DNA of 60,209 nt from Vulcanimicrobiota bacterium (GCA_003135555.1 PLCF01000063.1:1-60209), one strand, 5' to 3'; positions 1 to 60,209 are shown, counted from the first letter of the stretch. Numbers and translations: made by a program. The notes: a model not told the origin generated them from the sequence alone.

Positions 1-3
1 GTT

Positions 4-20
4 CATAATTCTCAGTTATC
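4..20. other. Candidate tyrosine-recombinase core/crossover site (CATAA-N7-TTATC)
   Basis: A/T-rich imperfect inverted repeat cATAA ttctcag TTATc, 7 nt past the integrase stop codon; resembles dif/att core architecture. Confidence 0.35.
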
Positions 21-27
21 ATCCGGG

Positions 28-933
28 TCATGCTTTCGGTGCCGCGAAGTTGCCGAGGACATTTGCGCGAGCGATGGCCGTTTGCAGGGCGCGATCGCTT
101 ACGTGGGTATAAATCTGGGTCGTCAGGATGCTTCGGTGGCCGAGAAGGCGCTGGACGAAGCGAATGTCGGTACCCGATTCTAGCAGCATCGTCGCTGCCG
201 TGTGACGCAGCATGTGGGGCGTGACGCGACGGCTGACGCCCGCGATGCGGCCTAGCTCAGCGATCGCCCTGCGGATGCGAGCGGGTGAAAGCGGACGGCC
301 GACCGCGTCTACGAGGAGTCGGCGCTCCGCGACGTTGCCCCGAGCGCCGTGGCGCACGCCGATGTAGGACCGAAGCTCTTCGCGGATTCGTACGTCGGTG
401 ACGAAGACGGTTCGCTCGCGGCTACCCTTGCCGAAAATTCGTAGGCGGCCTGCCGATGAATCCACGTCGCCGATGATTAACGTAGACAGCTCGCCGACTC
501 GCATCCCGGTAGCAAGAAGCAGCGCAATCGCAAGCGCTGAATCAGCCCCGCGCGCCGACCGGTGTAGCATGAGGCGCCGCAAGTCGCGGCCTTCTAGGCA
601 GCGTGGCAGGCGAGCGGGGAGGCGGATGCGCAACTCCGTCCGGGCAAATGGTGACGCGTCGAGTACATCGCGGCGCACGAGCCAAGCAAACAGCGCCCGC
701 AGACACGCGAGACGGCGCTTCACAGTAGCGGCGGCCAGGCCGCGCGCGCTCGACAACACGTTTCGATAGGAAAGAATGTCGGCGGGCGCTATTCGCGCTA
801 TAGCCCGCGGCGCCCCGAGATAGCTTTGGAATTCGGCGAGATCCTGACGGTAGGCGTTGATCGTGTTCGGGGCTAGGTGCTTTTCCTCGGAGCAGTAGCG
901 AAGAAAAGCCGCGGCAGCAGCAGAAACGCGCAT
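28..933 (-). CDS. Tyrosine recombinase/integrase, XerC/XerD family
   Basis: N-terminal SAM-like domain (LAPNTINAYRQDL); catalytic motifs TGMRVGEL, GKGSRER, HMLRHTAAT, LLGH..ILTTQIYTH; ATG at 933 preceded by GGAGG. Confidence 0.93.
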   Translation of the reverse strand: MRVSAAAAAFLRYCSEEKHLAPNTINAYRQDLAEFQSYLGAPRAIARIAPADILSYRNVLSSARGLAAATVKRRLACLRALFAWLVRRDVLDASPFARTELRIRLPARLPRCLEGRDLRRLMLHRSARGADSALAIALLLATGMRVGELSTLIIGDVDSSAGRLRIFGKGSRERTVFVTDVRIREELRSYIGVRHGARGNVAERRLLVDAVGRPLSPARIRRAIAELGRIAGVSRRVTPHMLRHTAATMLLESGTDIRFVQRLLGHRSILTTQIYTHVSDRALQTAIARANVLGNFAAPKA

Positions 934-941
934 GGAGACCT

Positions 942-984
942 CCGGTTGGGTACGGCAATCAAGCACCGGCGAACACCCAACCGG
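942..984. promoter_or_regulatory. Perfect 10-bp inverted repeat upstream of the integrase RBS
   Basis: CCGGTTGGGT (942-951) / ACCCAACCGG (975-984), 23-bp spacer; function unknown. Confidence 0.4.
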
Positions 985-1011
985 TCCGCCATTGTCTGAC
1001 CCCGCGCCCTA

Positions 1012-1038
1012 GCCGTCCTGCGTCTCCGCAGGGACGGC
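1012..1038 (-). terminator. GC-rich hairpin just after the stop of the acs 3' fragment
   Basis: GCCGTCCTGCG-TCTC-CGCAG-GGACGGC stem with one bulge; no U-tract. Confidence 0.35.
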
Positions 1039-1040
1039 CG

Positions 1041-1685
1041 CTACTCTTCGAGCGTCGTTACGTCCCCGAGGTCTTGGCCCGTCTCTTGGGCTTTGAGCAG
1101 CCTGCGCATGATCTTACCGCTCCGCGTCTTCGGCAGCTTTGCGGTGAACCGGATCGCGGCGGGCGTTGCGATCGGGCCGAGCTCGTGCCTAACGTGGTCG
1201 ATCAGCTGCCTCGCAAGCTCGTCCGACTGCGTGTAGCCCGCGCGCAGCACCACGTAGGCGATGATCGCCTCTCCCTTGATCTCGTCTGGGACGCCGCAGA
1301 CGCCGGCTTCGCCGCACGCGGGAAACGATACGAGGGCGCTCTCCACGTCGGCGGTCGCGATGCGATGGCCTGCTATGCTGAGCGCGTCGTCGGCGCGGCG
1401 CACCGTGATGTAGCCTTGCTCGTCGATCGTCGCGACGTCGCCGGCGACGTATACGCCCCACCTGAAGTACTGCGCGTAGCGCTCCGGGTCGTTCCAAACC
1501 GAGGCGAACATGTACGGCAGCGGTGTCTCGACGACCAGTAGCCCGCCCGCATTCTGCGGTACCGGCGCGCCGCCGGCGTCGCGAATGGAGTACGCGATCG
1601 GCCCCAGCGATTTGCCGCTGCGATCAGGGCGAACCGCCGTTGTCGGAAAGACACCGAGACACGGCGCGGCCAATTCCGTTTGCCA
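1041..1685 (-). pseudogene. Displaced 3' fragment of acetyl-CoA synthetase (C-terminal ~214 aa)
   Basis: Collinear with the C-terminus of 4985..6868 from WQTELAAP to GDVTTLEE; homology starts abruptly at the 17-bp repeat; one-codon deletion (TVR-RADD vs TVRGRADD). Confidence 0.9.
1669..1685. repeat. 17-bp direct repeat, copy 1 (putative att core)
   Basis: GCCAATTCCGTTTGCCA, identical to 5616-5632. Confidence 0.85.
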
Positions 1686-1808
1686 GCAGGCAGGCTGCAA
1701 AGGCGACACCGTGGACCGGTATTTTGCAGCGCAAGCCCAGCGGACGGCGGGTCACGTATTCCTGGATACGCTCCTAGCCCGCTTAGCGCGAAGACTCCTC
1801 GATTGAAG

Positions 1809-3275
1809 CTAGATCAGTGCGCTCGGGTTGTCGTCGGTAACGAGCAATGTCAGCCCCAGGCGTGCTCGACTAATCGCGACGTACGCTAACCTTCGTCCTT
1901 CATCGGTGTCTGGAAAGTGGCTCGCGCTGAAGTTTGACACCAGGACCTGGTCGAACTCGAGTCCCTTCGCGCGATGAATGGTGCTGGCCGCAAAGCCCGG
2001 TCGACGGGAATTGCTCTTATAGGCAGCCACAATCTCGTGCAACTGATCGCGAGCAAGCGCACCATCTGTTTCGGTAACGGATGCGAAAATCGTCAGCGCA
2101 GCCGGGCGCTCCACACGCAGCCAGTCAGGTGTCTCACGGGAAATCTGTGCGAACACCTGAGCAGCACCCCGCAGATTTGGCTCCGAGTAAAGGGGGCCGA
2201 ACAATTCCAAAAGCGGTGACACTTCGTGACGCCGCCCAGCAACGAACACATCTTGGAGGGACGCTTCGATCCGGGCTCTTCGAGCCGCGGTGAGACCTAT
2301 GGTTACTTGCGCTAGGATTCCCAGCATAACGCGTGCGACCGCCGAAGGCGAGCCCGATACGCCCACGACGTCTTCAAGGCCTTGATAGATATGGCTGAAA
2401 TCGGAACCCTCGTAGATCGCGACCAGGCCAGGTGCTGCCGCACGCTTCAAAGTTACGGCATGGTTACGCCGAGCGCTCAAAAGAGCGCCGCTGCCCGCGC
2501 CTTGGATTCTTCGCACAAAGCCTGTATAGTCGATTGGGATTCCCGGCGAAAATCGGACGTCGCGGACACGCACGCGCTCGATGCGGACGCTTCGGGGCAG
2601 CGTCCCAGTCGGTAGGGGAGCACCGGCAAGCAGAGCAGCACGCGCAGCGAGTATCCACTCGCCGAGTTCAGGGGCGTCTTGCCAGCGGTAAGGAGTGGCC
2701 AGATGCTCCTCACTTTCGGCATCCGCCTGAATCGCTGCCCACCCGAAGCCATCTTCAGCCGGAAAAATTGTCTGCATCGGATCGCCGAAGGCGCGAACTC
2801 TGGCGCCGCGCCGGCGGAGCGCCATTGCTATCTCGTGCTGGCTGCGACTCGCATCTTGATGCTCGTCCAAGATCAGAACTGGAAACTGCTCGGCCAACAT
2901 GTCTCCAATAACGGGGCACCTTTCAATTAACACCGCCGCATGTCTCGAAAGGTCGGCAGGCAGCAACATTTCGGCGCCCTCTCCGACGCGCAGTGGTTCC
3001 GCAATTCCAAGGCCACTAGCATACGGCGCAATCAATTTTAGCGCGAGCGAATCAAATGTCGACACCGCGACTTTGTCACGTACATCGGCCGTTCGACTAG
3101 AGAACTCTTCGACGGCCGCATTGGTATGAGCGAGAACCAACACGCGCTTCCCTTGCGTCGTTCCGCCACCGACTGCACGGGCAAATTCGGCCGCGGCATA
3201 CGTCTTCCCGCAGCCAGCCGCGGCATCGACGAGGACGAAGCCCGCGTTCGAGTTTAGAGCATCCTCAAGAGCCAC
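1809..3275 (-). CDS. UvrD/Rep-like SF1 helicase, Gabija GajB-like
   Basis: AAAGCGKT, LAHTNAAVEE, LDEHQD, GDPMQTIF, STIHRAKGLEFD, YVAISRAR; short (488 aa); GTG start overlaps the TAG of the upstream OLD nuclease. Confidence 0.85.
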   Translation of the reverse strand: MALEDALNSNAGFVLVDAAAGCGKTYAAAEFARAVGGGTTQGKRVLVLAHTNAAVEEFSSRTADVRDKVAVSTFDSLALKLIAPYASGLGIAEPLRVGEGAEMLLPADLSRHAAVLIERCPVIGDMLAEQFPVLILDEHQDASRSQHEIAMALRRRGARVRAFGDPMQTIFPAEDGFGWAAIQADAESEEHLATPYRWQDAPELGEWILAARAALLAGAPLPTGTLPRSVRIERVRVRDVRFSPGIPIDYTGFVRRIQGAGSGALLSARRNHAVTLKRAAAPGLVAIYEGSDFSHIYQGLEDVVGVSGSPSAVARVMLGILAQVTIGLTAARRARIEASLQDVFVAGRRHEVSPLLELFGPLYSEPNLRGAAQVFAQISRETPDWLRVERPAALTIFASVTETDGALARDQLHEIVAAYKSNSRRPGFAASTIHRAKGLEFDQVLVSNFSASHFPDTDEGRRLAYVAISRARLGLTLLVTDDNPSALI

Positions 3276-4933
3276 TATGCCTTTAACCGGTCCGCAAATG
3301 GCTGAAGCTCATCTTGCATCTCCCGCGGTATGCCTATTTCAAGCAGTGCTCGGCCCAGACGCTCGCCGTGTTCCGCGGTCTTAAACCACGACAATTCATT
3401 CATTACTCTTGCCAGGGCATCGCGCAAAGTTTGCTCGTCAAAACTCTTTGCAATCGCCTCCCACTCCGATTTAACCGGCTCGGCCAGGGTCGGCAGCGCT
3501 TCCTTTAGCTGATCCATCAGGTACCGTTCCTCCATCCGCGCTGCCGCAAGCACGTGGCCCATCTGGGCCATCGGCACGTAGCGTGCAACAGCTTCTTCGA
3601 TGTTCTTTACGCTGGCCCAGAAGAAGGAGGTCGCGACAGCAGCGACTTTAGCGCGCGTTCCTTCGAGCTCCGTTTCGTTGTCTGCGAATACGGCGACGCG
3701 AATACCAGCGTCCGCAAGTCCTTTGGCAAGATCTAGCGTAGGCCCGTGACCGCCGCCATCGACAGGATGAATCCCGAGAGCTTCGAGCGAGCTTCCCGTA
3801 AGGCTTGGGAGGATTGCGCGCAACAGCCCGATTTCGGTAACACCTTCACAAACGATCGGCAGTGGGGCGAAAAACGCTTCAGGATCTTGCCTAAGGAGTC
3901 GGGCGAAGACGGTGGGAGAAAAGAGAATGGGATTCTTGCTTGCGTCGAGCCTCCACACTGCCGAAGCTGAAAATGCCCGCAACATGGTCGGCGAGTGCGT
4001 CGCAATAAATGCTTGGCCTCGCGCGCCCAGTTCCGCAATCGCCGCAGCGGCGATCCTCTGACGAAACGGTTCAAGTCCGCGTTCAGGCTCGTCGAAAGTC
4101 AGCACGACTAAATTCGGTGCGGATCGGCTAATCAAGGACACGGCCAAGAGCGCCTTCGTGCCGTTGCCGCTAAGGGCGATAGGAATTGCAGTCTGCCTAT
4201 CTACGCCTCGAAGTATGTCTAGGAGCTGAAGTAAGTCCGCACCATGGGGAGAGCCGAGTCCAATCATTATGTCATCGGGAAGACCTACCGCCTTAAACAG
4301 CGTCCGGAGATCTTCAATTGTGTCCGTCGCGGCTTGTGGAAGCGTTAGGCCTGCAGAAGCAGCCGCGAGAGCCCCTTGTGCAGCTCCTCTTAAGGCTGCG
4401 GCGTCGAATTGGCGTCCTAGTAGACTCGTTTGTGAGACTCGTAACGCGCGCGAGGCCGTGTCGTCATCGAGAACTCGAACAAGGCCCAACTTCTTTCTCA
4501 GCGCCACCGAAAACGGAAATGGATCTCCGCTCGGTGCCACAATCTCATGAACGGCTTCCAGATCTGCGGTGCCGGCGACTCGAATCTTGAGTACAGGTTC
4601 GGTTCCCGCGCTGGGTAGCATTTCAAGCGAACCGTCCTCCTTGAGTCCGAAGAGCGGCGGTAGCCGACGGTCCGTCGATAGCGTCGTGGCATCCAGCCCG
4701 CTTAATAGTGCTTCGATTTCAAAGCCATCTGCAACCCGGCGTTCAAAGTAGTCAAATTCAGAACGCGCGCCTTGAGCGGACGGCGCCAACAAAAGCGAGA
4801 TCGCAGCCAAGACGTTACTCTTCCCGCCGTCCGCCGGGCCAACAAACACGTTAACGCCCGAGTGCGGGGTCCACGTGAAATCGCGTAGTGAGCGGTATCT
4901 CTTGATGGTTAGTCGTCTGATCGCGATGGCCAT
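3275..4933 (-). CDS. OLD-family ATP-dependent endonuclease (ABC ATPase + TOPRIM), Gabija GajA-like
   Basis: N-terminal IKRYRSL, Walker A GPADGGKS, Walker B FDEPERGLEP, IATHSP, TOPRIM CEGVTE ... ADNE. Confidence 0.85.
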   Translation of the reverse strand: MAIAIRRLTIKRYRSLRDFTWTPHSGVNVFVGPADGGKSNVLAAISLLLAPSAQGARSEFDYFERRVADGFEIEALLSGLDATTLSTDRRLPPLFGLKEDGSLEMLPSAGTEPVLKIRVAGTADLEAVHEIVAPSGDPFPFSVALRKKLGLVRVLDDDTASRALRVSQTSLLGRQFDAAALRGAAQGALAAASAGLTLPQAATDTIEDLRTLFKAVGLPDDIMIGLGSPHGADLLQLLDILRGVDRQTAIPIALSGNGTKALLAVSLISRSAPNLVVLTFDEPERGLEPFRQRIAAAAIAELGARGQAFIATHSPTMLRAFSASAVWRLDASKNPILFSPTVFARLLRQDPEAFFAPLPIVCEGVTEIGLLRAILPSLTGSSLEALGIHPVDGGGHGPTLDLAKGLADAGIRVAVFADNETELEGTRAKVAAVATSFFWASVKNIEEAVARYVPMAQMGHVLAAARMEERYLMDQLKEALPTLAEPVKSEWEAIAKSFDEQTLRDALARVMNELSWFKTAEHGERLGRALLEIGIPREMQDELQPFADRLKA

Positions 4934-4984
4934 TCAACACCCGTCGCCCTTTCAGCCATACCTAAGGTCTATCGAGGGTTACTA

Positions 4985-6868
4985 TCATTCTTCCAGTGTA
5001 GTCACATCGCCCAGCTCCTGGCCGGTTTCCTGCGCCTTCAGCAGGCGGCGCATGATCTTGCCACTGCGCGTCTTTGGCAGTTTCGAAGCGAAGCGGATAG
5101 CGGACGGCGTTGCTATCGGGCCGAGCTCGTGGCGGACGTGCGCGACTAGGTCGGCGGCAAGCGCATCTGACGCCGAGAATCCACTGCGCAGTACGACGTA
5201 TGCAACGATTGCTTCACCCTTAATCTCATCCGGCACACCACAGACTCCCGCTTCGCCGCAAGCTCGGTGCGAGACAAGCGCGCTTTCGACATCCGCCGTG
5301 GCAATGCGATGTCCGGCGATACTGAGAACGTCGTCGGCACGTCCACGCACCGTGATGTAGCCGTCGGAGTCGATCGTCGCGACGTCACCGGCGACGTAGA
5401 CGCCCCAGCGGAAATACTGGACATAACGCTCGGGATCGTTCCACACTGTGGAAAACATATATGGCAAGGGTGTCTCGACCACTAGAAGTCCGCCTTGACC
5501 GGGCGACAACTTTGCGCCATTAGCATCGCGTATCGAAAACGCGACTGGCCCAAGCGCTTTGCCACTTCGGTCGGGGCGTACGGCGGACGTCGGGAACACA
5601 CCGATAGTCGGCGCAGCCAATTCCGTTTGCCACCACTGATTGCACACGGCGACGTTCGTGCCGCCGACGGTCTCGTAGAGGAAGCGCCACGCCTCCGGGT
5701 TGAGCGGCTCGCCCGCACAGTACATTGCTTTGAGCGAAGACATGTCGTGCTTCGCAGCCAGCTCGCCGCCGAGCCGCAGCAGCATGCGCGCCAGGGTTGG
5801 CGCCGTATAAAACTGTGTCACCCTCAGACGGTCGATGGTGGCGTACACCGCGTCCGGAGCCGGAAAGTCGGGTGAGCCTTCACGCAGGACGCAGTGGTAG
5901 CGGTTGGCCAGCGCGCCGTACACCATGATGCTGTGCCCGACGATCCAGCCGATGTCGCTGGTGCACCAATAGACGTCGTCCGGCGTGATCCCGGTCGTCA
6001 GCGCGAGCATCGCCGCGGCCCCCACCAGGTAGCCGCCGTGCGTCATCACCACACCCTTGGGCTTGCCGGTCGTCCCGCTGGTGTAGAGGATGAAGAGCGG
6101 GTGCTCCGAGCCGACGATCTCCGGGTCGCACTCCGTGCCCTGCCCGTCGCAATACGCCTCGAAGTTGACCTCGCGGGGATCGGCGGGCTCGGGGCTCGCC
6201 TCGCGGCGGTGCACGATGATCCGGCGCACCAGCTCGAGACCGCGCACCGCATCGTCGACGATCGGCTTCAGCGTAACCGTCTTGCCCCGGCGGTAGGTCA
6301 CGTCGCCCACGATCATCACCGTCGCACCGGCATCCACGATGCGGTCGCGCAGCGAGGTCGCTCCGAGCCCGGCGTACACCACCGAGTGGATCGCGCCGAT
6401 CCGCGCGCACGCCAGCATCGCGACGATCCCTTCGATCGTCAGCGGCATGTAGATGATGACGCGATCGCCGACGGCGACCCCGTCGAACCGCAGCGCGTTG
6501 GCGAGCTGATTCACGCGCGCCAACAGTTGAGCGTACGTGAACGTGCGCTCGTCGCCGTTCTCGCAGACGTAACGGTATGCGATCGCCTCGGCGTGATGCG
6601 CGGCGTGACGATCGAGGCACGAGACCGTTGCGTTGAGCTCTCCGTCAGGGAACCAATGCTGATCGTCGATCGCGCCGGTGAACACGGTCTGCGGCTCGGT
6701 CTCCCACGCAATGTCGCGCGCGCGTTCCCGCCAGAACGCGATCGGATCGCGCAGTGCTGCAGCGACGAACGCATCTTGATCCGCGATCGGGAACCATGAC
6801 GAGACGCCCGGCGGCGGCGGAACCACCTCGCCTGTCGAGAGCAGACCTTCGATATGGGGCGACGACAT
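4985..6868 (-). CDS. acs: Acetate--CoA ligase (acetyl-CoA synthetase)
   Basis: MLACARIGAIHSVV, YTSGTTGKPKGV, DIGWIVGHS, WWQTE, LPKTRSGKIMRR. Confidence 0.93.
   Translation of the reverse strand: MSSPHIEGLLSTGEVVPPPPGVSSWFPIADQDAFVAAALRDPIAFWRERARDIAWETEPQTVFTGAIDDQHWFPDGELNATVSCLDRHAAHHAEAIAYRYVCENGDERTFTYAQLLARVNQLANALRFDGVAVGDRVIIYMPLTIEGIVAMLACARIGAIHSVVYAGLGATSLRDRIVDAGATVMIVGDVTYRRGKTVTLKPIVDDAVRGLELVRRIIVHRREASPEPADPREVNFEAYCDGQGTECDPEIVGSEHPLFILYTSGTTGKPKGVVMTHGGYLVGAAAMLALTTGITPDDVYWCTSDIGWIVGHSIMVYGALANRYHCVLREGSPDFPAPDAVYATIDRLRVTQFYTAPTLARMLLRLGGELAAKHDMSSLKAMYCAGEPLNPEAWRFLYETVGGTNVAVCNQWWQTELAAPTIGVFPTSAVRPDRSGKALGPVAFSIRDANGAKLSPGQGGLLVVETPLPYMFSTVWNDPERYVQYFRWGVYVAGDVATIDSDGYITVRGRADDVLSIAGHRIATADVESALVSHRACGEAGVCGVPDEIKGEAIVAYVVLRSGFSASDALAADLVAHVRHELGPIATPSAIRFASKLPKTRSGKIMRRLLKAQETGQELGDVTTLEE
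5616..5632. repeat. 17-bp direct repeat, copy 2 (putative att core inside intact acs)
   Basis: GCCAATTCCGTTTGCCA = codons for WQTELA on the minus strand. Confidence 0.85.
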
Positions 6869-7692
6869 CAGACTTTGATGTAGTCGTGCTGGTCGATCAC
6901 GGGGCCGGCCGGGCCGTTCGTCACGTGATAGGTCGCGAAGTACGAACCGCGTCCGTTGCTCAGCTCCACTTCGATCACGGCGCCGTTGGCGTCGCTCGAG
7001 GTCGTCCGGATCGAGGTGATGCGCGTCTGGCGGTCGATGAACGCTTCCTCGGACAGGCCGCCCGAGCCGGGCGGTTTGCCCAACTCGGCGTAGGCCGCAT
7101 TTTCGTTACCGGCGATCAAGTCGGCGAGGTAGCGGCGCACCGCGTTCTGTGCGACGCCGCCGAAGGTCAGCGGCGTGGGCGCGCTCGTCGGCGGTCGGGG
7201 CGTCTCGGGTCGCGGCGACGGTGTCGCCGGCGGCTTGGTTTGCGCCGGTCGCGGCGACGCCGTCGGCCGCGCCGTCGCGGTCGGACGCGCGGTCGCGGTC
7301 GGACGCGCGGTCGCAGTCGGTTCGGACGCCGGCGACTCGCTCGCTCGGGGCGACGGGGTCGCGCGCGGCGTCACGGTCGGCCGCGGCGTCGTCGCCGGGG
7401 TGGCGCTCACGCGCGGCGTCGGCGTCGGATGCGCGACGAGCGTCGCGATCGCTACCGGTCCACGCGTCGGCTGCGCGACCGGCGTCACCACGGGCATACC
7501 GTGCGGCGCGGTCGTAGCCGTCGACGTCGTCGTGCCGCCTTCCTTGTGCTGCAGGGCCGAAAGGAACGCGCCGATACCCAGCCCGGCGACGACCACGCCG
7601 ATCCCCAGCGCGATCGTCGGCCACAAGCTCGATGCTTCGGAGGAGCGCCGCGACGGCGGCGTGGAGCGACGACGGCGAGGCGGTTCGGCCAT
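6868..7692 (-). CDS. Membrane-anchored hypothetical protein with Pro/Thr-rich linker
   Basis: One N-terminal TM helix, TARPTA repeats, small C-terminal domain; stop overlaps the acs start (TGATG). Confidence 0.75.
   Translation of the reverse strand: MAEPPRRRRSTPPSRRSSEASSLWPTIALGIGVVVAGLGIGAFLSALQHKEGGTTTSTATTAPHGMPVVTPVAQPTRGPVAIATLVAHPTPTPRVSATPATTPRPTVTPRATPSPRASESPASEPTATARPTATARPTATARPTASPRPAQTKPPATPSPRPETPRPPTSAPTPLTFGGVAQNAVRRYLADLIAGNENAAYAELGKPPGSGGLSEEAFIDRQTRITSIRTTSSDANGAVIEVELSNGRGSYFATYHVTNGPAGPVIDQHDYIKV
7274..7320. repeat. 18-bp in-frame tandem repeat (TARPTA)
   Basis: GTCGCGGTCGGACGCGCG x2 plus a partial third copy. Confidence 0.7.
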
Positions 7693-7755
7693 TGCAAACC
7701 GTCTTCACCGGGGACCGGGAGGCGGCCCGCCGCGCCGGGAAAGAGCGTCGTCGGT

Positions 7756-8058
7756 ATGCTCCGGGTCGCCGTCCCGATCGACGTCTCCGCGGTCTCTCGC
7801 ACCGCCTCGACCGCTTTCGCGCTCGCCACGCCGCTGCGCGTAGGAGACCTGCTGGCCGCGGCCGTCATCGAGGCGCTCGGCCCGCGCGCGCCGCAGGACA
7901 AGCGTGAACGCGTCGTACGCTCGACGCTGGCCGGGCTGACCTCCGGAACCTACGTCGTCGAGATCGACGGGCGCACCTACGGCGACCCCGATGACGTCGC
8001 CGTTTGCTCGGGCACGGCGACGTTGCGCTTCTTCCTGCGCGCACTGCGCGCGGCGTGA
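7756..8058 (+). CDS. Small hypothetical protein
   Basis: MLRVAVPIDV... 100 aa, divergent from 6868..7692; stop overlaps the next start (GTGA). Confidence 0.6.
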   Translation: MLRVAVPIDVSAVSRTASTAFALATPLRVGDLLAAAVIEALGPRAPQDKRERVVRSTLAGLTSGTYVVEIDGRTYGDPDDVAVCSGTATLRFFLRALRAA

Positions 8059-8834
8059 CCCCCGCCGAGCCTGCGGATCGACTGCCGCCCTCGATCGGCG
8101 GGCTGATCGGTTTCGCGGGTGCCGCGTTCGCCGAGCGCGCGCCTCTTTACGTGTTGCTCGCTATGGGAGCCTTCATCGCCGCGGGGATCACCGAGTACGC
8201 TCTCCCCGTGGCCGCCGAAACGACGCCGCACGGGCTTTTCAGAGGGATCGTGCTGACGCTGGTGCAGATCTTCGCCGACGCATTGGTGATCGCAGCCGTC
8301 GCCTTGGGTGTCGCGGCGCGCGTCGCAGGCGAACCGGTTGCGACGCGTACCGTCGCGGGGGCCGCGATCGAACGCTGGCTTCCGGTCATCGGCGTCACCA
8401 CGATAGCCCAACTGTTCGTCCTTCAGACGTTCCTGTTCAGCGGCTTGGTGCGACCGCCCGAGCCACGGGCGCTGGTCGTCGCGACGGCGCCGCTCACCTG
8501 GCTGTTGTGGGGCATGCTGAGCCTGACGGGTCCGATCGTGGCCTTGACGCGCGACAGACTGGCGGTACTAGCTGGCTTCGCGCGCGCGTTCACGCTCTCG
8601 CTCCGCCGCGAAAATCTCGTGCGCTTGGCGGTACTCTCGCTAATTTCGGTCACGCCGTCGGTGCTACAGGCGGTCGCGCTTCCCGTGCTCGTCCAGCACC
8701 ATGCAATACGGCCCGACTTTTGGGCCAATATCCCGATCGACGCGCTGACGGTCGGCCCGCTGGCCGCCGTCCAAACGGTATTCGCGCTCGATTTCGCGCG
8801 CCGAGCCGGCCAGCGAGAAACCCCGCCGCAGTAA
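8055..8834 (+). CDS. Multi-pass membrane hypothetical protein
   Basis: About 6 hydrophobic segments; GTG start coupled to the upstream stop. Confidence 0.7.
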   Translation: MTPAEPADRLPPSIGGLIGFAGAAFAERAPLYVLLAMGAFIAAGITEYALPVAAETTPHGLFRGIVLTLVQIFADALVIAAVALGVAARVAGEPVATRTVAGAAIERWLPVIGVTTIAQLFVLQTFLFSGLVRPPEPRALVVATAPLTWLLWGMLSLTGPIVALTRDRLAVLAGFARAFTLSLRRENLVRLAVLSLISVTPSVLQAVALPVLVQHHAIRPDFWANIPIDALTVGPLAAVQTVFALDFARRAGQRETPPQ

Positions 8835-8844
8835 CCGCTAGGCG

Positions 8845-10149
8845 TTAGCGCTGGGCGTAGGTCTGGCCGCGCCGAGTGAGCACGAGCTCGGCGTAGAGCG
8901 CGTTGGGCCACGCGAAATCTTCACGCGTGTACGACTCGGGCCAATCGGAGTTGAACGATTCGTGCAGGCGGTGGTCGCCGACGTCGGAGACCGCGATCCA
9001 GCTGAAGAGCTGGTCGACCTCTTTGTCGTCGCTTGCGGTCAGCGCTTGCACGCACAGGGCGAGCGGCCATACGTAGCCGTGCGGTGTATGCGGGCTCCCG
9101 ATCCCCTGCGCGTACTTGCCGCGGAAGAAGTACGGGTTGCGCTCGGAGAGGGCGAAGCGGCGGGTCGCCAGATAGAGCGAGTTCGTACGCGGAAGATACC
9201 CGAAGTAGGGGATCGAGAGGAGCGAGGGGATGTTGGCGTCGTCCATCACGTTGGCGTGGCCGCGCCCGTCGACTTCGTAGGCGTAGATGCGGCCGAACGG
9301 CGCCAGCTCGAGGGTGCCGTACTGCTCGATCCCGCGCTGGATCTCGACCGAGAGCCCCCACGCATTGCGCGCCATGCGCTCGTCGTGCCACACGTCGCGC
9401 GCGACCTTGGTGAGGTCCCGCATCACCACCGACGCGAACATGTTCACCGGGATGTTGTAGTGGTAGCGAACCGGGTCGTCGGAGGGGCGGAAGGCGGTCC
9501 ACACCATCCCCGTGTAGCGCACCGCGCTGCCGCGCCCGTTGTTGGCGAGTTGCGGGTGTCGGTAGCGCGAGCGTCGCGGGTGGCGCTGCTCGACGCGCAT
9601 CGTCGCCAGCACCCGATCGAACGCCCGGCGTACCTCGGGGGTGAAGATGCTGCGGTCTCCGGTTTCCTTGTAATAGTCGGAGGCGAACCACACCGGGTAG
9701 AGCAGCGAGTCGACTTCGAATTTTCGCTCGACCACGCGGTAGTTCTTGGAGAACGCGTTGGCGTAGGGGTCGAGCAGGATGTACTTGGCTTGGCGCGCGA
9801 CGACCCCGCGCAACGTCCGGGCCACGTCGCCGTCGTGCCGCGAGAGCCCGATGTAGGGCCGAACGGTCGCGCTTGCGTCGCGTAGCCACTCGGCCTCGAT
9901 GTCGCCGGTCGAAACGTAGGTCGTGCCGTCGCGCTGGGCGAGCGCGTGGCGCTGAATCGTCTCGTCGTAGGCCGTGAGGTAGAGCCGGTCGAGCTTGGCG
10001 TTGAGGACGGGGCTGAGGGTGAGCCCGTCGCCGGCGCGCACGGGAACAGCGGTGGCGATAACGGAGAGCGCGACCACGGCGGTGAGAATCCGGCGGTGGA
10101 TGCGATTCAGCAACTCACCATCCGTATCGGCACGTTTCCGTAGTACCAT
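8845..10149 (-). CDS. Glycoside hydrolase family 125 (exo-alpha-1,6-mannosidase-like), probably secreted
   Basis: TGDIEAEWLRD, LLDPYANAF, ERKFEVDSL, FRPSDD, YAYEVDG, MDDANIPSLL, FAWPN; start uncertain (10149 ATG or 10113 TTG). Confidence 0.88.
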   Translation of the reverse strand: MVLRKRADTDGELLNRIHRRILTAVVALSVIATAVPVRAGDGLTLSPVLNAKLDRLYLTAYDETIQRHALAQRDGTTYVSTGDIEAEWLRDASATVRPYIGLSRHDGDVARTLRGVVARQAKYILLDPYANAFSKNYRVVERKFEVDSLLYPVWFASDYYKETGDRSIFTPEVRRAFDRVLATMRVEQRHPRRSRYRHPQLANNGRGSAVRYTGMVWTAFRPSDDPVRYHYNIPVNMFASVVMRDLTKVARDVWHDERMARNAWGLSVEIQRGIEQYGTLELAPFGRIYAYEVDGRGHANVMDDANIPSLLSIPYFGYLPRTNSLYLATRRFALSERNPYFFRGKYAQGIGSPHTPHGYVWPLALCVQALTASDDKEVDQLFSWIAVSDVGDHRLHESFNSDWPESYTREDFAWPNALYAELVLTRRGQTYAQR

Positions 10150-10194
10150 AAACAGGGAACGTAAACTACCCCGGATTTCCGCCCGAGGCCCGAG

Positions 10195-10956
10195 ATGATC
10201 TTCCGCCGCGCCGTGCTTGCCGGCACGTTCGCGCTTCTGGTCGCCGCCGCGGCGCCGGCCGTGGCACGAGCAGACCAGGCGTATGCGGTGGAGGGGCACG
10301 ATACGTTTCGCGTCGGTAACGGCGAGGTGCGCAGCGAGACCGTGTATCACGGCGTGCAGCGCCTCACGATCCGGCGTAGCAAGGCAAAAACGACCTTCGT
10401 TGCGGTCGTCGAGTACGACCGGGACGCCGACGGCGCTAAGCAACATCAGCGCGCCTCGTTCACCTCGTTCTTGCTTCCCTCGGGCGAGCAAAAGGACGGT
10501 CCGGCCGCCGATCCCGACTATCTCACCGTCCTCAATCAACCGTTTGCGGTGTTGCTCGACAAGCCGACGATGCGTGATCTCGCTCACGTCAAACGTCCGG
10601 TTCCGTTCGACTTCCCGTCGCCGATGACGGGGGCTCCCTTACGCGGCACGCTGCGGCATTTACCCGACGCGCTGGTGGGCGGCAACCGCGCGATGGGGAT
10701 CGCCTTCGAAGCCCATGGGCCGCTCCACGGGGCGCTTCCGGAGCGGCCCGCCATGCAGCTGGCGGGCTCGATCACGATGAAAGGGACGGCGTACTACGAC
10801 TACGCGACCACCCTGCTCGTCGCGCTCGAGGCCACCCTGGCGATCGACGGCAACCTCGACGACGCCGCCCGCCGGGCGCCCGTCTCCATCGTCTACACGC
10901 GCTCGATCCGGGCCGCGGTCGGCCAGCAAGCAGCCCGAATCGCTCCCGTGCCCTGA
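10195..10956 (+). CDS. Exported hypothetical protein
   Basis: Signal peptide MIFRRAVL...AVARA; host-like codon usage. Confidence 0.7.
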   Translation: MIFRRAVLAGTFALLVAAAAPAVARADQAYAVEGHDTFRVGNGEVRSETVYHGVQRLTIRRSKAKTTFVAVVEYDRDADGAKQHQRASFTSFLLPSGEQKDGPAADPDYLTVLNQPFAVLLDKPTMRDLAHVKRPVPFDFPSPMTGAPLRGTLRHLPDALVGGNRAMGIAFEAHGPLHGALPERPAMQLAGSITMKGTAYYDYATTLLVALEATLAIDGNLDDAARRAPVSIVYTRSIRAAVGQQAARIAPVP

Positions 10957-11040
10957 GCCCCGGACCCCGGCCGAAGGCGAATTGATCGATTAAGGGAACA
11001 CGCGCAACCGGCGCTTGGACGGGCCCGGTTGAGGACCCTG

Positions 11041-11694
11041 ATGAGTGCGCTCGCAGCACCGTTCATCGGAGACCACTACCGCGTGACCGCACCGGCGACG
11101 GTGTCGCAACCCGTTCCGGGTCCCGAGACCTTCGAAACGATCGTCGACGATTTTCAGCGTCGGCTCTACGGCTTCGCGCTCCGCATGACGGGCAACCGCG
11201 AAGACGCCGAAGAGATCGTTCAGGATGCCTTCGTGCGCGCCTACCGGGCCCTGGCCAAGATGGACCCCCAACAGCGCGCCGAGCTGCGTTTGCAGCCCTG
11301 GCTCTACACGATCACGCTCAACGTCACCCGCAACCGGCTGCGCTCGAAGCGACCCACCAACGTCGCTCTCGACGCGCTGGCCGACCCCGACGCGCTCCTC
11401 AACGAGACCCAAGAAGGGCCCGATCAGCCGGAGCAGATCGTCGACCGCGCCGCCGACATGATCTTGGTCGAGCAGGCCTTGCTGCAGCTGCCGATGCACC
11501 TGCGGGCCGCTGCGACGCTGCGCTTCATCGAAGGCCGCAGCCACCCCGAGATCGCCGAGATCCTCAATCAGCCCATCGGCACGGTGAAATCGCACGTCCA
11601 CCGGGCGGTGCGGATCCTGCGCCGCATCCTCGGGCCCCAAGTCGGACGAATCGTGCCGATCGATCGTCCGTCGCCCGGCGAGGAAGAGGAGTAA
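11041..11694 (+). CDS. ECF-family RNA polymerase sigma factor
   Basis: Region 2 DAEEIVQDAFVRAY...WLYTITLN; region 4 EIAEILNQPIGTVKSHVHRA; GAGG before the ATG at 11041. Confidence 0.92.
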   Translation: MSALAAPFIGDHYRVTAPATVSQPVPGPETFETIVDDFQRRLYGFALRMTGNREDAEEIVQDAFVRAYRALAKMDPQQRAELRLQPWLYTITLNVTRNRLRSKRPTNVALDALADPDALLNETQEGPDQPEQIVDRAADMILVEQALLQLPMHLRAAATLRFIEGRSHPEIAEILNQPIGTVKSHVHRAVRILRRILGPQVGRIVPIDRPSPGEEEE

Positions 11695-11699
11695 ACCCC

Positions 11700-12464
11700 A
11701 TGCGCTGCTGCGACGTCGAACGTCTATGGGACGAGATGCGCGAAGGGGTCGAGCCTCGACGCGAGCACGTCCTTGCCCATCTGCGCGCCTGTCCCGAGTG
11801 CCAGGAGATCTACCGCGAGAACGAGGGCATCGCGTACTGCCTGACCTGTCTGCCGCCGGTCGATCCGCCGCAAAGCCTGGTCCCGGGGATCCTCGACCAC
11901 ATCAAGACCGCGGTCAAAACCATGACCCCCGACTCGATCGCCAAGGTCGACTCGCCGATCGGGGGGCTCTACGTCGCCTTCCGGCACACCGGAATCACCG
12001 CCGTCGCGCTGGACCGCGGCGAAGGTGAGGAAGCGGTCTTCGGCAAGCTCCAGCGCCGGCTGGGCCGCGGCTTGATCCCGTCGCAGGCGCCGCAGTGGGT
12101 CAGCGACACGGTGGCCGCGTTCTTCCGGACCCACCGCCCCGATCTCGAGAAGGTCGATATCAGCGACCTCACGCCGTTCGAACAGTCCGCGCTGCGGGCC
12201 GCCGCGACGATTCCGCCGGGCGAGGTTCGTTCCTACGGTTGGATCGCCGAATCGATCGGGCAACCGGCCGCGTCGCGCGCCGTCGGGCGCGCCATGGCGC
12301 GCAATCCGGTCCCGTTTCTGTACCCCTGCCACCGCGTCGTCGATTCCAGCGGCGCGCTGCACCAGTACGCGTACGGCGTCGAACTCAAGGCCCGCATCCT
12401 GGCGATGGAAGGCTATAAGAGCGTCGGCTCGGTCCGAATTGCGGTGAAGGTCCCGCGCGGGTAG
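11700..12464 (+). CDS. Zf-HC2/ZAS domain fused to methylated-DNA--protein-cysteine methyltransferase (Ogt/MGMT)
   Basis: N-terminal HLRACPEC (HxxxCxxC); C-terminal IPPGEVRSYG, RAVGRAMARNP, PCHRVV active site. Confidence 0.9.
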   Translation: MRCCDVERLWDEMREGVEPRREHVLAHLRACPECQEIYRENEGIAYCLTCLPPVDPPQSLVPGILDHIKTAVKTMTPDSIAKVDSPIGGLYVAFRHTGITAVALDRGEGEEAVFGKLQRRLGRGLIPSQAPQWVSDTVAAFFRTHRPDLEKVDISDLTPFEQSALRAAATIPPGEVRSYGWIAESIGQPAASRAVGRAMARNPVPFLYPCHRVVDSSGALHQYAYGVELKARILAMEGYKSVGSVRIAVKVPRG

Positions 12465-12471
12465 CGTAGCG

Positions 12472-12477
12472 TATACT
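12472..12477 (+). promoter_or_regulatory. Candidate sigma70 -10 box for the intergenic RNA
   Basis: TATACT; no convincing -35 box. Confidence 0.35.
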
Positions 12478-12483
12478 CACCTC

Positions 12484-12671
12484 ACAAAACGTCCGCGGCT
12501 CCTTCAGACGAGATATCAACGAAGGCTAACAGTCGGACAAGAGGAGGTGGTCATCGTTACTAGCGACAGTCCCAATCAATGTCTCACGATGATCGGAGGG
12601 CTCCGGACATAGTCCGGTCTCCGCAAACCGAACCAACCTTGTCCGCCGCCCCGTCGGGGGCGGCTTTTTTT
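12484..12671 (+). ncRNA. Candidate structured small RNA (family not recognised)
   Basis: A/T-richer intergenic stretch between a -10 box and an intrinsic terminator, with nested stems CGGACAAG/CTTGTCCG, TCATCGT/ACGATGA, CCGGAC/GTCCGG and CCTTC/GAAGG. Confidence 0.5.
12645..12671 (+). terminator. Rho-independent terminator
   Basis: GCCGCCCC-GTCG-GGGGCGGC followed by T7. Confidence 0.85.
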
Positions 12672-12813
12672 CACCATCCGGGTCGGCATGCACGCAGGTC
12701 CGGATCGACAAGCTACCACCCTCGGCGTGGGCTTCGCCCGAAGGGCGAGGCTTCGGGCGCAAACCCGAATCCACCAGAGGTCCCGCGCGTCGATCGCAGA
12801 AAACCTGCGGTTC

Positions 12814-13509
12814 GTGTCCCGGCACGTTCTGCTGACCGGTTTCGAGCCGTTCGGATCCCATTCGACAAACCCCAGCGAGCTGCTCGTGCGCAGCCTCGAA
12901 GGCCGCATCGTCGGCGGGCGGCTTATCCGCGGACGCGTTTTCCCGGTGGAGAGCAACTCGTTGCGCGGCCGCCTCGAAACGGCACTGCGCGAGGAACGCC
13001 CCGAGTTCGCGATCGGGCTCGGGTACGCTCCCGGACGCACCGCGCTGGCGCTCGAACGGGTGAGCGTGAACGTCCTGGACTTCGCCATTCCCGACGCCTC
13101 GGGAGCGACGCGCAAGAACGAAGCCGTGCGGCCGGGCGGCCCCGATGCGTACCTCTCGACCGTGCCGTTGGATGAGATCGAGCGCGCCTGGACGAGCGCC
13201 GGCGTGCCGGGCTACGTCTCCGACAGCGCGGGCACCTATCTGTGCAATCAATGGCTCTATGAGGCACTCTCGCTGACGTCCCAGACAAACCCGACCATCC
13301 CGGTCGGCTTCATCCACGTCCCCGCGCTCCCGGCCCAAGCCGCACAGCTCGGCGCCGCGAACACGCCCTCGATGACGGTCGAGCTCATGGTAAAAGGGAT
13401 CGAGACCGCGATCGAAGCGCTCGGGCAGTGGATCGCGTCCAAGCCCGCGGCGCAGCCGCAACCCGCGGCGGACAAACTCTGGATCCCCGGCGGATTGGCG
13501 AAACGTTGA
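12814..13509 (+). CDS. pcp: Pyroglutamyl-peptidase I
   Basis: LLTGFEPFG...NPS, ALERVSVN, SAGTYLCN, GFIHVP; GTG start inferred. Confidence 0.92.
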   Translation: MSRHVLLTGFEPFGSHSTNPSELLVRSLEGRIVGGRLIRGRVFPVESNSLRGRLETALREERPEFAIGLGYAPGRTALALERVSVNVLDFAIPDASGATRKNEAVRPGGPDAYLSTVPLDEIERAWTSAGVPGYVSDSAGTYLCNQWLYEALSLTSQTNPTIPVGFIHVPALPAQAAQLGAANTPSMTVELMVKGIETAIEALGQWIASKPAAQPQPAADKLWIPGGLAKR

Positions 13510-15329
13510 GCGACAACAACGAACCCGATCCACGCCTCTACGCGATCCCCGACATCCACGGTCACGCGAAAGGCGAGCACAAGCCGTACACCGAGGAACG
13601 GCCGCTTCCGCTCACCGCGCGGATGTTGTTCCTGTGGTTCTATCACGCGTGCCGCCGCGGCTACCCGCGCTTCTTGATGGTCGCGGACCACATGAACTAT
13701 CTGACCTTCGAGGACCCGGCGGCGGTCAACCTCGTGCGCCGTGCCCTCAAGCTCGCCCAAGCCGGCGACCTCTACGGCGCGGCGGAGACGGCCAACGTCG
13801 ACGTCGGGCACGCCGCGGTCGTGAGCGAGGGGCTGCGCCGCGGGATGCGGTACTCGATCGGCGCCGAGGTCGACAACGACCCGCGCTCGCGCCCCGACGC
13901 ACAGAACATCGTCGATGCGATGCGGCCCGACGGCATCATACGCTCGGTGCACTTCCTGCCGATCACGCACCCGGTCCACGGCGACAATTGGCCCTGGCCC
14001 TTCGACAATCCCGAGTTCCAGGAGCTGTTCGACGTCGTCGGCGTCGAGCGCACCTGGGAGCTGTACATCAACGCACTCGTCGACGCGATCGAGCGCCTCC
14101 CGGGGCACATCGTCGGACATTTCTTCGTTCCGGCGGTGTTCGGGCACTGGCCTGACGACGCCAAGCTCGACGCGTATGAGAATCGCGTCCTCGACGCCGC
14201 CGAGGCGCGTGGGATGGCGATCGAGTTCAACACGCGCTTCTTCTACCGCGATCACAGCAACGAGGAAAAGGACCGCTACCTCGACGCCAACCAGCGCCTG
14301 TTGCGCAAAGCCAAGGCGCGCGGCGTGCAGATCGCCATCGGTTCGGATGCGCACTCGCCCAAGGACCAGGGCGGCGCATTCGAGGTCGTGCTGCACGTCC
14401 TCGACGCGCTCGACATCAACGAGATCGTCTTTCCGCTCGGCGGCCAACTCCGCCGGGTTGCGTTGCGCGTGTTCCGCGAGCCCGAACCCGAACCGGTACC
14501 GGAGGCGCCGGCCCCGGAGCCGCAGCCGGTTGCGCAAGCCGCCGCCGAGCCCGCAAGACCCGTGCGCAAAGCTCGGGCAACCGCCGCCTCCACCCGCCCG
14601 GCGTCGACGTCTCCCGAACGGCCTCCGGAGCGTTCTGAGAGCTCCGCGGCCGCCGCCGAAGCACCCCCCGAGCCGCCCCCCAAGGCCGCCCCCAAGCGCA
14701 AGGAAACGCCGTCCACGCCGGCCGCGGAACCGGTCACCCCGCCGGCGCCCAAGCCTCCCGCGAAGGCCGCCAAAGCGGCCCCCGTGAAGCCGCCGGCCGC
14801 CAAGACGCCCGCCAAAGCGGCGCACGTCGCGAAGCCGCCGCCGCCCAAGGCCGCCGCGAAGCCGCCGGCTCGACCCAAGCCCGCCGCGCCCAAGCCTCCC
14901 GCGCCCAAGGCTCCCGCGCCCAAGCCTCCCGCGCCCAAGGCTGTGGCGAAGGCCGCAGCCCAAAAGGCCGCGCCTGTGAAGAAAGCCGCCAAGGCCGCAC
15001 CGGCCGCGCGCGCCGCGGCGAAGAAAGCCGCCCCGTCCCGCAAGAGCGCACCCGCGAAGAAAGCCGCGCCCGCCAAGAAGCCGGCCCCGGCCAAGAAGGC
15101 CGTGCACGCGAAGAAGGCCGGTCCGGCCAAGAAGGTCGCGCCCGCCAAAAAGGCCGCACCGGCCAAGAAACCCGTCAAGAAAGCTGCGCCGGCCCGCCCG
15201 GTGCCGAAGCGCGCCGCGCCGAAGAAGCCCGCGACCCGCAAACCCGCGGCGGCCCGGAGCGCGCCGGCCCGTAAATCGGCCGCTGCAAAGAAGACGACTG
15301 CGAAAAAGACGGCGCCCAAACGCCGTTGA
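13506..15329 (+). CDS. PHP-domain (histidinol-phosphatase-like) protein with long Pro/Ala/Lys-rich histone-H1-like tail
   Basis: DIHGH, VADH, GAEVD, RSVH, IVGH, IEFN, IGSDAH metal-binding motifs; C-terminal ~290 aa of PAKK-type repeats; TTG overlaps the pcp stop. Confidence 0.8.
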   Translation: MSDNNEPDPRLYAIPDIHGHAKGEHKPYTEERPLPLTARMLFLWFYHACRRGYPRFLMVADHMNYLTFEDPAAVNLVRRALKLAQAGDLYGAAETANVDVGHAAVVSEGLRRGMRYSIGAEVDNDPRSRPDAQNIVDAMRPDGIIRSVHFLPITHPVHGDNWPWPFDNPEFQELFDVVGVERTWELYINALVDAIERLPGHIVGHFFVPAVFGHWPDDAKLDAYENRVLDAAEARGMAIEFNTRFFYRDHSNEEKDRYLDANQRLLRKAKARGVQIAIGSDAHSPKDQGGAFEVVLHVLDALDINEIVFPLGGQLRRVALRVFREPEPEPVPEAPAPEPQPVAQAAAEPARPVRKARATAASTRPASTSPERPPERSESSAAAAEAPPEPPPKAAPKRKETPSTPAAEPVTPPAPKPPAKAAKAAPVKPPAAKTPAKAAHVAKPPPPKAAAKPPARPKPAAPKPPAPKAPAPKPPAPKAVAKAAAQKAAPVKKAAKAAPAARAAAKKAAPSRKSAPAKKAAPAKKPAPAKKAVHAKKAGPAKKVAPAKKAAPAKKPVKKAAPARPVPKRAAPKKPATRKPAAARSAPARKSAAAKKTTAKKTAPKRR

Positions 15330-16993
15330 GGAGGACCCGCTTGCGTAACCTCGTGATCGGTGCGCTCGCCTGCGTGCTGTCGATGAGCGCGTGTTCGAAG
15401 ATCGGCGATCAAACCAACGCCGGCGGAAGCGCGCGCACCACCGGAACCGTTCCGGGCGAGCTGCGGGTCGCGATCCAGCGCGCGCCCAACACGCTCAACC
15501 CGATCCTCTCGGCCAACACGACCGAAGGTTTCTTGAACCGCTTGACGTTCGACACGCTGATCAGCGTCGACGGCACCACCAAGAAGACCATTCCGATCCT
15601 GGCAACCGAGGTTCCGACCGAACAGAACGGCGGCATCAGCAAGAACGGCCTGACGATCACCTACCACTTGCACACCGGCGTGAAGTGGCACGACGGCGTC
15701 CCCTTCACCAGCAAGGACGTAAAGTTCACCTGGCAAGCGATGATGAACACCGCCAACAACGTGAACGCGCGCATCGGCTACGAGGACGTGCAGTCCGTTC
15801 AGACGCCGGACGACACCACGGTCATCTTCCAGCTCAAACACAAGTTCGCGCCGTTCGTCAACACCGTGTTCGCCGAAAGCGACAACCCGGTCTGCATCCT
15901 GCCCGAGCACCTGCTGGCGAAGTTTCCCAACCTCAATCAGATCCCGTTCAACCAGGCACCCATCGGCACGGGTCCGTTCAAGGTCGCAGCGTGGATCCGC
16001 GGCGATCACATCGAGCTGGTCGCCAACGACGACTACTTCCGCGGCAAGCCGAAGCTGCGCCGCATCTTGGTGCGCGAGATTCCCGCGGAGAACACGTCGA
16101 TCAACGCCTTGCGCTCGCACGACATCGACTGGATCTTCGAGGCCTCACCGCAAGTCTACAAACAGATCAAGACGCTGCCCGAGATCAAGGTCGTTTTCAA
16201 CGACCAGCCGCAGACGTTGGGGATGCAGATGAATACGTCGCGGCCGCTTTTGAGCGACGTTCGAGTGCGGCGCGCCATCGCATACGCGGTCGACAAACAG
16301 GCTCTCGTCGACAAGAACACCGGCGGCAGCGCTCAGGTCGCATGGGCCGACCAGCCGCCGTTTTCGTGGGCGTACGAACCCGACGTGACGAAGTATCCGC
16401 ACGACGTTGCGAAAGCGAAGCAACTCCTCACCGACGCCGGCTGGACCCCCGGCCCCGACGGGATCGTTCGTAAGAACGGACGCCCGCTCTCGCTGCAGCT
16501 CTCGTACAACGTCGAGAACGCGACCCGCACGCTGGTCGCGGTGCAGATTCAATCGATGCTCAAAGAGGCCGGGATCGACGCGCAAATCAAGACCTACCCG
16601 GCCAATCTCCTGTTCGCGACCTACGGTCAGGGCGGGATCATGACCACCGGAAAATACGATCTCGCGGTGACCGGCTGGATCGCCGGAGACGACCCCGACG
16701 ATCACTCGCTCTTTGCGAGCGACCAAATCCCCAAACCTGGGCACCCCGACGGAGTGAACTACACGCGCTATCAGAATCCCGAAATGGACGCGGCGCAGCG
16801 AGCGGCGCTGTCCTCGTACGATGAGGCGGTGCGCAAGAAAGCGTACTCGCAGATTCAGAAGCTGCTCGCGCGCGACGTGCCCGAGGACTTCATCTGGTTC
16901 CCGCGCCAAGCCCAGCCGATCAATCCGGAGTTCAAGGGCTTCGCCCCGAACCCGGTCAACGAGGCCTGGAACGCCTACGAGTGGGAAATCTAG
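15326..16993 (+). CDS. Peptide ABC transporter substrate-binding lipoprotein (family 5)
   Basis: Lipobox LSMSAC; VKWHDGVPFTSKDVKFT, PIGTGPF, DVRVRRAIAYAVD. Confidence 0.92.
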   Translation: MRRTRLRNLVIGALACVLSMSACSKIGDQTNAGGSARTTGTVPGELRVAIQRAPNTLNPILSANTTEGFLNRLTFDTLISVDGTTKKTIPILATEVPTEQNGGISKNGLTITYHLHTGVKWHDGVPFTSKDVKFTWQAMMNTANNVNARIGYEDVQSVQTPDDTTVIFQLKHKFAPFVNTVFAESDNPVCILPEHLLAKFPNLNQIPFNQAPIGTGPFKVAAWIRGDHIELVANDDYFRGKPKLRRILVREIPAENTSINALRSHDIDWIFEASPQVYKQIKTLPEIKVVFNDQPQTLGMQMNTSRPLLSDVRVRRAIAYAVDKQALVDKNTGGSAQVAWADQPPFSWAYEPDVTKYPHDVAKAKQLLTDAGWTPGPDGIVRKNGRPLSLQLSYNVENATRTLVAVQIQSMLKEAGIDAQIKTYPANLLFATYGQGGIMTTGKYDLAVTGWIAGDDPDDHSLFASDQIPKPGHPDGVNYTRYQNPEMDAAQRAALSSYDEAVRKKAYSQIQKLLARDVPEDFIWFPRQAQPINPEFKGFAPNPVNEAWNAYEWEI

Positions 16994-17055
16994 TGGCTTC
17001 GCTGACGCTCAGCCTCCCGTTCGGCCTGCGGCCGATCCGACAGAGGAATTTCTAG

Positions 17056-17613
17056 GTGTTCGACGAGCCGCTGCCGTCCACGAGCAGCCTCGCCCGGATC
17101 CCGGAACTGCGCTGGCTGCGTAACGTCATCACCGAGCGCGCGCTCACCCGCGGCGACTACCTGCTCTCCGGTGGCGCGCGCAGCGACTACTACATCGACA
17201 AGTTCAAGCTCTTCGCGGATCCGCAGGTGCTGCGCCGCATCGCGCGGCTGTTCGCGCCGATCATCTCGGAGATCAACCCCGACGTCATCGGCGGCACCGA
17301 ACTGGGCGGCGTGATCATCGCGACCGCCGTATCGGGGATGACCGGGCTGCCGATGATCGTGGTGCGCAAGCAGCCCAAACAGTACGGCGCGTTCGCCGCG
17401 GAGTACGTCGAGGGCCCGTTCAACGCCGGCCAGCACGTCCTGTTACTCGAGGACGTCGTCACCAGCGGGCGCGAGCTGCTCGCCGCGAAGGCGCGGCTCG
17501 AAGAGCTCAACCTGCGCGTCACGCCGCACGCGATCATCTCGCGCGGGCTCGCCCCGGTCAGCTCGCTCATCCAGTTCTCGCTGCCCCGCGACAGCGGCCC
17601 GCGCACGAACTAG
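17056..17613 (+). CDS. pyrE: Orotate phosphoribosyltransferase-like PRTase
   Basis: GDYLLSGGARSDYYIDK, GGTELGG, VRKQPKQYG, PRPP motif LLEDVVTSG. Confidence 0.75.
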   Translation: MFDEPLPSTSSLARIPELRWLRNVITERALTRGDYLLSGGARSDYYIDKFKLFADPQVLRRIARLFAPIISEINPDVIGGTELGGVIIATAVSGMTGLPMIVVRKQPKQYGAFAAEYVEGPFNAGQHVLLLEDVVTSGRELLAAKARLEELNLRVTPHAIISRGLAPVSSLIQFSLPRDSGPRTN

Positions 17614-17626
17614 TTAGCCTTCTAGC

Positions 17627-18406
17627 CTAACGATCGAGGTCGATCGTGCTGTGATCGTCGGCGACGAGGATCTCGCCGGGGAAGAGTTCGCGCGCCGACC
17701 CGTCGAGGTCGTGGTAGGTGGACTCTTGCGGGTAGTGGGTGAGCACCAGCCGCCGAACGCCGGCCTGGCGCGCCATCGCAGCGGCATCGGCGGCCGAACA
17801 GTGACCGCGCATCCCGATCTCGGCCTCGCCGCAGCGTAGCGTAGCCTCGCACAGAAAGACGTCCGTCTCCCGCGCGAGCGCGACGACGCGGTCGTCGGGC
17901 GCCGTGTCGGCGGAGTACGTCACGCTAGCGCCGTAGCGCTCCCAGCGCATCGCAAAGGCCGGAATGTAGTGCGCGGTATGGGCGAAGCGCACCGTCGCGC
18001 CGGCGATTGCGAGCGGCCGCGACGGGTCGTACTCGTGCAGCTCGAACACGTCGTCGAGAAACTCGCCGCCCTCGTGCGGAAACGCCGACACCAGCTTGCG
18101 CAGCATCGCCAACCCGCCCGGCGGCAGGTGGACCGGCAGCTTTGCAGAGCGGCGGCGCGGGCCGTAGCGCAGCGCGTAGCGCAGCGGGATGAGATCGATG
18201 AAGTGATCGGCGTGCATGTGGCTGATGACGATCGCACCCAAGCGATCGTAGTCGACGTGACTGCGCAGATTCGACAGCGCTCCGGTGCCGAGGTCGAAGA
18301 CGACCGGCGTGTCGCCGTCGTCGACGAGGTACGAACTGCAGGCGCGTTCGGGCCGCGGTATCGACGAGCTCGATCCCGCGATGGTCAGCCGCGCCGTCGC
18401 CGTCAG
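17627..18406 (-). CDS. MBL-fold metallo-hydrolase (RNase Z/phosphodiesterase-like)
   Basis: CSSYLV, DLGTG, SHMHADH, YSADT, LCEAT, GH, LTH; probable CTG start overlapping the upstream stop. Confidence 0.85.
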   Translation of the reverse strand: MTATARLTIAGSSSSIPRPERACSSYLVDDGDTPVVFDLGTGALSNLRSHVDYDRLGAIVISHMHADHFIDLIPLRYALRYGPRRRSAKLPVHLPPGGLAMLRKLVSAFPHEGGEFLDDVFELHEYDPSRPLAIAGATVRFAHTAHYIPAFAMRWERYGASVTYSADTAPDDRVVALARETDVFLCEATLRCGEAEIGMRGHCSAADAAAMARQAGVRRLVLTHYPQESTYHDLDGSARELFPGEILVADDHSTIDLDR

Positions 18407-20103
18407 CGGGATCGGACTTCCTCCTGGCGCTGCGCGGGCGCCGGCTTGAACTGTGAGAGCGGAACGAGGAAGAGAAGCCGGTCGTACGGCTCCATCTCCT
18501 CGAACGCGTCGATGTGCAGGAAGTTGCCCTTCCGGAACACGCCGAGCGGTATGCAATGCTCCGCCGGAGGGGGCTGCGGGACCTCTCCTTGGAGCCGCTC
18601 CCCGACGTTGTAGGTGTCGTCGCCGAAGGCGATGCGGCCGCGCGTCCCCGGAAAGCGCGACAGACCCGCAAAGGCGGGCGCGGCCAGCGTGGTCGTCGAG
18701 TAGGTGTGGATCGCCTCGAACTGGCGCGCGATCGAGCCGGCGAAGGCTTCATCTTGCACGCGCATCACCACGTGGACGTGCGGGTTACGGGCGCGCACGC
18801 CCAGGGCCACCTCGAGGTTCGCGGTATCGCTGCCGGTCACCGCGACGACGGCGCGGACGTTGGCGATGTTGCACAGGTCCAACGTCGCATCGCTGGTCGC
18901 GTCGCCGGTGAGCAGCTCGATCCGCCGCGTGCGCGACATCTCCACCAGCGCCGGATCGGGGAGGGAGTCGACGACGACGACCTTGTGGTGGAGCTGGCGC
19001 AGATAGTCGACGGCCCGCGTCCCGACATTACCGCTCCCGCAGACCAGCACGTGGCCCTTGGTGCGGATTCGGCGCAGCCCTTGCATCGCGGTGAACTGCG
19101 CGCGGGTCAGCGCCGAGGTTGCGAAGGCGATGAAGATCCCCGACGTCGCCAGCCCGGCATAGACCATGAAGCTTGCCAGGGCCATCGGTATCCGTCCCGC
19201 AGCGAGCGGCGTGCGGGCGTCGCCGGTGATCGAGAAGTTCGTCGCGATGAAAAAGAACGCGGTGAGCGGGTCGCGCCCGAGCCGGATCGAGAAGTACGTG
19301 ATCGCCAGAGCGTAGATCGTCAACACCGCGACGAGGATCCGGCTCAGGATCGGATCGATCCGGCGCAGCCGGCGCAGCCGCCGCGACGTGCCGATCCGCA
19401 GCCGCAGCAGATGGTTATGGCGGCGCTCGACGCGCTCGGGGCGCATGGGGCTGGTGGCTTCGAGGTGCTGCACGCCGGCGAAGACGATGACCTCGTCGGT
19501 GGGCGCGAAGACGTGATCCGGAGGGATGTCGGGGACGCCGTTGAGCGCGATGACCCGGCCGCGCAAGCGCAGTTGCGCGGCCCGTTGGGTCAGCCCGACG
19601 ATATCGAACGCCGCGGCGGTGCGCTGGGCGAAGCCGGTCTGCACGCCGTCGACGTCGGGAAACTGCAGCGCGTGGAAGCACGTCGGGTCCAGCGCGGTGC
19701 CGACGAACGCCGCGGCGGAGTGCGAGGCGAGCGACAGGACCGAGCAATTGGGAAGGTTCTGCTCGACCTTGCGCCCCAAGGCGCGGTTGAACTGGCGCAG
19801 CACGACCCGAATCGAGGGGTTGAGGTCGCGCGCCTTGAGCGCTACCTGAAGGTTCAAGCGGTCGTCGTCGGAGAGCGTCATGATCGACGCCGCGTCGAGG
19901 ACGCCGGCGATCCGTAGCGCATCGTAGTCGTTGGGCGGGTGCGGGAAGTAGTCGCAGCCGAGCCGGCTGAGCTTCTCGCCGATGTCCTCGGAATGCATCC
20001 ACAGCAGCGCAACACGGTGTCCCTGCGTAGCGAGCAGCTCTTCGCACACGCGCACCGCGAGCGCGTCACCGCCCACGACCAGGATCAGAGGAACCGCACT
20101 CAT
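18403..20103 (-). CDS. TrkA-N/RCK domain potassium-channel-like protein
   Basis: Two RCK NAD-binding domains (VVGGDALA; VLVCGSGNVG...TGDAT) flanking two TM segments. Confidence 0.8.
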   Translation of the reverse strand: MSAVPLILVVGGDALAVRVCEELLATQGHRVALLWMHSEDIGEKLSRLGCDYFPHPPNDYDALRIAGVLDAASIMTLSDDDRLNLQVALKARDLNPSIRVVLRQFNRALGRKVEQNLPNCSVLSLASHSAAAFVGTALDPTCFHALQFPDVDGVQTGFAQRTAAAFDIVGLTQRAAQLRLRGRVIALNGVPDIPPDHVFAPTDEVIVFAGVQHLEATSPMRPERVERRHNHLLRLRIGTSRRLRRLRRIDPILSRILVAVLTIYALAITYFSIRLGRDPLTAFFFIATNFSITGDARTPLAAGRIPMALASFMVYAGLATSGIFIAFATSALTRAQFTAMQGLRRIRTKGHVLVCGSGNVGTRAVDYLRQLHHKVVVVDSLPDPALVEMSRTRRIELLTGDATSDATLDLCNIANVRAVVAVTGSDTANLEVALGVRARNPHVHVVMRVQDEAFAGSIARQFEAIHTYSTTTLAAPAFAGLSRFPGTRGRIAFGDDTYNVGERLQGEVPQPPPAEHCIPLGVFRKGNFLHIDAFEEMEPYDRLLFLVPLSQFKPAPAQRQEEVRSR

Positions 20104-20671
20104 GTCATCGTCATCGGCAGAGACCGCGCACCCGCTCGCCGAGCGTCTGATTCGACTCGCCCGGGAGCAACCTCTCGATGGCCCGGTCATCGAGGTAGGC
20201 ACGGGTTCGGGGCGCAATGCGCGGGCCCTCGTCGCGGCGCGGATTCCCAACGTGAGCGTGCCCGACAGCACACCGTACACCCAGCTGCCGGGCAGCCGAG
20301 AGACCTACGGCGCCGCGCTGTCGACCCACGCCTACCTGCACGGGACCAGCGCGAAGCTGCGCGTGGGGATCGCGGACCTGCGGCGGGTCCTCAAGCGCGA
20401 GGCGCCGGCCTTCATCACGCTGGGGTCGTTCAAGGACGCTCGCTACGGGCTGGGCATCCCGTTCGACGAACGCAGCTTCGCGCCGGGCGAAGGCGCCGAA
20501 CTGGGGATTCCGCACGCCTACTTCGACCGCGACGGCGTGATCGAACTGCTCTTGGGGTTCCGCATCGAGTCCATGCAGGAGGTGGAGGTCGACGAGATCG
20601 TCGGGCGCTGGGCGCACGATGACGAGATCGTGGGCCGAGTGCACTGGTTCGTCGAGGCGCGCCGTCAGTAG
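20102..20671 (+). CDS. Class I SAM-dependent methyltransferase-like protein
   Basis: VIEVGTGSGRN motif I, LRRVLKREA; start uncertain. Confidence 0.7.
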   Translation: MSSSSAETAHPLAERLIRLAREQPLDGPVIEVGTGSGRNARALVAARIPNVSVPDSTPYTQLPGSRETYGAALSTHAYLHGTSAKLRVGIADLRRVLKREAPAFITLGSFKDARYGLGIPFDERSFAPGEGAELGIPHAYFDRDGVIELLLGFRIESMQEVEVDEIVGRWAHDDEIVGRVHWFVEARRQ

Positions 20672-20982
20672 CGCGGGACGCTCGAGTCGATCTCGGTCGA
20701 CCACTCGTCGATGCCGCCGGCGAGGTTCACCGCGTTCTCGTATCCGTTTTCGTTGAGGAATTGGGTGACGCGCTCGCTGCGGCCGCCGTGGTGGCACATG
20801 CACACGATCGGTCTATTGCGCGGCAGCTCGCCGAGGTGCGCCGGGATCTCGCGCATGGGGATCGCCCGCGCCCAGGCGAGCGCGGCGGTCGCGACCTCGT
20901 CGGGCTCGCGCACGTCGAGCAGCACGAAATCTTCGCCCGCATCGTGACGGCGCTTGAGCTCGGCGACCGAGATCTCGGTCAC
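20665..20982 (-). CDS. Rhodanese-like sulfurtransferase
   Basis: [25 protein letters not shown]. Confidence 0.9.
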
Positions 20983-21788
20983 GCGCGCTCGCTGTGCCGG
21001 GTCGCGATCAGGTCCCGCATCGGGCTCGACGCGTTGGCATACAGCCGCTTCTCCATCCGCCCGGCTAAGAACGCCTCACGCCCTGCTTCGACCGCCAGCC
21101 GCATCGCGCAAGCCATTCGTACCGGATCGCGAGCCAACGCGATCCCCGTGTTCATCAGGACCGCGTCGACCCCGAGCTCCATGGCGATCGCGGCATCCGA
21201 AGCCGTGCCCACGCCCGCATCGACGATCACCGGGATCGCCGATCGCTCCTTGATGAGCCGGATCGAATACGGGTTGCAGACGCCCAAGCCGCTGCCGATC
21301 GGCGCCGCCAGCGGCATGACGGCGGCGCAGCCGACGTCCTCGAGCCGCTTGCACGCGATCGGATCGTCGACGACATAGGGCAACACCACGAAGCCGTCGC
21401 GCACCAGCTCTTCCGCCGCCGCGATGGTCTCGAGCGTGTCGGGATAGAGCGTCTCGGGGTCGCCGATCACCTCGACTTTGATCAAGTCGGTCCCGAGCGC
21501 TTCGCGCGCGAGCTTCGCCGTGAGCACCGCGTCCTTGGCGGTGTAGCAACCCGCGGTGTTGGGCAGCACGGTCATGTGCTTGCGGTCGATGTAGTCGACC
21601 AGCGTCTTCCCGCCGGCATCGTCGAGATGCATCCGGCGGATCGCGACGGTGACGACCTGGGCGCCGCTGCTCTCGTGGGCGTGCTGCATGATCTCGAGCG
21701 ACGGATATTTCCCCGTGCCGACGAACAGCCGCGAGCGGAACTCGTACTTGCCGATGCGCAGCGTGTCGGTATCGGTATCGGTGTGCAT
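20979..21788 (-). CDS. thiG: Thiazole synthase
   Basis: [45 protein letters not shown]. Confidence 0.96.
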
Positions 21789-21789
21789 G

Positions 21790-21990
21790 CTATCCTCCGG
21801 CCACCGCGACGATGACCTCGATGCGGTCGCCGTCGTGCAACGCGACCGCGGCGTGGTGCGCGCGCGGCACGACGGCATCGTTGAGCGCGACCGCGGTACC
21901 GTCGCGAGGCGCACTCAGCGTCTCGAGCAGGGCCTCGACCGTCGCTCCGTCGGCAACCTCGCGCGTCTCACCGTTGATCGTGATCGTCAC
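21790..21990 (-). CDS. thiS: Sulfur carrier protein
   Basis: ITINGE...AVALN...[15 protein letters not shown]-terminal GG. Confidence 0.93.
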
Positions 21991-22015
21991 CGTGCGTTGT
22001 TCGCGCTCGCGCGCC

Positions 22016-23671
22016 TCACATCCCGGTGTAGACCGGACCCTCGCCGCCTTGCGGTGGGACCCAAGTGATGATCTGGTAGGGGTCCATGATGTCGCAGGTC
22101 TTGCAGTGCACGCAGTTGGCGAAATTGATTTGCAGGCGGCCCTCGGCGGGCGCGCTGCCGCTCTTGGTGAAGTGCGGCTCGTAGACGGCGGCTGGGCAGA
22201 AGTACTGACACGGGTTGCCGTACTCGACGGTGCACTTCTCGGCGCAGATGTTGGTGTCGGAGACGTGCAGGTGCGCGGGCTGGCTTTCGTCGTGCATCGT
22301 CCCGCTCTTGAACACGTCGGTCACCTTGTCGAAGGTGAGCTTGCCGTCGGGGACGACGCGCTTGGTCACCTGCATAGGCGTCAGCTCGCTGAGCTTGCGC
22401 AGCCGCTCGTGGCCGTACTCGCCGGCGAGCTTGTCCTTGATCCCGAAACCGCGCCCACCCGTCATGATCCCCAGCTGGGCGTTCATCAGGCCGCCCCAGA
22501 TGCCGCCGCTGAAGCCTTGGTGAAAGTTGCGCGCCGCGTGCAGCTCGCCGAACGCCCACGAGTCGCGGAACTTCTGCTCGTATGCGCCCAGCTTGTTCGC
22601 CGACGTGTCGCCGGCTTGGAGTGCGTCGAAGATCGCCTCCGCGGCGAGCATCCCGGACTTCATCGCCAGATGGATCCCCTTGAGCCGCAGCCCGTTGAGG
22701 AAGCCGGCGCTGTCGCCGACGATGCACAAGCCGTCGGCGTAGAAACGCGGCATCGCGTGCAGCCCGCCCTCGGGGATCGCTTTGGCGCCGTAGCGGATCA
22801 TCTCGCCGCCTTCGAGCAGCGGCCGAATCGCGGGGTGCAGCTTGTAGCGCTGAAAGTTGTCGTGCGGGTCGGTCGTCGGGTCGGCGTAGTCCAGCCCGGT
22901 CACCAGCCCGATGTCGATGACGTCGCCGGTCATCGCGTAGATCCAGCCGCCGCCGAAGGTGTTCCACAGCGGCGCGCCCAGGGTGTGGATCACGCTCCCG
23001 GCCGGCAGCCGGTTCGGCACCTTCCACAGCTCTTTGATGCCGACCGCGTACACTTGCGGATCGCGATCACGATCCAAGCCGAGCCGCGCGATCGCCGTCT
23101 TGGTCAGCGTGCCGCGCGGCCCTTCGCCCAATACCACGACCTTGGCGGTGAGATCGGGACCCGGCTCGTAGTTGGATTTGTGCGAACCGTCCTGCGCGAC
23201 GCCTTTGTCGCCGATGCGCACGCCGACCACGCGCTCCCCGTCCCACAGCAGCTCCTGTCCGGGGAAGGCCGGGAAGACGTCGACGCCGGCTGCTTCGGCT
23301 TTGGCGGCGAGCCACTTGGTGAGATTCGAGAGCGACGCAACATACTTGCCGTGATTGTTGAGCACGGGTGGTACGAACGGCGCCTTGATCTTCCCGCCGT
23401 TGGTGAGAAACCACATCGCGTCGCTGGTCACCGGCGTGTCGAGCCCGCCGGTGACGTCCTCGCCCGGCAACAGTTCGGCCAGCGCCTTGGGGTCGACGAC
23501 GGCGCCCGAGAAACCGTGATTGCCGATCTCGCCGCCCTTCTCGATCACCATCACGGCGAGCTCGGTCCCGGCGGCCTTGGCGAGCTGCTGCAGCCGAATC
23601 GCGCCGCCTAGCGAGGCGGGGCCGGCTCCGACGAATAGGACATCGACTTCGAGGGAATCGCGCTGTGGCAT
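22016..23671 (-). CDS. Electron transfer flavoprotein-ubiquinone oxidoreductase
   Basis: VGAGPA FAD motif, GIKELW, KGIHLAMKSG, C-terminal 4Fe-4S CPAAVYE...NCVHCKTCDI. Confidence 0.93.
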   Translation of the reverse strand: MPQRDSLEVDVLFVGAGPASLGGAIRLQQLAKAAGTELAVMVIEKGGEIGNHGFSGAVVDPKALAELLPGEDVTGGLDTPVTSDAMWFLTNGGKIKAPFVPPVLNNHGKYVASLSNLTKWLAAKAEAAGVDVFPAFPGQELLWDGERVVGVRIGDKGVAQDGSHKSNYEPGPDLTAKVVVLGEGPRGTLTKTAIARLGLDRDRDPQVYAVGIKELWKVPNRLPAGSVIHTLGAPLWNTFGGGWIYAMTGDVIDIGLVTGLDYADPTTDPHDNFQRYKLHPAIRPLLEGGEMIRYGAKAIPEGGLHAMPRFYADGLCIVGDSAGFLNGLRLKGIHLAMKSGMLAAEAIFDALQAGDTSANKLGAYEQKFRDSWAFGELHAARNFHQGFSGGIWGGLMNAQLGIMTGGRGFGIKDKLAGEYGHERLRKLSELTPMQVTKRVVPDGKLTFDKVTDVFKSGTMHDESQPAHLHVSDTNICAEKCTVEYGNPCQYFCPAAVYEPHFTKSGSAPAEGRLQINFANCVHCKTCDIMDPYQIITWVPPQGGEGPVYTGM

Positions 23672-23711
23672 GAGCCGCCCGCCTTCGCGGACGGCGGCTA
23701 CGGCTCCCTGG

Positions 23712-24494
23712 CTACAAGCGCGAAAGAGCAGCGGTTACTGCGACGCGGTGCGCGGCGATGCGCTCGGCCCACGGGCGCGGGAGCGGCGTCTCGAACGTCA
23801 GCGAGGACGGTGTGCCGCGATACAGCAGCGCAAACGAGCTGGGGAGTCCCGAGAACGCGCGCAGCTCGGCCTCGTAGTCGACCAGCACCGCGCCGCGCTC
23901 GAGCCGGTACATCGTCGTCGGATCGAAACCCGCCGGCGCCCCCACGTCGAAGCCGTCCTCGAGCGCCTGCACCGGGAGCCCGGCATCGTCGAGCGCGGCG
24001 ACGACGACCGGCGAGTACCACGGAGCGAATCCCGGCCGCAGCGGTTCGTACACGTAGCAACCGGCGGCCTCGAAATCTTCGTGCAGATCGAGCGCAAACG
24101 CGAAGCGCCGGTCACGGTTGGCGGTGAACACGGCCCGCGCCTCGGGGCTCGTGCCGCCGCGCGAGAAGCTGCGGTTGACGTCCTGGCCCTCGGCGTTGGC
24201 GCGGGTTCCGGCCACGTAGCCGCTCGGATTGAGGCACGGCCAGATGCGGTATGCGAAGCGGCCGTCGAGCAGCCCGTCGCGGACCAGCGCGAGTAGCGCC
24301 CACGGTGCGGCGGGCTCGTCGCCGTGGACGCCCGCCGAGATCGAGATCGTCGCCGTCGCCGTCCCCGCGCCCAGCTCGGCGAAAAGCAGCGTACGCGGCG
24401 CGCCGACGCAGGCGACCTCGCGCACGAGCACACCCCGCGGGCGTAACGCTCGCCAGCCCTGTGCGAGCTCCGCGTACGAACCAGCCTCGGTCAC
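23712..24494 (-). CDS. M14-family metallocarboxypeptidase / succinylglutamate desuccinylase-like
   Basis: SAGVHGDEPA, PCLNPSG, DVNRSF, LDLHED; GTG start inferred. Confidence 0.85.
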   Translation of the reverse strand: MTEAGSYAELAQGWRALRPRGVLVREVACVGAPRTLLFAELGAGTATATISISAGVHGDEPAAPWALLALVRDGLLDGRFAYRIWPCLNPSGYVAGTRANAEGQDVNRSFSRGGTSPEARAVFTANRDRRFAFALDLHEDFEAAGCYVYEPLRPGFAPWYSPVVVAALDDAGLPVQALEDGFDVGAPAGFDPTTMYRLERGAVLVDYEAELRAFSGLPSSFALLYRGTPSSLTFETPLPRPWAERIAAHRVAVTAALSRL

Positions 24495-24501
24495 GACCGG
24501 A

Positions 24502-25824
24502 TCAGGCCAGCGCCGTCCCGTTGATCGCCGCGTCGAGCAGCTCGATGGGATGCGCGGCCCGCAGCGCGTGCCCGCGCTCGCGCGCGATCGCCTGCATCTG
24601 CAACGTACAGCCGGGATTGGCGCTGGCGACGAGATCCGGCGCGACGCTCTCGACGTTGTCGACCTTGCGCGTCCCGATCTCGTGGGCGGACTCGGGTTGG
24701 AAGAGGTTGTACGTTCCGGCGCTGCCGCAGCATTGCTCGCCGTCGGGGATCTCGAGCAGCTCCAGCCCGGGGATCGTGCGCAGCAGCTCGCGCGGCTGAA
24801 GCCGCACGCGCTGCGCGTGCGCGAGGTGGCAGGCGTCGTGATATGCGACGCGCATCTCCAGCGGCTTGCGCGGCGCACGGGGTTCCAAGGTAGCAAGGTA
24901 CTCGTTGATGTCGCGAACCTTCACCGCGAAGGCCTGCGCGCGCGCCTGCCAGGCGGGGTCGCCGGCGAGCAGCTCGCCGTATTCTTTGAGGGTCGAACCG
25001 CAGCCGGCAGCGTTGATGAGGATCGCGTCGACCTCGTGCTTCTCGAAGCGCGCTATCAGCGCTCGCGCGAACGCTTTGCCTTCCTCGAGCCGGCCGCTGT
25101 GCACCGAGAGCGCGCCGCAGCAGCCCTGGCCGCCGGGGACGAGCACCTCGCAGCCTTCGGCGCTGAGCACGCGGACCGTCGCGGCGTTCACGTTGGGGAA
25201 GTACACGCGCTGTACGCAGCCCGCGACGAGCGCGACGCGCGCCCGGCGCTGACCTTGCGCGGGCGTTCGGGCCGGAAGTGCAGCGAACGAGTCGCGCAGG
25301 TTGATCGGCGGCGCCATCGTCGCGAGCTGCCGCAGCTGCGACGGCAACAGGTTCCCGAGCGGACCCGCGACGAGGCGCGGCAGGCCCATTTTCGCCGCCA
25401 GCCACAGCGCCGGCAGCATCGCGCGCAGCCGCTTCGGGTACGGGAACAGCGCGAACACGAAGTTCCGGAACCCGGCATCGGCGGCGCTGCGCGGCAGCGT
25501 ATCCTCAATCCGGGCACGGGTCGCTTCGATCAGCAGATCGTAGCGGACGCCCGACGGGCACGCCGGTACGCAGGCCATACACCCCAGGCACGCGTCGATG
25601 TGGCCGCGCACCACCTCGTCGAGCGGGATGAGCTGCTCCGAGAAGCCCTTCATCAGGTCGATCCGACCGCGCGGCGAGTCCATCTCCTCGCCCCAGGACT
25701 GGTACGTCGGGCACGCCGGCAAGCAGAACCCGCAGTGCACGCAGTCCGAGATCAACGAGTCGAAGCTGCGCGGCCCGGACTGCGCAGGAGAATCCGTTTG
25801 CCGAGTATCCGTGACGTCGGGCAT
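24502..25824 (-). CDS. glcF: Glycolate oxidase iron-sulfur subunit
   Basis: CVHCGFCLPACPTY, SPRGRI, CLGCMACVPACPSGV, CCG domains, YHDACHLAHAQ, SANPGC. Confidence 0.92.
   Translation of the reverse strand: MPDVTDTRQTDSPAQSGPRSFDSLISDCVHCGFCLPACPTYQSWGEEMDSPRGRIDLMKGFSEQLIPLDEVVRGHIDACLGCMACVPACPSGVRYDLLIEATRARIEDTLPRSAADAGFRNFVFALFPYPKRLRAMLPALWLAAKMGLPRLVAGPLGNLLPSQLRQLATMAPPINLRDSFAALPARTPAQGQRRARVALVAGCVQRVYFPNVNAATVRVLSAEGCEVLVPGGQGCCGALSVHSGRLEEGKAFARALIARFEKHEVDAILINAAGCGSTLKEYGELLAGDPAWQARAQAFAVKVRDINEYLATLEPRAPRKPLEMRVAYHDACHLAHAQRVRLQPRELLRTIPGLELLEIPDGEQCCGSAGTYNLFQPESAHEIGTRKVDNVESVAPDLVASANPGCTLQMQAIARERGHALRAAHPIELLDAAINGTALA
25787..25809. repeat. 23-bp identical block shared by glcF and its 5' duplicate
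   Basis: GGAGAATCCGTTTGCCGAGTATC, also at 27522-27544. Confidence 0.8.
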
Positions 25825-25895
25825 CTCAGCCCACTTCGCCGTCGGTGCTCGATCCTTCTCTTGTGGGCCCCGCGGAGGCCCGCCGAAACGGTGGT

Positions 25896-26798
25896 TCAAG
25901 TACAGCCGACAGTGGGCTTGTCGACCTTTACCGTTGCGACTCGATCGCTGCGGTTGAAGGTGATGACGATATGAGTCGACCACCCGCAGTCGACATCGAA
26001 AGCACCAGCGAGGTCAAGTTCTGCATCTGGATTCGGCATCGGCTTGTAGCGACGATCAAGAGCGCAGAACCCCTCTTGTTTCGGGAGGGGCTCGTTCATG
26101 TAAGGCCATGCCCCGCTTGACCAATCTCCCGTGTCGCAGCCTGCGAAAACCAGCCGATGCTTCGCTGGGCCCACCGCCGATATCGGTTTCCCTTTGACGA
26201 ACGCCCAGTTGTAAGCAGTCAGTCCTTTTGACTTGAGCATGTGGTATGCGGCAGCTCGGGTGGTGCCTGGAACGACATGCTGGGGAATCCAAGCGGCTTC
26301 GTCGGCGGCGAGTGCTGCACTCTGATCGCTCACAGCTTTGAAGGCGCGAGCGAAAGCATTGCCGAGTGCTTGACGCGATGCGCGGTCGCGCGGAGTTCTG
26401 GCATAAATCGCTTGCAAGGTCCGTCCGGCGTCACCGTTGTCCATCACCGCAAGTGCCAGCGCCGCAAGATACGCCTCGCCGTAGCGGGGATCGGCCCTTG
26501 ATTTCTGAGCGGTTGACATCCAGATGACCTGTCTTGCCGGAGGGCCAAGGTTCCTACCCTGGTAGGAGACGAGCGGCGCCTCGGACGGCATAGCCGCCGG
26601 ATCCTTCGAGACTGCGTGGATCTGTGGTGATCGTGGACGACGCCGCAATCCGAACAGGCCATTCATGAATGCGGAGATGTCGCTCTTGGTGATGGTTTGC
26701 CGATCGATCACCAGGTCGCTCGGTGGGGGCGACCCCTGAGCGGCTACGGGACCTGCCAGAGCGGCTACCAGGAGACCTCCAATCGCGGCGACCTTCAT
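25896..26798 (-). CDS. Secreted hypothetical protein (atypical codon usage)
   Basis: Signal peptide MKVAAIGGLLVAALAGPVAAQ; four Cys in the C-terminal part; A/T-richer. Confidence 0.6.
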   Translation of the reverse strand: MKVAAIGGLLVAALAGPVAAQGSPPPSDLVIDRQTITKSDISAFMNGLFGLRRRPRSPQIHAVSKDPAAMPSEAPLVSYQGRNLGPPARQVIWMSTAQKSRADPRYGEAYLAALALAVMDNGDAGRTLQAIYARTPRDRASRQALGNAFARAFKAVSDQSAALAADEAAWIPQHVVPGTTRAAAYHMLKSKGLTAYNWAFVKGKPISAVGPAKHRLVFAGCDTGDWSSGAWPYMNEPLPKQEGFCALDRRYKPMPNPDAELDLAGAFDVDCGWSTHIVITFNRSDRVATVKVDKPTVGCT

Positions 26799-26888
26799 TA
26801 CGTTAGGAAAAGCCATGTACCTAGAGGTTCCCATTGCTGGCTGCCACATAATCCTCGCCAATTTGAGGCCTGCTCCGCCCGCCGCATT

Positions 26889-27446
26889 TTACCGATCCCA
26901 GCCAGGGATCGGGCGTTCGACGGCTTCGGCATGCGGTGGACGGTCAAGCATCGCCGATATCCAGGCGCGGTATCCGGGCTCGTCGAGGTCCACGCCATCT
27001 GCAGCGTGCCAAGCGAAGTACGCCTGGTACGCCGAACGGAGCGCGTCTCTCCGCTCAGCGGTCCAGTCCTTTGTCGAAATCCGACCGAGTTGCTTCATCA
27101 CCATCGCATCTTCCAGCGCAACGCCGCGAAACTGCGCACGAAGCATTGCCGGAACGAAGTAAGCGATGTCATGCGGCGAGCCGATCGTCGACGTCAAACG
27201 AAATGCGATCTGGCCGATGTCGGAATTCGTCATCTCCAAGGGCGGGACCGTGCGCAGGTATTCGATGTCATGATCACTGAAGCAGTGAGGGCACGCGGCG
27301 AAGTCGTCACTCAGGCGAGCCTCGGCGAAGGCAGCGGCGAGATCGCGCAGCGCCGACCGCACCTCCGCGGGGAGGTCCCACTGCACACGATCGCAGTCCT
27401 CATCGACGCCGAAGCGGTTCTGGCGCGGGGGGTCCATGTCGTCCAT
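26889..27446 (-). CDS. Hypothetical protein with CPHC motif
   Basis: ACPHCF...STIGSPHDIAYFVPAM; ATG 2 nt after the stop of the glcF fragment. Confidence 0.6.
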   Translation of the reverse strand: MDDMDPPRQNRFGVDEDCDRVQWDLPAEVRSALRDLAAAFAEARLSDDFAACPHCFSDHDIEYLRTVPPLEMTNSDIGQIAFRLTSTIGSPHDIAYFVPAMLRAQFRGVALEDAMVMKQLGRISTKDWTAERRDALRSAYQAYFAWHAADGVDLDEPGYRAWISAMLDRPPHAEAVERPIPGWDR

Positions 27447-27448
27447 GC

Positions 27449-27559
27449 TTACGAGCGCCAGAAGCCGCAGTGAACGCAGCCCGAGATCAGCGGGTCGAAG
27501 GTGCTCGGCCCGGACTGGGCGGGAGAATCCGTTTGCCGAGTATCGGTAGCGTCGGCCAC
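27449..27559 (-). pseudogene. Duplicated 5' fragment of glcF (36 codons)
   Basis: VADATDTRQTDSPAQSGPSTFDPLISGCVHCGF vs glcF MPDVTDTRQTDSPAQSGPRSFDSLISDCVHCGF, then stop. Confidence 0.85.
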
Positions 27560-27769
27560 CCTCGGACCCTTCGCTGTCGGGACTCGATCCTCTACCCATG
27601 GGCTTTTGAAAGGCGCTTGGCCTTCGCATCTCGCGCAAGCATGCGGGCATACCACGCGGGGATGACCCCCTTTGCCCTGTTGTCTGCTCCATAGGTATAG
27701 ACGGCAAAGCCTTCGCTCCACATCCCGATGTCGAGCGCGCAACATTGGATGGTGAAGCCGCGGATATGC

Positions 27770-27900
27770 TCGCGGAAGCCCGGGCTGCGGCCGCGGGTCG
27801 AACCCGAGCCGACGGAGCATCCGCTGGCGGTCGAGCAACCAGACGGTATCGGTTTGGAACGGATCGGCGCGGTCTACCACGCCTTCGAAGCGCAGCAGGC
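27770..27900 (+). pseudogene. Possible remnant of a DUF2199-like gene (C-terminal part)
   Basis: GLRPRVEPEPTEHPLAVEQPDGIGLERI resembles the C-terminal HPLAVEQ..GI...R motif as I recall it for DUF2199; N-terminus absent. Confidence 0.35.
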
Positions 27901-27914
27901 CGCAACGAACCGAG

Positions 27915-29000
27915 CTAGTGCGAAGGGCTCGGGGCGGGGCTCGGGGCCGGTGCCGATGACGGGTAAAGCTGGTCGAGCGCCGGGTCCATCGCGCGCTCCG
28001 AAACGCCGGTGACGGCCGCGCCGAAGTTGTACATGAACGCCTGACCCATGTCGGCCTCGGCGGCTCCGTGTCCCGTCACACTGCCGGTGCAGTTCAACTG
28101 GGTGAGATGCAACGAGGCGTGCGAGCGGCCGGACACCGACGACTGCTCGATGCGGATGTTCGGCACGATGATCGCCTGCGCGGCGCTTGCCGTGCAGAGC
28201 TCCGCGGCGCGGGAGACCGCGGTGAGATGATCGATCGGCGTTCCGAGTTTGACGTCGGGCTTGCGCGCCTGCAAGTGGGTGAGCAGCGAATGCGACATGT
28301 CGGGGGCGTGCGGGTCACCGATCGTCGGCTGCTCGAAGGGTAGGAGCAAAAATGTCGTTGGCGGCGCGGCGGCCGCCGCAACCAAGGGCGCTGCAGCGGC
28401 TGGTGTAGCCGCCCCTTGCGGAACGGTAGCGGCAGCGCGTGCTTTGACGGCAGCGTCGATCGCGCTGCGGAAAGCGCCGTCGACGGCCGAGCCCAGGTTT
28501 CCGACGGAGAACGCGCCGGTTCGCGCTTCATCTCCCATGGTCGTCGTGGTCCAGCGGATGTTGCCGTCGCAACCGATCTCGTCGAGCCGGAACTCGGCGT
28601 GCGTCGGATACCGCTCGATCATGAGCCACAGTCCGATCGGAAAGATTTTCTTGGTTTGCTCGTAGCGCCCCTCAGGGATGAGTATCCCCGACGCACCGTT
28701 GTCGGCGCAGACCTTCGCGGCGTTTGCTACCGCGTCCAGGTGATCGACTGCGGCGACGCCCTTGACGTTCACGCCGGCAGCGGGAAGATCGGCCAACAGC
28801 TTCTCCGAGATTGCCAACGCGTGCGGATCGGTACTGCCCGGCTCCTCATACGGCACCAGAACCAGCGGTATCGCCGGCGCCAGTTGAGCTGGGGGCGATG
28901 CCGCCGGCGTAGCCGGGGCGGTCGGGGTCTGCGCCAGAGCGGGCGCGATGCCAACGGCCAGCGCAACAGCGCAGGCGGCGATCAATGACTTCTTCTTCAC
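27915..29000 (-). CDS. Secreted hypothetical protein with two internally homologous domains
   Basis: Signal peptide VKKKSLIAAC...ALAQ; repeats LVPYEEP..DPHA...DHLDAV..A..C and LLPFEQP..DPHA...DHLTAV..A..C. Confidence 0.75.
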   Translation of the reverse strand: MKKKSLIAACAVALAVGIAPALAQTPTAPATPAASPPAQLAPAIPLVLVPYEEPGSTDPHALAISEKLLADLPAAGVNVKGVAAVDHLDAVANAAKVCADNGASGILIPEGRYEQTKKIFPIGLWLMIERYPTHAEFRLDEIGCDGNIRWTTTTMGDEARTGAFSVGNLGSAVDGAFRSAIDAAVKARAAATVPQGAATPAAAAPLVAAAAAPPTTFLLLPFEQPTIGDPHAPDMSHSLLTHLQARKPDVKLGTPIDHLTAVSRAAELCTASAAQAIIVPNIRIEQSSVSGRSHASLHLTQLNCTGSVTGHGAAEADMGQAFMYNFGAAVTGVSERAMDPALDQLYPSSAPAPSPAPSPSH

Positions 29001-29041
29001 GTTCGTTTTTCCGATCATCGTTAGCGTAGACAAGCGGCCTC

Positions 29042-29067
29042 GCGGCAGCGCTAAGGAACGCTGCCGC
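29042..29067. other. Perfect 9-bp inverted repeat (hairpin/terminator or operator)
   Basis: GCGGCAGCG-CTAAGGAA-CGCTGCCGC between the LytTR stop and the next gene. Confidence 0.4.
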
Positions 29068-29124
29068 AAACGGGTGCCACGGTCATCGTTCGCGACGACC
29101 GTCGAGAGTCATCGCCCCAAAGGG

Positions 29125-29847
29125 CTACAAACCCAACGCTTTACGCACCGCGGGCAGGAAATTGCGCGATACCGGAACTTCGCTGCGCGCTTTGTCGTCC
29201 ACGCGCAACAAGTACGAGCCGCCGAAGAACGGCTCGACCTCGACCACGCGCTCGGGGTTGACGAGGTAAGCGCGATGGCAGCGGATCAAGCCGGCGGGCT
29301 CCAGGCGGGCGGCGCAGTCGGCGAGCGAGCCCTTCCAACGCAAATCGCCTTCGAACACGCGCGCCGTCACCAAATGACCGTTCGCTTGCACGTAGCGAAT
29401 CTCGGCGATCTTGACGAGCCGCGTCCGCTCGCCGTCTTCGAGCGCGACGCGCGCCGCGCGGTTTTCGTTCGGTGCGACCGCGGCTTCGCCGCGCAGCCCG
29501 CGCACGCGCTCAACGGAACGCGCCAGCCGCGCTTCGGAGACGGGCTTGACCAGATAGTCCAGCGCTGCGAGCTCGAACGCATCGAGCGCGCGCGACTCGT
29601 CGGCGGTGACGAACACGACGTGCGGCGGGTTGGCGAGCGCCGCGATCACCTTGGTCGCCTCCAGCCCGCTCAACCCGGGCAGGCTGATGTCGAGGAACAC
29701 GACGTCGTAGGGCCGCCGTGCAAGCTCGGCCAACGCTTCGACCGCATCGCCGGCCTCCGCAATCTCAACCTCGGGCGCGACGCGTTCGAGCGCGTAGACC
29801 AGCTCGCTGCGCACCAACGGCTCGTCATCGACGATCAGTGCCCTCAT
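29125..29847 (-). CDS. LytTR-family response regulator
   Basis: [48 protein letters not shown]. Confidence 0.93.
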   Translation of the reverse strand: MRALIVDDEPLVRSELVYALERVAPEVEIAEAGDAVEALAELARRPYDVVFLDISLPGLSGLEATKVIAALANPPHVVFVTADESRALDAFELAALDYLVKPVSEARLARSVERVRGLRGEAAVAPNENRAARVALEDGERTRLVKIAEIRYVQANGHLVTARVFEGDLRWKGSLADCAARLEPAGLIRCHRAYLVNPERVVEVEPFFGGSYLLRVDDKARSEVPVSRNFLPAVRKALGL

Positions 29848-30914
29848 CGCGCCGCGATCGGAATGCGCGAGGGGACGTAGAACGCAACGCGGGTTCCCGC
29901 GCCCGAGCTGCTGATCACGCGTAGCTCGCTCTGCGCGCCGAAGAGCTTCATGAGACGCTGGTTCACGTTGTCGAGCCCGATCCCCAAACCTTGCGGCGTC
30001 ACGGTCGTTGCGTCGAAGCCGACGCCGTCGTCGTGCACGCTCAGCTCGATCCCCTCGCCCTCCGGGCGCGCTTCGATCCGCACCGTTCCCGCGCCGCTGC
30101 GCGGACCCAGCCCATGGACGATCGCGTTTTCGACCAGCGGCTGCACCGAAAGCACCGGCACGAGCGCCAAGCGTGCGCGCGGGTCGATTGTGAGCGCGAC
30201 GCGCAGGCGCTCGCCGAAGCGGGCGTGCTCGAAGCGCAAATACTGCTCGACGTGTTCGAGCTCTTCGTCGAGCGTGACGAACTCCGTATGGCGCGCTAGC
30301 GAGTCGCGGAAGTACTCGGCGAAATCGACCAACAGGTCGTGCGCGCGCCGGGCGTCGGTGCGGGTCAGCGCGGCGATGGTGGTGAGCGTGTTGAACAGGA
30401 AGTGCGGCGAGATGCGCGCGCGCAGCGCGTCGAGCTCGGCCTGGGTAACCAGCTCGCTGCGCGCGTCGAGCTCGGCCGCCTCGAGCGAGACCGAGAGCAC
30501 GCGCGCCAAGCCGATCGCGATCTTCACGTCGTCGTCGCGCAACGGCGTTCCGGCGCGGTAGAGCTTGAGCGCGCCCACGGCCTGACCGCGCACGACGAAG
30601 GGGGCGATGATGACCGCGGTCAGCGGGCAGTCCGCCACCGGGCACTCGATCTCTTCGCGGCGGCGCGCCGAGTACGGTTCGCCCGTCGCGATCGCACGGT
30701 GGGTCAGTCCGGTGAGGGCCGGCCCGCCGACGTGATGGTGGTCCTCACCCCGGCCGACGTACGCGAGCACCAGCTCGCGGTCGACGACGGCGCACGCATC
30801 CAGCCCCAGGTTCTCGTAGAGCAACTGGGCCGTAAATGCCGCCGACTCGCGGCGCAGCCCGCCGCGTAGGTGCGGGATCGCCTGCACGAGCAGGTCGAGA
30901 ACGTTCGCGCTCAC
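29844..30914 (-). CDS. LytS/YehU-family histidine kinase with GAF-like domain, no TM helices
   Basis: [44 protein letters not shown]. Confidence 0.9.
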
Positions 30915-30949
30915 CTCGCCCCCTTTCGGCGTCCGCGCGCGAAAACGTG

Positions 30950-30980
30950 CGTTTCGTGCGCCGCCCGCGACCTTTCGCGC
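30950..30980 (+). promoter_or_regulatory. Candidate LytTR binding site upstream of aceA
   Basis: Imperfect direct repeat CGTTTCGTGC (30950) / CCTTTCGCGC (30971) with 21-bp periodicity, typical of LytTR sites. Confidence 0.45.
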
Positions 30981-31071
30981 AGCATCGGTGGCAAAGCTGC
31001 CGCCGGCAGGCTACGGTCAGAGCACGGTCCCCGTGCGGCACCGCCCTGCATTCCAACCTGAGGAGACGAAC

Positions 31072-32370
31072 GTGATCGACCCCCGCTTCATCACGCCCAA
31101 TGGCCACAGCCACAACGGGAACGGAAACGGGCACGGTCACGCGGCGCAGCGCCCGTACACCGATGCGGACGTCGCGAAGCTGCGGGGTTCCCTGCCGATC
31201 GAGTACACGTTGGCACGCCGTGGCGCGAAACGGCTGCGCGAGATGCTCGCCGGCGACGAGCCGGTCACCGCGCTGGGCTGCCTGACCGGCGGCCAGGCGG
31301 TGCAAGCCGTGAAGGCCGGGCTCAACGCGATCTACCTGTCGGGCTGGCAGGTCGCGGCCGATGCGAACACCTCGGGGCATACCTATCCCGACCAGTCGCT
31401 CTATCCGTACGATTCGGTACCCAAGGTGGTCGAACGCATCAATCGCGCCCTGCAGCGCGCCGATCAGATCGATACCGTCGAGGGGCGCTCGGGCGAGCGT
31501 GACTGGTTCGTGCCGATCGTGGCCGATGCCGAAGCGGGATTCGGCGGCCCGCTCAACTGCTTCGAGCTGATGAAGGCGATGATCGCCGCCGGCGCCGCGG
31601 CGGTGCATTTCGAAGATCAGCTCGCGTCCGAAAAGAAGTGCGGCCACCTGGGCGGCAAGGTCCTCATCCCGACGCAGCAAGCGGTGCGCAACCTCATCGC
31701 CGCGCGTCTCGCCGCCGACGTCTGCGGCGTGCCGACCGTGCTGGTCGCGCGCACCGATGCCGACGCGGCGACGCTGCTCCAAAGTGACATCGACGAGCGC
31801 GACCGGCGATTCGTCACCGGCGAACGCACGCCCGAGGGCTTCTTCCGCATCACTGCGGGCATCGACCATGCCATCGCCCGCGCCTTGGCCTATGCTCCGT
31901 ACGCGGATATGATCTGGTGCGAGACGTCCACCCCGGACCTCGCGGCGGCCGAAGAGTTCGCCCAGGCGGTTCACGCGAAGTTCCCCGGCAAGCTGCTGGC
32001 GTACAACTGCTCGCCGTCGTTCAACTGGAAGCGCAAGCTCGACGAGGCGACCATCGAACGGTTCCGCGCCGAGCTGTTCCGGATGGGCTACCGGTTCCAG
32101 TTCATCACGCTGGCCGGCTGGCACGCGCTCAACCACTCGATGTTCGAGCTGTCGCACGACTACGTGCAACGCGGCATGTCGGCCTACGCCGACTTCCAAG
32201 CGCGCGAGTTTGCCAGCGAGCCTAACGGGTATACTGCGACGCGGCACCAGCGCGAAGCGGCCACCGGCTACTTTGACGAGGTCGCCAAGGTGATCGGCGG
32301 CGGGTTCTCGTCGACCGTGGCGCTCGAGGGCTCGACCGAGCAGGAGCAGTTCGAAACGGTTCCGGCATGA
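31072..32370 (+). CDS. aceA: Isocitrate lyase
   Basis: [63 protein letters not shown]. Confidence 0.96.
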
Positions 32371-32396
32371 TCGACGTCCGCGAACGGGAGGAAACG

Positions 32397-33923
32397 ATGC
32401 TGACGCTGACCACCCACATCCCGCCTATGAACGCCGCGCCGGCCGGCTTCGCGATCGAACGCGATCTGCCGGCCGGATTCGCCGCTTTCTACCGTCCGCT
32501 GCACGACGCGTTCGCGCCGCGCCAGCGTATGGCGATCGCGGCACGCCGGCGCGCGCTCGAAGCGTCGCTCGCCGGCGACGGTCCGGCCTATCCGGCGCCG
32601 GGCGCGGCACAGGGCGATTGGCGCGTCACCATCCCCGAATGGTGCGCCGACCAGCGCAACCAGATGACTGGACCGGCCGACGATCACGAGCTTGTCGTGA
32701 AGCTGCTCAATTCGGGCTCGCCGGCGGTGATGATCGACCTGGAAGACTCGATGGCGAACACCTTCGATCGCGTTCTGGTCGGGATCGACAACACGGTCAA
32801 GGCGTACTACGGCGAGCTCACCTACGTCGACGCCAAGCGCGGCGGGGCGACGATCGCGACCAAGCCGTCGACGACGGTGCTGTGGACGCGGGTGCGCGGG
32901 CTGCACCTTTCGCAGGCCGGAATCTACGCCGAGCCGACCCCGGCGGCGCTGTTCGATCTGGCGCTGCTGGCCTACCGGCTCGACTTCGCGCGCCTCAAGC
33001 ACCCGCTCGCGATCTACATCCCCAAATCGGAGTCGGCCGACGAAGCGCTGTGGTGGCGCGACGTGTTCGGGGCCGTCGCGCGCGCGAAAGGCGAGGACCC
33101 ACGCGCGATCAAGGCCATGGCGCTGGTCGAAGCGTTCCCGTTCGCCTACGAGATCGAGGAGTTCGCCTACCACCTGCGCGACCATCTGCTCGGTCTCAAC
33201 TTGGGACGCTGGGACTACATGGCGTCGCTGATCCACTTCAACCTCAACGACCCCACTTGGGTGCTGCCGGATCGCAATACGATCCCGCACGACGTCGCGT
33301 TCTTCCAAAACCTGCGCGAGCGCATCCCCGAGGTTTGCCATCGTCACGGCCTGCTCGCCGTCGGCGGGATGACGGCGCTGTTCCCCGACCGTTCGAATCC
33401 CGAGCTCAACGCGCGCGCGCTGGCCGCGCTCGAAGTCGACAAACGCAACGAGGCGACGGCGCTCTTCGACGGCGCCTGGACGGGGCATCCCGATCAGAAC
33501 GCCATCGCGGTCGCGCAGTTCCCCGCGCCCAATCAAGGCTTCGCGCGCAAGGCCGGCGCCGACCCGACGCCCGATCTTCTGCCGCCCATCTCCGGCATCG
33601 GAACCCGCAGCGAGGCCGGGACGCGCGCCGCGGTGCGCACCGTGATCCGCTATCGCCACGGCTATCTGAGCGGGTTGGGCGCATCGCTGCTCGACGGCTA
33701 CATGGAGGATCTTGCGACCGACCGCATCTACCGGCTCATGATCGCGCAGCGCATCCGCCACGGCGTCCACACGCGCGCCGAGGTCGAGTGCCTCTTCGAC
33801 GAAGAGCTCGCGCGGCTGCTCGCCGAACCCGCCGCCGGCGACCCGGCCGAGGCGGAGATGTTCCGCGAAGCACGCCGGCAGAGCGCGACGATGATCCACG
33901 AGGGCCTCCACGACCCGATCTGA
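32397..33923 (+). CDS. aceB: Malate synthase (divergent)
   Basis: MIDLEDS, YIPKSESADEA, GLNLGRWDYMAS, GGMTA, DKRNEA..FDGAWTGHP, MEDLAT; follows aceA. Confidence 0.85.
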   Translation: MLTLTTHIPPMNAAPAGFAIERDLPAGFAAFYRPLHDAFAPRQRMAIAARRRALEASLAGDGPAYPAPGAAQGDWRVTIPEWCADQRNQMTGPADDHELVVKLLNSGSPAVMIDLEDSMANTFDRVLVGIDNTVKAYYGELTYVDAKRGGATIATKPSTTVLWTRVRGLHLSQAGIYAEPTPAALFDLALLAYRLDFARLKHPLAIYIPKSESADEALWWRDVFGAVARAKGEDPRAIKAMALVEAFPFAYEIEEFAYHLRDHLLGLNLGRWDYMASLIHFNLNDPTWVLPDRNTIPHDVAFFQNLRERIPEVCHRHGLLAVGGMTALFPDRSNPELNARALAALEVDKRNEATALFDGAWTGHPDQNAIAVAQFPAPNQGFARKAGADPTPDLLPPISGIGTRSEAGTRAAVRTVIRYRHGYLSGLGASLLDGYMEDLATDRIYRLMIAQRIRHGVHTRAEVECLFDEELARLLAEPAAGDPAEAEMFREARRQSATMIHEGLHDPI

Positions 33924-33926
33924 GCG

Positions 33927-35129
33927 CTAGAGCCCACCAATAAAGCGGCCGGGATTGCACAGACCGAGCGGGTCGAACTTCGCCTTCATCGCGAGCATCA
34001 GTTCGAACGCGGGCGGCGGCGGGCCCCACGCGTCGACCAGGCTTCGCGCCGCGTCGGGGATGGCGTCGAAGACCACGTGCCCGCGACCGTGCGTTGCGCG
34101 CGCGACGGTCTCGCGGAGGTCGCGAACGGGCCGGTCCGGTTGCGCGGCGGCGTCGCCTTCGACCGTCGCGCTAAACGCGTGCAGCCCGACGCCGAGCATC
34201 GGATAAGCCACGGGGACGGCCATCGGCGCCGCGGCGACGCCCCCCACGGCGGTAACGACCGGTTCGGACGGCGGCGCGATGACGCGCAAGCGCCAGGGAC
34301 CGTCGCGGCGCACAGCGCGCTCGCGCTGCTCGTAGGCTTCGCGCTCGAGCTCGCTGAGCTCGGACGGCTCGGCGCCGCACGGTGACGCTATGTCGATCAA
34401 CGCGCGCATCTGCGCGTCGACGCCGGCGGCCGTTCCGCTGAACGTCACGACGAGCGTGCGGTAGTTGTACAACGCCACGGACTCGGGCTCGAGCCGCCGG
34501 GCGACGATTTCGCGCGCGACGTCGCCGATCGGTTCGACTGCGGTAAACTGCAACAGCACGGCACGCGTCGCCGCGGGGATGGGGTAGAGCCGGAACGTGA
34601 CCGTGGCGATCGCACCCAGCGTCCCCAGCGAGCCGACCATCAACTTGGGGAGATCGAAACCGGCGACGTTCTTGACCACCTTGCCGCCGCCGCGCGCGCG
34701 CACCCCGTCGGCGCGCACGATGCCGACGCCAACGATGAGATCCTTGGCGGTGCCGTAGCGCTGCCGCCGCCGGCCGTACGCGTTCACCGCGACGACGCCC
34801 CCGACGGTGGCGCGCGCGCGGTCGGCGACGTCGAGCGGGAGCATCTGGCCGTGCTCCGCGAGGATGCGGTCGAGCTCGGCGAACGTCATCCCGCCTTCGA
34901 CGGTGACCGTCTGATCCTCGGGCGTGTAGTCGACCACGGCATCGAGCGCCAGCGTCCGAATCACCGTGTCGAGCGCGCGCGGCGCGTTACCCAGCTCGAG
35001 GTGCGTCCCGCCGCCGACGAGCGCGAACGGCTTGCGCGCGGCGTGCAGCTCCCGCACCGTATCGGCGAGCTCGGGGACGGTCCGCGGCGTGGCGACGTCG
35101 CGCGGCGTTACGCCGGCGACGCTGATCAC
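33927..35129 (-). CDS. glcE: Glycolate oxidase FAD-binding subunit
   Basis: DYTPEDQTVTVEGG, GGKVVKNVAGFDLPKLMVGSLGTLG, KAKFDPLGLCNPGR. Confidence 0.88.
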   Translation of the reverse strand: MISVAGVTPRDVATPRTVPELADTVRELHAARKPFALVGGGTHLELGNAPRALDTVIRTLALDAVVDYTPEDQTVTVEGGMTFAELDRILAEHGQMLPLDVADRARATVGGVVAVNAYGRRRQRYGTAKDLIVGVGIVRADGVRARGGGKVVKNVAGFDLPKLMVGSLGTLGAIATVTFRLYPIPAATRAVLLQFTAVEPIGDVAREIVARRLEPESVALYNYRTLVVTFSGTAAGVDAQMRALIDIASPCGAEPSELSELEREAYEQRERAVRRDGPWRLRVIAPPSEPVVTAVGGVAAAPMAVPVAYPMLGVGLHAFSATVEGDAAAQPDRPVRDLRETVARATHGRGHVVFDAIPDAARSLVDAWGPPPPAFELMLAMKAKFDPLGLCNPGRFIGGL

Positions 35130-36616
35130 CCGCGTCCCGCTTCGCCGGACTCCGCCGGGTGGGGTGCATAGACGCCGGCCCGGTCGCCGCACAGCCGCGG
35201 CGTCGGAAACATCTTCTCGGGGTTGAAGCGCTGGTCGGGGTCGAACGCCGTGCGCACCCACTGCATCGTCTCGAGATCGTCGACGGAGAACTGCTCGCCC
35301 AAGTAGCACGCCTTGTCGTGGCCGACGCCGTGCTCGCCGGTGACCGAGCCGCCGTAGCGCAGACACACCCGCAGGATCTCGCCCGCGACGTGCTCGGCGG
35401 CCGCTTCTTGCCCCGGCACGCGCTCGTCGTAGAGCACCAGCGGGTGCAAGTTGCCGTCACCGGCGTGGAACACGTTGGCGATGCGCAAGCCCGCCTCCGC
35501 GCCCAGCGCCGCGATCTCGCGCAGCACCGGCGCGATTTGCTTGCGCGGGATCACGCCGTCCTGCACGTAGTAGTTGGGCGAGATGCGTCCCATCGCCGCG
35601 AAAGCTGACTTGCGCCCCTTCCACGCTAACAACCGTTCGGCTTCATCGCGCGGCGCGCGAATCTCGATCGCGCCCGCGGCGCTCAAATGGTCGTAGGCGC
35701 GATGGGCGGTCTCCTCGGCCTCGGCGTCGACGCCGTCGACGTCCATGAGCACCAGGGCGCCGACGTCGAGCGGCCAGTCGACGCCGGTCGCCGCAACGAT
35801 CGCTTCGATCGCCAACTTGTCGCACATCTCGATCGCCGCCGGAACGATCCCCGCGCCGATGATGCGCGAGACCGCATCGCCGGCCTCGTCGGTCGACGGA
35901 AACGTCGCGAACAGCGTCTGCGTGCGCTCCGCCGTACGCAGCACGCGCACCAGCACCTCGGTGACGATCCCGGTCATCCCCTCGCTGCCGACCACGACCC
36001 CGGCGAGGTCGTAACCCAGCACCTCGGGCTCCCCGGCCGTCGATCCGATCTGCACCGTCTCGCCCTCCGGCGTCACGAGCGTCAGCCCCAGCACGTGGTT
36101 CACCGTGAAGCCGTACTTGAGACAGTGCGCGCCGCCGGAGTTCTCGGCGACGTTACCGCCGATCGTGCAGACGCTCTGCGAGCTGGGGTCGGGCGCGTAG
36201 AAGTACCCGTCGGCTGCGAGCGCGCGCGAGATGTCGAGGTTGATGACGCCCGGCTGCACCCGCGCCGTACGGTTGGGCAGATCGATCGCCAGGATCTTGC
36301 GCATGCGTGAGAGCCCGATGACCACGCAACCCTCGCTCGGCAGCGCTCCGCCCGAGAGTCCGGTCCCGGCCCCGCGCGGCACGACGGACAAGCCCAGCTC
36401 GCGTGAAAGCTTGACGCACGCCGCGACCTCGGGTGTCGACGCAGGCAAAACCACGATCTCCGGACGCACGCGATAGCCCGGCAAACCGTCGCACTCGTAG
36501 GTGCGCAGCGCACTCGCGCCGACGATCGCGTTCTTCACCCCGACGATCGCCGCGAACTGCGCCTGCAGCACGGCGTCACTGAGCGCCGCTCGAACACCGG
36601 CCAGCGTCACGCTCAT
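35126..36616 (-). CDS. glcD: Glycolate oxidase subunit
   Basis: PRGAGTGLSGG, YAPDPSSQ, GGAHCLKYG, VFHAGDGNLHP, GEHGVG. Confidence 0.92.
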   Translation of the reverse strand: MSVTLAGVRAALSDAVLQAQFAAIVGVKNAIVGASALRTYECDGLPGYRVRPEIVVLPASTPEVAACVKLSRELGLSVVPRGAGTGLSGGALPSEGCVVIGLSRMRKILAIDLPNRTARVQPGVINLDISRALAADGYFYAPDPSSQSVCTIGGNVAENSGGAHCLKYGFTVNHVLGLTLVTPEGETVQIGSTAGEPEVLGYDLAGVVVGSEGMTGIVTEVLVRVLRTAERTQTLFATFPSTDEAGDAVSRIIGAGIVPAAIEMCDKLAIEAIVAATGVDWPLDVGALVLMDVDGVDAEAEETAHRAYDHLSAAGAIEIRAPRDEAERLLAWKGRKSAFAAMGRISPNYYVQDGVIPRKQIAPVLREIAALGAEAGLRIANVFHAGDGNLHPLVLYDERVPGQEAAAEHVAGEILRVCLRYGGSVTGEHGVGHDKACYLGEQFSVDDLETMQWVRTAFDPDQRFNPEKMFPTPRLCGDRAGVYAPHPAESGEAGRG

Positions 36617-37287
36617 GATGCGGCCGCGGCGGCTGCGCGGCGCAGCACGGCGGCCCGCGCGTTCGCGATGTGCGTGGCCGTACGCGCCGCGGCGGCGTCC
36701 TCGTCGTGGCCGCGGATCGCTTGCACGATCGCGTCGTACTCGACGATCGTCGCCCGGCGGCGGTCGACGTCCGACAGCGACAACAGACGGTACGCGATGA
36801 GCTCCTCGCGCAGATCGGTCAACATGCGCTTGAGCCGCTCGCCGCTGGCGCTAGCCAGGATGATGTCGTGGAAGGCGGTGTCGTGACGCTCCATCTCGCC
36901 GGCGTCGTCGATGCTTTCGCGCATGGCGGCGACGTGCTGCTCGAGCTTGCGCAGCTCGCCGTCGCGCATCGAACGCGCGGCGCGGCGCGCGGCCAGCGAT
37001 TCGAGCGCCTCGCGGATCTCGAAGACGCACTCGACCTCATCGGCTTTGACCTCGCGCACGACGCTGCCGCGCAGCCCGCGCGGCTCGAGCAGCCCCTCGG
37101 CTTCGAGCCGGCGCAAGGCCTCCCGTACCGGGGTGCGACTGGCGCCCAGCCGCCCGGCGATCTCGGCCTCGATCACGGGGGTACCCGGCGAGAGCTCGCC
37201 CGAGATGATCGCGGTCCGCAGGCGGTCGTGGATGCGGTCCCGCAGCGGCAGCCCGCGGCGCAGCGGCTGCAGCGACTTCGCGTGCAT
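36613..37287 (-). CDS. GntR-family (FCD) transcriptional regulator
   Basis: GELSPG...GASRTPVREALRRL wHTH; FCD domain; GGAGG RBS. Confidence 0.92.
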   Translation of the reverse strand: MHAKSLQPLRRGLPLRDRIHDRLRTAIISGELSPGTPVIEAEIAGRLGASRTPVREALRRLEAEGLLEPRGLRGSVVREVKADEVECVFEIREALESLAARRAARSMRDGELRKLEQHVAAMRESIDDAGEMERHDTAFHDIILASASGERLKRMLTDLREELIAYRLLSLSDVDRRRATIVEYDAIVQAIRGHDEDAAAARTATHIANARAAVLRRAAAAAAS

Positions 37288-37327
37288 GCCTCCACGGTAC
37301 GCCCGCACCGCGACGCCGTCAAGTTTC

Positions 37328-37342
37328 GGGATACCGTATCCC
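37328..37342. promoter_or_regulatory. Palindromic operator 1 (probably bound by the GntR)
   Basis: GGGATAC-C-GTATCCC, identical to 37381-37395. Confidence 0.8.
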
Positions 37343-37343
37343 A

Positions 37344-37373
37344 TTGACACGCCACCAACGGATCCGGTACACT
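37344..37373 (+). promoter_or_regulatory. Sigma70 promoter of the gcl operon
   Basis: TTGACA-N18-TACACT. Confidence 0.75.
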
Positions 37374-37380
37374 GGAATAC

Positions 37381-37395
37381 GGGATACCGTATCCC
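37381..37395. promoter_or_regulatory. Palindromic operator 2, near the predicted TSS
   Basis: GGGATACCGTATCCC. Confidence 0.8.
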
Positions 37396-37416
37396 GTAAT
37401 CCGTCGAGGAGACCCC

Positions 37417-39147
37417 ATGCTGGCAACCGCTCCGCTCGCCCCGCCCACGACCATCACCGCCGCCGAAGCCGCCGTCCGCGTCATGGAAAGCGAAGGGGTC
37501 GACCTCGCGTTCGGGATCCCGGGCGCCTCGATTCTGCCGCTGTACCAGGCGCTGCGGCGCTCGACGATTCGCCACATCGTGGCACGGCACGAGGAGGGGG
37601 CGACCCACGCCGCCGACGGCTACGCCCGCGCGACCGGCAAGGTGGGCGTTGCGATCGCCACCTCGGGGCCCGGCGGCACGAACTTCGTCACCGGCCTCTA
37701 CACGGCGATGGCCGACTCGATCCCCATCATCACGATCACCGGACAAGTCCCGGTGTCGCAGCTGCACCGCGAGGGATTTCAGGCCGTCGACATCTGCGAG
37801 ATCGTCAAGCCGGTGGTCAAGAAGTCGTTTTTGTGCAAAGAGGCGGCGCAGATTCCGTGGATCTTCCGCGAAGCGTTCCGCATCGCACGCGAAGGGCGAC
37901 CGGGCCCGGTCCACATCGACCTGCCGCAGGACGTGCAGCAGCAACTGATTTCGTACGACGTGACGCTCGACGAACCGCTGCCCGTCTTCAAGATGCCCCC
38001 CACGCCAGGCAAGATCCGGCGCGCCGTGCAGTGGCTCGCAAACGCCGAGCGGCCGGTGCTCATGCCCGGCGGCGGCGTGCTGATCGCCGAAGCCTGGGAG
38101 CCGCTGCTGGCGCTGGCGGAGCACTTGCAGCTCGCGGTGTCGCCGACGCTCATGGGCAAGGGCGCGATCGACGAGGATCACCCGCTCTCCATGGGGATCG
38201 TCGGCACGCAGACCAATCAGCCCTACGCCAACGCGCTGTTCCTCGAGAGCGACGTGGTGTGCGCGATCGGCGCGCGCTTCGCCAGCCGCCACACCGGCGA
38301 TCTCGCGACCTACCGCGGCACGCGCCGCTTCGTGCACGTCGACGTCGAGGCGACCCAGATCGGGCGCATCTTCGAGCCCGACCTCGGCATCGTCGCCGAC
38401 GCCAAGCTGGCGCTTGAGGCCATGCTCGCCGAAGCGCGCCGCGCCTATCCCGACGGCGTGCAGCGCCCGGCGTGGACCGGACGGATCGCCGAGCTGCGCG
38501 TGAACCAAGCGCGCAGCACCGATTTCGACCAGGTCCCGATCAAGGCGCCGCGCGTGTTCGGCGAGCTCAACGCCTACTACGGTGACGACACGACCTTCGT
38601 TACCGCGATCGGCCTGTACCAGATCTTTTCAGGTCAGTTCCAGACCACCCACAAGCCGCGCCGCTACTTCGTGTGCGGACAGGCCGGACCGCTGGGCTGG
38701 GAGATCAGCGCCTGCACCGGGATCAAGCTCGCGCAGCCCGAACGCGAGGTGGTCGGCGTCGTCGGCGACTACTCCTTCGAGTTCCTCATGGAAGAGATCG
38801 CGGTGGCCGTGCAATACCGCATCCCGTTCGTCATCGTGATGCTCAACAATGCGCACCTGGGGCTGATCCGCCAGGCCGAGCGCGCCTCGTTCGGGTTCGA
38901 CGAGGACTTCGAGGTCTCGATCGGCTACGGCGAAGACGGGTACGGGATGGACCATGTCAAAGCGATGGAGGCGATGGGCGCCGCCGGCGTGCGCGTGCGC
39001 CGTCCCGAAGAGATCCGCGATGCGCTGGCCTGGGCGACCAAGACGTCGAACGAGCGCAGCCTCCCGGTCCTCGTCGAAATCCTGACCGAGCCCAAAGAAG
39101 ACGCCGCGATGGGAACGTCGATCGCGTCGATCAAGGAGGTCTACTAG
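37417..39147 (+). CDS. gcl: Glyoxylate carboligase
   Basis: ThDP enzyme; ADSIPIITITGQ..EGFQAVDI, RHTG, CGQAGPLGW, GDYSFEFLMEE, GLIRQA; operon with hyi/glxR. Confidence 0.93.
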   Translation: MLATAPLAPPTTITAAEAAVRVMESEGVDLAFGIPGASILPLYQALRRSTIRHIVARHEEGATHAADGYARATGKVGVAIATSGPGGTNFVTGLYTAMADSIPIITITGQVPVSQLHREGFQAVDICEIVKPVVKKSFLCKEAAQIPWIFREAFRIAREGRPGPVHIDLPQDVQQQLISYDVTLDEPLPVFKMPPTPGKIRRAVQWLANAERPVLMPGGGVLIAEAWEPLLALAEHLQLAVSPTLMGKGAIDEDHPLSMGIVGTQTNQPYANALFLESDVVCAIGARFASRHTGDLATYRGTRRFVHVDVEATQIGRIFEPDLGIVADAKLALEAMLAEARRAYPDGVQRPAWTGRIAELRVNQARSTDFDQVPIKAPRVFGELNAYYGDDTTFVTAIGLYQIFSGQFQTTHKPRRYFVCGQAGPLGWEISACTGIKLAQPEREVVGVVGDYSFEFLMEEIAVAVQYRIPFVIVMLNNAHLGLIRQAERASFGFDEDFEVSIGYGEDGYGMDHVKAMEAMGAAGVRVRRPEEIRDALAWATKTSNERSLPVLVEILTEPKEDAAMGTSIASIKEVY

Positions 39148-39945
39148 ATGCCGCGCTTCTCCGCCAACCTCTCGTTCCTGTTCGGGGATCTGCCGTTCTA
39201 CGAACGCATCGACGCCGCGGCGGCGAACGGCTTGCGCGGCGTGGAGTACATGTCGCCGTATGAGTACGAGGTCGCGGAGATCAAGCGGCGACTGCGCGCG
39301 AACGGGCTGACCCAGGTCCTCTTCAACTTGCCGGTCGGCGACTTCGCGAAGGGGGAGCGCGGCTTCGCGTCCGATCCCGAGCGCGTCGACGAGTTTCGGG
39401 AAGGCGTCATCGAGGCGGTCGACATCGCGCGCGAGCTCGACTGCAAGCGCGTGAACATGCTGGTCGGAATCGCAATCCCCGGGCGGGATGGTGCGTACGC
39501 CCGCGCGACGATGGTCAAGAACGCGCGCTACGCGGCGCGCGCGCTCGACGAGATCGGGGCCACGCTCGTCGTCGAGCCGCTCAATCGCATCGATACCCCC
39601 GGCTTCCTCATCGGCACGACGGCGGAAGCGCTGTCGCTGATCGCGGACACCGGTGCGTCGAACTTCAAGCTGCAGTACGACTGCTATCACGCGCAGCGTG
39701 TCGAGGGCAACCTGATCGCAACGATCCGCGCCCACATCGCGCAGATCGGGCACGTGCAGATCGCCGACAGCCCCGGCCGCAACGAGCCCGGAACCGGAGA
39801 GCTGGCTTACGAACGCATCTTGCCGGTGTTCGACGAGCTTGGCTACGACGGCTGGATCGGGCTGGAGTACAAACCGTCGCGTCCCGCTCCCGAGACATTT
39901 TCGTGGATCGAAGCACTTCGCGCTCGTGAGGTCGTAGCACCGTAA
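39148..39945 (+). CDS. hyi: Hydroxypyruvate isomerase
   Basis: MPRFSANLS, LFNLPVGD, EPLN, YDCYH, HVQIADSPGRNEPGTGE, GLEYKP. Confidence 0.94.
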   Translation: MPRFSANLSFLFGDLPFYERIDAAAANGLRGVEYMSPYEYEVAEIKRRLRANGLTQVLFNLPVGDFAKGERGFASDPERVDEFREGVIEAVDIARELDCKRVNMLVGIAIPGRDGAYARATMVKNARYAARALDEIGATLVVEPLNRIDTPGFLIGTTAEALSLIADTGASNFKLQYDCYHAQRVEGNLIATIRAHIAQIGHVQIADSPGRNEPGTGELAYERILPVFDELGYDGWIGLEYKPSRPAPETFSWIEALRAREVVAP

Positions 39946-40841
39946 TGGCGGAGAACAAACCGGTCATCGGTTTCATCGGCTTGGGCATCATGGGCAAGCC
40001 CATGGCGCGCAACTTGCTGCGCGCGGGCTACGAGCTCGTCGTGCTGAACCGTTCGCGTGCCCCCGTCGACGAGCTCGTCGCCGACGGGGCGGCCGCGGGG
40101 ACGACGCCGCGCGACGTCGCGTCGCGCAGCAACGTGGTCATCACCATGCTCCCCGACTCGCCCGACGTCGAAGCCGTCGCGCTCGGACCCGACGGCATCG
40201 CCGCCGGCATCAAGGACGGCGCGCTGTGGATCGACATGAGCACCATCGCGCCGGCGACGACCAAACGCGTCGCCGCCGAGCTCGCGGCGAAGGGCGTGAC
40301 TTCGGTCGACGCGCCGGTGAGCGGCGGCGAGAAGGGCGCGATCGACGCTGCGCTCTCGATTATGATCGGCGGCAGCGAGGACGCGTTCGCGCGCGCCAAA
40401 CCGATCTTCGAGGCGCTCGGCAAGAACATCGTCCACGTCGGCGAGCTGGGCGCGGGCCAAGTCACCAAAGCCTGCAATCAAATCGTCGTGGGCGTGACCA
40501 TCGAAGCCGTCGCCGAAGCCCTCGCGCTCGCCGAAGCCTCGGGCGTCGATCCGTCCAAAGTGCGCGCCGCGCTGCTCGGCGGCTTCGCGCAGAGCAAGAT
40601 CCTCGAAGTCCACGGCCAGCGCATGATCGACCGCGCGTTCAACCCCGGCTTCAAGTCCAGGCTGCACCGCAAGGACATGAACATCGCCGCGAACGCCGGC
40701 GACGCATGCGGCCTCGACCTCGGCGCGGCCAAGCTGGTGCGCGAACGTTTCGACGCGCTGATCGAACGCGGCGACGGCGAAAAGGATCACAGCGCGTTAC
40801 GGACGCTCTACCCCTTGCGCGACACGGCACCGGTGGGATAG
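39945..40841 (+). CDS. glxR: 2-hydroxy-3-oxopropionate (tartronate semialdehyde) reductase
   Basis: GFIGLGIMGKPMA, DAPVSGGEKGA, GQVTKACNQI, FNPGF...HRKD. Confidence 0.9.
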   Translation: MAENKPVIGFIGLGIMGKPMARNLLRAGYELVVLNRSRAPVDELVADGAAAGTTPRDVASRSNVVITMLPDSPDVEAVALGPDGIAAGIKDGALWIDMSTIAPATTKRVAAELAAKGVTSVDAPVSGGEKGAIDAALSIMIGGSEDAFARAKPIFEALGKNIVHVGELGAGQVTKACNQIVVGVTIEAVAEALALAEASGVDPSKVRAALLGGFAQSKILEVHGQRMIDRAFNPGFKSRLHRKDMNIAANAGDACGLDLGAAKLVRERFDALIERGDGEKDHSALRTLYPLRDTAPVG

Positions 40842-40904
40842 CCTCCGGGGATGATCGCCCTTGAGAGGCCGATCGTCCCCGGATTACCGCAGGGGACGAT
40901 CCGC

Positions 40905-41204
40905 ATGTACGCCGTTGCCTTCGACCTGGACACCGAGACGCTGCAACACGCCTACGGCGCGCCGTCCTGGCGCCATGCGTATGCGGATATTCGAAGCATC
41001 CTAGAAGACGAAGGATTCGCCTGGCAACAGGGCAGTGTGAACTTCGGCCTTCCCGACCGCGTCGATGCGGTCGCCTGCGTACTGGCGATCCAACGCCTCA
41101 CCCGCGAGTTACCGTGGTTTTCGGCCGCCGCACGCGGCGTGCGCATGCTGCGCATCGAAGAAAACAACGACCTCCGGCCTGCAATCGATTCTGCGGCGCG
41201 CTAA
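40905..41204 (+). CDS. vapD: VapD-family (Cas2-like fold) endoribonuclease
   Basis: MYAVAFDLD...AYADI...GF..QQGSV..., WF....R.VRMLRIEENNDL. Confidence 0.85.
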   Translation: MYAVAFDLDTETLQHAYGAPSWRHAYADIRSILEDEGFAWQQGSVNFGLPDRVDAVACVLAIQRLTRELPWFSAAARGVRMLRIEENNDLRPAIDSAAR

Positions 41205-41208
41205 GACG

Positions 41209-42453
41209 CTACTCGGCGGTCCAGTCGAAGAGGGCGCGGCGTTCGGGTTTGGGGAACCGTGCTTTGGTCTTGATCGCTTCGAGGTAGCGGCGCTTGCCGG
41301 CGCGGTTGCCCTTGCCGATGAGGACGGCTCCGACGAAACGGTCCTCGAGGAAGTACAGGGCGCGATACCAGCCTTTGTCGCGCTCGATCTGCATCTCGGT
41401 TTCGATGTCTTCGCGGTACTCCGGTGAGAGCCCGAACTGCGTGATCGTCTGCCCGCTGAAGACTAGCGACGAGTACTCGGGGACGGTGTCGAACTGCTTG
41501 CGCTCGGCGCCGTTCGCGGCGGCGGCCATGTTGTGTGCGGCCAGTTTGCCGTGCGCGCCGGCGCTGTTCCAGGTGCCCATCCGATAGTGCTGCTCGGCGA
41601 TCGGGTCGTAGAACTCCGCGCAATCGCCGGCAGAAAAGATGCCCGGGACATCCGTTTCGAGGTGCTCGTCGGTAACGATTCCGGTGCGCGTGCGGATCCC
41701 GGTTCCTTCGCACAGCTCCATGTTGATCGTCAGACCGAGACCGATTCCGAACAAGTCGGCGTCGATCGTCTTGCCGCTCGTCGTGACGACCTTGTTGACC
41801 ACGCCGTTGGAGCGCACGAACTCGCGGACTTCTTCCCCGAAATGCAGGTGTACGCCGTCGGCACGCGCTGCGTCGTGAAGCAGCTCGCCGGCGGCCTCGT
41901 CGAGCATGCGGCGCAGAAACCGCGGCCCGCGAATCAGCCAGTGCGTCTCGACGCCGCGCGAGACGAAGGCCTCGGCGAGCTCGTAAGCGATGAACGAGCC
42001 GCCCACGGCGACCCCCACTTTCGCCGTCTCGAGCGCCTCGGAGATCGCCTTGGTCTCGGACATGTACTGGAAGTTGTAGACGTTTCCGGCGCCGGCCGCC
42101 CCGGGCGACGTGGCGGGGTTGGGGCGGCCGCCGGTGGCCAGCAGCAGCGCGTCCCACGGTTCCTCGCGGCCGTTCACCACCACGGTGCGGTCTGCGACGT
42201 TGACCCGGTCGACCCGCGTCGACAACCGCAGATCGATCGCCAGCTTCTCATGCCAGGCGATGTCGCGCATGATCACTTTCTGCTCGGTGACCTGCTTGCG
42301 CAGCATCGGCGGCAGCGCGATCCGGTTATACAGGCAGTAAGGCTCGTCCGCGAACAAGACGATGGAACACGCCGGGTCGGCCTTGCGTAGCTGCTCGGCA
42401 CAGGTCGTCCCGGCGAACCCATTCCCCACGATGACATACCTGCGATCAGCCAC
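41209..42453 (-). CDS. FAD/NAD(P)-dependent oxidoreductase (ferredoxin/rubredoxin reductase-like)
   Basis: IVGNGFAG, LLLATGG, VGGSFIAYE, TDVPGIFSAGDCA; GTG start inferred. Confidence 0.88.
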   Translation of the reverse strand: MADRRYVIVGNGFAGTTCAEQLRKADPACSIVLFADEPYCLYNRIALPPMLRKQVTEQKVIMRDIAWHEKLAIDLRLSTRVDRVNVADRTVVVNGREEPWDALLLATGGRPNPATSPGAAGAGNVYNFQYMSETKAISEALETAKVGVAVGGSFIAYELAEAFVSRGVETHWLIRGPRFLRRMLDEAAGELLHDAARADGVHLHFGEEVREFVRSNGVVNKVVTTSGKTIDADLFGIGLGLTINMELCEGTGIRTRTGIVTDEHLETDVPGIFSAGDCAEFYDPIAEQHYRMGTWNSAGAHGKLAAHNMAAAANGAERKQFDTVPEYSSLVFSGQTITQFGLSPEYREDIETEMQIERDKGWYRALYFLEDRFVGAVLIGKGNRAGKRRYLEAIKTKARFPKPERRALFDWTAE

Positions 42454-42581
42454 AGCAGATGTTAATCGAGCGCGCCCACGGGGAATCCCGCTCATAGCAC
42501 CATCGCGAGCGCGCTCACGGTCGGGGGCCCCGCGTGCAAAGCACGTGGGGGGCGCGGAGCCTCGGGCGGAGCGCCGTTAAA

Positions 42582-42929
42582 ATGAATACTAGGCTCGTTA
42601 ACCTGCTTGCTAGCTTCATCCGCGGCACGAGCGAGTATGCGCTCGCGCGCCTGGAGTTCAGCCTGCGCTTCGGCGGGCTTGCGGCGCCGCCGGTCCTCGA
42701 CCGGCTGCCCGACGCCTCCGAGGCGACGCTACGCGACCGCTGGGACGCGATCGAGGGGCAGCTCGAGACGGTCGTCGCCTACGTGAAACAGGCGGAATCG
42801 TCGTTCGGTACGGAGGAACGTGCCGACCCCGCGTTCCGCTGGCTGCGCCGGACGGTCCGGGAGCTCGACCAATACGCACGCGCGCTGCGCTGGGTCCTCA
42901 CCGTCGGCGGAAGGGACCCTGCGCCGTAA
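42582..42929 (+). CDS. Hypothetical helical protein
   Basis: Open frame with host codon usage. Confidence 0.6.
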   Translation: MNTRLVNLLASFIRGTSEYALARLEFSLRFGGLAAPPVLDRLPDASEATLRDRWDAIEGQLETVVAYVKQAESSFGTEERADPAFRWLRRTVRELDQYARALRWVLTVGGRDPAP

Positions 42930-42945
42930 GAGACGAGAGGGGTTC

Positions 42946-43353
42946 ATGGATTTCTTAAACCGGGCGATGGAGCAGGCTAAAGCGCTCCAACAGATGACCG
43001 CCGAGGCGATGCAAAAAAGCGTTGAACAGGCCACGCCGATGGTCAAGGAGGCGGTCACCAAAGCGCAAGAGCTGCAGAAGACGCTCATCGACCAGGCACC
43101 GAGCGTTACGGCCGCCGCGCAGGAGCAGTACAACGCCGCACTTCAGCACGCCGGCGCGATGATCGCCACCGGCAAGACCGTCCTCGAGGCCGGGTCGGCG
43201 CAAGCCCAGCAACACCTCGCGATCCTGGCCGACCAGGCGAAGAAGGCCGCCGACGCGACGCGCAGTGCCGTCCATTCGGCGACCGCGCCCCCAGCGGCCG
43301 ATACACCGGCCGCGCCGCCGCCGCCGCCGTACGGGACGACGGGCTCGACCTAG
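42946..43353 (+). CDS. Hypothetical Ala/Gln-rich amphipathic protein
   Basis: GAGGGG RBS; MDFLNRAMEQAK... Confidence 0.7.
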   Translation: MDFLNRAMEQAKALQQMTAEAMQKSVEQATPMVKEAVTKAQELQKTLIDQAPSVTAAAQEQYNAALQHAGAMIATGKTVLEAGSAQAQQHLAILADQAKKAADATRSAVHSATAPPAADTPAAPPPPPYGTTGST

Positions 43354-43357
43354 CGCC

Positions 43358-44416
43358 CTATGCCGATGTGACGACGCCGCCGTCGTCGTCGACCTCGAGC
43401 CCGAACCAGCGCTCGAACTGCGCCGCGAACGCGGCGTAGACCCCGAGCGACACGATGCTCAGGCCGACGACGACGAGCGCCGCGATCGGCCAGCGATCGA
43501 CGAACGCGTCGTAGAGTCCGTGGTACGTCGCGGGGATCACGAGCGCCAGGACGATGAGTCCGGCGCGCGCCGATGGGATGCGCGCCGCGAACCAGATCAG
43601 ATATGCAGCGATGCCCGTCCACACGGCATGGAAGAACGGGAGCGACGTCAGGCGCAGCACGCTCTCGAGGTAAAACCCCGCGAACGCTCCGGTTTTTGTG
43701 GCCTCCGCAGCGTACGGCCCGAGTTGATAACCCACCCCCTCCTTGATGCCGAAGCCGAGCCCGGAGAGCAGTCCGTAGAAGAGGAATGCGCGCAGCGTCG
43801 GCAGCGGCCCGGCAAAGCGCCAGATCGCGAACAGCACCAGCGCTTTGGTGAGCTCCTCGGGAAAGCCGATGAAGACGATCGCCGACGGGATCGCGACCCA
43901 CAGGCTCTTCGCCGCCACGAGCCCGCCGCGCAGCAGCTCGACGTTGAGCACGAGCGAGATCATCAGCGCGGTCATCCCGACGAACACCGTGCCGAAATAG
44001 GCCGCCAGCCCCACCCGCCAGCGTATCCCGGTTGCGCGGAACGCCGATGCGAAGAACAGCGCCCACATCGCCGAGAAGTACAGGCCGAGCCCGCGGAACG
44101 CGAGCACCGGGTCGTTGATCTTCTCGAAGTACGAGACCATCGCGAGCGGCGCGATCCCCATGAGCGCGATGAGCCCGACGTTGCGCCAGCGCCCCGCCCC
44201 GACGGCGTCCAAATGCCTGAACGGCTCGAAGAGAACCGGTAGCACGGCCCGGATCTCGCGCGGAGCGCGCCGGTAGAGCGCGGCATCGTGCGACCCGAGA
44301 TAGACGCCCTCTTGCCAGGTGCCGGCGGGGGCCGACAGATCGACGCCGCACGCTCCGCAGAAGCGCCCCGCCACGAGCGCCCCGCACGACCGGCAGACCG
44401 TTGCCGCCGCCGTCAT
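43358..44416 (-). CDS. PrsW-family intramembrane metalloprotease with N-terminal zinc ribbon
   Basis: CRSC...CGAC; GFPEELTK, GLGFGIKE, HAVWTG, HGLYD. Confidence 0.88.
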   Translation of the reverse strand: MTAAATVCRSCGALVAGRFCGACGVDLSAPAGTWQEGVYLGSHDAALYRRAPREIRAVLPVLFEPFRHLDAVGAGRWRNVGLIALMGIAPLAMVSYFEKINDPVLAFRGLGLYFSAMWALFFASAFRATGIRWRVGLAAYFGTVFVGMTALMISLVLNVELLRGGLVAAKSLWVAIPSAIVFIGFPEELTKALVLFAIWRFAGPLPTLRAFLFYGLLSGLGFGIKEGVGYQLGPYAAEATKTGAFAGFYLESVLRLTSLPFFHAVWTGIAAYLIWFAARIPSARAGLIVLALVIPATYHGLYDAFVDRWPIAALVVVGLSIVSLGVYAAFAAQFERWFGLEVDDDGGVVTSA

Positions 44417-44820
44417 GCCGGGGTCTTCGCGAACACCACGGCCACGATCGTGACCGCCCACATCAGCGTCACGAAGAGCGTGGGCAGGAACAGGATCGCA
44501 CCCGCGATCGCCCAGGCCCGCTCGACGGCACGGAACTCCTGCGGATCCGCGTACCGGCGCCGCTGGAGCGCGACGCGGTTGCCGTTGAAGAACAGGAAGA
44601 TCGTGATCCCCAGCGACACCGGCGGGAGCGGAAACCAGAACAGCCAGTAGAGCGTCCCCAGGACGGGCGCACCGTGCGCGAACGTCCACAACCCGGGTGC
44701 GCCGCCGGCGCCGATGTTCACGCCGCGCATCAACGCGGCGGCGGCGCTCGATACGTGCTCGAGCGGAAGCCTCGCGCCGCCCGCGTCGGCACCGCAGTGT
44801 TCGCAAAAACGCGTCGTCAC
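44413..44820 (-). CDS. Small membrane protein with zinc ribbon
   Basis: FCEHCG, GNRVALQRRRY...F...ERAW; frame stays open upstream with a second CxxC, so the true start is probably earlier. Confidence 0.65.
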   Translation of the reverse strand: MTTRFCEHCGADAGGARLPLEHVSSAAAALMRGVNIGAGGAPGLWTFAHGAPVLGTLYWLFWFPLPPVSLGITIFLFFNGNRVALQRRRYADPQEFRAVERAWAIAGAILFLPTLFVTLMWAVTIVAVVFAKTPA

Positions 44821-44978
44821 CGCGCTCCCGCACGCGACGCAGGTGCGCGACGAAACCTGCGCAGGTTGATCCGCGGCAGTCTTGATCGCGCATTCCGTAG
44901 CGGAGAGCAGCCAATCCTACCGCGCGCGGCGACGATCGCCGAACCGGGTCGAAACTTTACCCGCGGCTGCCGCAGCGG

Positions 44979-47900
44979 TTAGGTAACGAGTGTCGCCGCG
45001 CGCGGGACCGCGACCGCGAGGCGCACGAACGCATCGAGGTCGCCGCCCGCGTCGAGGTAGGCGCGGGCGCGCGACGAGCCGGTCGCCGCGGCGTGGCTTT
45101 CCAACAGTGCGCGCAATCGGTCGCGCGCCTCGGCGTCGAGATCGTGGGCGACCAGCGGGCTGGGTCCGAGCCGCGACGCATGCGCGCGCAAGACGAACAG
45201 CTCGCCGCCGGTCATCCCGCTGGCGAGATTGCGTCCCGCCGCGCCCAAGATCGCGACGGTGCCTTTGGTCATGTACTCGCAGGCGTGATCGCCGGCGCCC
45301 TCGACTACGATTGTCGCGCCGCTGTTGCGGACCGCGAGCCGCTCGCCGGCGGCGCCGCGCACGAACGACTCGCCGCCGCGCGCACCGTAGAAGCATGCGT
45401 TGCCGATCGCCGGTTCGTCGGGCTGTCCCGCGCCGCGCACGACGATGAGCCCGCCGCTCATCCCTTTGCCGACACCGTCGTTCGCCTCGCCGTCGAGCTC
45501 GAGCGTCATCCCCGCGGCGAGAAACGCGCCGAAGCTCTGCCCGGCGCTGCCGGCGTAGCGGTACGTCGCCGGCGCTACGTGCTCGCCGCGCCCCTTGCGA
45601 ATCACCGCGTCGTAGGCGATGCGTGTGCCGACGGCGCGGTCGGCGGGCGTGATGCGCTGCGTCCCGCCGGCGATCGCTTCGTCGTCGAGGTGCGCGTTGT
45701 CGATCCGTGCCGAGTCGTACGGAGCGCGCGTCTCGGGTAAGCGCAGCACTTCGTCGAGATCGATGCCCCGCGCCCGGTGGTCGCGCGGCCGCACGAGATC
45801 GCTGCGGCCGCGGATCTCGTCGAGCGATCGGGCGCCCAGTGCGGCCAGACGGCGCCGGACGTCCTTCGCCACGAAACGCAGGAAGGTCGCCGCATCCTCG
45901 GCGGTGCCCGGAAACTTGCCGCGCAGCACGGCGTCCTGGGTCGCGATTCCGACCGGACACGTGTTCTGATGGCATTGGTGGGCGTAGATGCAGCCCAGCG
46001 CGATCAGCAGCGCGGTGCCAAAACCGAACATGTCGGCGCCGAGCATCGACCCGACGATCACGTCACGGCCGGTCTTGAAGCCGCCGTCGACGCGTAAGGC
46101 AACCCGCCCGCGCAGCCCGTTGGCAACGAGCGTGTGGTGGGTTTCGACCAAGCCGAGTTCCCACGGCAAGCCGGCGTGCTTGATCGAGCCCAGCGGCGAG
46201 GCGCCCGTACCGCCGTCGTGGCCGGCGATGTGCACGACGTCGGCGCGCGCTTTGGCCACGCCGCTCGCGACGTACCCGATCCCCGATTGCGCGACCAGCT
46301 TGACGGCGATCTTGGCTTTGGCGTTGGCCCGGCGCAAATCGTAGATGAGCTGGGCCAGATCCTCGATCGAGTAGATATCGTGATGCGGCGGCGGTGAGAC
46401 CAGCGACTGCCCTGTCACGGCGCCGCGCAGCGCCGCGATCTCCGCGGTCACCTTGAATCCCGGGATCTGTCCGCCTTCGCCGGGCTTTGCACCTTGGGCG
46501 ATCTTGATCTCGAGCTCTTCGGCGGTGGCCAGGTACTCCGGCGCGACGCCGAAACGCGCCGACGCGACCTGCTTGATCGCGTTGAGCGTCCGCGCCGGAT
46601 CCTCACCGCCCTCACCGCCGTTGCTGCGCGCGCCGGCGAGTTTGGCGCCCAGTGCGACCGCTTCGTGCGCCTCGGGTCCCAGCGCGCCCAGCGACATCGC
46701 CGCGGTGACGAAGCGCGCGGCGATCGCGTCTTCGGACTCGACCTCGTCGAGCGCAACGGGTTCGCCGATCGCGACCGGTTCGACCAGATCGCGCAGCGCT
46801 ATCGTTTCGCGCTCCTCGAGCAGATCGGAGAGCGCGAAAAAGGCGGCTTCGTCGCGCGCCACGATCGTCTTGCGCAAGTTCTTGAGCAGCGGCGGATCGA
46901 AATGGCGCTTGACGCCGTCGCGGCGGTAGCGGAACAGCCCGCGCTGCGGCGGCTCCCCGCCCTCCGCGGCGAGCACTTCCCAGGCGCGCAGGTCCTCTTC
47001 GAGCTCGTCGAAGCCCAGCGTCTGAACGTGCGTCGCCATCCCGGGAAAACACGTCGAGACGATCTCGGCTTTGAGTCCCAGCGTCTCGAACGTCTGCGCG
47101 CCGACGTACGATCGGAGCGTGCAGATGCCGAGCTTGGCCAGCACCTTCACCAACCCGGCACGTAGCGTTTCGAGCAGCCCCGTCGCCGACGCTTTCTCCG
47201 TGACGGCGACGCGCGCCGCAAGCCAGGGCGTCATCACGTTGGCTCCGGCGGCGATCACCGCTGCGCAGCCGTGCGCATCGCGCGCAAAACCGTCGCAGGC
47301 CGCGATCGATGCCTGCAGCCGCAATCCCACCGCGGTGAGGCGCTGGTGCACGGCGCCCGCCGCGAGCACCGCCGGCACCGGCAACGTCGCGCTGCGGTCG
47401 TCCAGAACCAAGTAGGTCTTACCGCGGCGCACCGCGCGCTCCGCCTCGTCACAGATCGTTGCGATCCGCGCGCGCAGCGTCGTCGCCGCGCAGTCCAGCT
47501 CGATCCGGTGCGGGACGAGGCGCGAATCGTAGGTCAGCGCGTCGAATGCGGTCTCGTCGAGCAGCGCGGTATCGACCGAGACGATGCTGCCGGGCGCCGG
47601 AACGTCGCCGTTGCTGTCGCCGCTGCCGACGAAGGCCCGCATGTCGAAGACGAATCCTTCGCGCAGCGCGTCGATCGGGGGGTTCGTCACCTGCGCGAAG
47701 CGCTGGCGAAGGTACTCCGTAACCGGGACGCGGCGTTCGAGGAACGCCGGCGCCGCGTCGTCGCCCATCGACCACATCGGCTCGATGCCGCCGGCCAGCG
47801 AAGAGACGACCTGTTTGAGCTCGTCGGCCGTGTACCCGAAACGCACCAAGTCGCGGCGCAGCGTGACGGCGTCGACGTCGCGCGGCGCTTCGGCGGGCGG

Positions 47901-49127
47901 ATCGAAGTGCCACGACGCGACCGTCGCGCGAAAGTCGGAGCCCCCGCGCCGCAGCGCGCGAAACGCGTCGGGGCGGATCAGCTCGCCGGTGGCGAAGCGC
48001 ACGACGATCCGTTGGCCCGGGCCCAGCCGGCCGCGCTCGACGATCGGATCGTCACCGAACTCGATGACGCCGGCCTCGGACGCGACGAGAACTTTCCCGG
48101 ACTCGGTGCGGCACCAGCGCAGCGGACGAAAACCGCTGCGGTCGAGCGCGGCGCCGACGCGGTCGCCTTCCGCGAAGACGATCGCCGCCGGGCCGTCCCA
48201 CGGCTCGACGGTCGGAATGTGCGCATCGTAGTAGGCGCGCAGGACGTCGTCGTCATCGACGGCCGGCGAGAGCATCAGATCGACCGCCTCGTCGACGCGG
48301 TACCCGGCGCCGATCATCGCATCGAGCGCGACGTCGAACTCGAGCGAGTCGCTGGCGCCGCGCGGCGACAGCACGCCGCGCGCCTGCATCCAGGCGCGGT
48401 TGCCGGTGATCGTGTCGATCTCACCATTGTGTGCGATCGTCCCGAACGGCTGGACGAGCCGCCAGCTCGGCGACGTGTTGGTGCTGAAGCGCTGATGGAA
48501 GACCGCGTAGCGAGAGGTGCACAGCGGGTCGCGCAGATCGGCGAAGTACGCGCCGAGCTCGGTCGACGAGAGCAGCCCTTTGTAGACGACCTTCGTCGTC
48601 GACGCGCTGACCAGCGTGGCCAACTCGCCCTCGTCGCGGAGCGTGCGGATCACCGCTCGCCGCACCGAACGCATGCGCTCGCGGGCGTTGCCTGGACCGA
48701 CGTCGACGAGGACCTGCTCGTAAGACGGCGCCCCCGACGCCGCCTGCTTTCCGAGCACGCTGCGATCGACCGGCGGGACGCGCCAGCGCATCGGCTTGAC
48801 GCCCTCGGAGCGGATCGCGTGCTCGATCTTGGCGCGCATCGCGGCCGCGGCGTCCTCGCCGATCGGCAGGTACACGCAGACCGCGGCCAGATGCTGCTCC
48901 GGGACCCGGACGTGCGCTTGCGCGAGCTCGCGCTGCAGCAGGGCTCGGGGCGTCTCGAGCAAGATCCCCGCGCCGTCCCCGGTGCGTCCGTCGGCCGCGC
49001 GGGCGCCGCGGTGCTCCATGGCACCGACCGCCGTCAGAGCGAGCTCGACGACCTCGTGGGAGGGACCGCGGTGCGAGAGATCGGCAAGGAAGCCGACCCC
49101 GCAGGCGTCGTGCTCGTCCTGGCGCAT
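44979..49127 (-). CDS. gltB: Glutamate synthase large subunit
   Basis: DACGVGF, FHQRFSTNT, EPWDGPA, FAQVTNPPID, AQGAKPGEGGQ, SPPPHHDIYSIEDLAQLI, GDHACEYMTKG. Confidence 0.95.
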   Translation of the reverse strand: MRQDEHDACGVGFLADLSHRGPSHEVVELALTAVGAMEHRGARAADGRTGDGAGILLETPRALLQRELAQAHVRVPEQHLAAVCVYLPIGEDAAAAMRAKIEHAIRSEGVKPMRWRVPPVDRSVLGKQAASGAPSYEQVLVDVGPGNARERMRSVRRAVIRTLRDEGELATLVSASTTKVVYKGLLSSTELGAYFADLRDPLCTSRYAVFHQRFSTNTSPSWRLVQPFGTIAHNGEIDTITGNRAWMQARGVLSPRGASDSLEFDVALDAMIGAGYRVDEAVDLMLSPAVDDDDVLRAYYDAHIPTVEPWDGPAAIVFAEGDRVGAALDRSGFRPLRWCRTESGKVLVASEAGVIEFGDDPIVERGRLGPGQRIVVRFATGELIRPDAFRALRRGGSDFRATVASWHFDPPAEAPRDVDAVTLRRDLVRFGYTADELKQVVSSLAGGIEPMWSMGDDAAPAFLERRVPVTEYLRQRFAQVTNPPIDALREGFVFDMRAFVGSGDSNGDVPAPGSIVSVDTALLDETAFDALTYDSRLVPHRIELDCAATTLRARIATICDEAERAVRRGKTYLVLDDRSATLPVPAVLAAGAVHQRLTAVGLRLQASIAACDGFARDAHGCAAVIAAGANVMTPWLAARVAVTEKASATGLLETLRAGLVKVLAKLGICTLRSYVGAQTFETLGLKAEIVSTCFPGMATHVQTLGFDELEEDLRAWEVLAAEGGEPPQRGLFRYRRDGVKRHFDPPLLKNLRKTIVARDEAAFFALSDLLEERETIALRDLVEPVAIGEPVALDEVESEDAIAARFVTAAMSLGALGPEAHEAVALGAKLAGARSNGGEGGEDPARTLNAIKQVASARFGVAPEYLATAEELEIKIAQGAKPGEGGQIPGFKVTAEIAALRGAVTGQSLVSPPPHHDIYSIEDLAQLIYDLRRANAKAKIAVKLVAQSGIGYVASGVAKARADVVHIAGHDGGTGASPLGSIKHAGLPWELGLVETHHTLVANGLRGRVALRVDGGFKTGRDVIVGSMLGADMFGFGTALLIALGCIYAHQCHQNTCPVGIATQDAVLRGKFPGTAEDAATFLRFVAKDVRRRLAALGARSLDEIRGRSDLVRPRDHRARGIDLDEVLRLPETRAPYDSARIDNAHLDDEAIAGGTQRITPADRAVGTRIAYDAVIRKGRGEHVAPATYRYAGSAGQSFGAFLAAGMTLELDGEANDGVGKGMSGGLIVVRGAGQPDEPAIGNACFYGARGGESFVRGAAGERLAVRNSGATIVVEGAGDHACEYMTKGTVAILGAAGRNLASGMTGGELFVLRAHASRLGPSPLVAHDLDAEARDRLRALLESHAAATGSSRARAYLDAGGDLDAFVRLAVAVPRAATLVT

Positions 49128-49218
49128 CTGATCCTTGAGGATACCGCAATGCGGCGTCGTCGGGGTCCAACGATGGGTAAGCCGGGGCGGCCGTTCGTTC
49201 GACAAACGGCGAACCGGA

Positions 49219-49587
49219 TCAGCGCCGCTTAGGCCTCGTGCTGTGTGCGACGATCACCGTGCGGCGCACCGCGGAGCGAAGTTGCCGGTCGATGGCGGGC
49301 TGCGCGGAAAGCTCTTTCTTGACGGCGCGCTTCCAGTGCAAGCTGCGCGCGTCGAGGCGCACGTCGCGCCCCTCGGCCCGCGCCGCGGCGACGATGCCGG
49401 CGAGCGCATTCATCTGCGACTCGCCCAGGACTTGGATGTCGCGCACGTCGAGCACGATCGTGCCGCCCTGCGTTCCAACCAGCCCGCGTTCGAGCGCGCC
49501 GAACGCCGCGACGAGATCGGCGTCGAGAACGCCGATCAAACGAACGACCACAGGTGTTGGAATGGGCTGTATCTCCGGTGCGTACAC
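49219..49587 (-). CDS. STAS-like small protein
   Basis: VVRLIGVLDA...IVLDVRDIQVL pattern; AAGGAG RBS before the GTG at 49587. Confidence 0.6.
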   Translation of the reverse strand: MYAPEIQPIPTPVVVRLIGVLDADLVAAFGALERGLVGTQGGTIVLDVRDIQVLGESQMNALAGIVAAARAEGRDVRLDARSLHWKRAVKKELSAQPAIDRQLRSAVRRTVIVAHSTRPKRR

Positions 49588-49617
49588 GGTCACTCCTTAG
49601 TGGCTGTACACCGAAGG

Positions 49618-49643
49618 TACGCTCGGCAGCTGGCAAAGGTTCA
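49618..49643 (-). promoter_or_regulatory. Candidate ECF-sigma promoter
   Basis: TGAACC-N16-CGTA upstream of the STAS-like gene. Confidence 0.45.
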
Positions 49644-49716
49644 ATAATCAGGTGAGAGGCCGCTGAGAAACAAACCTCCGCGCTCGCGGCGAGGCTGCGG
49701 GAGCGATGTCCAGGTT

Positions 49717-50880
49717 TTAGCTCGCTGTGCCCACGAGCCCGAGCGCGACCATCATGCGATAGCCGACGCCGAGCGCGCGTTCGTCGATGTCGAAACGCGC
49801 GTTGTGGTGCGGGACCGCGGAGCTGGGACCGCCCCGCGCGCCGACGATGAAGTATGCGCCGGGCCGCAGGTCCTGCATGAACGACATGTCCTCGGCCCAC
49901 ATGACGATGTCGTGCTCCACCAGGTTCTGCGCGCCGAGCTCGCGCCGCGCGACCGCGCGCACGACGTCGTTGATCTCGCGGTTGTTGACGGTCGGCGGAT
50001 ACGACCAGTGGTACGCGAAGTCGTACTCGAAGCGCATCGCTGCGGCGAGCCCCGCCAGGATGCGCTCCATCCGCTCGGGTATCGAGCGCCGCACCTCGGC
50101 GTCGAACGCGCGCACGGTGCCGCGCATCGTCGCCGCATCGGGGATCACGTTGAAGGTCGTGCCGCTGGTGAACTGCCCGACGGTGACGACGGCCGGGTCC
50201 TTCGGCGCGACCTCACGCGAGACGATCGTCTGCAACAGCGTGATGACGTACGCGCCCGCCGCGATCGGGTCGACCGCGAGCTGCGGCATCGCGCCGTGGC
50301 CGCCTTGGCCGCGTATCGTGAGATCGAACTCGTCGGCGGAGGCAAAAAACGCGCCGTCGCGCACGCCGACCTTCCCCACGTCGAGCCCGCTGTAGAGGTG
50401 CAGCGCGAACGTGCGGTCGACGTGCGGGTTCTCGAGCGCGCCGTCGTCGATCATCTTCTTGTTCCCGGCATGGCCCTCTTCGCCGGGCTGAAAGCAGAAG
50501 ACGAGCGTCCCCGGGATCTCGGCCCGTCGCCCGGCCAGCGTTCGCGCCGCCGCAAGCAAGATCGAGACGTGGCCGTCGTGCCCGCAGGCATGCATCGCGC
50601 CGGCGCGCGTCGAGCGGTAGGGGACGTCGTTGAGCTCGGTCATCGGCAACGCGTCCATGTCGGCGCGCAGCAACGTGACCGGGCCCGGCCGGCCGCCAAC
50701 CAGGGTCCCGAGCACTCCGGTGACGCCGACCCCCGTCCGAACCTCGTCGAGATCGAGGCCGCGGAGCGTCTCGGCGACGTAGGCGGCGGTTTCGTGCTCC
50801 ACCATGGAGAGTTCGGGCTGCGCGTGCAGCCGCCGCCGAGTCGCGACGAGATCGTCGTGCGGAATCGCGAGGGCGAGCAT
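49717..50880 (-). CDS. M20 family amidohydrolase
   Basis: LHAQPELS, LRADMDALP, MHACGHDGH, FQPGEEG, GGHGAMP, AEDMS, HHNARF. Confidence 0.92.
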   Translation of the reverse strand: MLALAIPHDDLVATRRRLHAQPELSMVEHETAAYVAETLRGLDLDEVRTGVGVTGVLGTLVGGRPGPVTLLRADMDALPMTELNDVPYRSTRAGAMHACGHDGHVSILLAAARTLAGRRAEIPGTLVFCFQPGEEGHAGNKKMIDDGALENPHVDRTFALHLYSGLDVGKVGVRDGAFFASADEFDLTIRGQGGHGAMPQLAVDPIAAGAYVITLLQTIVSREVAPKDPAVVTVGQFTSGTTFNVIPDAATMRGTVRAFDAEVRRSIPERMERILAGLAAAMRFEYDFAYHWSYPPTVNNREINDVVRAVARRELGAQNLVEHDIVMWAEDMSFMQDLRPGAYFIVGARGGPSSAVPHHNARFDIDERALGVGYRMMVALGLVGTAS

Positions 50881-50921
50881 CGCCGGCAGGGGTTCGGCGC
50901 GGCGGTGCCGTCCCATTCAGG

Positions 50922-52583
50922 ATGGCGCTTCCGTCCTACGCTCACGGGGCGAGCCCCGCCCCGCTCCTCGGGGAGACGATCGGCGACAACCTCGATCGGA
51001 TCGCGGGGCGTTTCCCCGACAACGACGCCGTCGTCTCGGTGCACCAGAACCGGCGCTTGACCTACGCGCGCTTCGTCGCCGAGACCGACCGGCTCGCCAA
51101 GGCGTTCGTCGCCGCCGGCGTCGAGCACGGCGAACGGGTCGGGATCTGGTCGCCCAACTCGCTCGAATGGGTGCTCGTCCAGTACGCCACGGCGAAGATC
51201 GGCGCGATCCTGGTCAACGTGAACCCGGCCTACCGGCTCTCCGAGTTGGAGTACGCGTTGCGCCAGAGCGGCGTGAGCACGCTCGTCGTGCTGGACCGTT
51301 ACAAGACCAGCGAGTATCTCGCCATGGTCCGCGAGGTGCGCGCGTCGTTGCCCGCGCTGCGCGAGGTCGTGATCGTCGGCGGTACCGAGCCCGGCGACGG
51401 CGAGACTGCCTGGGACGACTACGTCGCGTGTGCCGGTGAGTGTGACGAGGCGACCCTCGCGCAACGGCGGGCCCGCTGTCAGTTCGACGACGCGATCAAC
51501 ATTCAGTACACCTCGGGGACGACCGGCTTCCCCAAAGGCGCGACGCTCTCGCATCACAACATCCTCAACAACGGCTTCTTCATCGGCGAGGGCTGCCGCT
51601 ACACGGCGGCGGATCGCGTCTGCATCCCGGTCCCGTTCTATCACTGCTTCGGGATGGTGCTGGGCAACCTGGCCTGCACCACGCACGGTGCCGCGATCGT
51701 GATTCCGAACTGGACCTTCGACCCCGAGCTGACGCTCCAAGCCGTCGTGGCCGAGAGGTGCACGTCGCTCTACGGCGTCCCCACGATGTTCATCGCCGAG
51801 CTGGCCCTGCCGCGTTTCGCGGACTTCGATCTCTCGACGCTGCGTACCGGGATCATGGCCGGCTCACCGTGTCCGGTCGAAGTGATGAAGCGCGTGCAGA
51901 GCGAGATGCACATGCCCGAGGTCACGATCTGTTACGGCATGACCGAGACGTCGCCGGTCTCGACCCAGACGATGACCGACGATCCGCTCGCCAAGCGCAC
52001 CGGGACGGTCGGCCGCGTGCACTCGCACATCGAGGTCAAGATCGTCGACGCCGAAGGGGTCATCGTCGGCCGCGGGACGCCCGGCGAGCTGTGCACCCGC
52101 GGCTACAGCGTGATGCTCGGCTATTGGGAGAACCCCGATGCGACGGCCGGCGCGATCGATGCGGCGCGCTACATGCACACCGGCGACATCGCCTCGATGG
52201 ACGAGGACGGGTACGTGAACATCAGCGGGCGGATCAAGGACATGGTGATCCGCGGCGGCGAGAACGTCTACCCGCGCGAGATCGAGGAGTTCCTCTACAC
52301 GCACCCGGCGGTCAAGGACGTGCAGGTGATCGGGGTTCCCGACGAGCGCTTCGGCGAGGAGCTTTGCGCCTGGGTGATCCTCAACGACGGCGCGACGGCG
52401 AGCGCCGGCGACATCAAGGAATACTGCAGCGGGCAGATCGCGCGCTACAAGATTCCGCGCTACGTGATGTTCGTCGAGGGCTGGCCGATGACGGTGAGCG
52501 GCAAGGTCCAAAAATACAAGATGCGCGAGGAATCGATCGAAAAGCTGGGCCTGGAGAGCGCCGCGAAAATCGTCACCGCATGA
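50922..52583 (+). CDS. AMP-binding acyl-CoA synthetase
   Basis: QYTSGTTGFPKG, YGMTETSP, HTGD, GRIKDMVIRGGEN, PMTVSGKVQK. Confidence 0.93.
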   Translation: MALPSYAHGASPAPLLGETIGDNLDRIAGRFPDNDAVVSVHQNRRLTYARFVAETDRLAKAFVAAGVEHGERVGIWSPNSLEWVLVQYATAKIGAILVNVNPAYRLSELEYALRQSGVSTLVVLDRYKTSEYLAMVREVRASLPALREVVIVGGTEPGDGETAWDDYVACAGECDEATLAQRRARCQFDDAINIQYTSGTTGFPKGATLSHHNILNNGFFIGEGCRYTAADRVCIPVPFYHCFGMVLGNLACTTHGAAIVIPNWTFDPELTLQAVVAERCTSLYGVPTMFIAELALPRFADFDLSTLRTGIMAGSPCPVEVMKRVQSEMHMPEVTICYGMTETSPVSTQTMTDDPLAKRTGTVGRVHSHIEVKIVDAEGVIVGRGTPGELCTRGYSVMLGYWENPDATAGAIDAARYMHTGDIASMDEDGYVNISGRIKDMVIRGGENVYPREIEEFLYTHPAVKDVQVIGVPDERFGEELCAWVILNDGATASAGDIKEYCSGQIARYKIPRYVMFVEGWPMTVSGKVQKYKMREESIEKLGLESAAKIVTA

Positions 52584-53188
52584 CGGGCCTGGTTACGGAG
52601 GCGCCGTTCGAAGATTTCCTCGCTGCGGCGCCGCTGATCGAGGTCGATGCTCCGGAGATCGCGGCCTTCGTGGACACGCGGCTGCGCGGGCTCTACGAGG
52701 TGGACGCGGCGCGCGAAGTCTTCCGCTTCGTGCGCGACGACGTTGCGCACTCCTGGGACGTCCAGGGACATCGCGTCACGCGCTCGGCGGTCGACGTGCT
52801 GGCATACCGGGAGGGGATTTGCTACGCCAAGAGCCACCTCGTCGCCGCCTTGTTGCGCCGCGCCGGGATTCCCAGCGGGATCTGCTACCAGCGGCTGACG
52901 CTGTTCGACGATGCGTCGGGCGGCCACGCCGTGCACGCGCTCAACACCGTCTACTTGGGCTCGCTGGACCGCTGGATCCGGATCGACGCGCGCGGCAACA
53001 AACCCGGCGTCGATGCCCAATTCGCGGTCGACGAAGAGCGGCTCGCGTTCGCCATCCGGCCCGAGCAAGGCGAGATCGACTACCGGCGCAATCACGCCGC
53101 GCCGCACCCGGAGATCATCCGCACGCTCGAGGCGAACGATGACGTGCTGGTGATGTACCGCGAGCGCCTCCCGGCCGCGCTCGCGTAG
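52580..53188 (+). CDS. Transglutaminase-like domain protein
   Basis: FVRDDVAHSWD, GICYAKSHL, HALN, WIRIDARGNK (Cys-His-Asp triad). Confidence 0.88.
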   Translation: MTGLVTEAPFEDFLAAAPLIEVDAPEIAAFVDTRLRGLYEVDAAREVFRFVRDDVAHSWDVQGHRVTRSAVDVLAYREGICYAKSHLVAALLRRAGIPSGICYQRLTLFDDASGGHAVHALNTVYLGSLDRWIRIDARGNKPGVDAQFAVDEERLAFAIRPEQGEIDYRRNHAAPHPEIIRTLEANDDVLVMYRERLPAALA

Positions 53189-53224
53189 CACCGGCGTTTC
53201 GATTCGCCCGGCGGGTTGTGTCGC

Positions 53225-53608
53225 TTAGGCGCTCTTCTTGCTCGCGCGTCGGCGCGCCGTCTTTTTCTTGACCGCTCCGGCCCCTTTGCGGGCCGCGCCG
53301 GCAGCCTTGTCGGTGATCGTATCGACCACGTCCGCTCCGGCACCGATGAGCTTGCCGGCCTGCTCCAACACCGTCCCGACCTTGCGTGCGGTGCGCGTCG
53401 CTTTCTTCGCCGTCTTGGCTGCCTTCTTCGCGACGCCGGTCGCTTTTTTCGCGGCTCCGGCAACCGCCTTACCGGTTTTGCGCGCGGCCTTGCGGGTAGC
53501 CCCGACGGCCTTCTTCGCGCCGCCGGCGGCTTTGGCTACCGCGCTCTTCTTGCGCGCCGGACTCTTCTTCTTGGCGGCCTTCTTGCGGCCACGTTTCGCT
53601 GCTGCCAT
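53225..53608 (-). CDS. Basic Lys/Ala-rich histone-like protein
   Basis: 127 aa, KKAA/RK repeats, GGAGG RBS. Confidence 0.8.
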   Translation of the reverse strand: MAAAKRGRKKAAKKKSPARKKSAVAKAAGGAKKAVGATRKAARKTGKAVAGAAKKATGVAKKAAKTAKKATRTARKVGTVLEQAGKLIGAGADVVDTITDKAAGAARKGAGAVKKKTARRRASKKSA

Positions 53609-53656
53609 GGTGTCGCGTTCCCTCCAGTTGGAGCGATGGAATCGTTGCTACCACAC

Positions 53657-53682
53657 GTTCCCGCCACTCGACACCGGCAAAC
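53657..53682 (-). promoter_or_regulatory. Candidate SigB/SigF-type promoter
   Basis: GTTT-N16-GGGAAC upstream of the histone-like gene. Confidence 0.4.
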
Positions 53683-53725
53683 GGAACGAATAGAGCCCGC
53701 CGTGGTCTCGCGGCGCCTCGGTGCA

Positions 53726-55372
53726 TCAGTACACCAGCTTTCCGATCTTACCGGCGGACGCTTCACAGAACCACAGCGAGCCGTCCGGCGCCGAAAAAAT
53801 GCCCATAAGGCTGGAAGTACTTGGGGTCGGGAACTCGGTGACCGTTCCGGTCGTCGTGATGCGTCCGATCCGGCCTTGGAGCTCCGTGAACCACAGCGCA
53901 CCATCCTGGCCCACCGTGATCCCCACCGGCCCGCTGTTGGTCGGAAACTCGTTGATGACCGAGAACGAGGCCGGCGAGAGCTGCCCGATCTTACTCGTTC
54001 CGGTCTCCGCGAACCAGAGGTTTCCGTCGGGGCCCCGAACGATCTGGCCCGGGTTGCTTCCCGGCGCGAGCGAGATCTCGCTGATCGGTGCACCCAAATT
54101 GCTGAGGCGACCGATCTTGTCGTTTAACGCGGTGTAGTAGATCTTGTTGTCGGGTGCGGTCGTGATCCCGTTCGGAGACTCGTTGGCGGTGGGAGTCGAC
54201 GTCTCGGTGACGACGCCGGTGGCCATGTTCACGGAGCCGATGTTGCAGGTGGTACCGGGACAGTTGGCCGCGGTAAACCAGACGGTGCCATCGCCGCGGT
54301 CGACCAGAAACACGGGTACGTCCGCAGTGTGCGTCGTGGGGAACTCCTGGAACACCCCGCTGGTCGTGACCGCCGCGATATAGCTAGACGGCCCAGCATT
54401 GGACTCCGTGAACCACAGTCGCCCGTCGCTTGCCGCGATGATCCCCGACATGGTCGCCATGAACGTCGGGACGGGGAACTCGGTAACCACGCCGGCCGGC
54501 GTGATTCGCGCGACGCGGTGGGGGAACTCCGTGAACCACATGTTGCCGTCCGCGCCGGCCGTGATCCATTGCGGCGTATGTGTCGGCGTGAGGATCGTGA
54601 ACTCGTAGATCGTGGGCTTCGGGGCGAACGTCGCCGACGCGCTCGGAATTCCGGTCCCCGTCGCCACGACGGTCGCGCTGGTCAGCGTGCCGCCGTTGTA
54701 TGCGAGCGTCGCGGTCGTCGATGCGTTCGGGATGGTGTTGGCCGAGAGCGCGAGCGTCCCGCTCTCCGACGGCGACGGGATGATGATCGCCAGGTGAATC
54801 GGCTGGCTGTAGTCACCGGGGCCGGTCATCGTGTCGCCGTCGGCATCGAGCGCCGCTACGTTCACCGGCACCGTCGCCGGCACACCGGCGTTCGGCGTCG
54901 GGTTGGCGACCGTGACCACCACCGACGCGACGACGCCGCCCAGCGTCGCGGAGACCGTGTTCGCCACGCCCAGCGCGATCTGCTTCGTCACCGACGCGCG
55001 GCTCAGGACGTTGCCGAGACCGTTCTGCTCGTCGAAGGTGGCGAACGCGAAGGTGTCGGTGCCGACCGGCGCGTCGATCGTCAGCGTGCTAGCCGGAAAG
55101 TTGAGGAACTGCGGCGCTCCGCCGTTCACCGCGACCGAGACGCTGCGGGCGGTCGCCGGGACGAAGCGCGGGCTGCGCTGTGCGGCTTGCGGGGCCGAAC
55201 TCCACTTCATCGTGAAGGTCACGCTCACCGTGCCTGACTTGGGAGCCGTCTGAGCGACCACGGGGGGTGCGCTGCTGCTTCCGCCGCCGGAACATCCCGC
55301 GGCCAGCACGAGCATCAGCGGGACGCTGAACAAACGTCTTGCCGAAGGCAATGCTCGCTGACCCACCCTCAT
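53726..55372 (-). CDS. Lipoprotein with Ig-like region and Vgb-like beta-propeller (paralog 1)
   Basis: Lipobox LAAGC; repeats ITAGADGNMWFTE / GPDGNLWFAE / GQDGALWFTE. Confidence 0.88.
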   Translation of the reverse strand: MRVGQRALPSARRLFSVPLMLVLAAGCSGGGSSSAPPVVAQTAPKSGTVSVTFTMKWSSAPQAAQRSPRFVPATARSVSVAVNGGAPQFLNFPASTLTIDAPVGTDTFAFATFDEQNGLGNVLSRASVTKQIALGVANTVSATLGGVVASVVVTVANPTPNAGVPATVPVNVAALDADGDTMTGPGDYSQPIHLAIIIPSPSESGTLALSANTIPNASTTATLAYNGGTLTSATVVATGTGIPSASATFAPKPTIYEFTILTPTHTPQWITAGADGNMWFTEFPHRVARITPAGVVTEFPVPTFMATMSGIIAASDGRLWFTESNAGPSSYIAAVTTSGVFQEFPTTHTADVPVFLVDRGDGTVWFTAANCPGTTCNIGSVNMATGVVTETSTPTANESPNGITTAPDNKIYYTALNDKIGRLSNLGAPISEISLAPGSNPGQIVRGPDGNLWFAETGTSKIGQLSPASFSVINEFPTNSGPVGITVGQDGALWFTELQGRIGRITTTGTVTEFPTPSTSSLMGIFSAPDGSLWFCEASAGKIGKLVY

Positions 55373-55459
55373 GGCAAGTCGCCTTCCCCGACGTTGCGCG
55401 ACAGCCCCGCCGCGGCCGGAGCCGTGGCGGGGCGTCGGGTCTCGATCGGCGTGGTTGCG

Positions 55460-55960
55460 TTACTGACGTTGCTTCGAGCTGATGGTACCCGTCGTCGTCG
55501 TGACGGTGACGTTCACGCCGACCGACCCGCCGTGGTTGTCGCTCACGACGATCGTGCAGGTGCCCGCGGCTACCGCCGTGACGGTGAACGTTCCGCTGGG
55601 ACCGGTGTTCGACGCCGGCGCGAACGTCGCGATCCCGGTGCACGACGGGCTGCCGTTGGCCGCGTTGAACGGGCCGGTGTAGGTGTTTTCGGTGACCGTG
55701 AACTGGGCCGACGAGCCGGCCGTCGTCAACGACAGCGAGACGGCGCTCCCGCCGATCGCCGCCGGAACCGGGGTCGGGGTCGGCGTCGGCGTCGCCGTCG
55801 GCACCGGTGTCGGCGTTGCGGTCGGGCCGGGAGTCGGGGTCGGCGTCGCCGTGACGACACCGGTGCTGAAGGTCGGCGGGGCCGAACTGCCGCCGTTGCA
55901 GCCCGCAATGGCCGCGGCCGTTGCGACCGCAAACGCGGCGAGCGCGGCGCGCAAGCTCAT
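55460..55960 (-). CDS. Small lipoprotein with PT linker and Ig-like domain (copy 1)
   Basis: Lipobox IAGC; TPTP linker; two-Cys beta-rich domain. Confidence 0.8.
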   Translation of the reverse strand: MSLRAALAAFAVATAAAIAGCNGGSSAPPTFSTGVVTATPTPTPGPTATPTPVPTATPTPTPTPVPAAIGGSAVSLSLTTAGSSAQFTVTENTYTGPFNAANGSPSCTGIATFAPASNTGPSGTFTVTAVAAGTCTIVVSDNHGGSVGVNVTVTTTTGTISSKQRQ

Positions 55961-55988
55961 CTTCGAGGTGCCTCTCTGCTCGCGCATC

Positions 55989-57710
55989 TCAGTACACCAG
56001 CTTTCCGACGCGGCCCGGATTGAGGCCGGTGCCCGATTCGGCAAACCAGATCGAACCGTCAGGCGCGACCGCGATCCCCTTCAGACCTAGGCCGGTGACC
56101 GGCGACGTGTACTCGCTGACCGTACCGAAAATGCTGACGCGGCCGATGCGGTCGAGCCCGGACTCGGTGACCCACAAGCCGTCGTCCTTACCGGCGGTAA
56201 TCCCGATCGGATTGGAGGTCGCTGTCGTCGTCGGGAACTCGTCGATGGTCGGTGCCGGCCAGCCGGCCGGGTTCAGCCGAGCCACCCGGCTCGTACCGAA
56301 CTCGGTGAACCACATGCAAGGGCTGCCGCCGCAGGTCGTCTCGGCGGCAGGTCCGCGCACGATCTGCGCCGGCGCGCTTCCCGTCGGCAGCGGCACTTCG
56401 GTGATGGCGCCGAAGAGCATCGGGATCCGGCCGAGCTGATCGACCGCGTTCTCGGTGAAGTAGAGGTTGAGGTCCGGCGCCGGTGCGATGCCGAACGGCT
56501 TCGAGTTCGGCGTCGGAATCGTCGTCTCGCCGGAAACGCCCGACGTGAGACCTTGGAATCCGACGTGGTTGCCGGTGTTGCCGGTGAACCACACGTTGCC
56601 GTCACCGCGGTCGGTCAGCAGTTGCGGACCGTCGGTGGCGAACAACGTGCTGAACTCGGTGTATGCACAGGCCGTCGTCACGCGGGTGATCTTGCTGCCG
56701 GCGAACTCCGTGAACCACAGGTTGCCGTCGGACGCGCTGATGATCCCCCGCGGGTCCGATGCCGCCGTCGGGATGGCCGGGCACTCGGTTACGACGCCGG
56801 CGGGGGTGATCTTCGCAATGGTGTTGCCCGGGTTTTCGGTGAACCACATGTTGCCGTCGCTGCCCGCCGCGATCCACTGCGGCCGGTTGGCGGCGACCGG
56901 GATCGAGAACTGGTAGAAGGTCGGCGTCGGGGTGAAGGCCGCGGCCTGCGTGCTGACGCCGGTCGCTCGCGCAACCACGAACGCGATGGGGCCATCGGGC
57001 AATCCGCTATTCAGCGTTGCCCCGTTGTAGGTCAGGGTCGCGGTGGTGGACGAGTTCGGAAGCGTCGTGGTCGAGAGCGCGAGCGTGCCGCTGTTCGTGT
57101 CGTCCTGGATCGAGAGCCGGATCGGCGTGCTGTAGTCTCCCGGCCCGACGATCGTATTCCCGTCGGCGTCCTTCGCGGATGCGTTGACGTTGACCGTCGC
57201 CGGAACGCCCGCATTGGGCGCCGGATTGCTGAGTGCGATCGTCAGGGAGGCCACGACGCCGTTGAGCACCGCAGAGACGGTATTGGCGGCGCCGAGGACG
57301 ATTGCTTTCGACACCGACGCGCGGCTGAGGACGTTGCCCTGACCGTTCTGGTCATCGTACGTCGCGAAGGCGAACGTGTCGGTGCCGACCGGAGCGTCGA
57401 TCACGATCGTGGTGAGCGGCGCATTCAGGAACTGCGCGTTGCCGCCGTTGACGGTAACCGAGACGCTCCGCGCCGTCGCCGGAACGTAGCGCGGGCTGCG
57501 CCGCACGGTCTGCGTCGTGTCGTTCCACTTCATCGTGAACGTCACGCTGGCGGTCCCCTTGCTCGGGGCCTGCGGCGCTGTCGGCGGCGTTGGGGACGTA
57601 CTCCCACCGCCGCCCGAGCAGCCCGCGACGAACAGGGCCATCGTCGCCGCGCATGCGAGGCGTCTCGCAAGAGGCGACCGCCGAGCAAGAATCATGGTAA
57701 CAGCGCCCAT
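55989..57710 (-). CDS. Lipoprotein with Vgb-like beta-propeller (paralog 2)
   Basis: Lipobox VAGC; same architecture as paralog 1; GAGGAGG RBS. Confidence 0.88.
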   Translation of the reverse strand: MGAVTMILARRSPLARRLACAATMALFVAGCSGGGGSTSPTPPTAPQAPSKGTASVTFTMKWNDTTQTVRRSPRYVPATARSVSVTVNGGNAQFLNAPLTTIVIDAPVGTDTFAFATYDDQNGQGNVLSRASVSKAIVLGAANTVSAVLNGVVASLTIALSNPAPNAGVPATVNVNASAKDADGNTIVGPGDYSTPIRLSIQDDTNSGTLALSTTTLPNSSTTATLTYNGATLNSGLPDGPIAFVVARATGVSTQAAAFTPTPTFYQFSIPVAANRPQWIAAGSDGNMWFTENPGNTIAKITPAGVVTECPAIPTAASDPRGIISASDGNLWFTEFAGSKITRVTTACAYTEFSTLFATDGPQLLTDRGDGNVWFTGNTGNHVGFQGLTSGVSGETTIPTPNSKPFGIAPAPDLNLYFTENAVDQLGRIPMLFGAITEVPLPTGSAPAQIVRGPAAETTCGGSPCMWFTEFGTSRVARLNPAGWPAPTIDEFPTTTATSNPIGITAGKDDGLWVTESGLDRIGRVSIFGTVSEYTSPVTGLGLKGIAVAPDGSIWFAESGTGLNPGRVGKLVY

Positions 57711-57826
57711 GTGCATGCCTCCTCGTATGGAAGTCGAGCGGGGACAACAGCGATACCTGGATGCGCCGTTCCGTGCGGTTTCGCTGCCTTGTAAGCTCAC
57801 GTGCGCAATTTCCTGGTTCCGGGACG

Positions 57827-57862
57827 AAAAAGCCCGCCGCAACCGAAGTTGCGACGGGCTTT
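57827..57862 (-). terminator. Rho-independent terminator
   Basis: Minus strand: GCCCGTCGCAAC-TTCG-GTTGCGGCGGGC-TTTTT. Confidence 0.85.
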
Positions 57863-57875
57863 CGTGCGGGGAGCG

Positions 57876-58379
57876 TCAGTGTTGACTGCGCCGAACGCCG
57901 CTGATCGTGCCCGTTGTCGTCGTGACGGTGACGTTCACGCCGACCGAGCCGCCGTGGTTGTCGGTCACGACGATCGTGCAGGTGCCCGCGGCCACCGCGG
58001 TTACGGTGAACGTTCCGCTGGGGCCGGTGTTCGAAGCCGGCGCGAACGTCGCGATCCCGGCGCACGACGGGCTACCGTTGGCCGCGCTGAACGGGCCGGT
58101 GTAGTTGTTCTCGGTGACCGTGAACTGGGCCGATGAGCCGGCCGCCGTCAACGACAGCGCGACGGCGCTCCCGCCGATCGCCGCCGGAACCGGGGTCGGG
58201 GTTGGGCTCGGCGTCGGCGTTGCCGTCGGCACCGGCGTCGGCGTCGCCGTCGGACCGGGGGTCGGGGTTACGACGACACCCGTGCTGAAGCTCGGCGGGG
58301 CCGAACTGCCGCCGTTGCAGCCCGCGATCGCCGCCGCAGCGACGATGGCGAATGCGGCGAGCGCGGTGCGCAAGCTCAT
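57876..58379 (-). CDS. Small lipoprotein with PT linker and Ig-like domain (copy 2)
   Basis: Near-identical to 55460..55960. Confidence 0.8.
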   Translation of the reverse strand: MSLRTALAAFAIVAAAAIAGCNGGSSAPPSFSTGVVVTPTPGPTATPTPVPTATPTPSPTPTPVPAAIGGSAVALSLTAAGSSAQFTVTENNYTGPFSAANGSPSCAGIATFAPASNTGPSGTFTVTAVAAGTCTIVVTDNHGGSVGVNVTVTTTTGTISGVRRSQH

Positions 58380-58407
58380 CGTCGAGGTTCCTCTCTGCTC
58401 GCGCATC

Positions 58408-60120
58408 TCAGTACACCAGCTTTCCGATGCGGCCCGGATTGAGGCCGGTGCCTGGTTCGCAGAACCACAGCGAGCCGTCCGGCGCGACCGCGATCCCCCG
58501 GAGCCCGAGTCCGCTAAGAGGCGAGGTGAACTCGGTGACCGTTCCACCCGTCGTAATGCGGCCGATCTTGTCGAGACCGGTCTCGGTGAACCAAAGGGCA
58601 CCGTCTTGACCGACCGTGATGCCGGTCGGCGCTCCGTTCGGCGTGAGCGTCGGAAACTCGCCCGTCACCGAGAACGAGTTCGGAGAGAGCCGGCCGATCT
58701 TGTTGCTGCCGAACTCGGTGAACCAGAGGTTACCGTCAGGGCCGCGCACGATCGACTCGGGCACGGAACCGGCGGTCAGGCTGATCTCGCTTTGCGCGGT
58801 GAACAGGTTGGCGATGCGGCCGATCTTGTCGACGGCGGACTCTGTGTAGTACAGGTTGTTGTCCGGCGCGGTCGCGATCCCGAACGGTCCGGAATTCGCG
58901 GTCGGGATGCTCGTCTCACCCGCGACACCCGAGCTGATCCCCTGGAAGCCGACGCGGCTGCTGCCGTTGGCGACGTACCAGATGTTGCCGTCGAGCCGGT
59001 CGACCAATCCAATCGGATTGTCGGGCGGCGGCGGCGCGAACAGGGTCGAGAACTCGGTGAACGTGCCGGTCGTCGTGACCTTCGCGATCTTGCTCGTGCC
59101 CGGCGGCGGCGTCGTCGAGAACTCGGTGAACCACAGGTTCCCGTCGGACGCGCCGATGATCATCTGCGGCTGCGCGTTCGCGGTCGGGACGGTGAACTCG
59201 GTGACCACACCGGCCGGCGTGATCCGAGCGACCGCGCCGCCAGGGTTCTCGGTGAACCACATGTTGCCGTCGGACCCTTGCGCGATCCATTGCGGCCTGT
59301 TGGCCGCGACCGGGATCGAGAATTGGTAGAACGTCGGTGTCGGAGTGAAAGCCGTCGACACGGTGCTGATCCCGGTGCCGCTCGCGGCGATGGTCGCGGT
59401 GGGACCACCGGGCAGACCGCTGTTGAGCGTTCCGCCGTTGTAGGTCAGCGTCGCCGTCGTCGCCGGGCTCGTGAGGTTATTGGTCGAGAGCGACAACGTG
59501 CCGCTGGCGGTCGAATCGTTGATCGCGAGGTGGATCGGGACGCTGTAGTTCCCCGGTCCGACGATCGTGTTGCCGTCGGCATCTCTCGCGGCGACGTTGA
59601 CGTTGACGGTCGCCGGTACGCCTGCGTTCGGCGCGGGGTTGCTCAGCGAGATGGCGATCGAGGCGACGATGCCGTCCAGAACCGCCGTGACCGTGTTCGC
59701 GGTCCCGATCACGACGGCTTTCGTGACCGAGGCGCGGCTAAGGGCGTTGCCCTGACCGTTCGGCTGGTCGAACGTCGTGAACACGAAGGTATCGGTTCCG
59801 ACCGGCGCATCGATCACGATCGTGCTCGCCGGCGCGTTCAGGAACTGCGGAACGCCGCCGTTCACCGAGACCGAGACACTGAGGGCCGTGGCGGGAACGT
59901 AGCGCGGATTGCGCGTCACGCTTTGCGTCCCGTCGGTCCAGTGCATGGTGAAAGTGACGCTCGCCATCTGATTCGACGTCGACTGCTGCCCGCCGGCCGG
60001 CGGCACGGCACGCGCGCCCCCGCCGCCCGAGCAGGCCGCCAGACCCGCGACGATCGCTAAGCTGATCAGGCGCATTCCAGCGCGAGTCGCTCGACCAAAA
60101 CGCAAAGATGAAACGCCCAT
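58408..60120 (-). CDS. Lipoprotein with Vgb-like beta-propeller (paralog 3)
   Basis: Lipobox LAAC; same architecture; start could be 60075. Confidence 0.88.
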   Translation of the reverse strand: MGVSSLRFGRATRAGMRLISLAIVAGLAACSGGGGARAVPPAGGQQSTSNQMASVTFTMHWTDGTQSVTRNPRYVPATALSVSVSVNGGVPQFLNAPASTIVIDAPVGTDTFVFTTFDQPNGQGNALSRASVTKAVVIGTANTVTAVLDGIVASIAISLSNPAPNAGVPATVNVNVAARDADGNTIVGPGNYSVPIHLAINDSTASGTLSLSTNNLTSPATTATLTYNGGTLNSGLPGGPTATIAASGTGISTVSTAFTPTPTFYQFSIPVAANRPQWIAQGSDGNMWFTENPGGAVARITPAGVVTEFTVPTANAQPQMIIGASDGNLWFTEFSTTPPPGTSKIAKVTTTGTFTEFSTLFAPPPPDNPIGLVDRLDGNIWYVANGSSRVGFQGISSGVAGETSIPTANSGPFGIATAPDNNLYYTESAVDKIGRIANLFTAQSEISLTAGSVPESIVRGPDGNLWFTEFGSNKIGRLSPNSFSVTGEFPTLTPNGAPTGITVGQDGALWFTETGLDKIGRITTGGTVTEFTSPLSGLGLRGIAVAPDGSLWFCEPGTGLNPGRIGKLVY

Positions 60121-60209
60121 ACGCGAGTCTCCCTAACCGAGTAGGCAACGAGAAGAATCGTGCAAACACCAGCCCCTGCACGGCCGGTCCGCGGTCGCTG
60201 TAGGCGCCC

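Follow-up and report, generated by a model that had tools for sequence, protein, structure and literature searches.

A candidate integrase-less gene-end-replacement element bearing a predicted Gabija system within acs of a Vulcanimicrobiota genome

The locus described here raises the question of how a gene can remain intact with an insertion inside it, and of which of the two 3' ends then found at the locus is the gene's own. The window analysed, a stretch of 60,209 nt from a Vulcanimicrobiota bacterium (GCA_003135555.1 PLCF01000063.1:1-60209), opens contig C55 of the source assembly, a MAG (G000) of 3.57 Mb in 98 contigs that is 84% complete. ORF calling on the minus strand, on which all the features discussed below lie, gives the order acs (4985-6868, 627 aa), gajA (3275-4933, 552 aa), gajB (1809-3275, 488 aa), an orphan acs fragment and a tyrosine recombinase gene (28-966, 312 aa), after which the contig ends. 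As originally noted, the last 215 codons of acs are present as two diverged copies, one attached to the gene (copy A, 4985-5632; 215 codons and the stop, 648 bp) and one in the orphan (copy B, 1041-1685), both opening at an identical 17-bp core, and gajA and gajB are the sole genes between them according to ORF calling and PADLOC/Pfam matches. The orphan ORF starts at 1709 or 1685 and ends at 1041. The inserted unit thus delimited, 1686-5632 (3,947 bp), consists of the 648-bp acs end, gajA, which begins 51 bp past the acs stop, gajB, and a non-coding tail of 123 bp (1686-1808; GC 0.62). Read directly, this tail has an 8-bp inverted repeat, GCTGCAAA...TTTGCAGC, immediately ahead of the core, and its alignment with acs revealed no similarity.

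The unit at 1686-5632 is a real insertion. The empty sites whose existence had been anticipated in relatives are indeed found: acs is uninterrupted in 41 other genomes of the genus, and in a 95-98% identical strain from a sister sample the uninterrupted gene is joined exactly at the core. A 3,267-nt contig of run X4 (depth 15) spans window positions 5-1668 and 5616-7174; at its joint 3,947 nt are missing, and 17 letters can be assigned to either side. Compared with the window, this contig has 31 letter differences in the 1,559 nt next to and within acs, whereas its other part, of 1,664 nt, has 86 letter differences and 5 gaps. Run X2 contains both the occupied and the empty form. One of its contigs, matching the window up to 1685, runs on into 13 letters of 5633-5645, which represents the empty site, while error-free contig pieces at 1622-3509 and 3602-5645, together with pieces at 1422-5068 and 5043-5651 from X1, which is possibly the source sample, bridge both junctions. 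As contigs of two runs contain both junctions, the structure is not an artefact of MAG assembly. Among the Logan contigs of four runs, which drop rare forms, none is listed with the back-joint of a circle joined at the core.

On the evidence of composition, identity profile and phylogeny, copy A is a foreign, element-borne end of acs, and copy B the native end. The genomes closest to the acs 5' part (codons 1-412, 5633-6868) are G009 and G034, with 87.4% and 87.0% nucleotide identity, and copy B is closest to the same two genomes (82.9% and 82.7%), whereas copy A is just 72-77% identical to every relative and exhibits no affinity for this pair. The identity of acs to G009 and G034 correspondingly drops right past the core, from about 88% to about 70%. 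The GC content at third codon positions (GC3) is 0.864 in the acs 5' part and 0.833 in copy B, against 0.644 in copy A, 0.579 in gajA and 0.605 in gajB; the acs ends of 31 relatives lie between 0.82 and 0.98. In the tree, copy B clusters with this pair of relatives, G009 and G034 (UFBoot 82), and copy A falls in another genus clade than the acs 5' part (UFBoot 88). Copy B is also followed, after 74 bp, by the recombinase gene, in the same order as in relatives. The earlier suggestion that the orphan represents the gene's own end, displaced by the insertion, is therefore supported by its nearest relatives, its GC3 and its position in the tree.

Copy A is nonetheless under strong purifying selection. 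Relative to its nearest relatives it has a pN of 0.07 and a pS of 0.69-0.74, the genus medians being 0.13 and 0.47, so that it has long been kept functional in a different mutational setting. Such long functional upkeep would be less expected of a piece of chromosome captured not long ago than of an element that is itself long-lived.

Aligned between the core and the stop codon, the two copies are identical at 476 of 642 aligned nucleotides (74%), with 45% identity at third codon positions and 83% amino acid identity over 215 aa; alignment detected no similarity of the orphan to acs upstream of the core. The codon that the orphan was said to have lost is confirmed as a 3-nt gap (RGRADD to R-RADD), and this loss appears to have come after displacement, because the empty-site strains retain GCC after position 1397. 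The core itself, GCCAATTCCGTTTGCCA, or TGGCAAACGGAATTGGC on the acs coding strand, where it covers the codons W-Q-T-E-L-A, is present exactly twice in the window, at the attL-like left junction (5616-5632) and the attR-like right junction (1669-1685), while 100 shuffles yielded no match at all. No further copy with three or fewer mismatches was detected across the 3.57-Mb assembly, and the exact 17-mer is found in acs of none of 31 relatives. Its dyad symmetry is weak (GGCAA/TTGGC, 4/5). As the alignment of the copies contains four identical runs of 17-18 nt, of which the core is one, a run of this length is unexceptional by itself; what stands out is its place, exactly at the boundary of homology and the crossover point.

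The cargo is a predicted two-gene Gabija phage-defence system. GajA, apparently an N-terminal ABC-type ATPase with a C-terminal OLD-like TOPRIM nuclease, matches PADLOC model PDLC04168 (5.7e-73, residues 4-534) and the Pfam families AAA_21, AAA_15 and, at residues 354-419, OLD-like_TOPRIM. GajB, a UvrD-like SF1 helicase, matches PDLC04173 (1.5e-47) as well as UvrD-helicase and UvrD_C. In agreement with known Gabija systems, both proteins match their models over nearly their full length and the genes form an overlapping pair, the start of gajB overlapping the gajA stop at 3275, but the sequences are distant from the nearest relative found (45-47% identity), which lies in a record of a Ca. Eremiobacteraeota MAG with no acs beside it. 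GajA was found in none of the 43 other genomes of the genus, and hence in 1 of 44 overall.

The explanation favoured here, with a probability of roughly 55%, is that the unit is an integrase-less, CIME-like gene-end-replacement element which, in circular form, entered the chromosome via a single conservative, reciprocal crossover within the 17-bp core of acs. Of the original prediction of a site-specific cassette made up of core, acs 3' end and cargo, the inserted foreign unit that restores the gene has stood, while its site-specific nature is something that we infer. The outcome would be a chimeric yet intact acs of 412 native and 215 foreign codons, the latter including the catalytic-Lys motif, PKTRSGK, which is kept, with the native 3' end stranded as an orphan in which decay has begun. 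Because the unit brings its own copy of all sequence downstream of the crossover, acs would not be inactivated by the insertion, and the Gabija genes may be expressed by read-through from acs. No recombinase gene was found inside the unit by ORF calling or profile search, and the site-specific recombinase that would have made the crossover may have been lost through internal deletion or provided in trans; the unit could be either a small integrative element or what is left, between its att sites, of a larger element. Against this explanation count the missing recombinase gene, the weak dyad symmetry of the core and the length of the substitute end: at 648 bp it exceeds about fourfold the 165 bp that the element e14 brings for icd, an unusual length for a gene end carried on attP.

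A less directed origin is the chief alternative and has some, though limited, probability: the donor segment of acs 3' part, gajA and gajB may have circularised by chance and been integrated by a Campbell-type single crossover, RecA-dependent or illegitimate, through short homology with acs of the recipient and with no dedicated recombinase. The core would then be merely the identity run that was used, and it is not unique as a substrate, because the alignment of the copies has four such runs. Between acs and the operon for a branched-chain amino-acid ABC transporter, moreover, lies an interval that is variable and prone to recombination, and searches of 43 other genomes of the genus, 401 of the phylum and 66 metagenome loci found no other cargo at the acs core. 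Since no second occurrence of the cassette, or of a low-GC3 acs end of the copy A type, was found in the genus, phylum, metagenome, viral and genome collections, the mobility of the unit rests on a single insertion event. Contrary to the expectation that duplication breakpoints in relatives would fall at the core, the two other duplications of the acs end, in G036 and in the metagenome locus L152, start near codon 531-539, off the WQTELA core. In G036, acs is followed by 3.6 kb of cargo and a frameshifted acs fragment of ~232 bp with 84% identity, its last ~95 nt being identical to the attached copy. In L152 the order is acs, cargo, a 3' fragment of an ABC ATPase gene and a decayed acs fragment, an arrangement that would be the expected leftover of a circularised chromosomal segment. 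These differing boundaries show that events that are not site-specific also yield acs-end duplications at this locus. However, a chance origin requires the homology of the fragment to start exactly at an identity run, estimated at roughly 3% for a random end, and the crossover also to use the first run among four, which is a second coincidence. Homologous recombination is strongly disfavoured at the 74% identity of the two copies, and a GC3 of 0.64, a pS near saturation and a pN of 0.07 make copy A unlike a recent piece of a chromosome of the genus, the 31 relatives having a GC3 of at least 0.82.

The tyrosine recombinase (Pfam Phage_integrase and Phage_int_SAM_1), originally put forward as the enzyme of the cassette, is a resident Xer-like gene that lies outside the cassette, and its proposed role there is not supported. 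Its best NCBIfam models are XerC with 210.6 bits (cut-off 335) and XerD with 197.2 bits, both scores being under the equivalog cut-offs. Orthologues with 70-80% amino acid identity lie downstream of acs in 11 of 36 genus genomes, and in 10 of the 12 relatives' loci that were fetched the gene directly follows an uninterrupted acs. Its conserved 15-bp dif-like sites, ATAACTGAGAATTAT (ATAA-N7-TTAT), are positioned as inverted pairs downstream of the gene, flanking a variable segment of 1.6-5.1 kb, and the recombinase seems to serve this separate neighbouring switch. In the window, one such cognate site (ATAA-CTGAGAA-TTAT, 5-19) is located 8 nt past the recombinase stop, at the contig end; a 20-mer at this end also opens contig C77, which bears the ABC-transporter genes that come after this locus in relatives. 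All three acs-end duplications (G000, G036 and L152) are among 19 recombinase-bearing loci, with none in about 45 loci without the gene, a tally of related loci that carries no statistical test.

It is unlikely that insertion of the cassette at the acs core was the work of the adjacent recombinase, and that the enzyme maintains there an integron-like platform on which cassettes are stacked, each swapping the C-terminus of Acs. The gene adjoins the displaced acs fragment, variable cargo is found beyond it, and the acs-end duplications all occur in loci that bear it, but its residence behind an uninterrupted acs in ten loci argues against such a role, its inverted sites and the core have no more than a GAATT pentamer in common, a match that is no evidence, and with 122.9 bits it fails the integron-integrase model TIGR02249 (cut-off 265). 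The serial accumulation that had been envisaged is also not observed: a single cassette is present, no additional acs 3' copy was detected elsewhere in the assembly (84% complete), and the duplications in G036 and L152 start off the core. Doubtful to a similar degree is a broader proposal, in which the interval from acs to the ABC transporter would be an exchange platform served by the recombinase in two modes. In the first, the Xer-like enzyme would flip or swap the segment between the inverted dif-like sites by recombinase-mediated cassette exchange, the cargo of this segment appearing different in almost every genome; in the second, the same or a related enzyme would act in trans to install integrase-less gene-end cassettes in acs, in this instance Gabija. 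Were this true, defence cargo would spread without an integrase of its own, and in doing so would rewrite one third of an enzyme of core metabolism. That the acs end underwent a plain segmental duplication within the locus, or that the assembly merged two strains into a chimera, is very improbable even for a fragmented MAG from samples in which several strains coexist, as the copies are 26% different and have GC3 values of 0.64 and 0.83, so that neither was recently made from the other, and error-free contigs bridge both junctions.

The locus offers a clear instance from nature, and one that varies within a single peat population, of how defence genes can arrive on a minimal integrase-less unit, the killing of the target gene being avoided by the 215 replacement codons. 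Drift has brought the synonymous sites of copy A to the lower GC of the cargo, yet the copy has stayed functional, with a very low dN/dS, which argues that such gene-end carriers can be long-lived entities. The host Acs is in turn a chimera across a domain boundary region, and a case of horizontally swapped enzyme modules. These implications are drawn from one event, with no second cargo found at the core and a recombinase that is proposed.

Several known systems share parts of this organisation. In sedentary chromosomal integrons, small, promoter-poor and recombinase-less cassettes for phage defence reside beside a fixed tyrosine recombinase, and the small defence cargo near such an enzyme is similar here; by contrast, there is no attC-like site, no cassette array and no IntI-type integrase, and the one unit, bounded by acs-internal sequence, is inserted within a gene rather than at attI. 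IMEXs, such as the CTX phage and the gonococcal genetic island, are integrase-less and inserted by a resident Xer-type recombinase, with att sites that mimic dif. An Xer-like gene also adjoins the cassette here, but the core TGGCAAACGGAATTGGC is not dif-like, whereas the neighbour's own sites are, and comparison of the sites gave no sign of this recombinase acting on the acs core.

CIMEs retain attL and attR while the genes for integration and transfer are absent (PMC5704250), and the present unit likewise has two identical cores and no mobility genes. The CIMEs of streptococcal ICE and IME systems are, however, recognised by their relationship to a known ICE or IME whose att specificity they share and with which they move by accretion; no parent or partner ICE, IME or prophage of the same specificity was found in the assembly (84% complete) or in genus, phylum, metagenome and viral searches.

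According to PMC12803456, e14, phage 21 and their relatives integrate in icd. Like the unit described here, e14 and phage 21 insert in the 3' part of a gene of central metabolism and bring a substitute 3' end, such that the gene stays intact and the displaced end is a pseudogene; in K-12, the e14 feature takes in the last 165 bp of icd up to its stop, and at its other end lies the 165-bp pseudogene icdC. No description of acs as an integration target was found in the literature searched. The direct duplication with an element-borne attached copy, the identical cores and the single-core empty site are common to both cases, but the cores at acs enclose no genes other than gajA and gajB, with no element-encoded integrase or excisionase next to an att site, while e14, at 15.2 kb compared with 3.9 kb, encodes intE and xisE. 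The extent of replacement also differs, from 165 bp of icd to 648 bp of acs, which corresponds to about a third of the protein. As with the unit in acs, the cargo of e14 includes defence genes, namely lit and mcrA.

The acs gene (6868-4985, 627 aa) is followed on the same, minus strand by gajA (4933-3275), gajB (3275-1809), an orphan acs fragment (1685-1041) and a tyrosine recombinase gene (966-28, 312 aa), after which the contig ends. The metagenome-assembled genome, G000, comprises 98 contigs and 3.57 Mb, is 84% complete and has a GC content of 67.9%. The gene names are backed by Pfam, NCBIfam and PADLOC profile matches: acs clears the acetate-CoA ligase subfamily model NF001208 (682.6 bits, cut-off 657), GajA, with its OLD-type TOPRIM domain, matches PDLC04168 (5.7e-73), and GajB matches PDLC04173 (1.5e-47). 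The recombinase is Xer-like, scoring 210.6 bits with the XerC model, under the equivalog cut-off of 335, and 122.9 bits with the integron-integrase model, against a cut-off of 265. Directly upstream of acs, 6868-7692 (minus strand) encodes a 274-aa Pro/Thr/Ala-rich protein with 18-bp tandem repeats (PTATAR units) at 7243-7433, a stretch of 76-78% GC. A scan of 1-7200 gave three promoter-like and five terminator-like sites, not above the level in shuffled sequence, and placed neither kind between acs and gajA; for this reason, expression of the Gabija genes by read-through from acs can be suggested rather than asserted.

The attached acs 3' end (copy A, 4985-5632) and the orphan (copy B, 1041-1685) can be aligned from a common 17-mer through to the stop codon, with 476 of 642 nt identical and a protein identity of 83% over 215 aa. 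The alignment confirms that two diverged acs ends start at an identical 17-bp core (codons WQTELA) and that the orphan is one codon short relative to copy A, as had been noticed in the original prediction, while the interpretation placed on these observations is only partly supported. Within the window the core occurs exactly twice, at 1669-1685 and 5616-5632, a spacing of 3,947 bp; it had no match in 100 shuffled sequences, and no further copy is present in the assembly at up to three mismatches. The same alignment contains four identity runs of 17-18 nt. Immediately upstream of the right-hand core, within 1686-1740 (minus strand), lies an 8-bp perfect inverted repeat, GCTGCAAA...TTTGCAGC, the half-sites of which resemble the left arm of the core (CTGGCAAA); it could be a binding site or just a hairpin.

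Among 31 relatives, the 5' part of acs is nearest to G009 (87.4% nt identity) and then G034 (87.0%), and these two are also nearest to copy B, at 82.9% and 82.7%. Copy A shows no preferred relative, its identity to each of the 31 being 72-77%, and along the attached gene the identity to G009 and G034 is around 88% up to the core and around 70% from just past it. In a tree built from the protein sequence of these 215 codons, copy B groups with G009 and G034 (UFBoot 82) and copy A is nested in another clade of the genus (UFBoot 88). The GC3 of the acs 5' part (0.864) and of copy B (0.833) lies within the range of the same segment in the relatives (0.82-0.98); copy A (0.644), gajA (0.579) and gajB (0.605) have lower values. 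Because identity, tree and composition concur, copy A is foreign, with a composition common to the cargo, and copy B is the original acs end. At nonsynonymous positions copy A is near the genus sequences (pN 0.07, against a genus median of 0.13), and its synonymous positions are close to saturation (pS 0.69-0.74, against 0.47 for the genus median); it has long been kept functional under a different mutational bias. We read this as probable long residence on mobile DNA that repeatedly had to supply a working acs end, although the donor might conceivably have been an unsampled lower-GC member of the genus.

Variation at this site was studied in contigs, rather than raw reads, of four metagenome runs (X1-X4) from one study, aligned to window positions 1-7500; the runs holding window DNA are labelled as peat metagenomes. 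X1 is possibly the sample from which the assembly was made; X2 and X4 stem from further samples of that study, so that their evidence does not depend on the assembly, although it does depend on the site. A 3,267-nt contig of X4 (depth 15) covers 5-1668 and 5616-7174, with a joint that omits 3,947 nt and leaves 17 letters compatible with both sides. Relative to the window it has 31 differing letters on the acs side and, on the recombinase side, 86 together with 5 gaps; it represents a strain from this population with an uninterrupted acs that ends in the B-type sequence. Both forms are present in X2, the cassette form as error-free pieces over 1622-3509 and 3602-5645 (depth 8), and the empty site in a commoner variant (depth about 30), the contig of which continues beyond 1685 with the 13 letters found after the other copy of the core. 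Hence the empty acs sites that the original prediction had proposed to look for exist, joined at the core. Empty-site strains have GCC after 1397, and the codon missing from the orphan was therefore lost after displacement. The back-joint of a circle at the core is not listed among the Logan contigs of X1-X4, which cannot show rare forms; weak joints such as 1629>5622, whose shorter side spans 22-30 letters, were set aside as the acs of other organisms.

The idea that the core is a general insertion site gains no further support from the 31 relatives, 401 genomes of the phylum or 66 metagenome loci. The exact core is absent from the acs of all 31 relatives, which differ from it at one to four or more synonymous positions. 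An orthologous acs end (E ≤ 1e-55) is present in 69 of the 401 genomes, with G000 alone carrying two on one contig, and none of the metagenome loci has a second long acs copy or a low-GC3 end of the genus type. None of the conclusions depends on G032, a genus genome flagged as unpublished. Partial acs matches in G013, G021 and G389 were considered as orphan fragments and rejected, being full-length frameshifted genes and not duplications; at these loci (L090, L091 and L092, respectively) numerous frame shifts disrupt both acs and the ABC-transporter genes beside it, which could reflect assembly error or pseudogenisation. No parent or donor element of the cassette was found in scans of the genus, genome, metagenome and viral sequences: GajA is absent from 43 other genomes of the genus, has one match among genome contigs (45% identity, without a nearby acs) and has no relatives in metagenome or viral contigs, and copy A has none in viral contigs. 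The assembly contains four tyrosine recombinases in all, two of them integrases on a lower-GC island (58-66%) at 1-29000 of contig C69, beginning at the contig end. Also encoded there are HTH regulators, a SocA/Panacea antitoxin-like protein, a TIR/SEFIR protein and DUF5131, which makes the island another mobile, defence-like region in this genome; a link between its integrases and the cassette was rejected, as the island contains neither acs-like sequence nor the core.

The boundary of the orphan's homology and the crossover point coincide in the same 17-nt run. Because of this coincidence, which is the decisive point, and because copy A is old and under selection, the best reading, to which a probability of 0.55 is given, is that the cassette is a site-specific element that replaces a gene end. 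A site-defined element would account for both positions at once, since its acs-derived part would exist to replace everything downstream of the crossover site. The absence of a recombinase might mean that the unit is an att-flanked remnant, a CIME in the sense of PMC5704250, or that the enzyme is supplied in trans, for which the neighbouring recombinase and the two C69-island integrases are candidates, none of them linked to the core. A serious rival, if a rather unlikely one, is Campbell insertion independent of any recombinase, for which two further duplications at this locus argue. In G036 (locus L017, contig C20), acs is followed by 3.6 kb of cargo and then a frameshifted acs fragment of about 232 bp, the final 95 nt or so of which match the attached copy exactly. 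The other, L152, is a metagenome contig of 4.3 kb with 93-97% identity to G034; it carries in order an acs end, an aminotransferase gene, a 141-aa ORF matching PADLOC Drt1b (3e-26), the 3' fragment of an ABC ATPase gene and, abutting it, a decayed acs fragment (79%, 8 nt deleted), then the recombinase gene and its site. Both duplications have their boundaries near codon 531-539, not at the core, and adjoin the same recombinase gene; they show that rearrangement is frequent at the locus and that scars of the acs end can form without the core. Campbell insertion at the core would, however, require a randomly ended circular fragment to start at such an identity run, roughly 3% of the time, and then to use that run, roughly a quarter of the time.

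Much less plausible is the original proposal that the neighbouring recombinase inserts cassettes serially at the acs core in an integron-like manner, a possible but unsupported mechanism. Orthologues of this recombinase (58-80% aa identity) are found in 11 of 36 other genomes of the genus searched, and of the 12 recombinase loci fetched, 11 have acs upstream in the same orientation, uninterrupted in 10 of these, with the recombinase gene 60-1,350 bp further on. As an intact acs likewise precedes the recombinase in relatives, the 74-bp junction between orphan and recombinase is the ordinary native arrangement. Furthermore, ATAACTGAGAATTAT is present 0-14 nt past the recombinase stop in each of the 12 genus loci whose gene end is intact, including the window, and also in six metagenome loci; the perfectly conserved 15-bp dif-like site, ATAA-CTGAGAA-TTAT, occupies window 5-19, just after the stop. 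The recombinase thus appears to have a substrate of its own, sharing only the common pentamer GAATT with the acs core, and the likeness of the two was dropped as evidence. Residence after intact acs and a differing site both argue against this enzyme being the cassette's own. The 14 single matches to the site 16-mer in viral contigs (21-47% GC, none with a recombinase homologue) were read as chance.

The module organised around this site, present in the window, L014-L024, L094, L097, L108, L111, L112 and L152, is a separate lead and may be the more unusual feature of the locus. An inverted copy of the site lies 1.57-5.1 kb onward in eight of the nine loci that extend more than 100 nt past the first site, the contig of the ninth stopping 3.0 kb after it. 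The two sites of a pair vary together in the central 7 nt (both CTAAGAA in G036, both CTAGGAA in L112), which is what mutually recombining partners should show. The genes between the sites face inward, with start codons abutting the sites, and encode different cargo in almost every genome: an AAA_16 NTPase with an ATP-grasp protein, a CDP-alcohol phosphatidyltransferase, a methyltransferase, a pentapeptide-repeat protein, a TPR protein, a carbamoyltransferase with a 1,123-aa AAA protein, or a glycosyltransferase with a DegT aminotransferase. The window's contig, C55, and contig C77 of the same assembly open with the same 20-mer containing the site (window 1-20; C77:1-20); C77 carries the ABC-transporter genes that come after this locus in relatives, and the bin lacks the stretch between these contigs. 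Evidently the assembly graph branches at the site. Inversion or cargo variation within populations is suggested by the termination of 9 of the 18 site-bearing contigs within 100 nt past the first site, from which we infer population heterogeneity, by inversion or exchange. The module looks like an invertible or exchangeable segment, and to our knowledge matches no described system that can be named.

IMEX elements, integron-borne defence cassettes and cassette exchange offer general analogies. No description of acs as an integration target was found in the literature searched, subscription literature lying outside its coverage. The most similar known case is the integration of e14 or phage 21 into icd, described in PMC12803456. 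In K-12, the e14 feature begins 165 bp ahead of the icd stop codon, its far end is marked by the pseudogene icdC (165 bp), and the element itself encodes intE and xisE. Unlike e14, the cassette replaces 648 bp of its target, is 3.9 kb long and carries no integrase.
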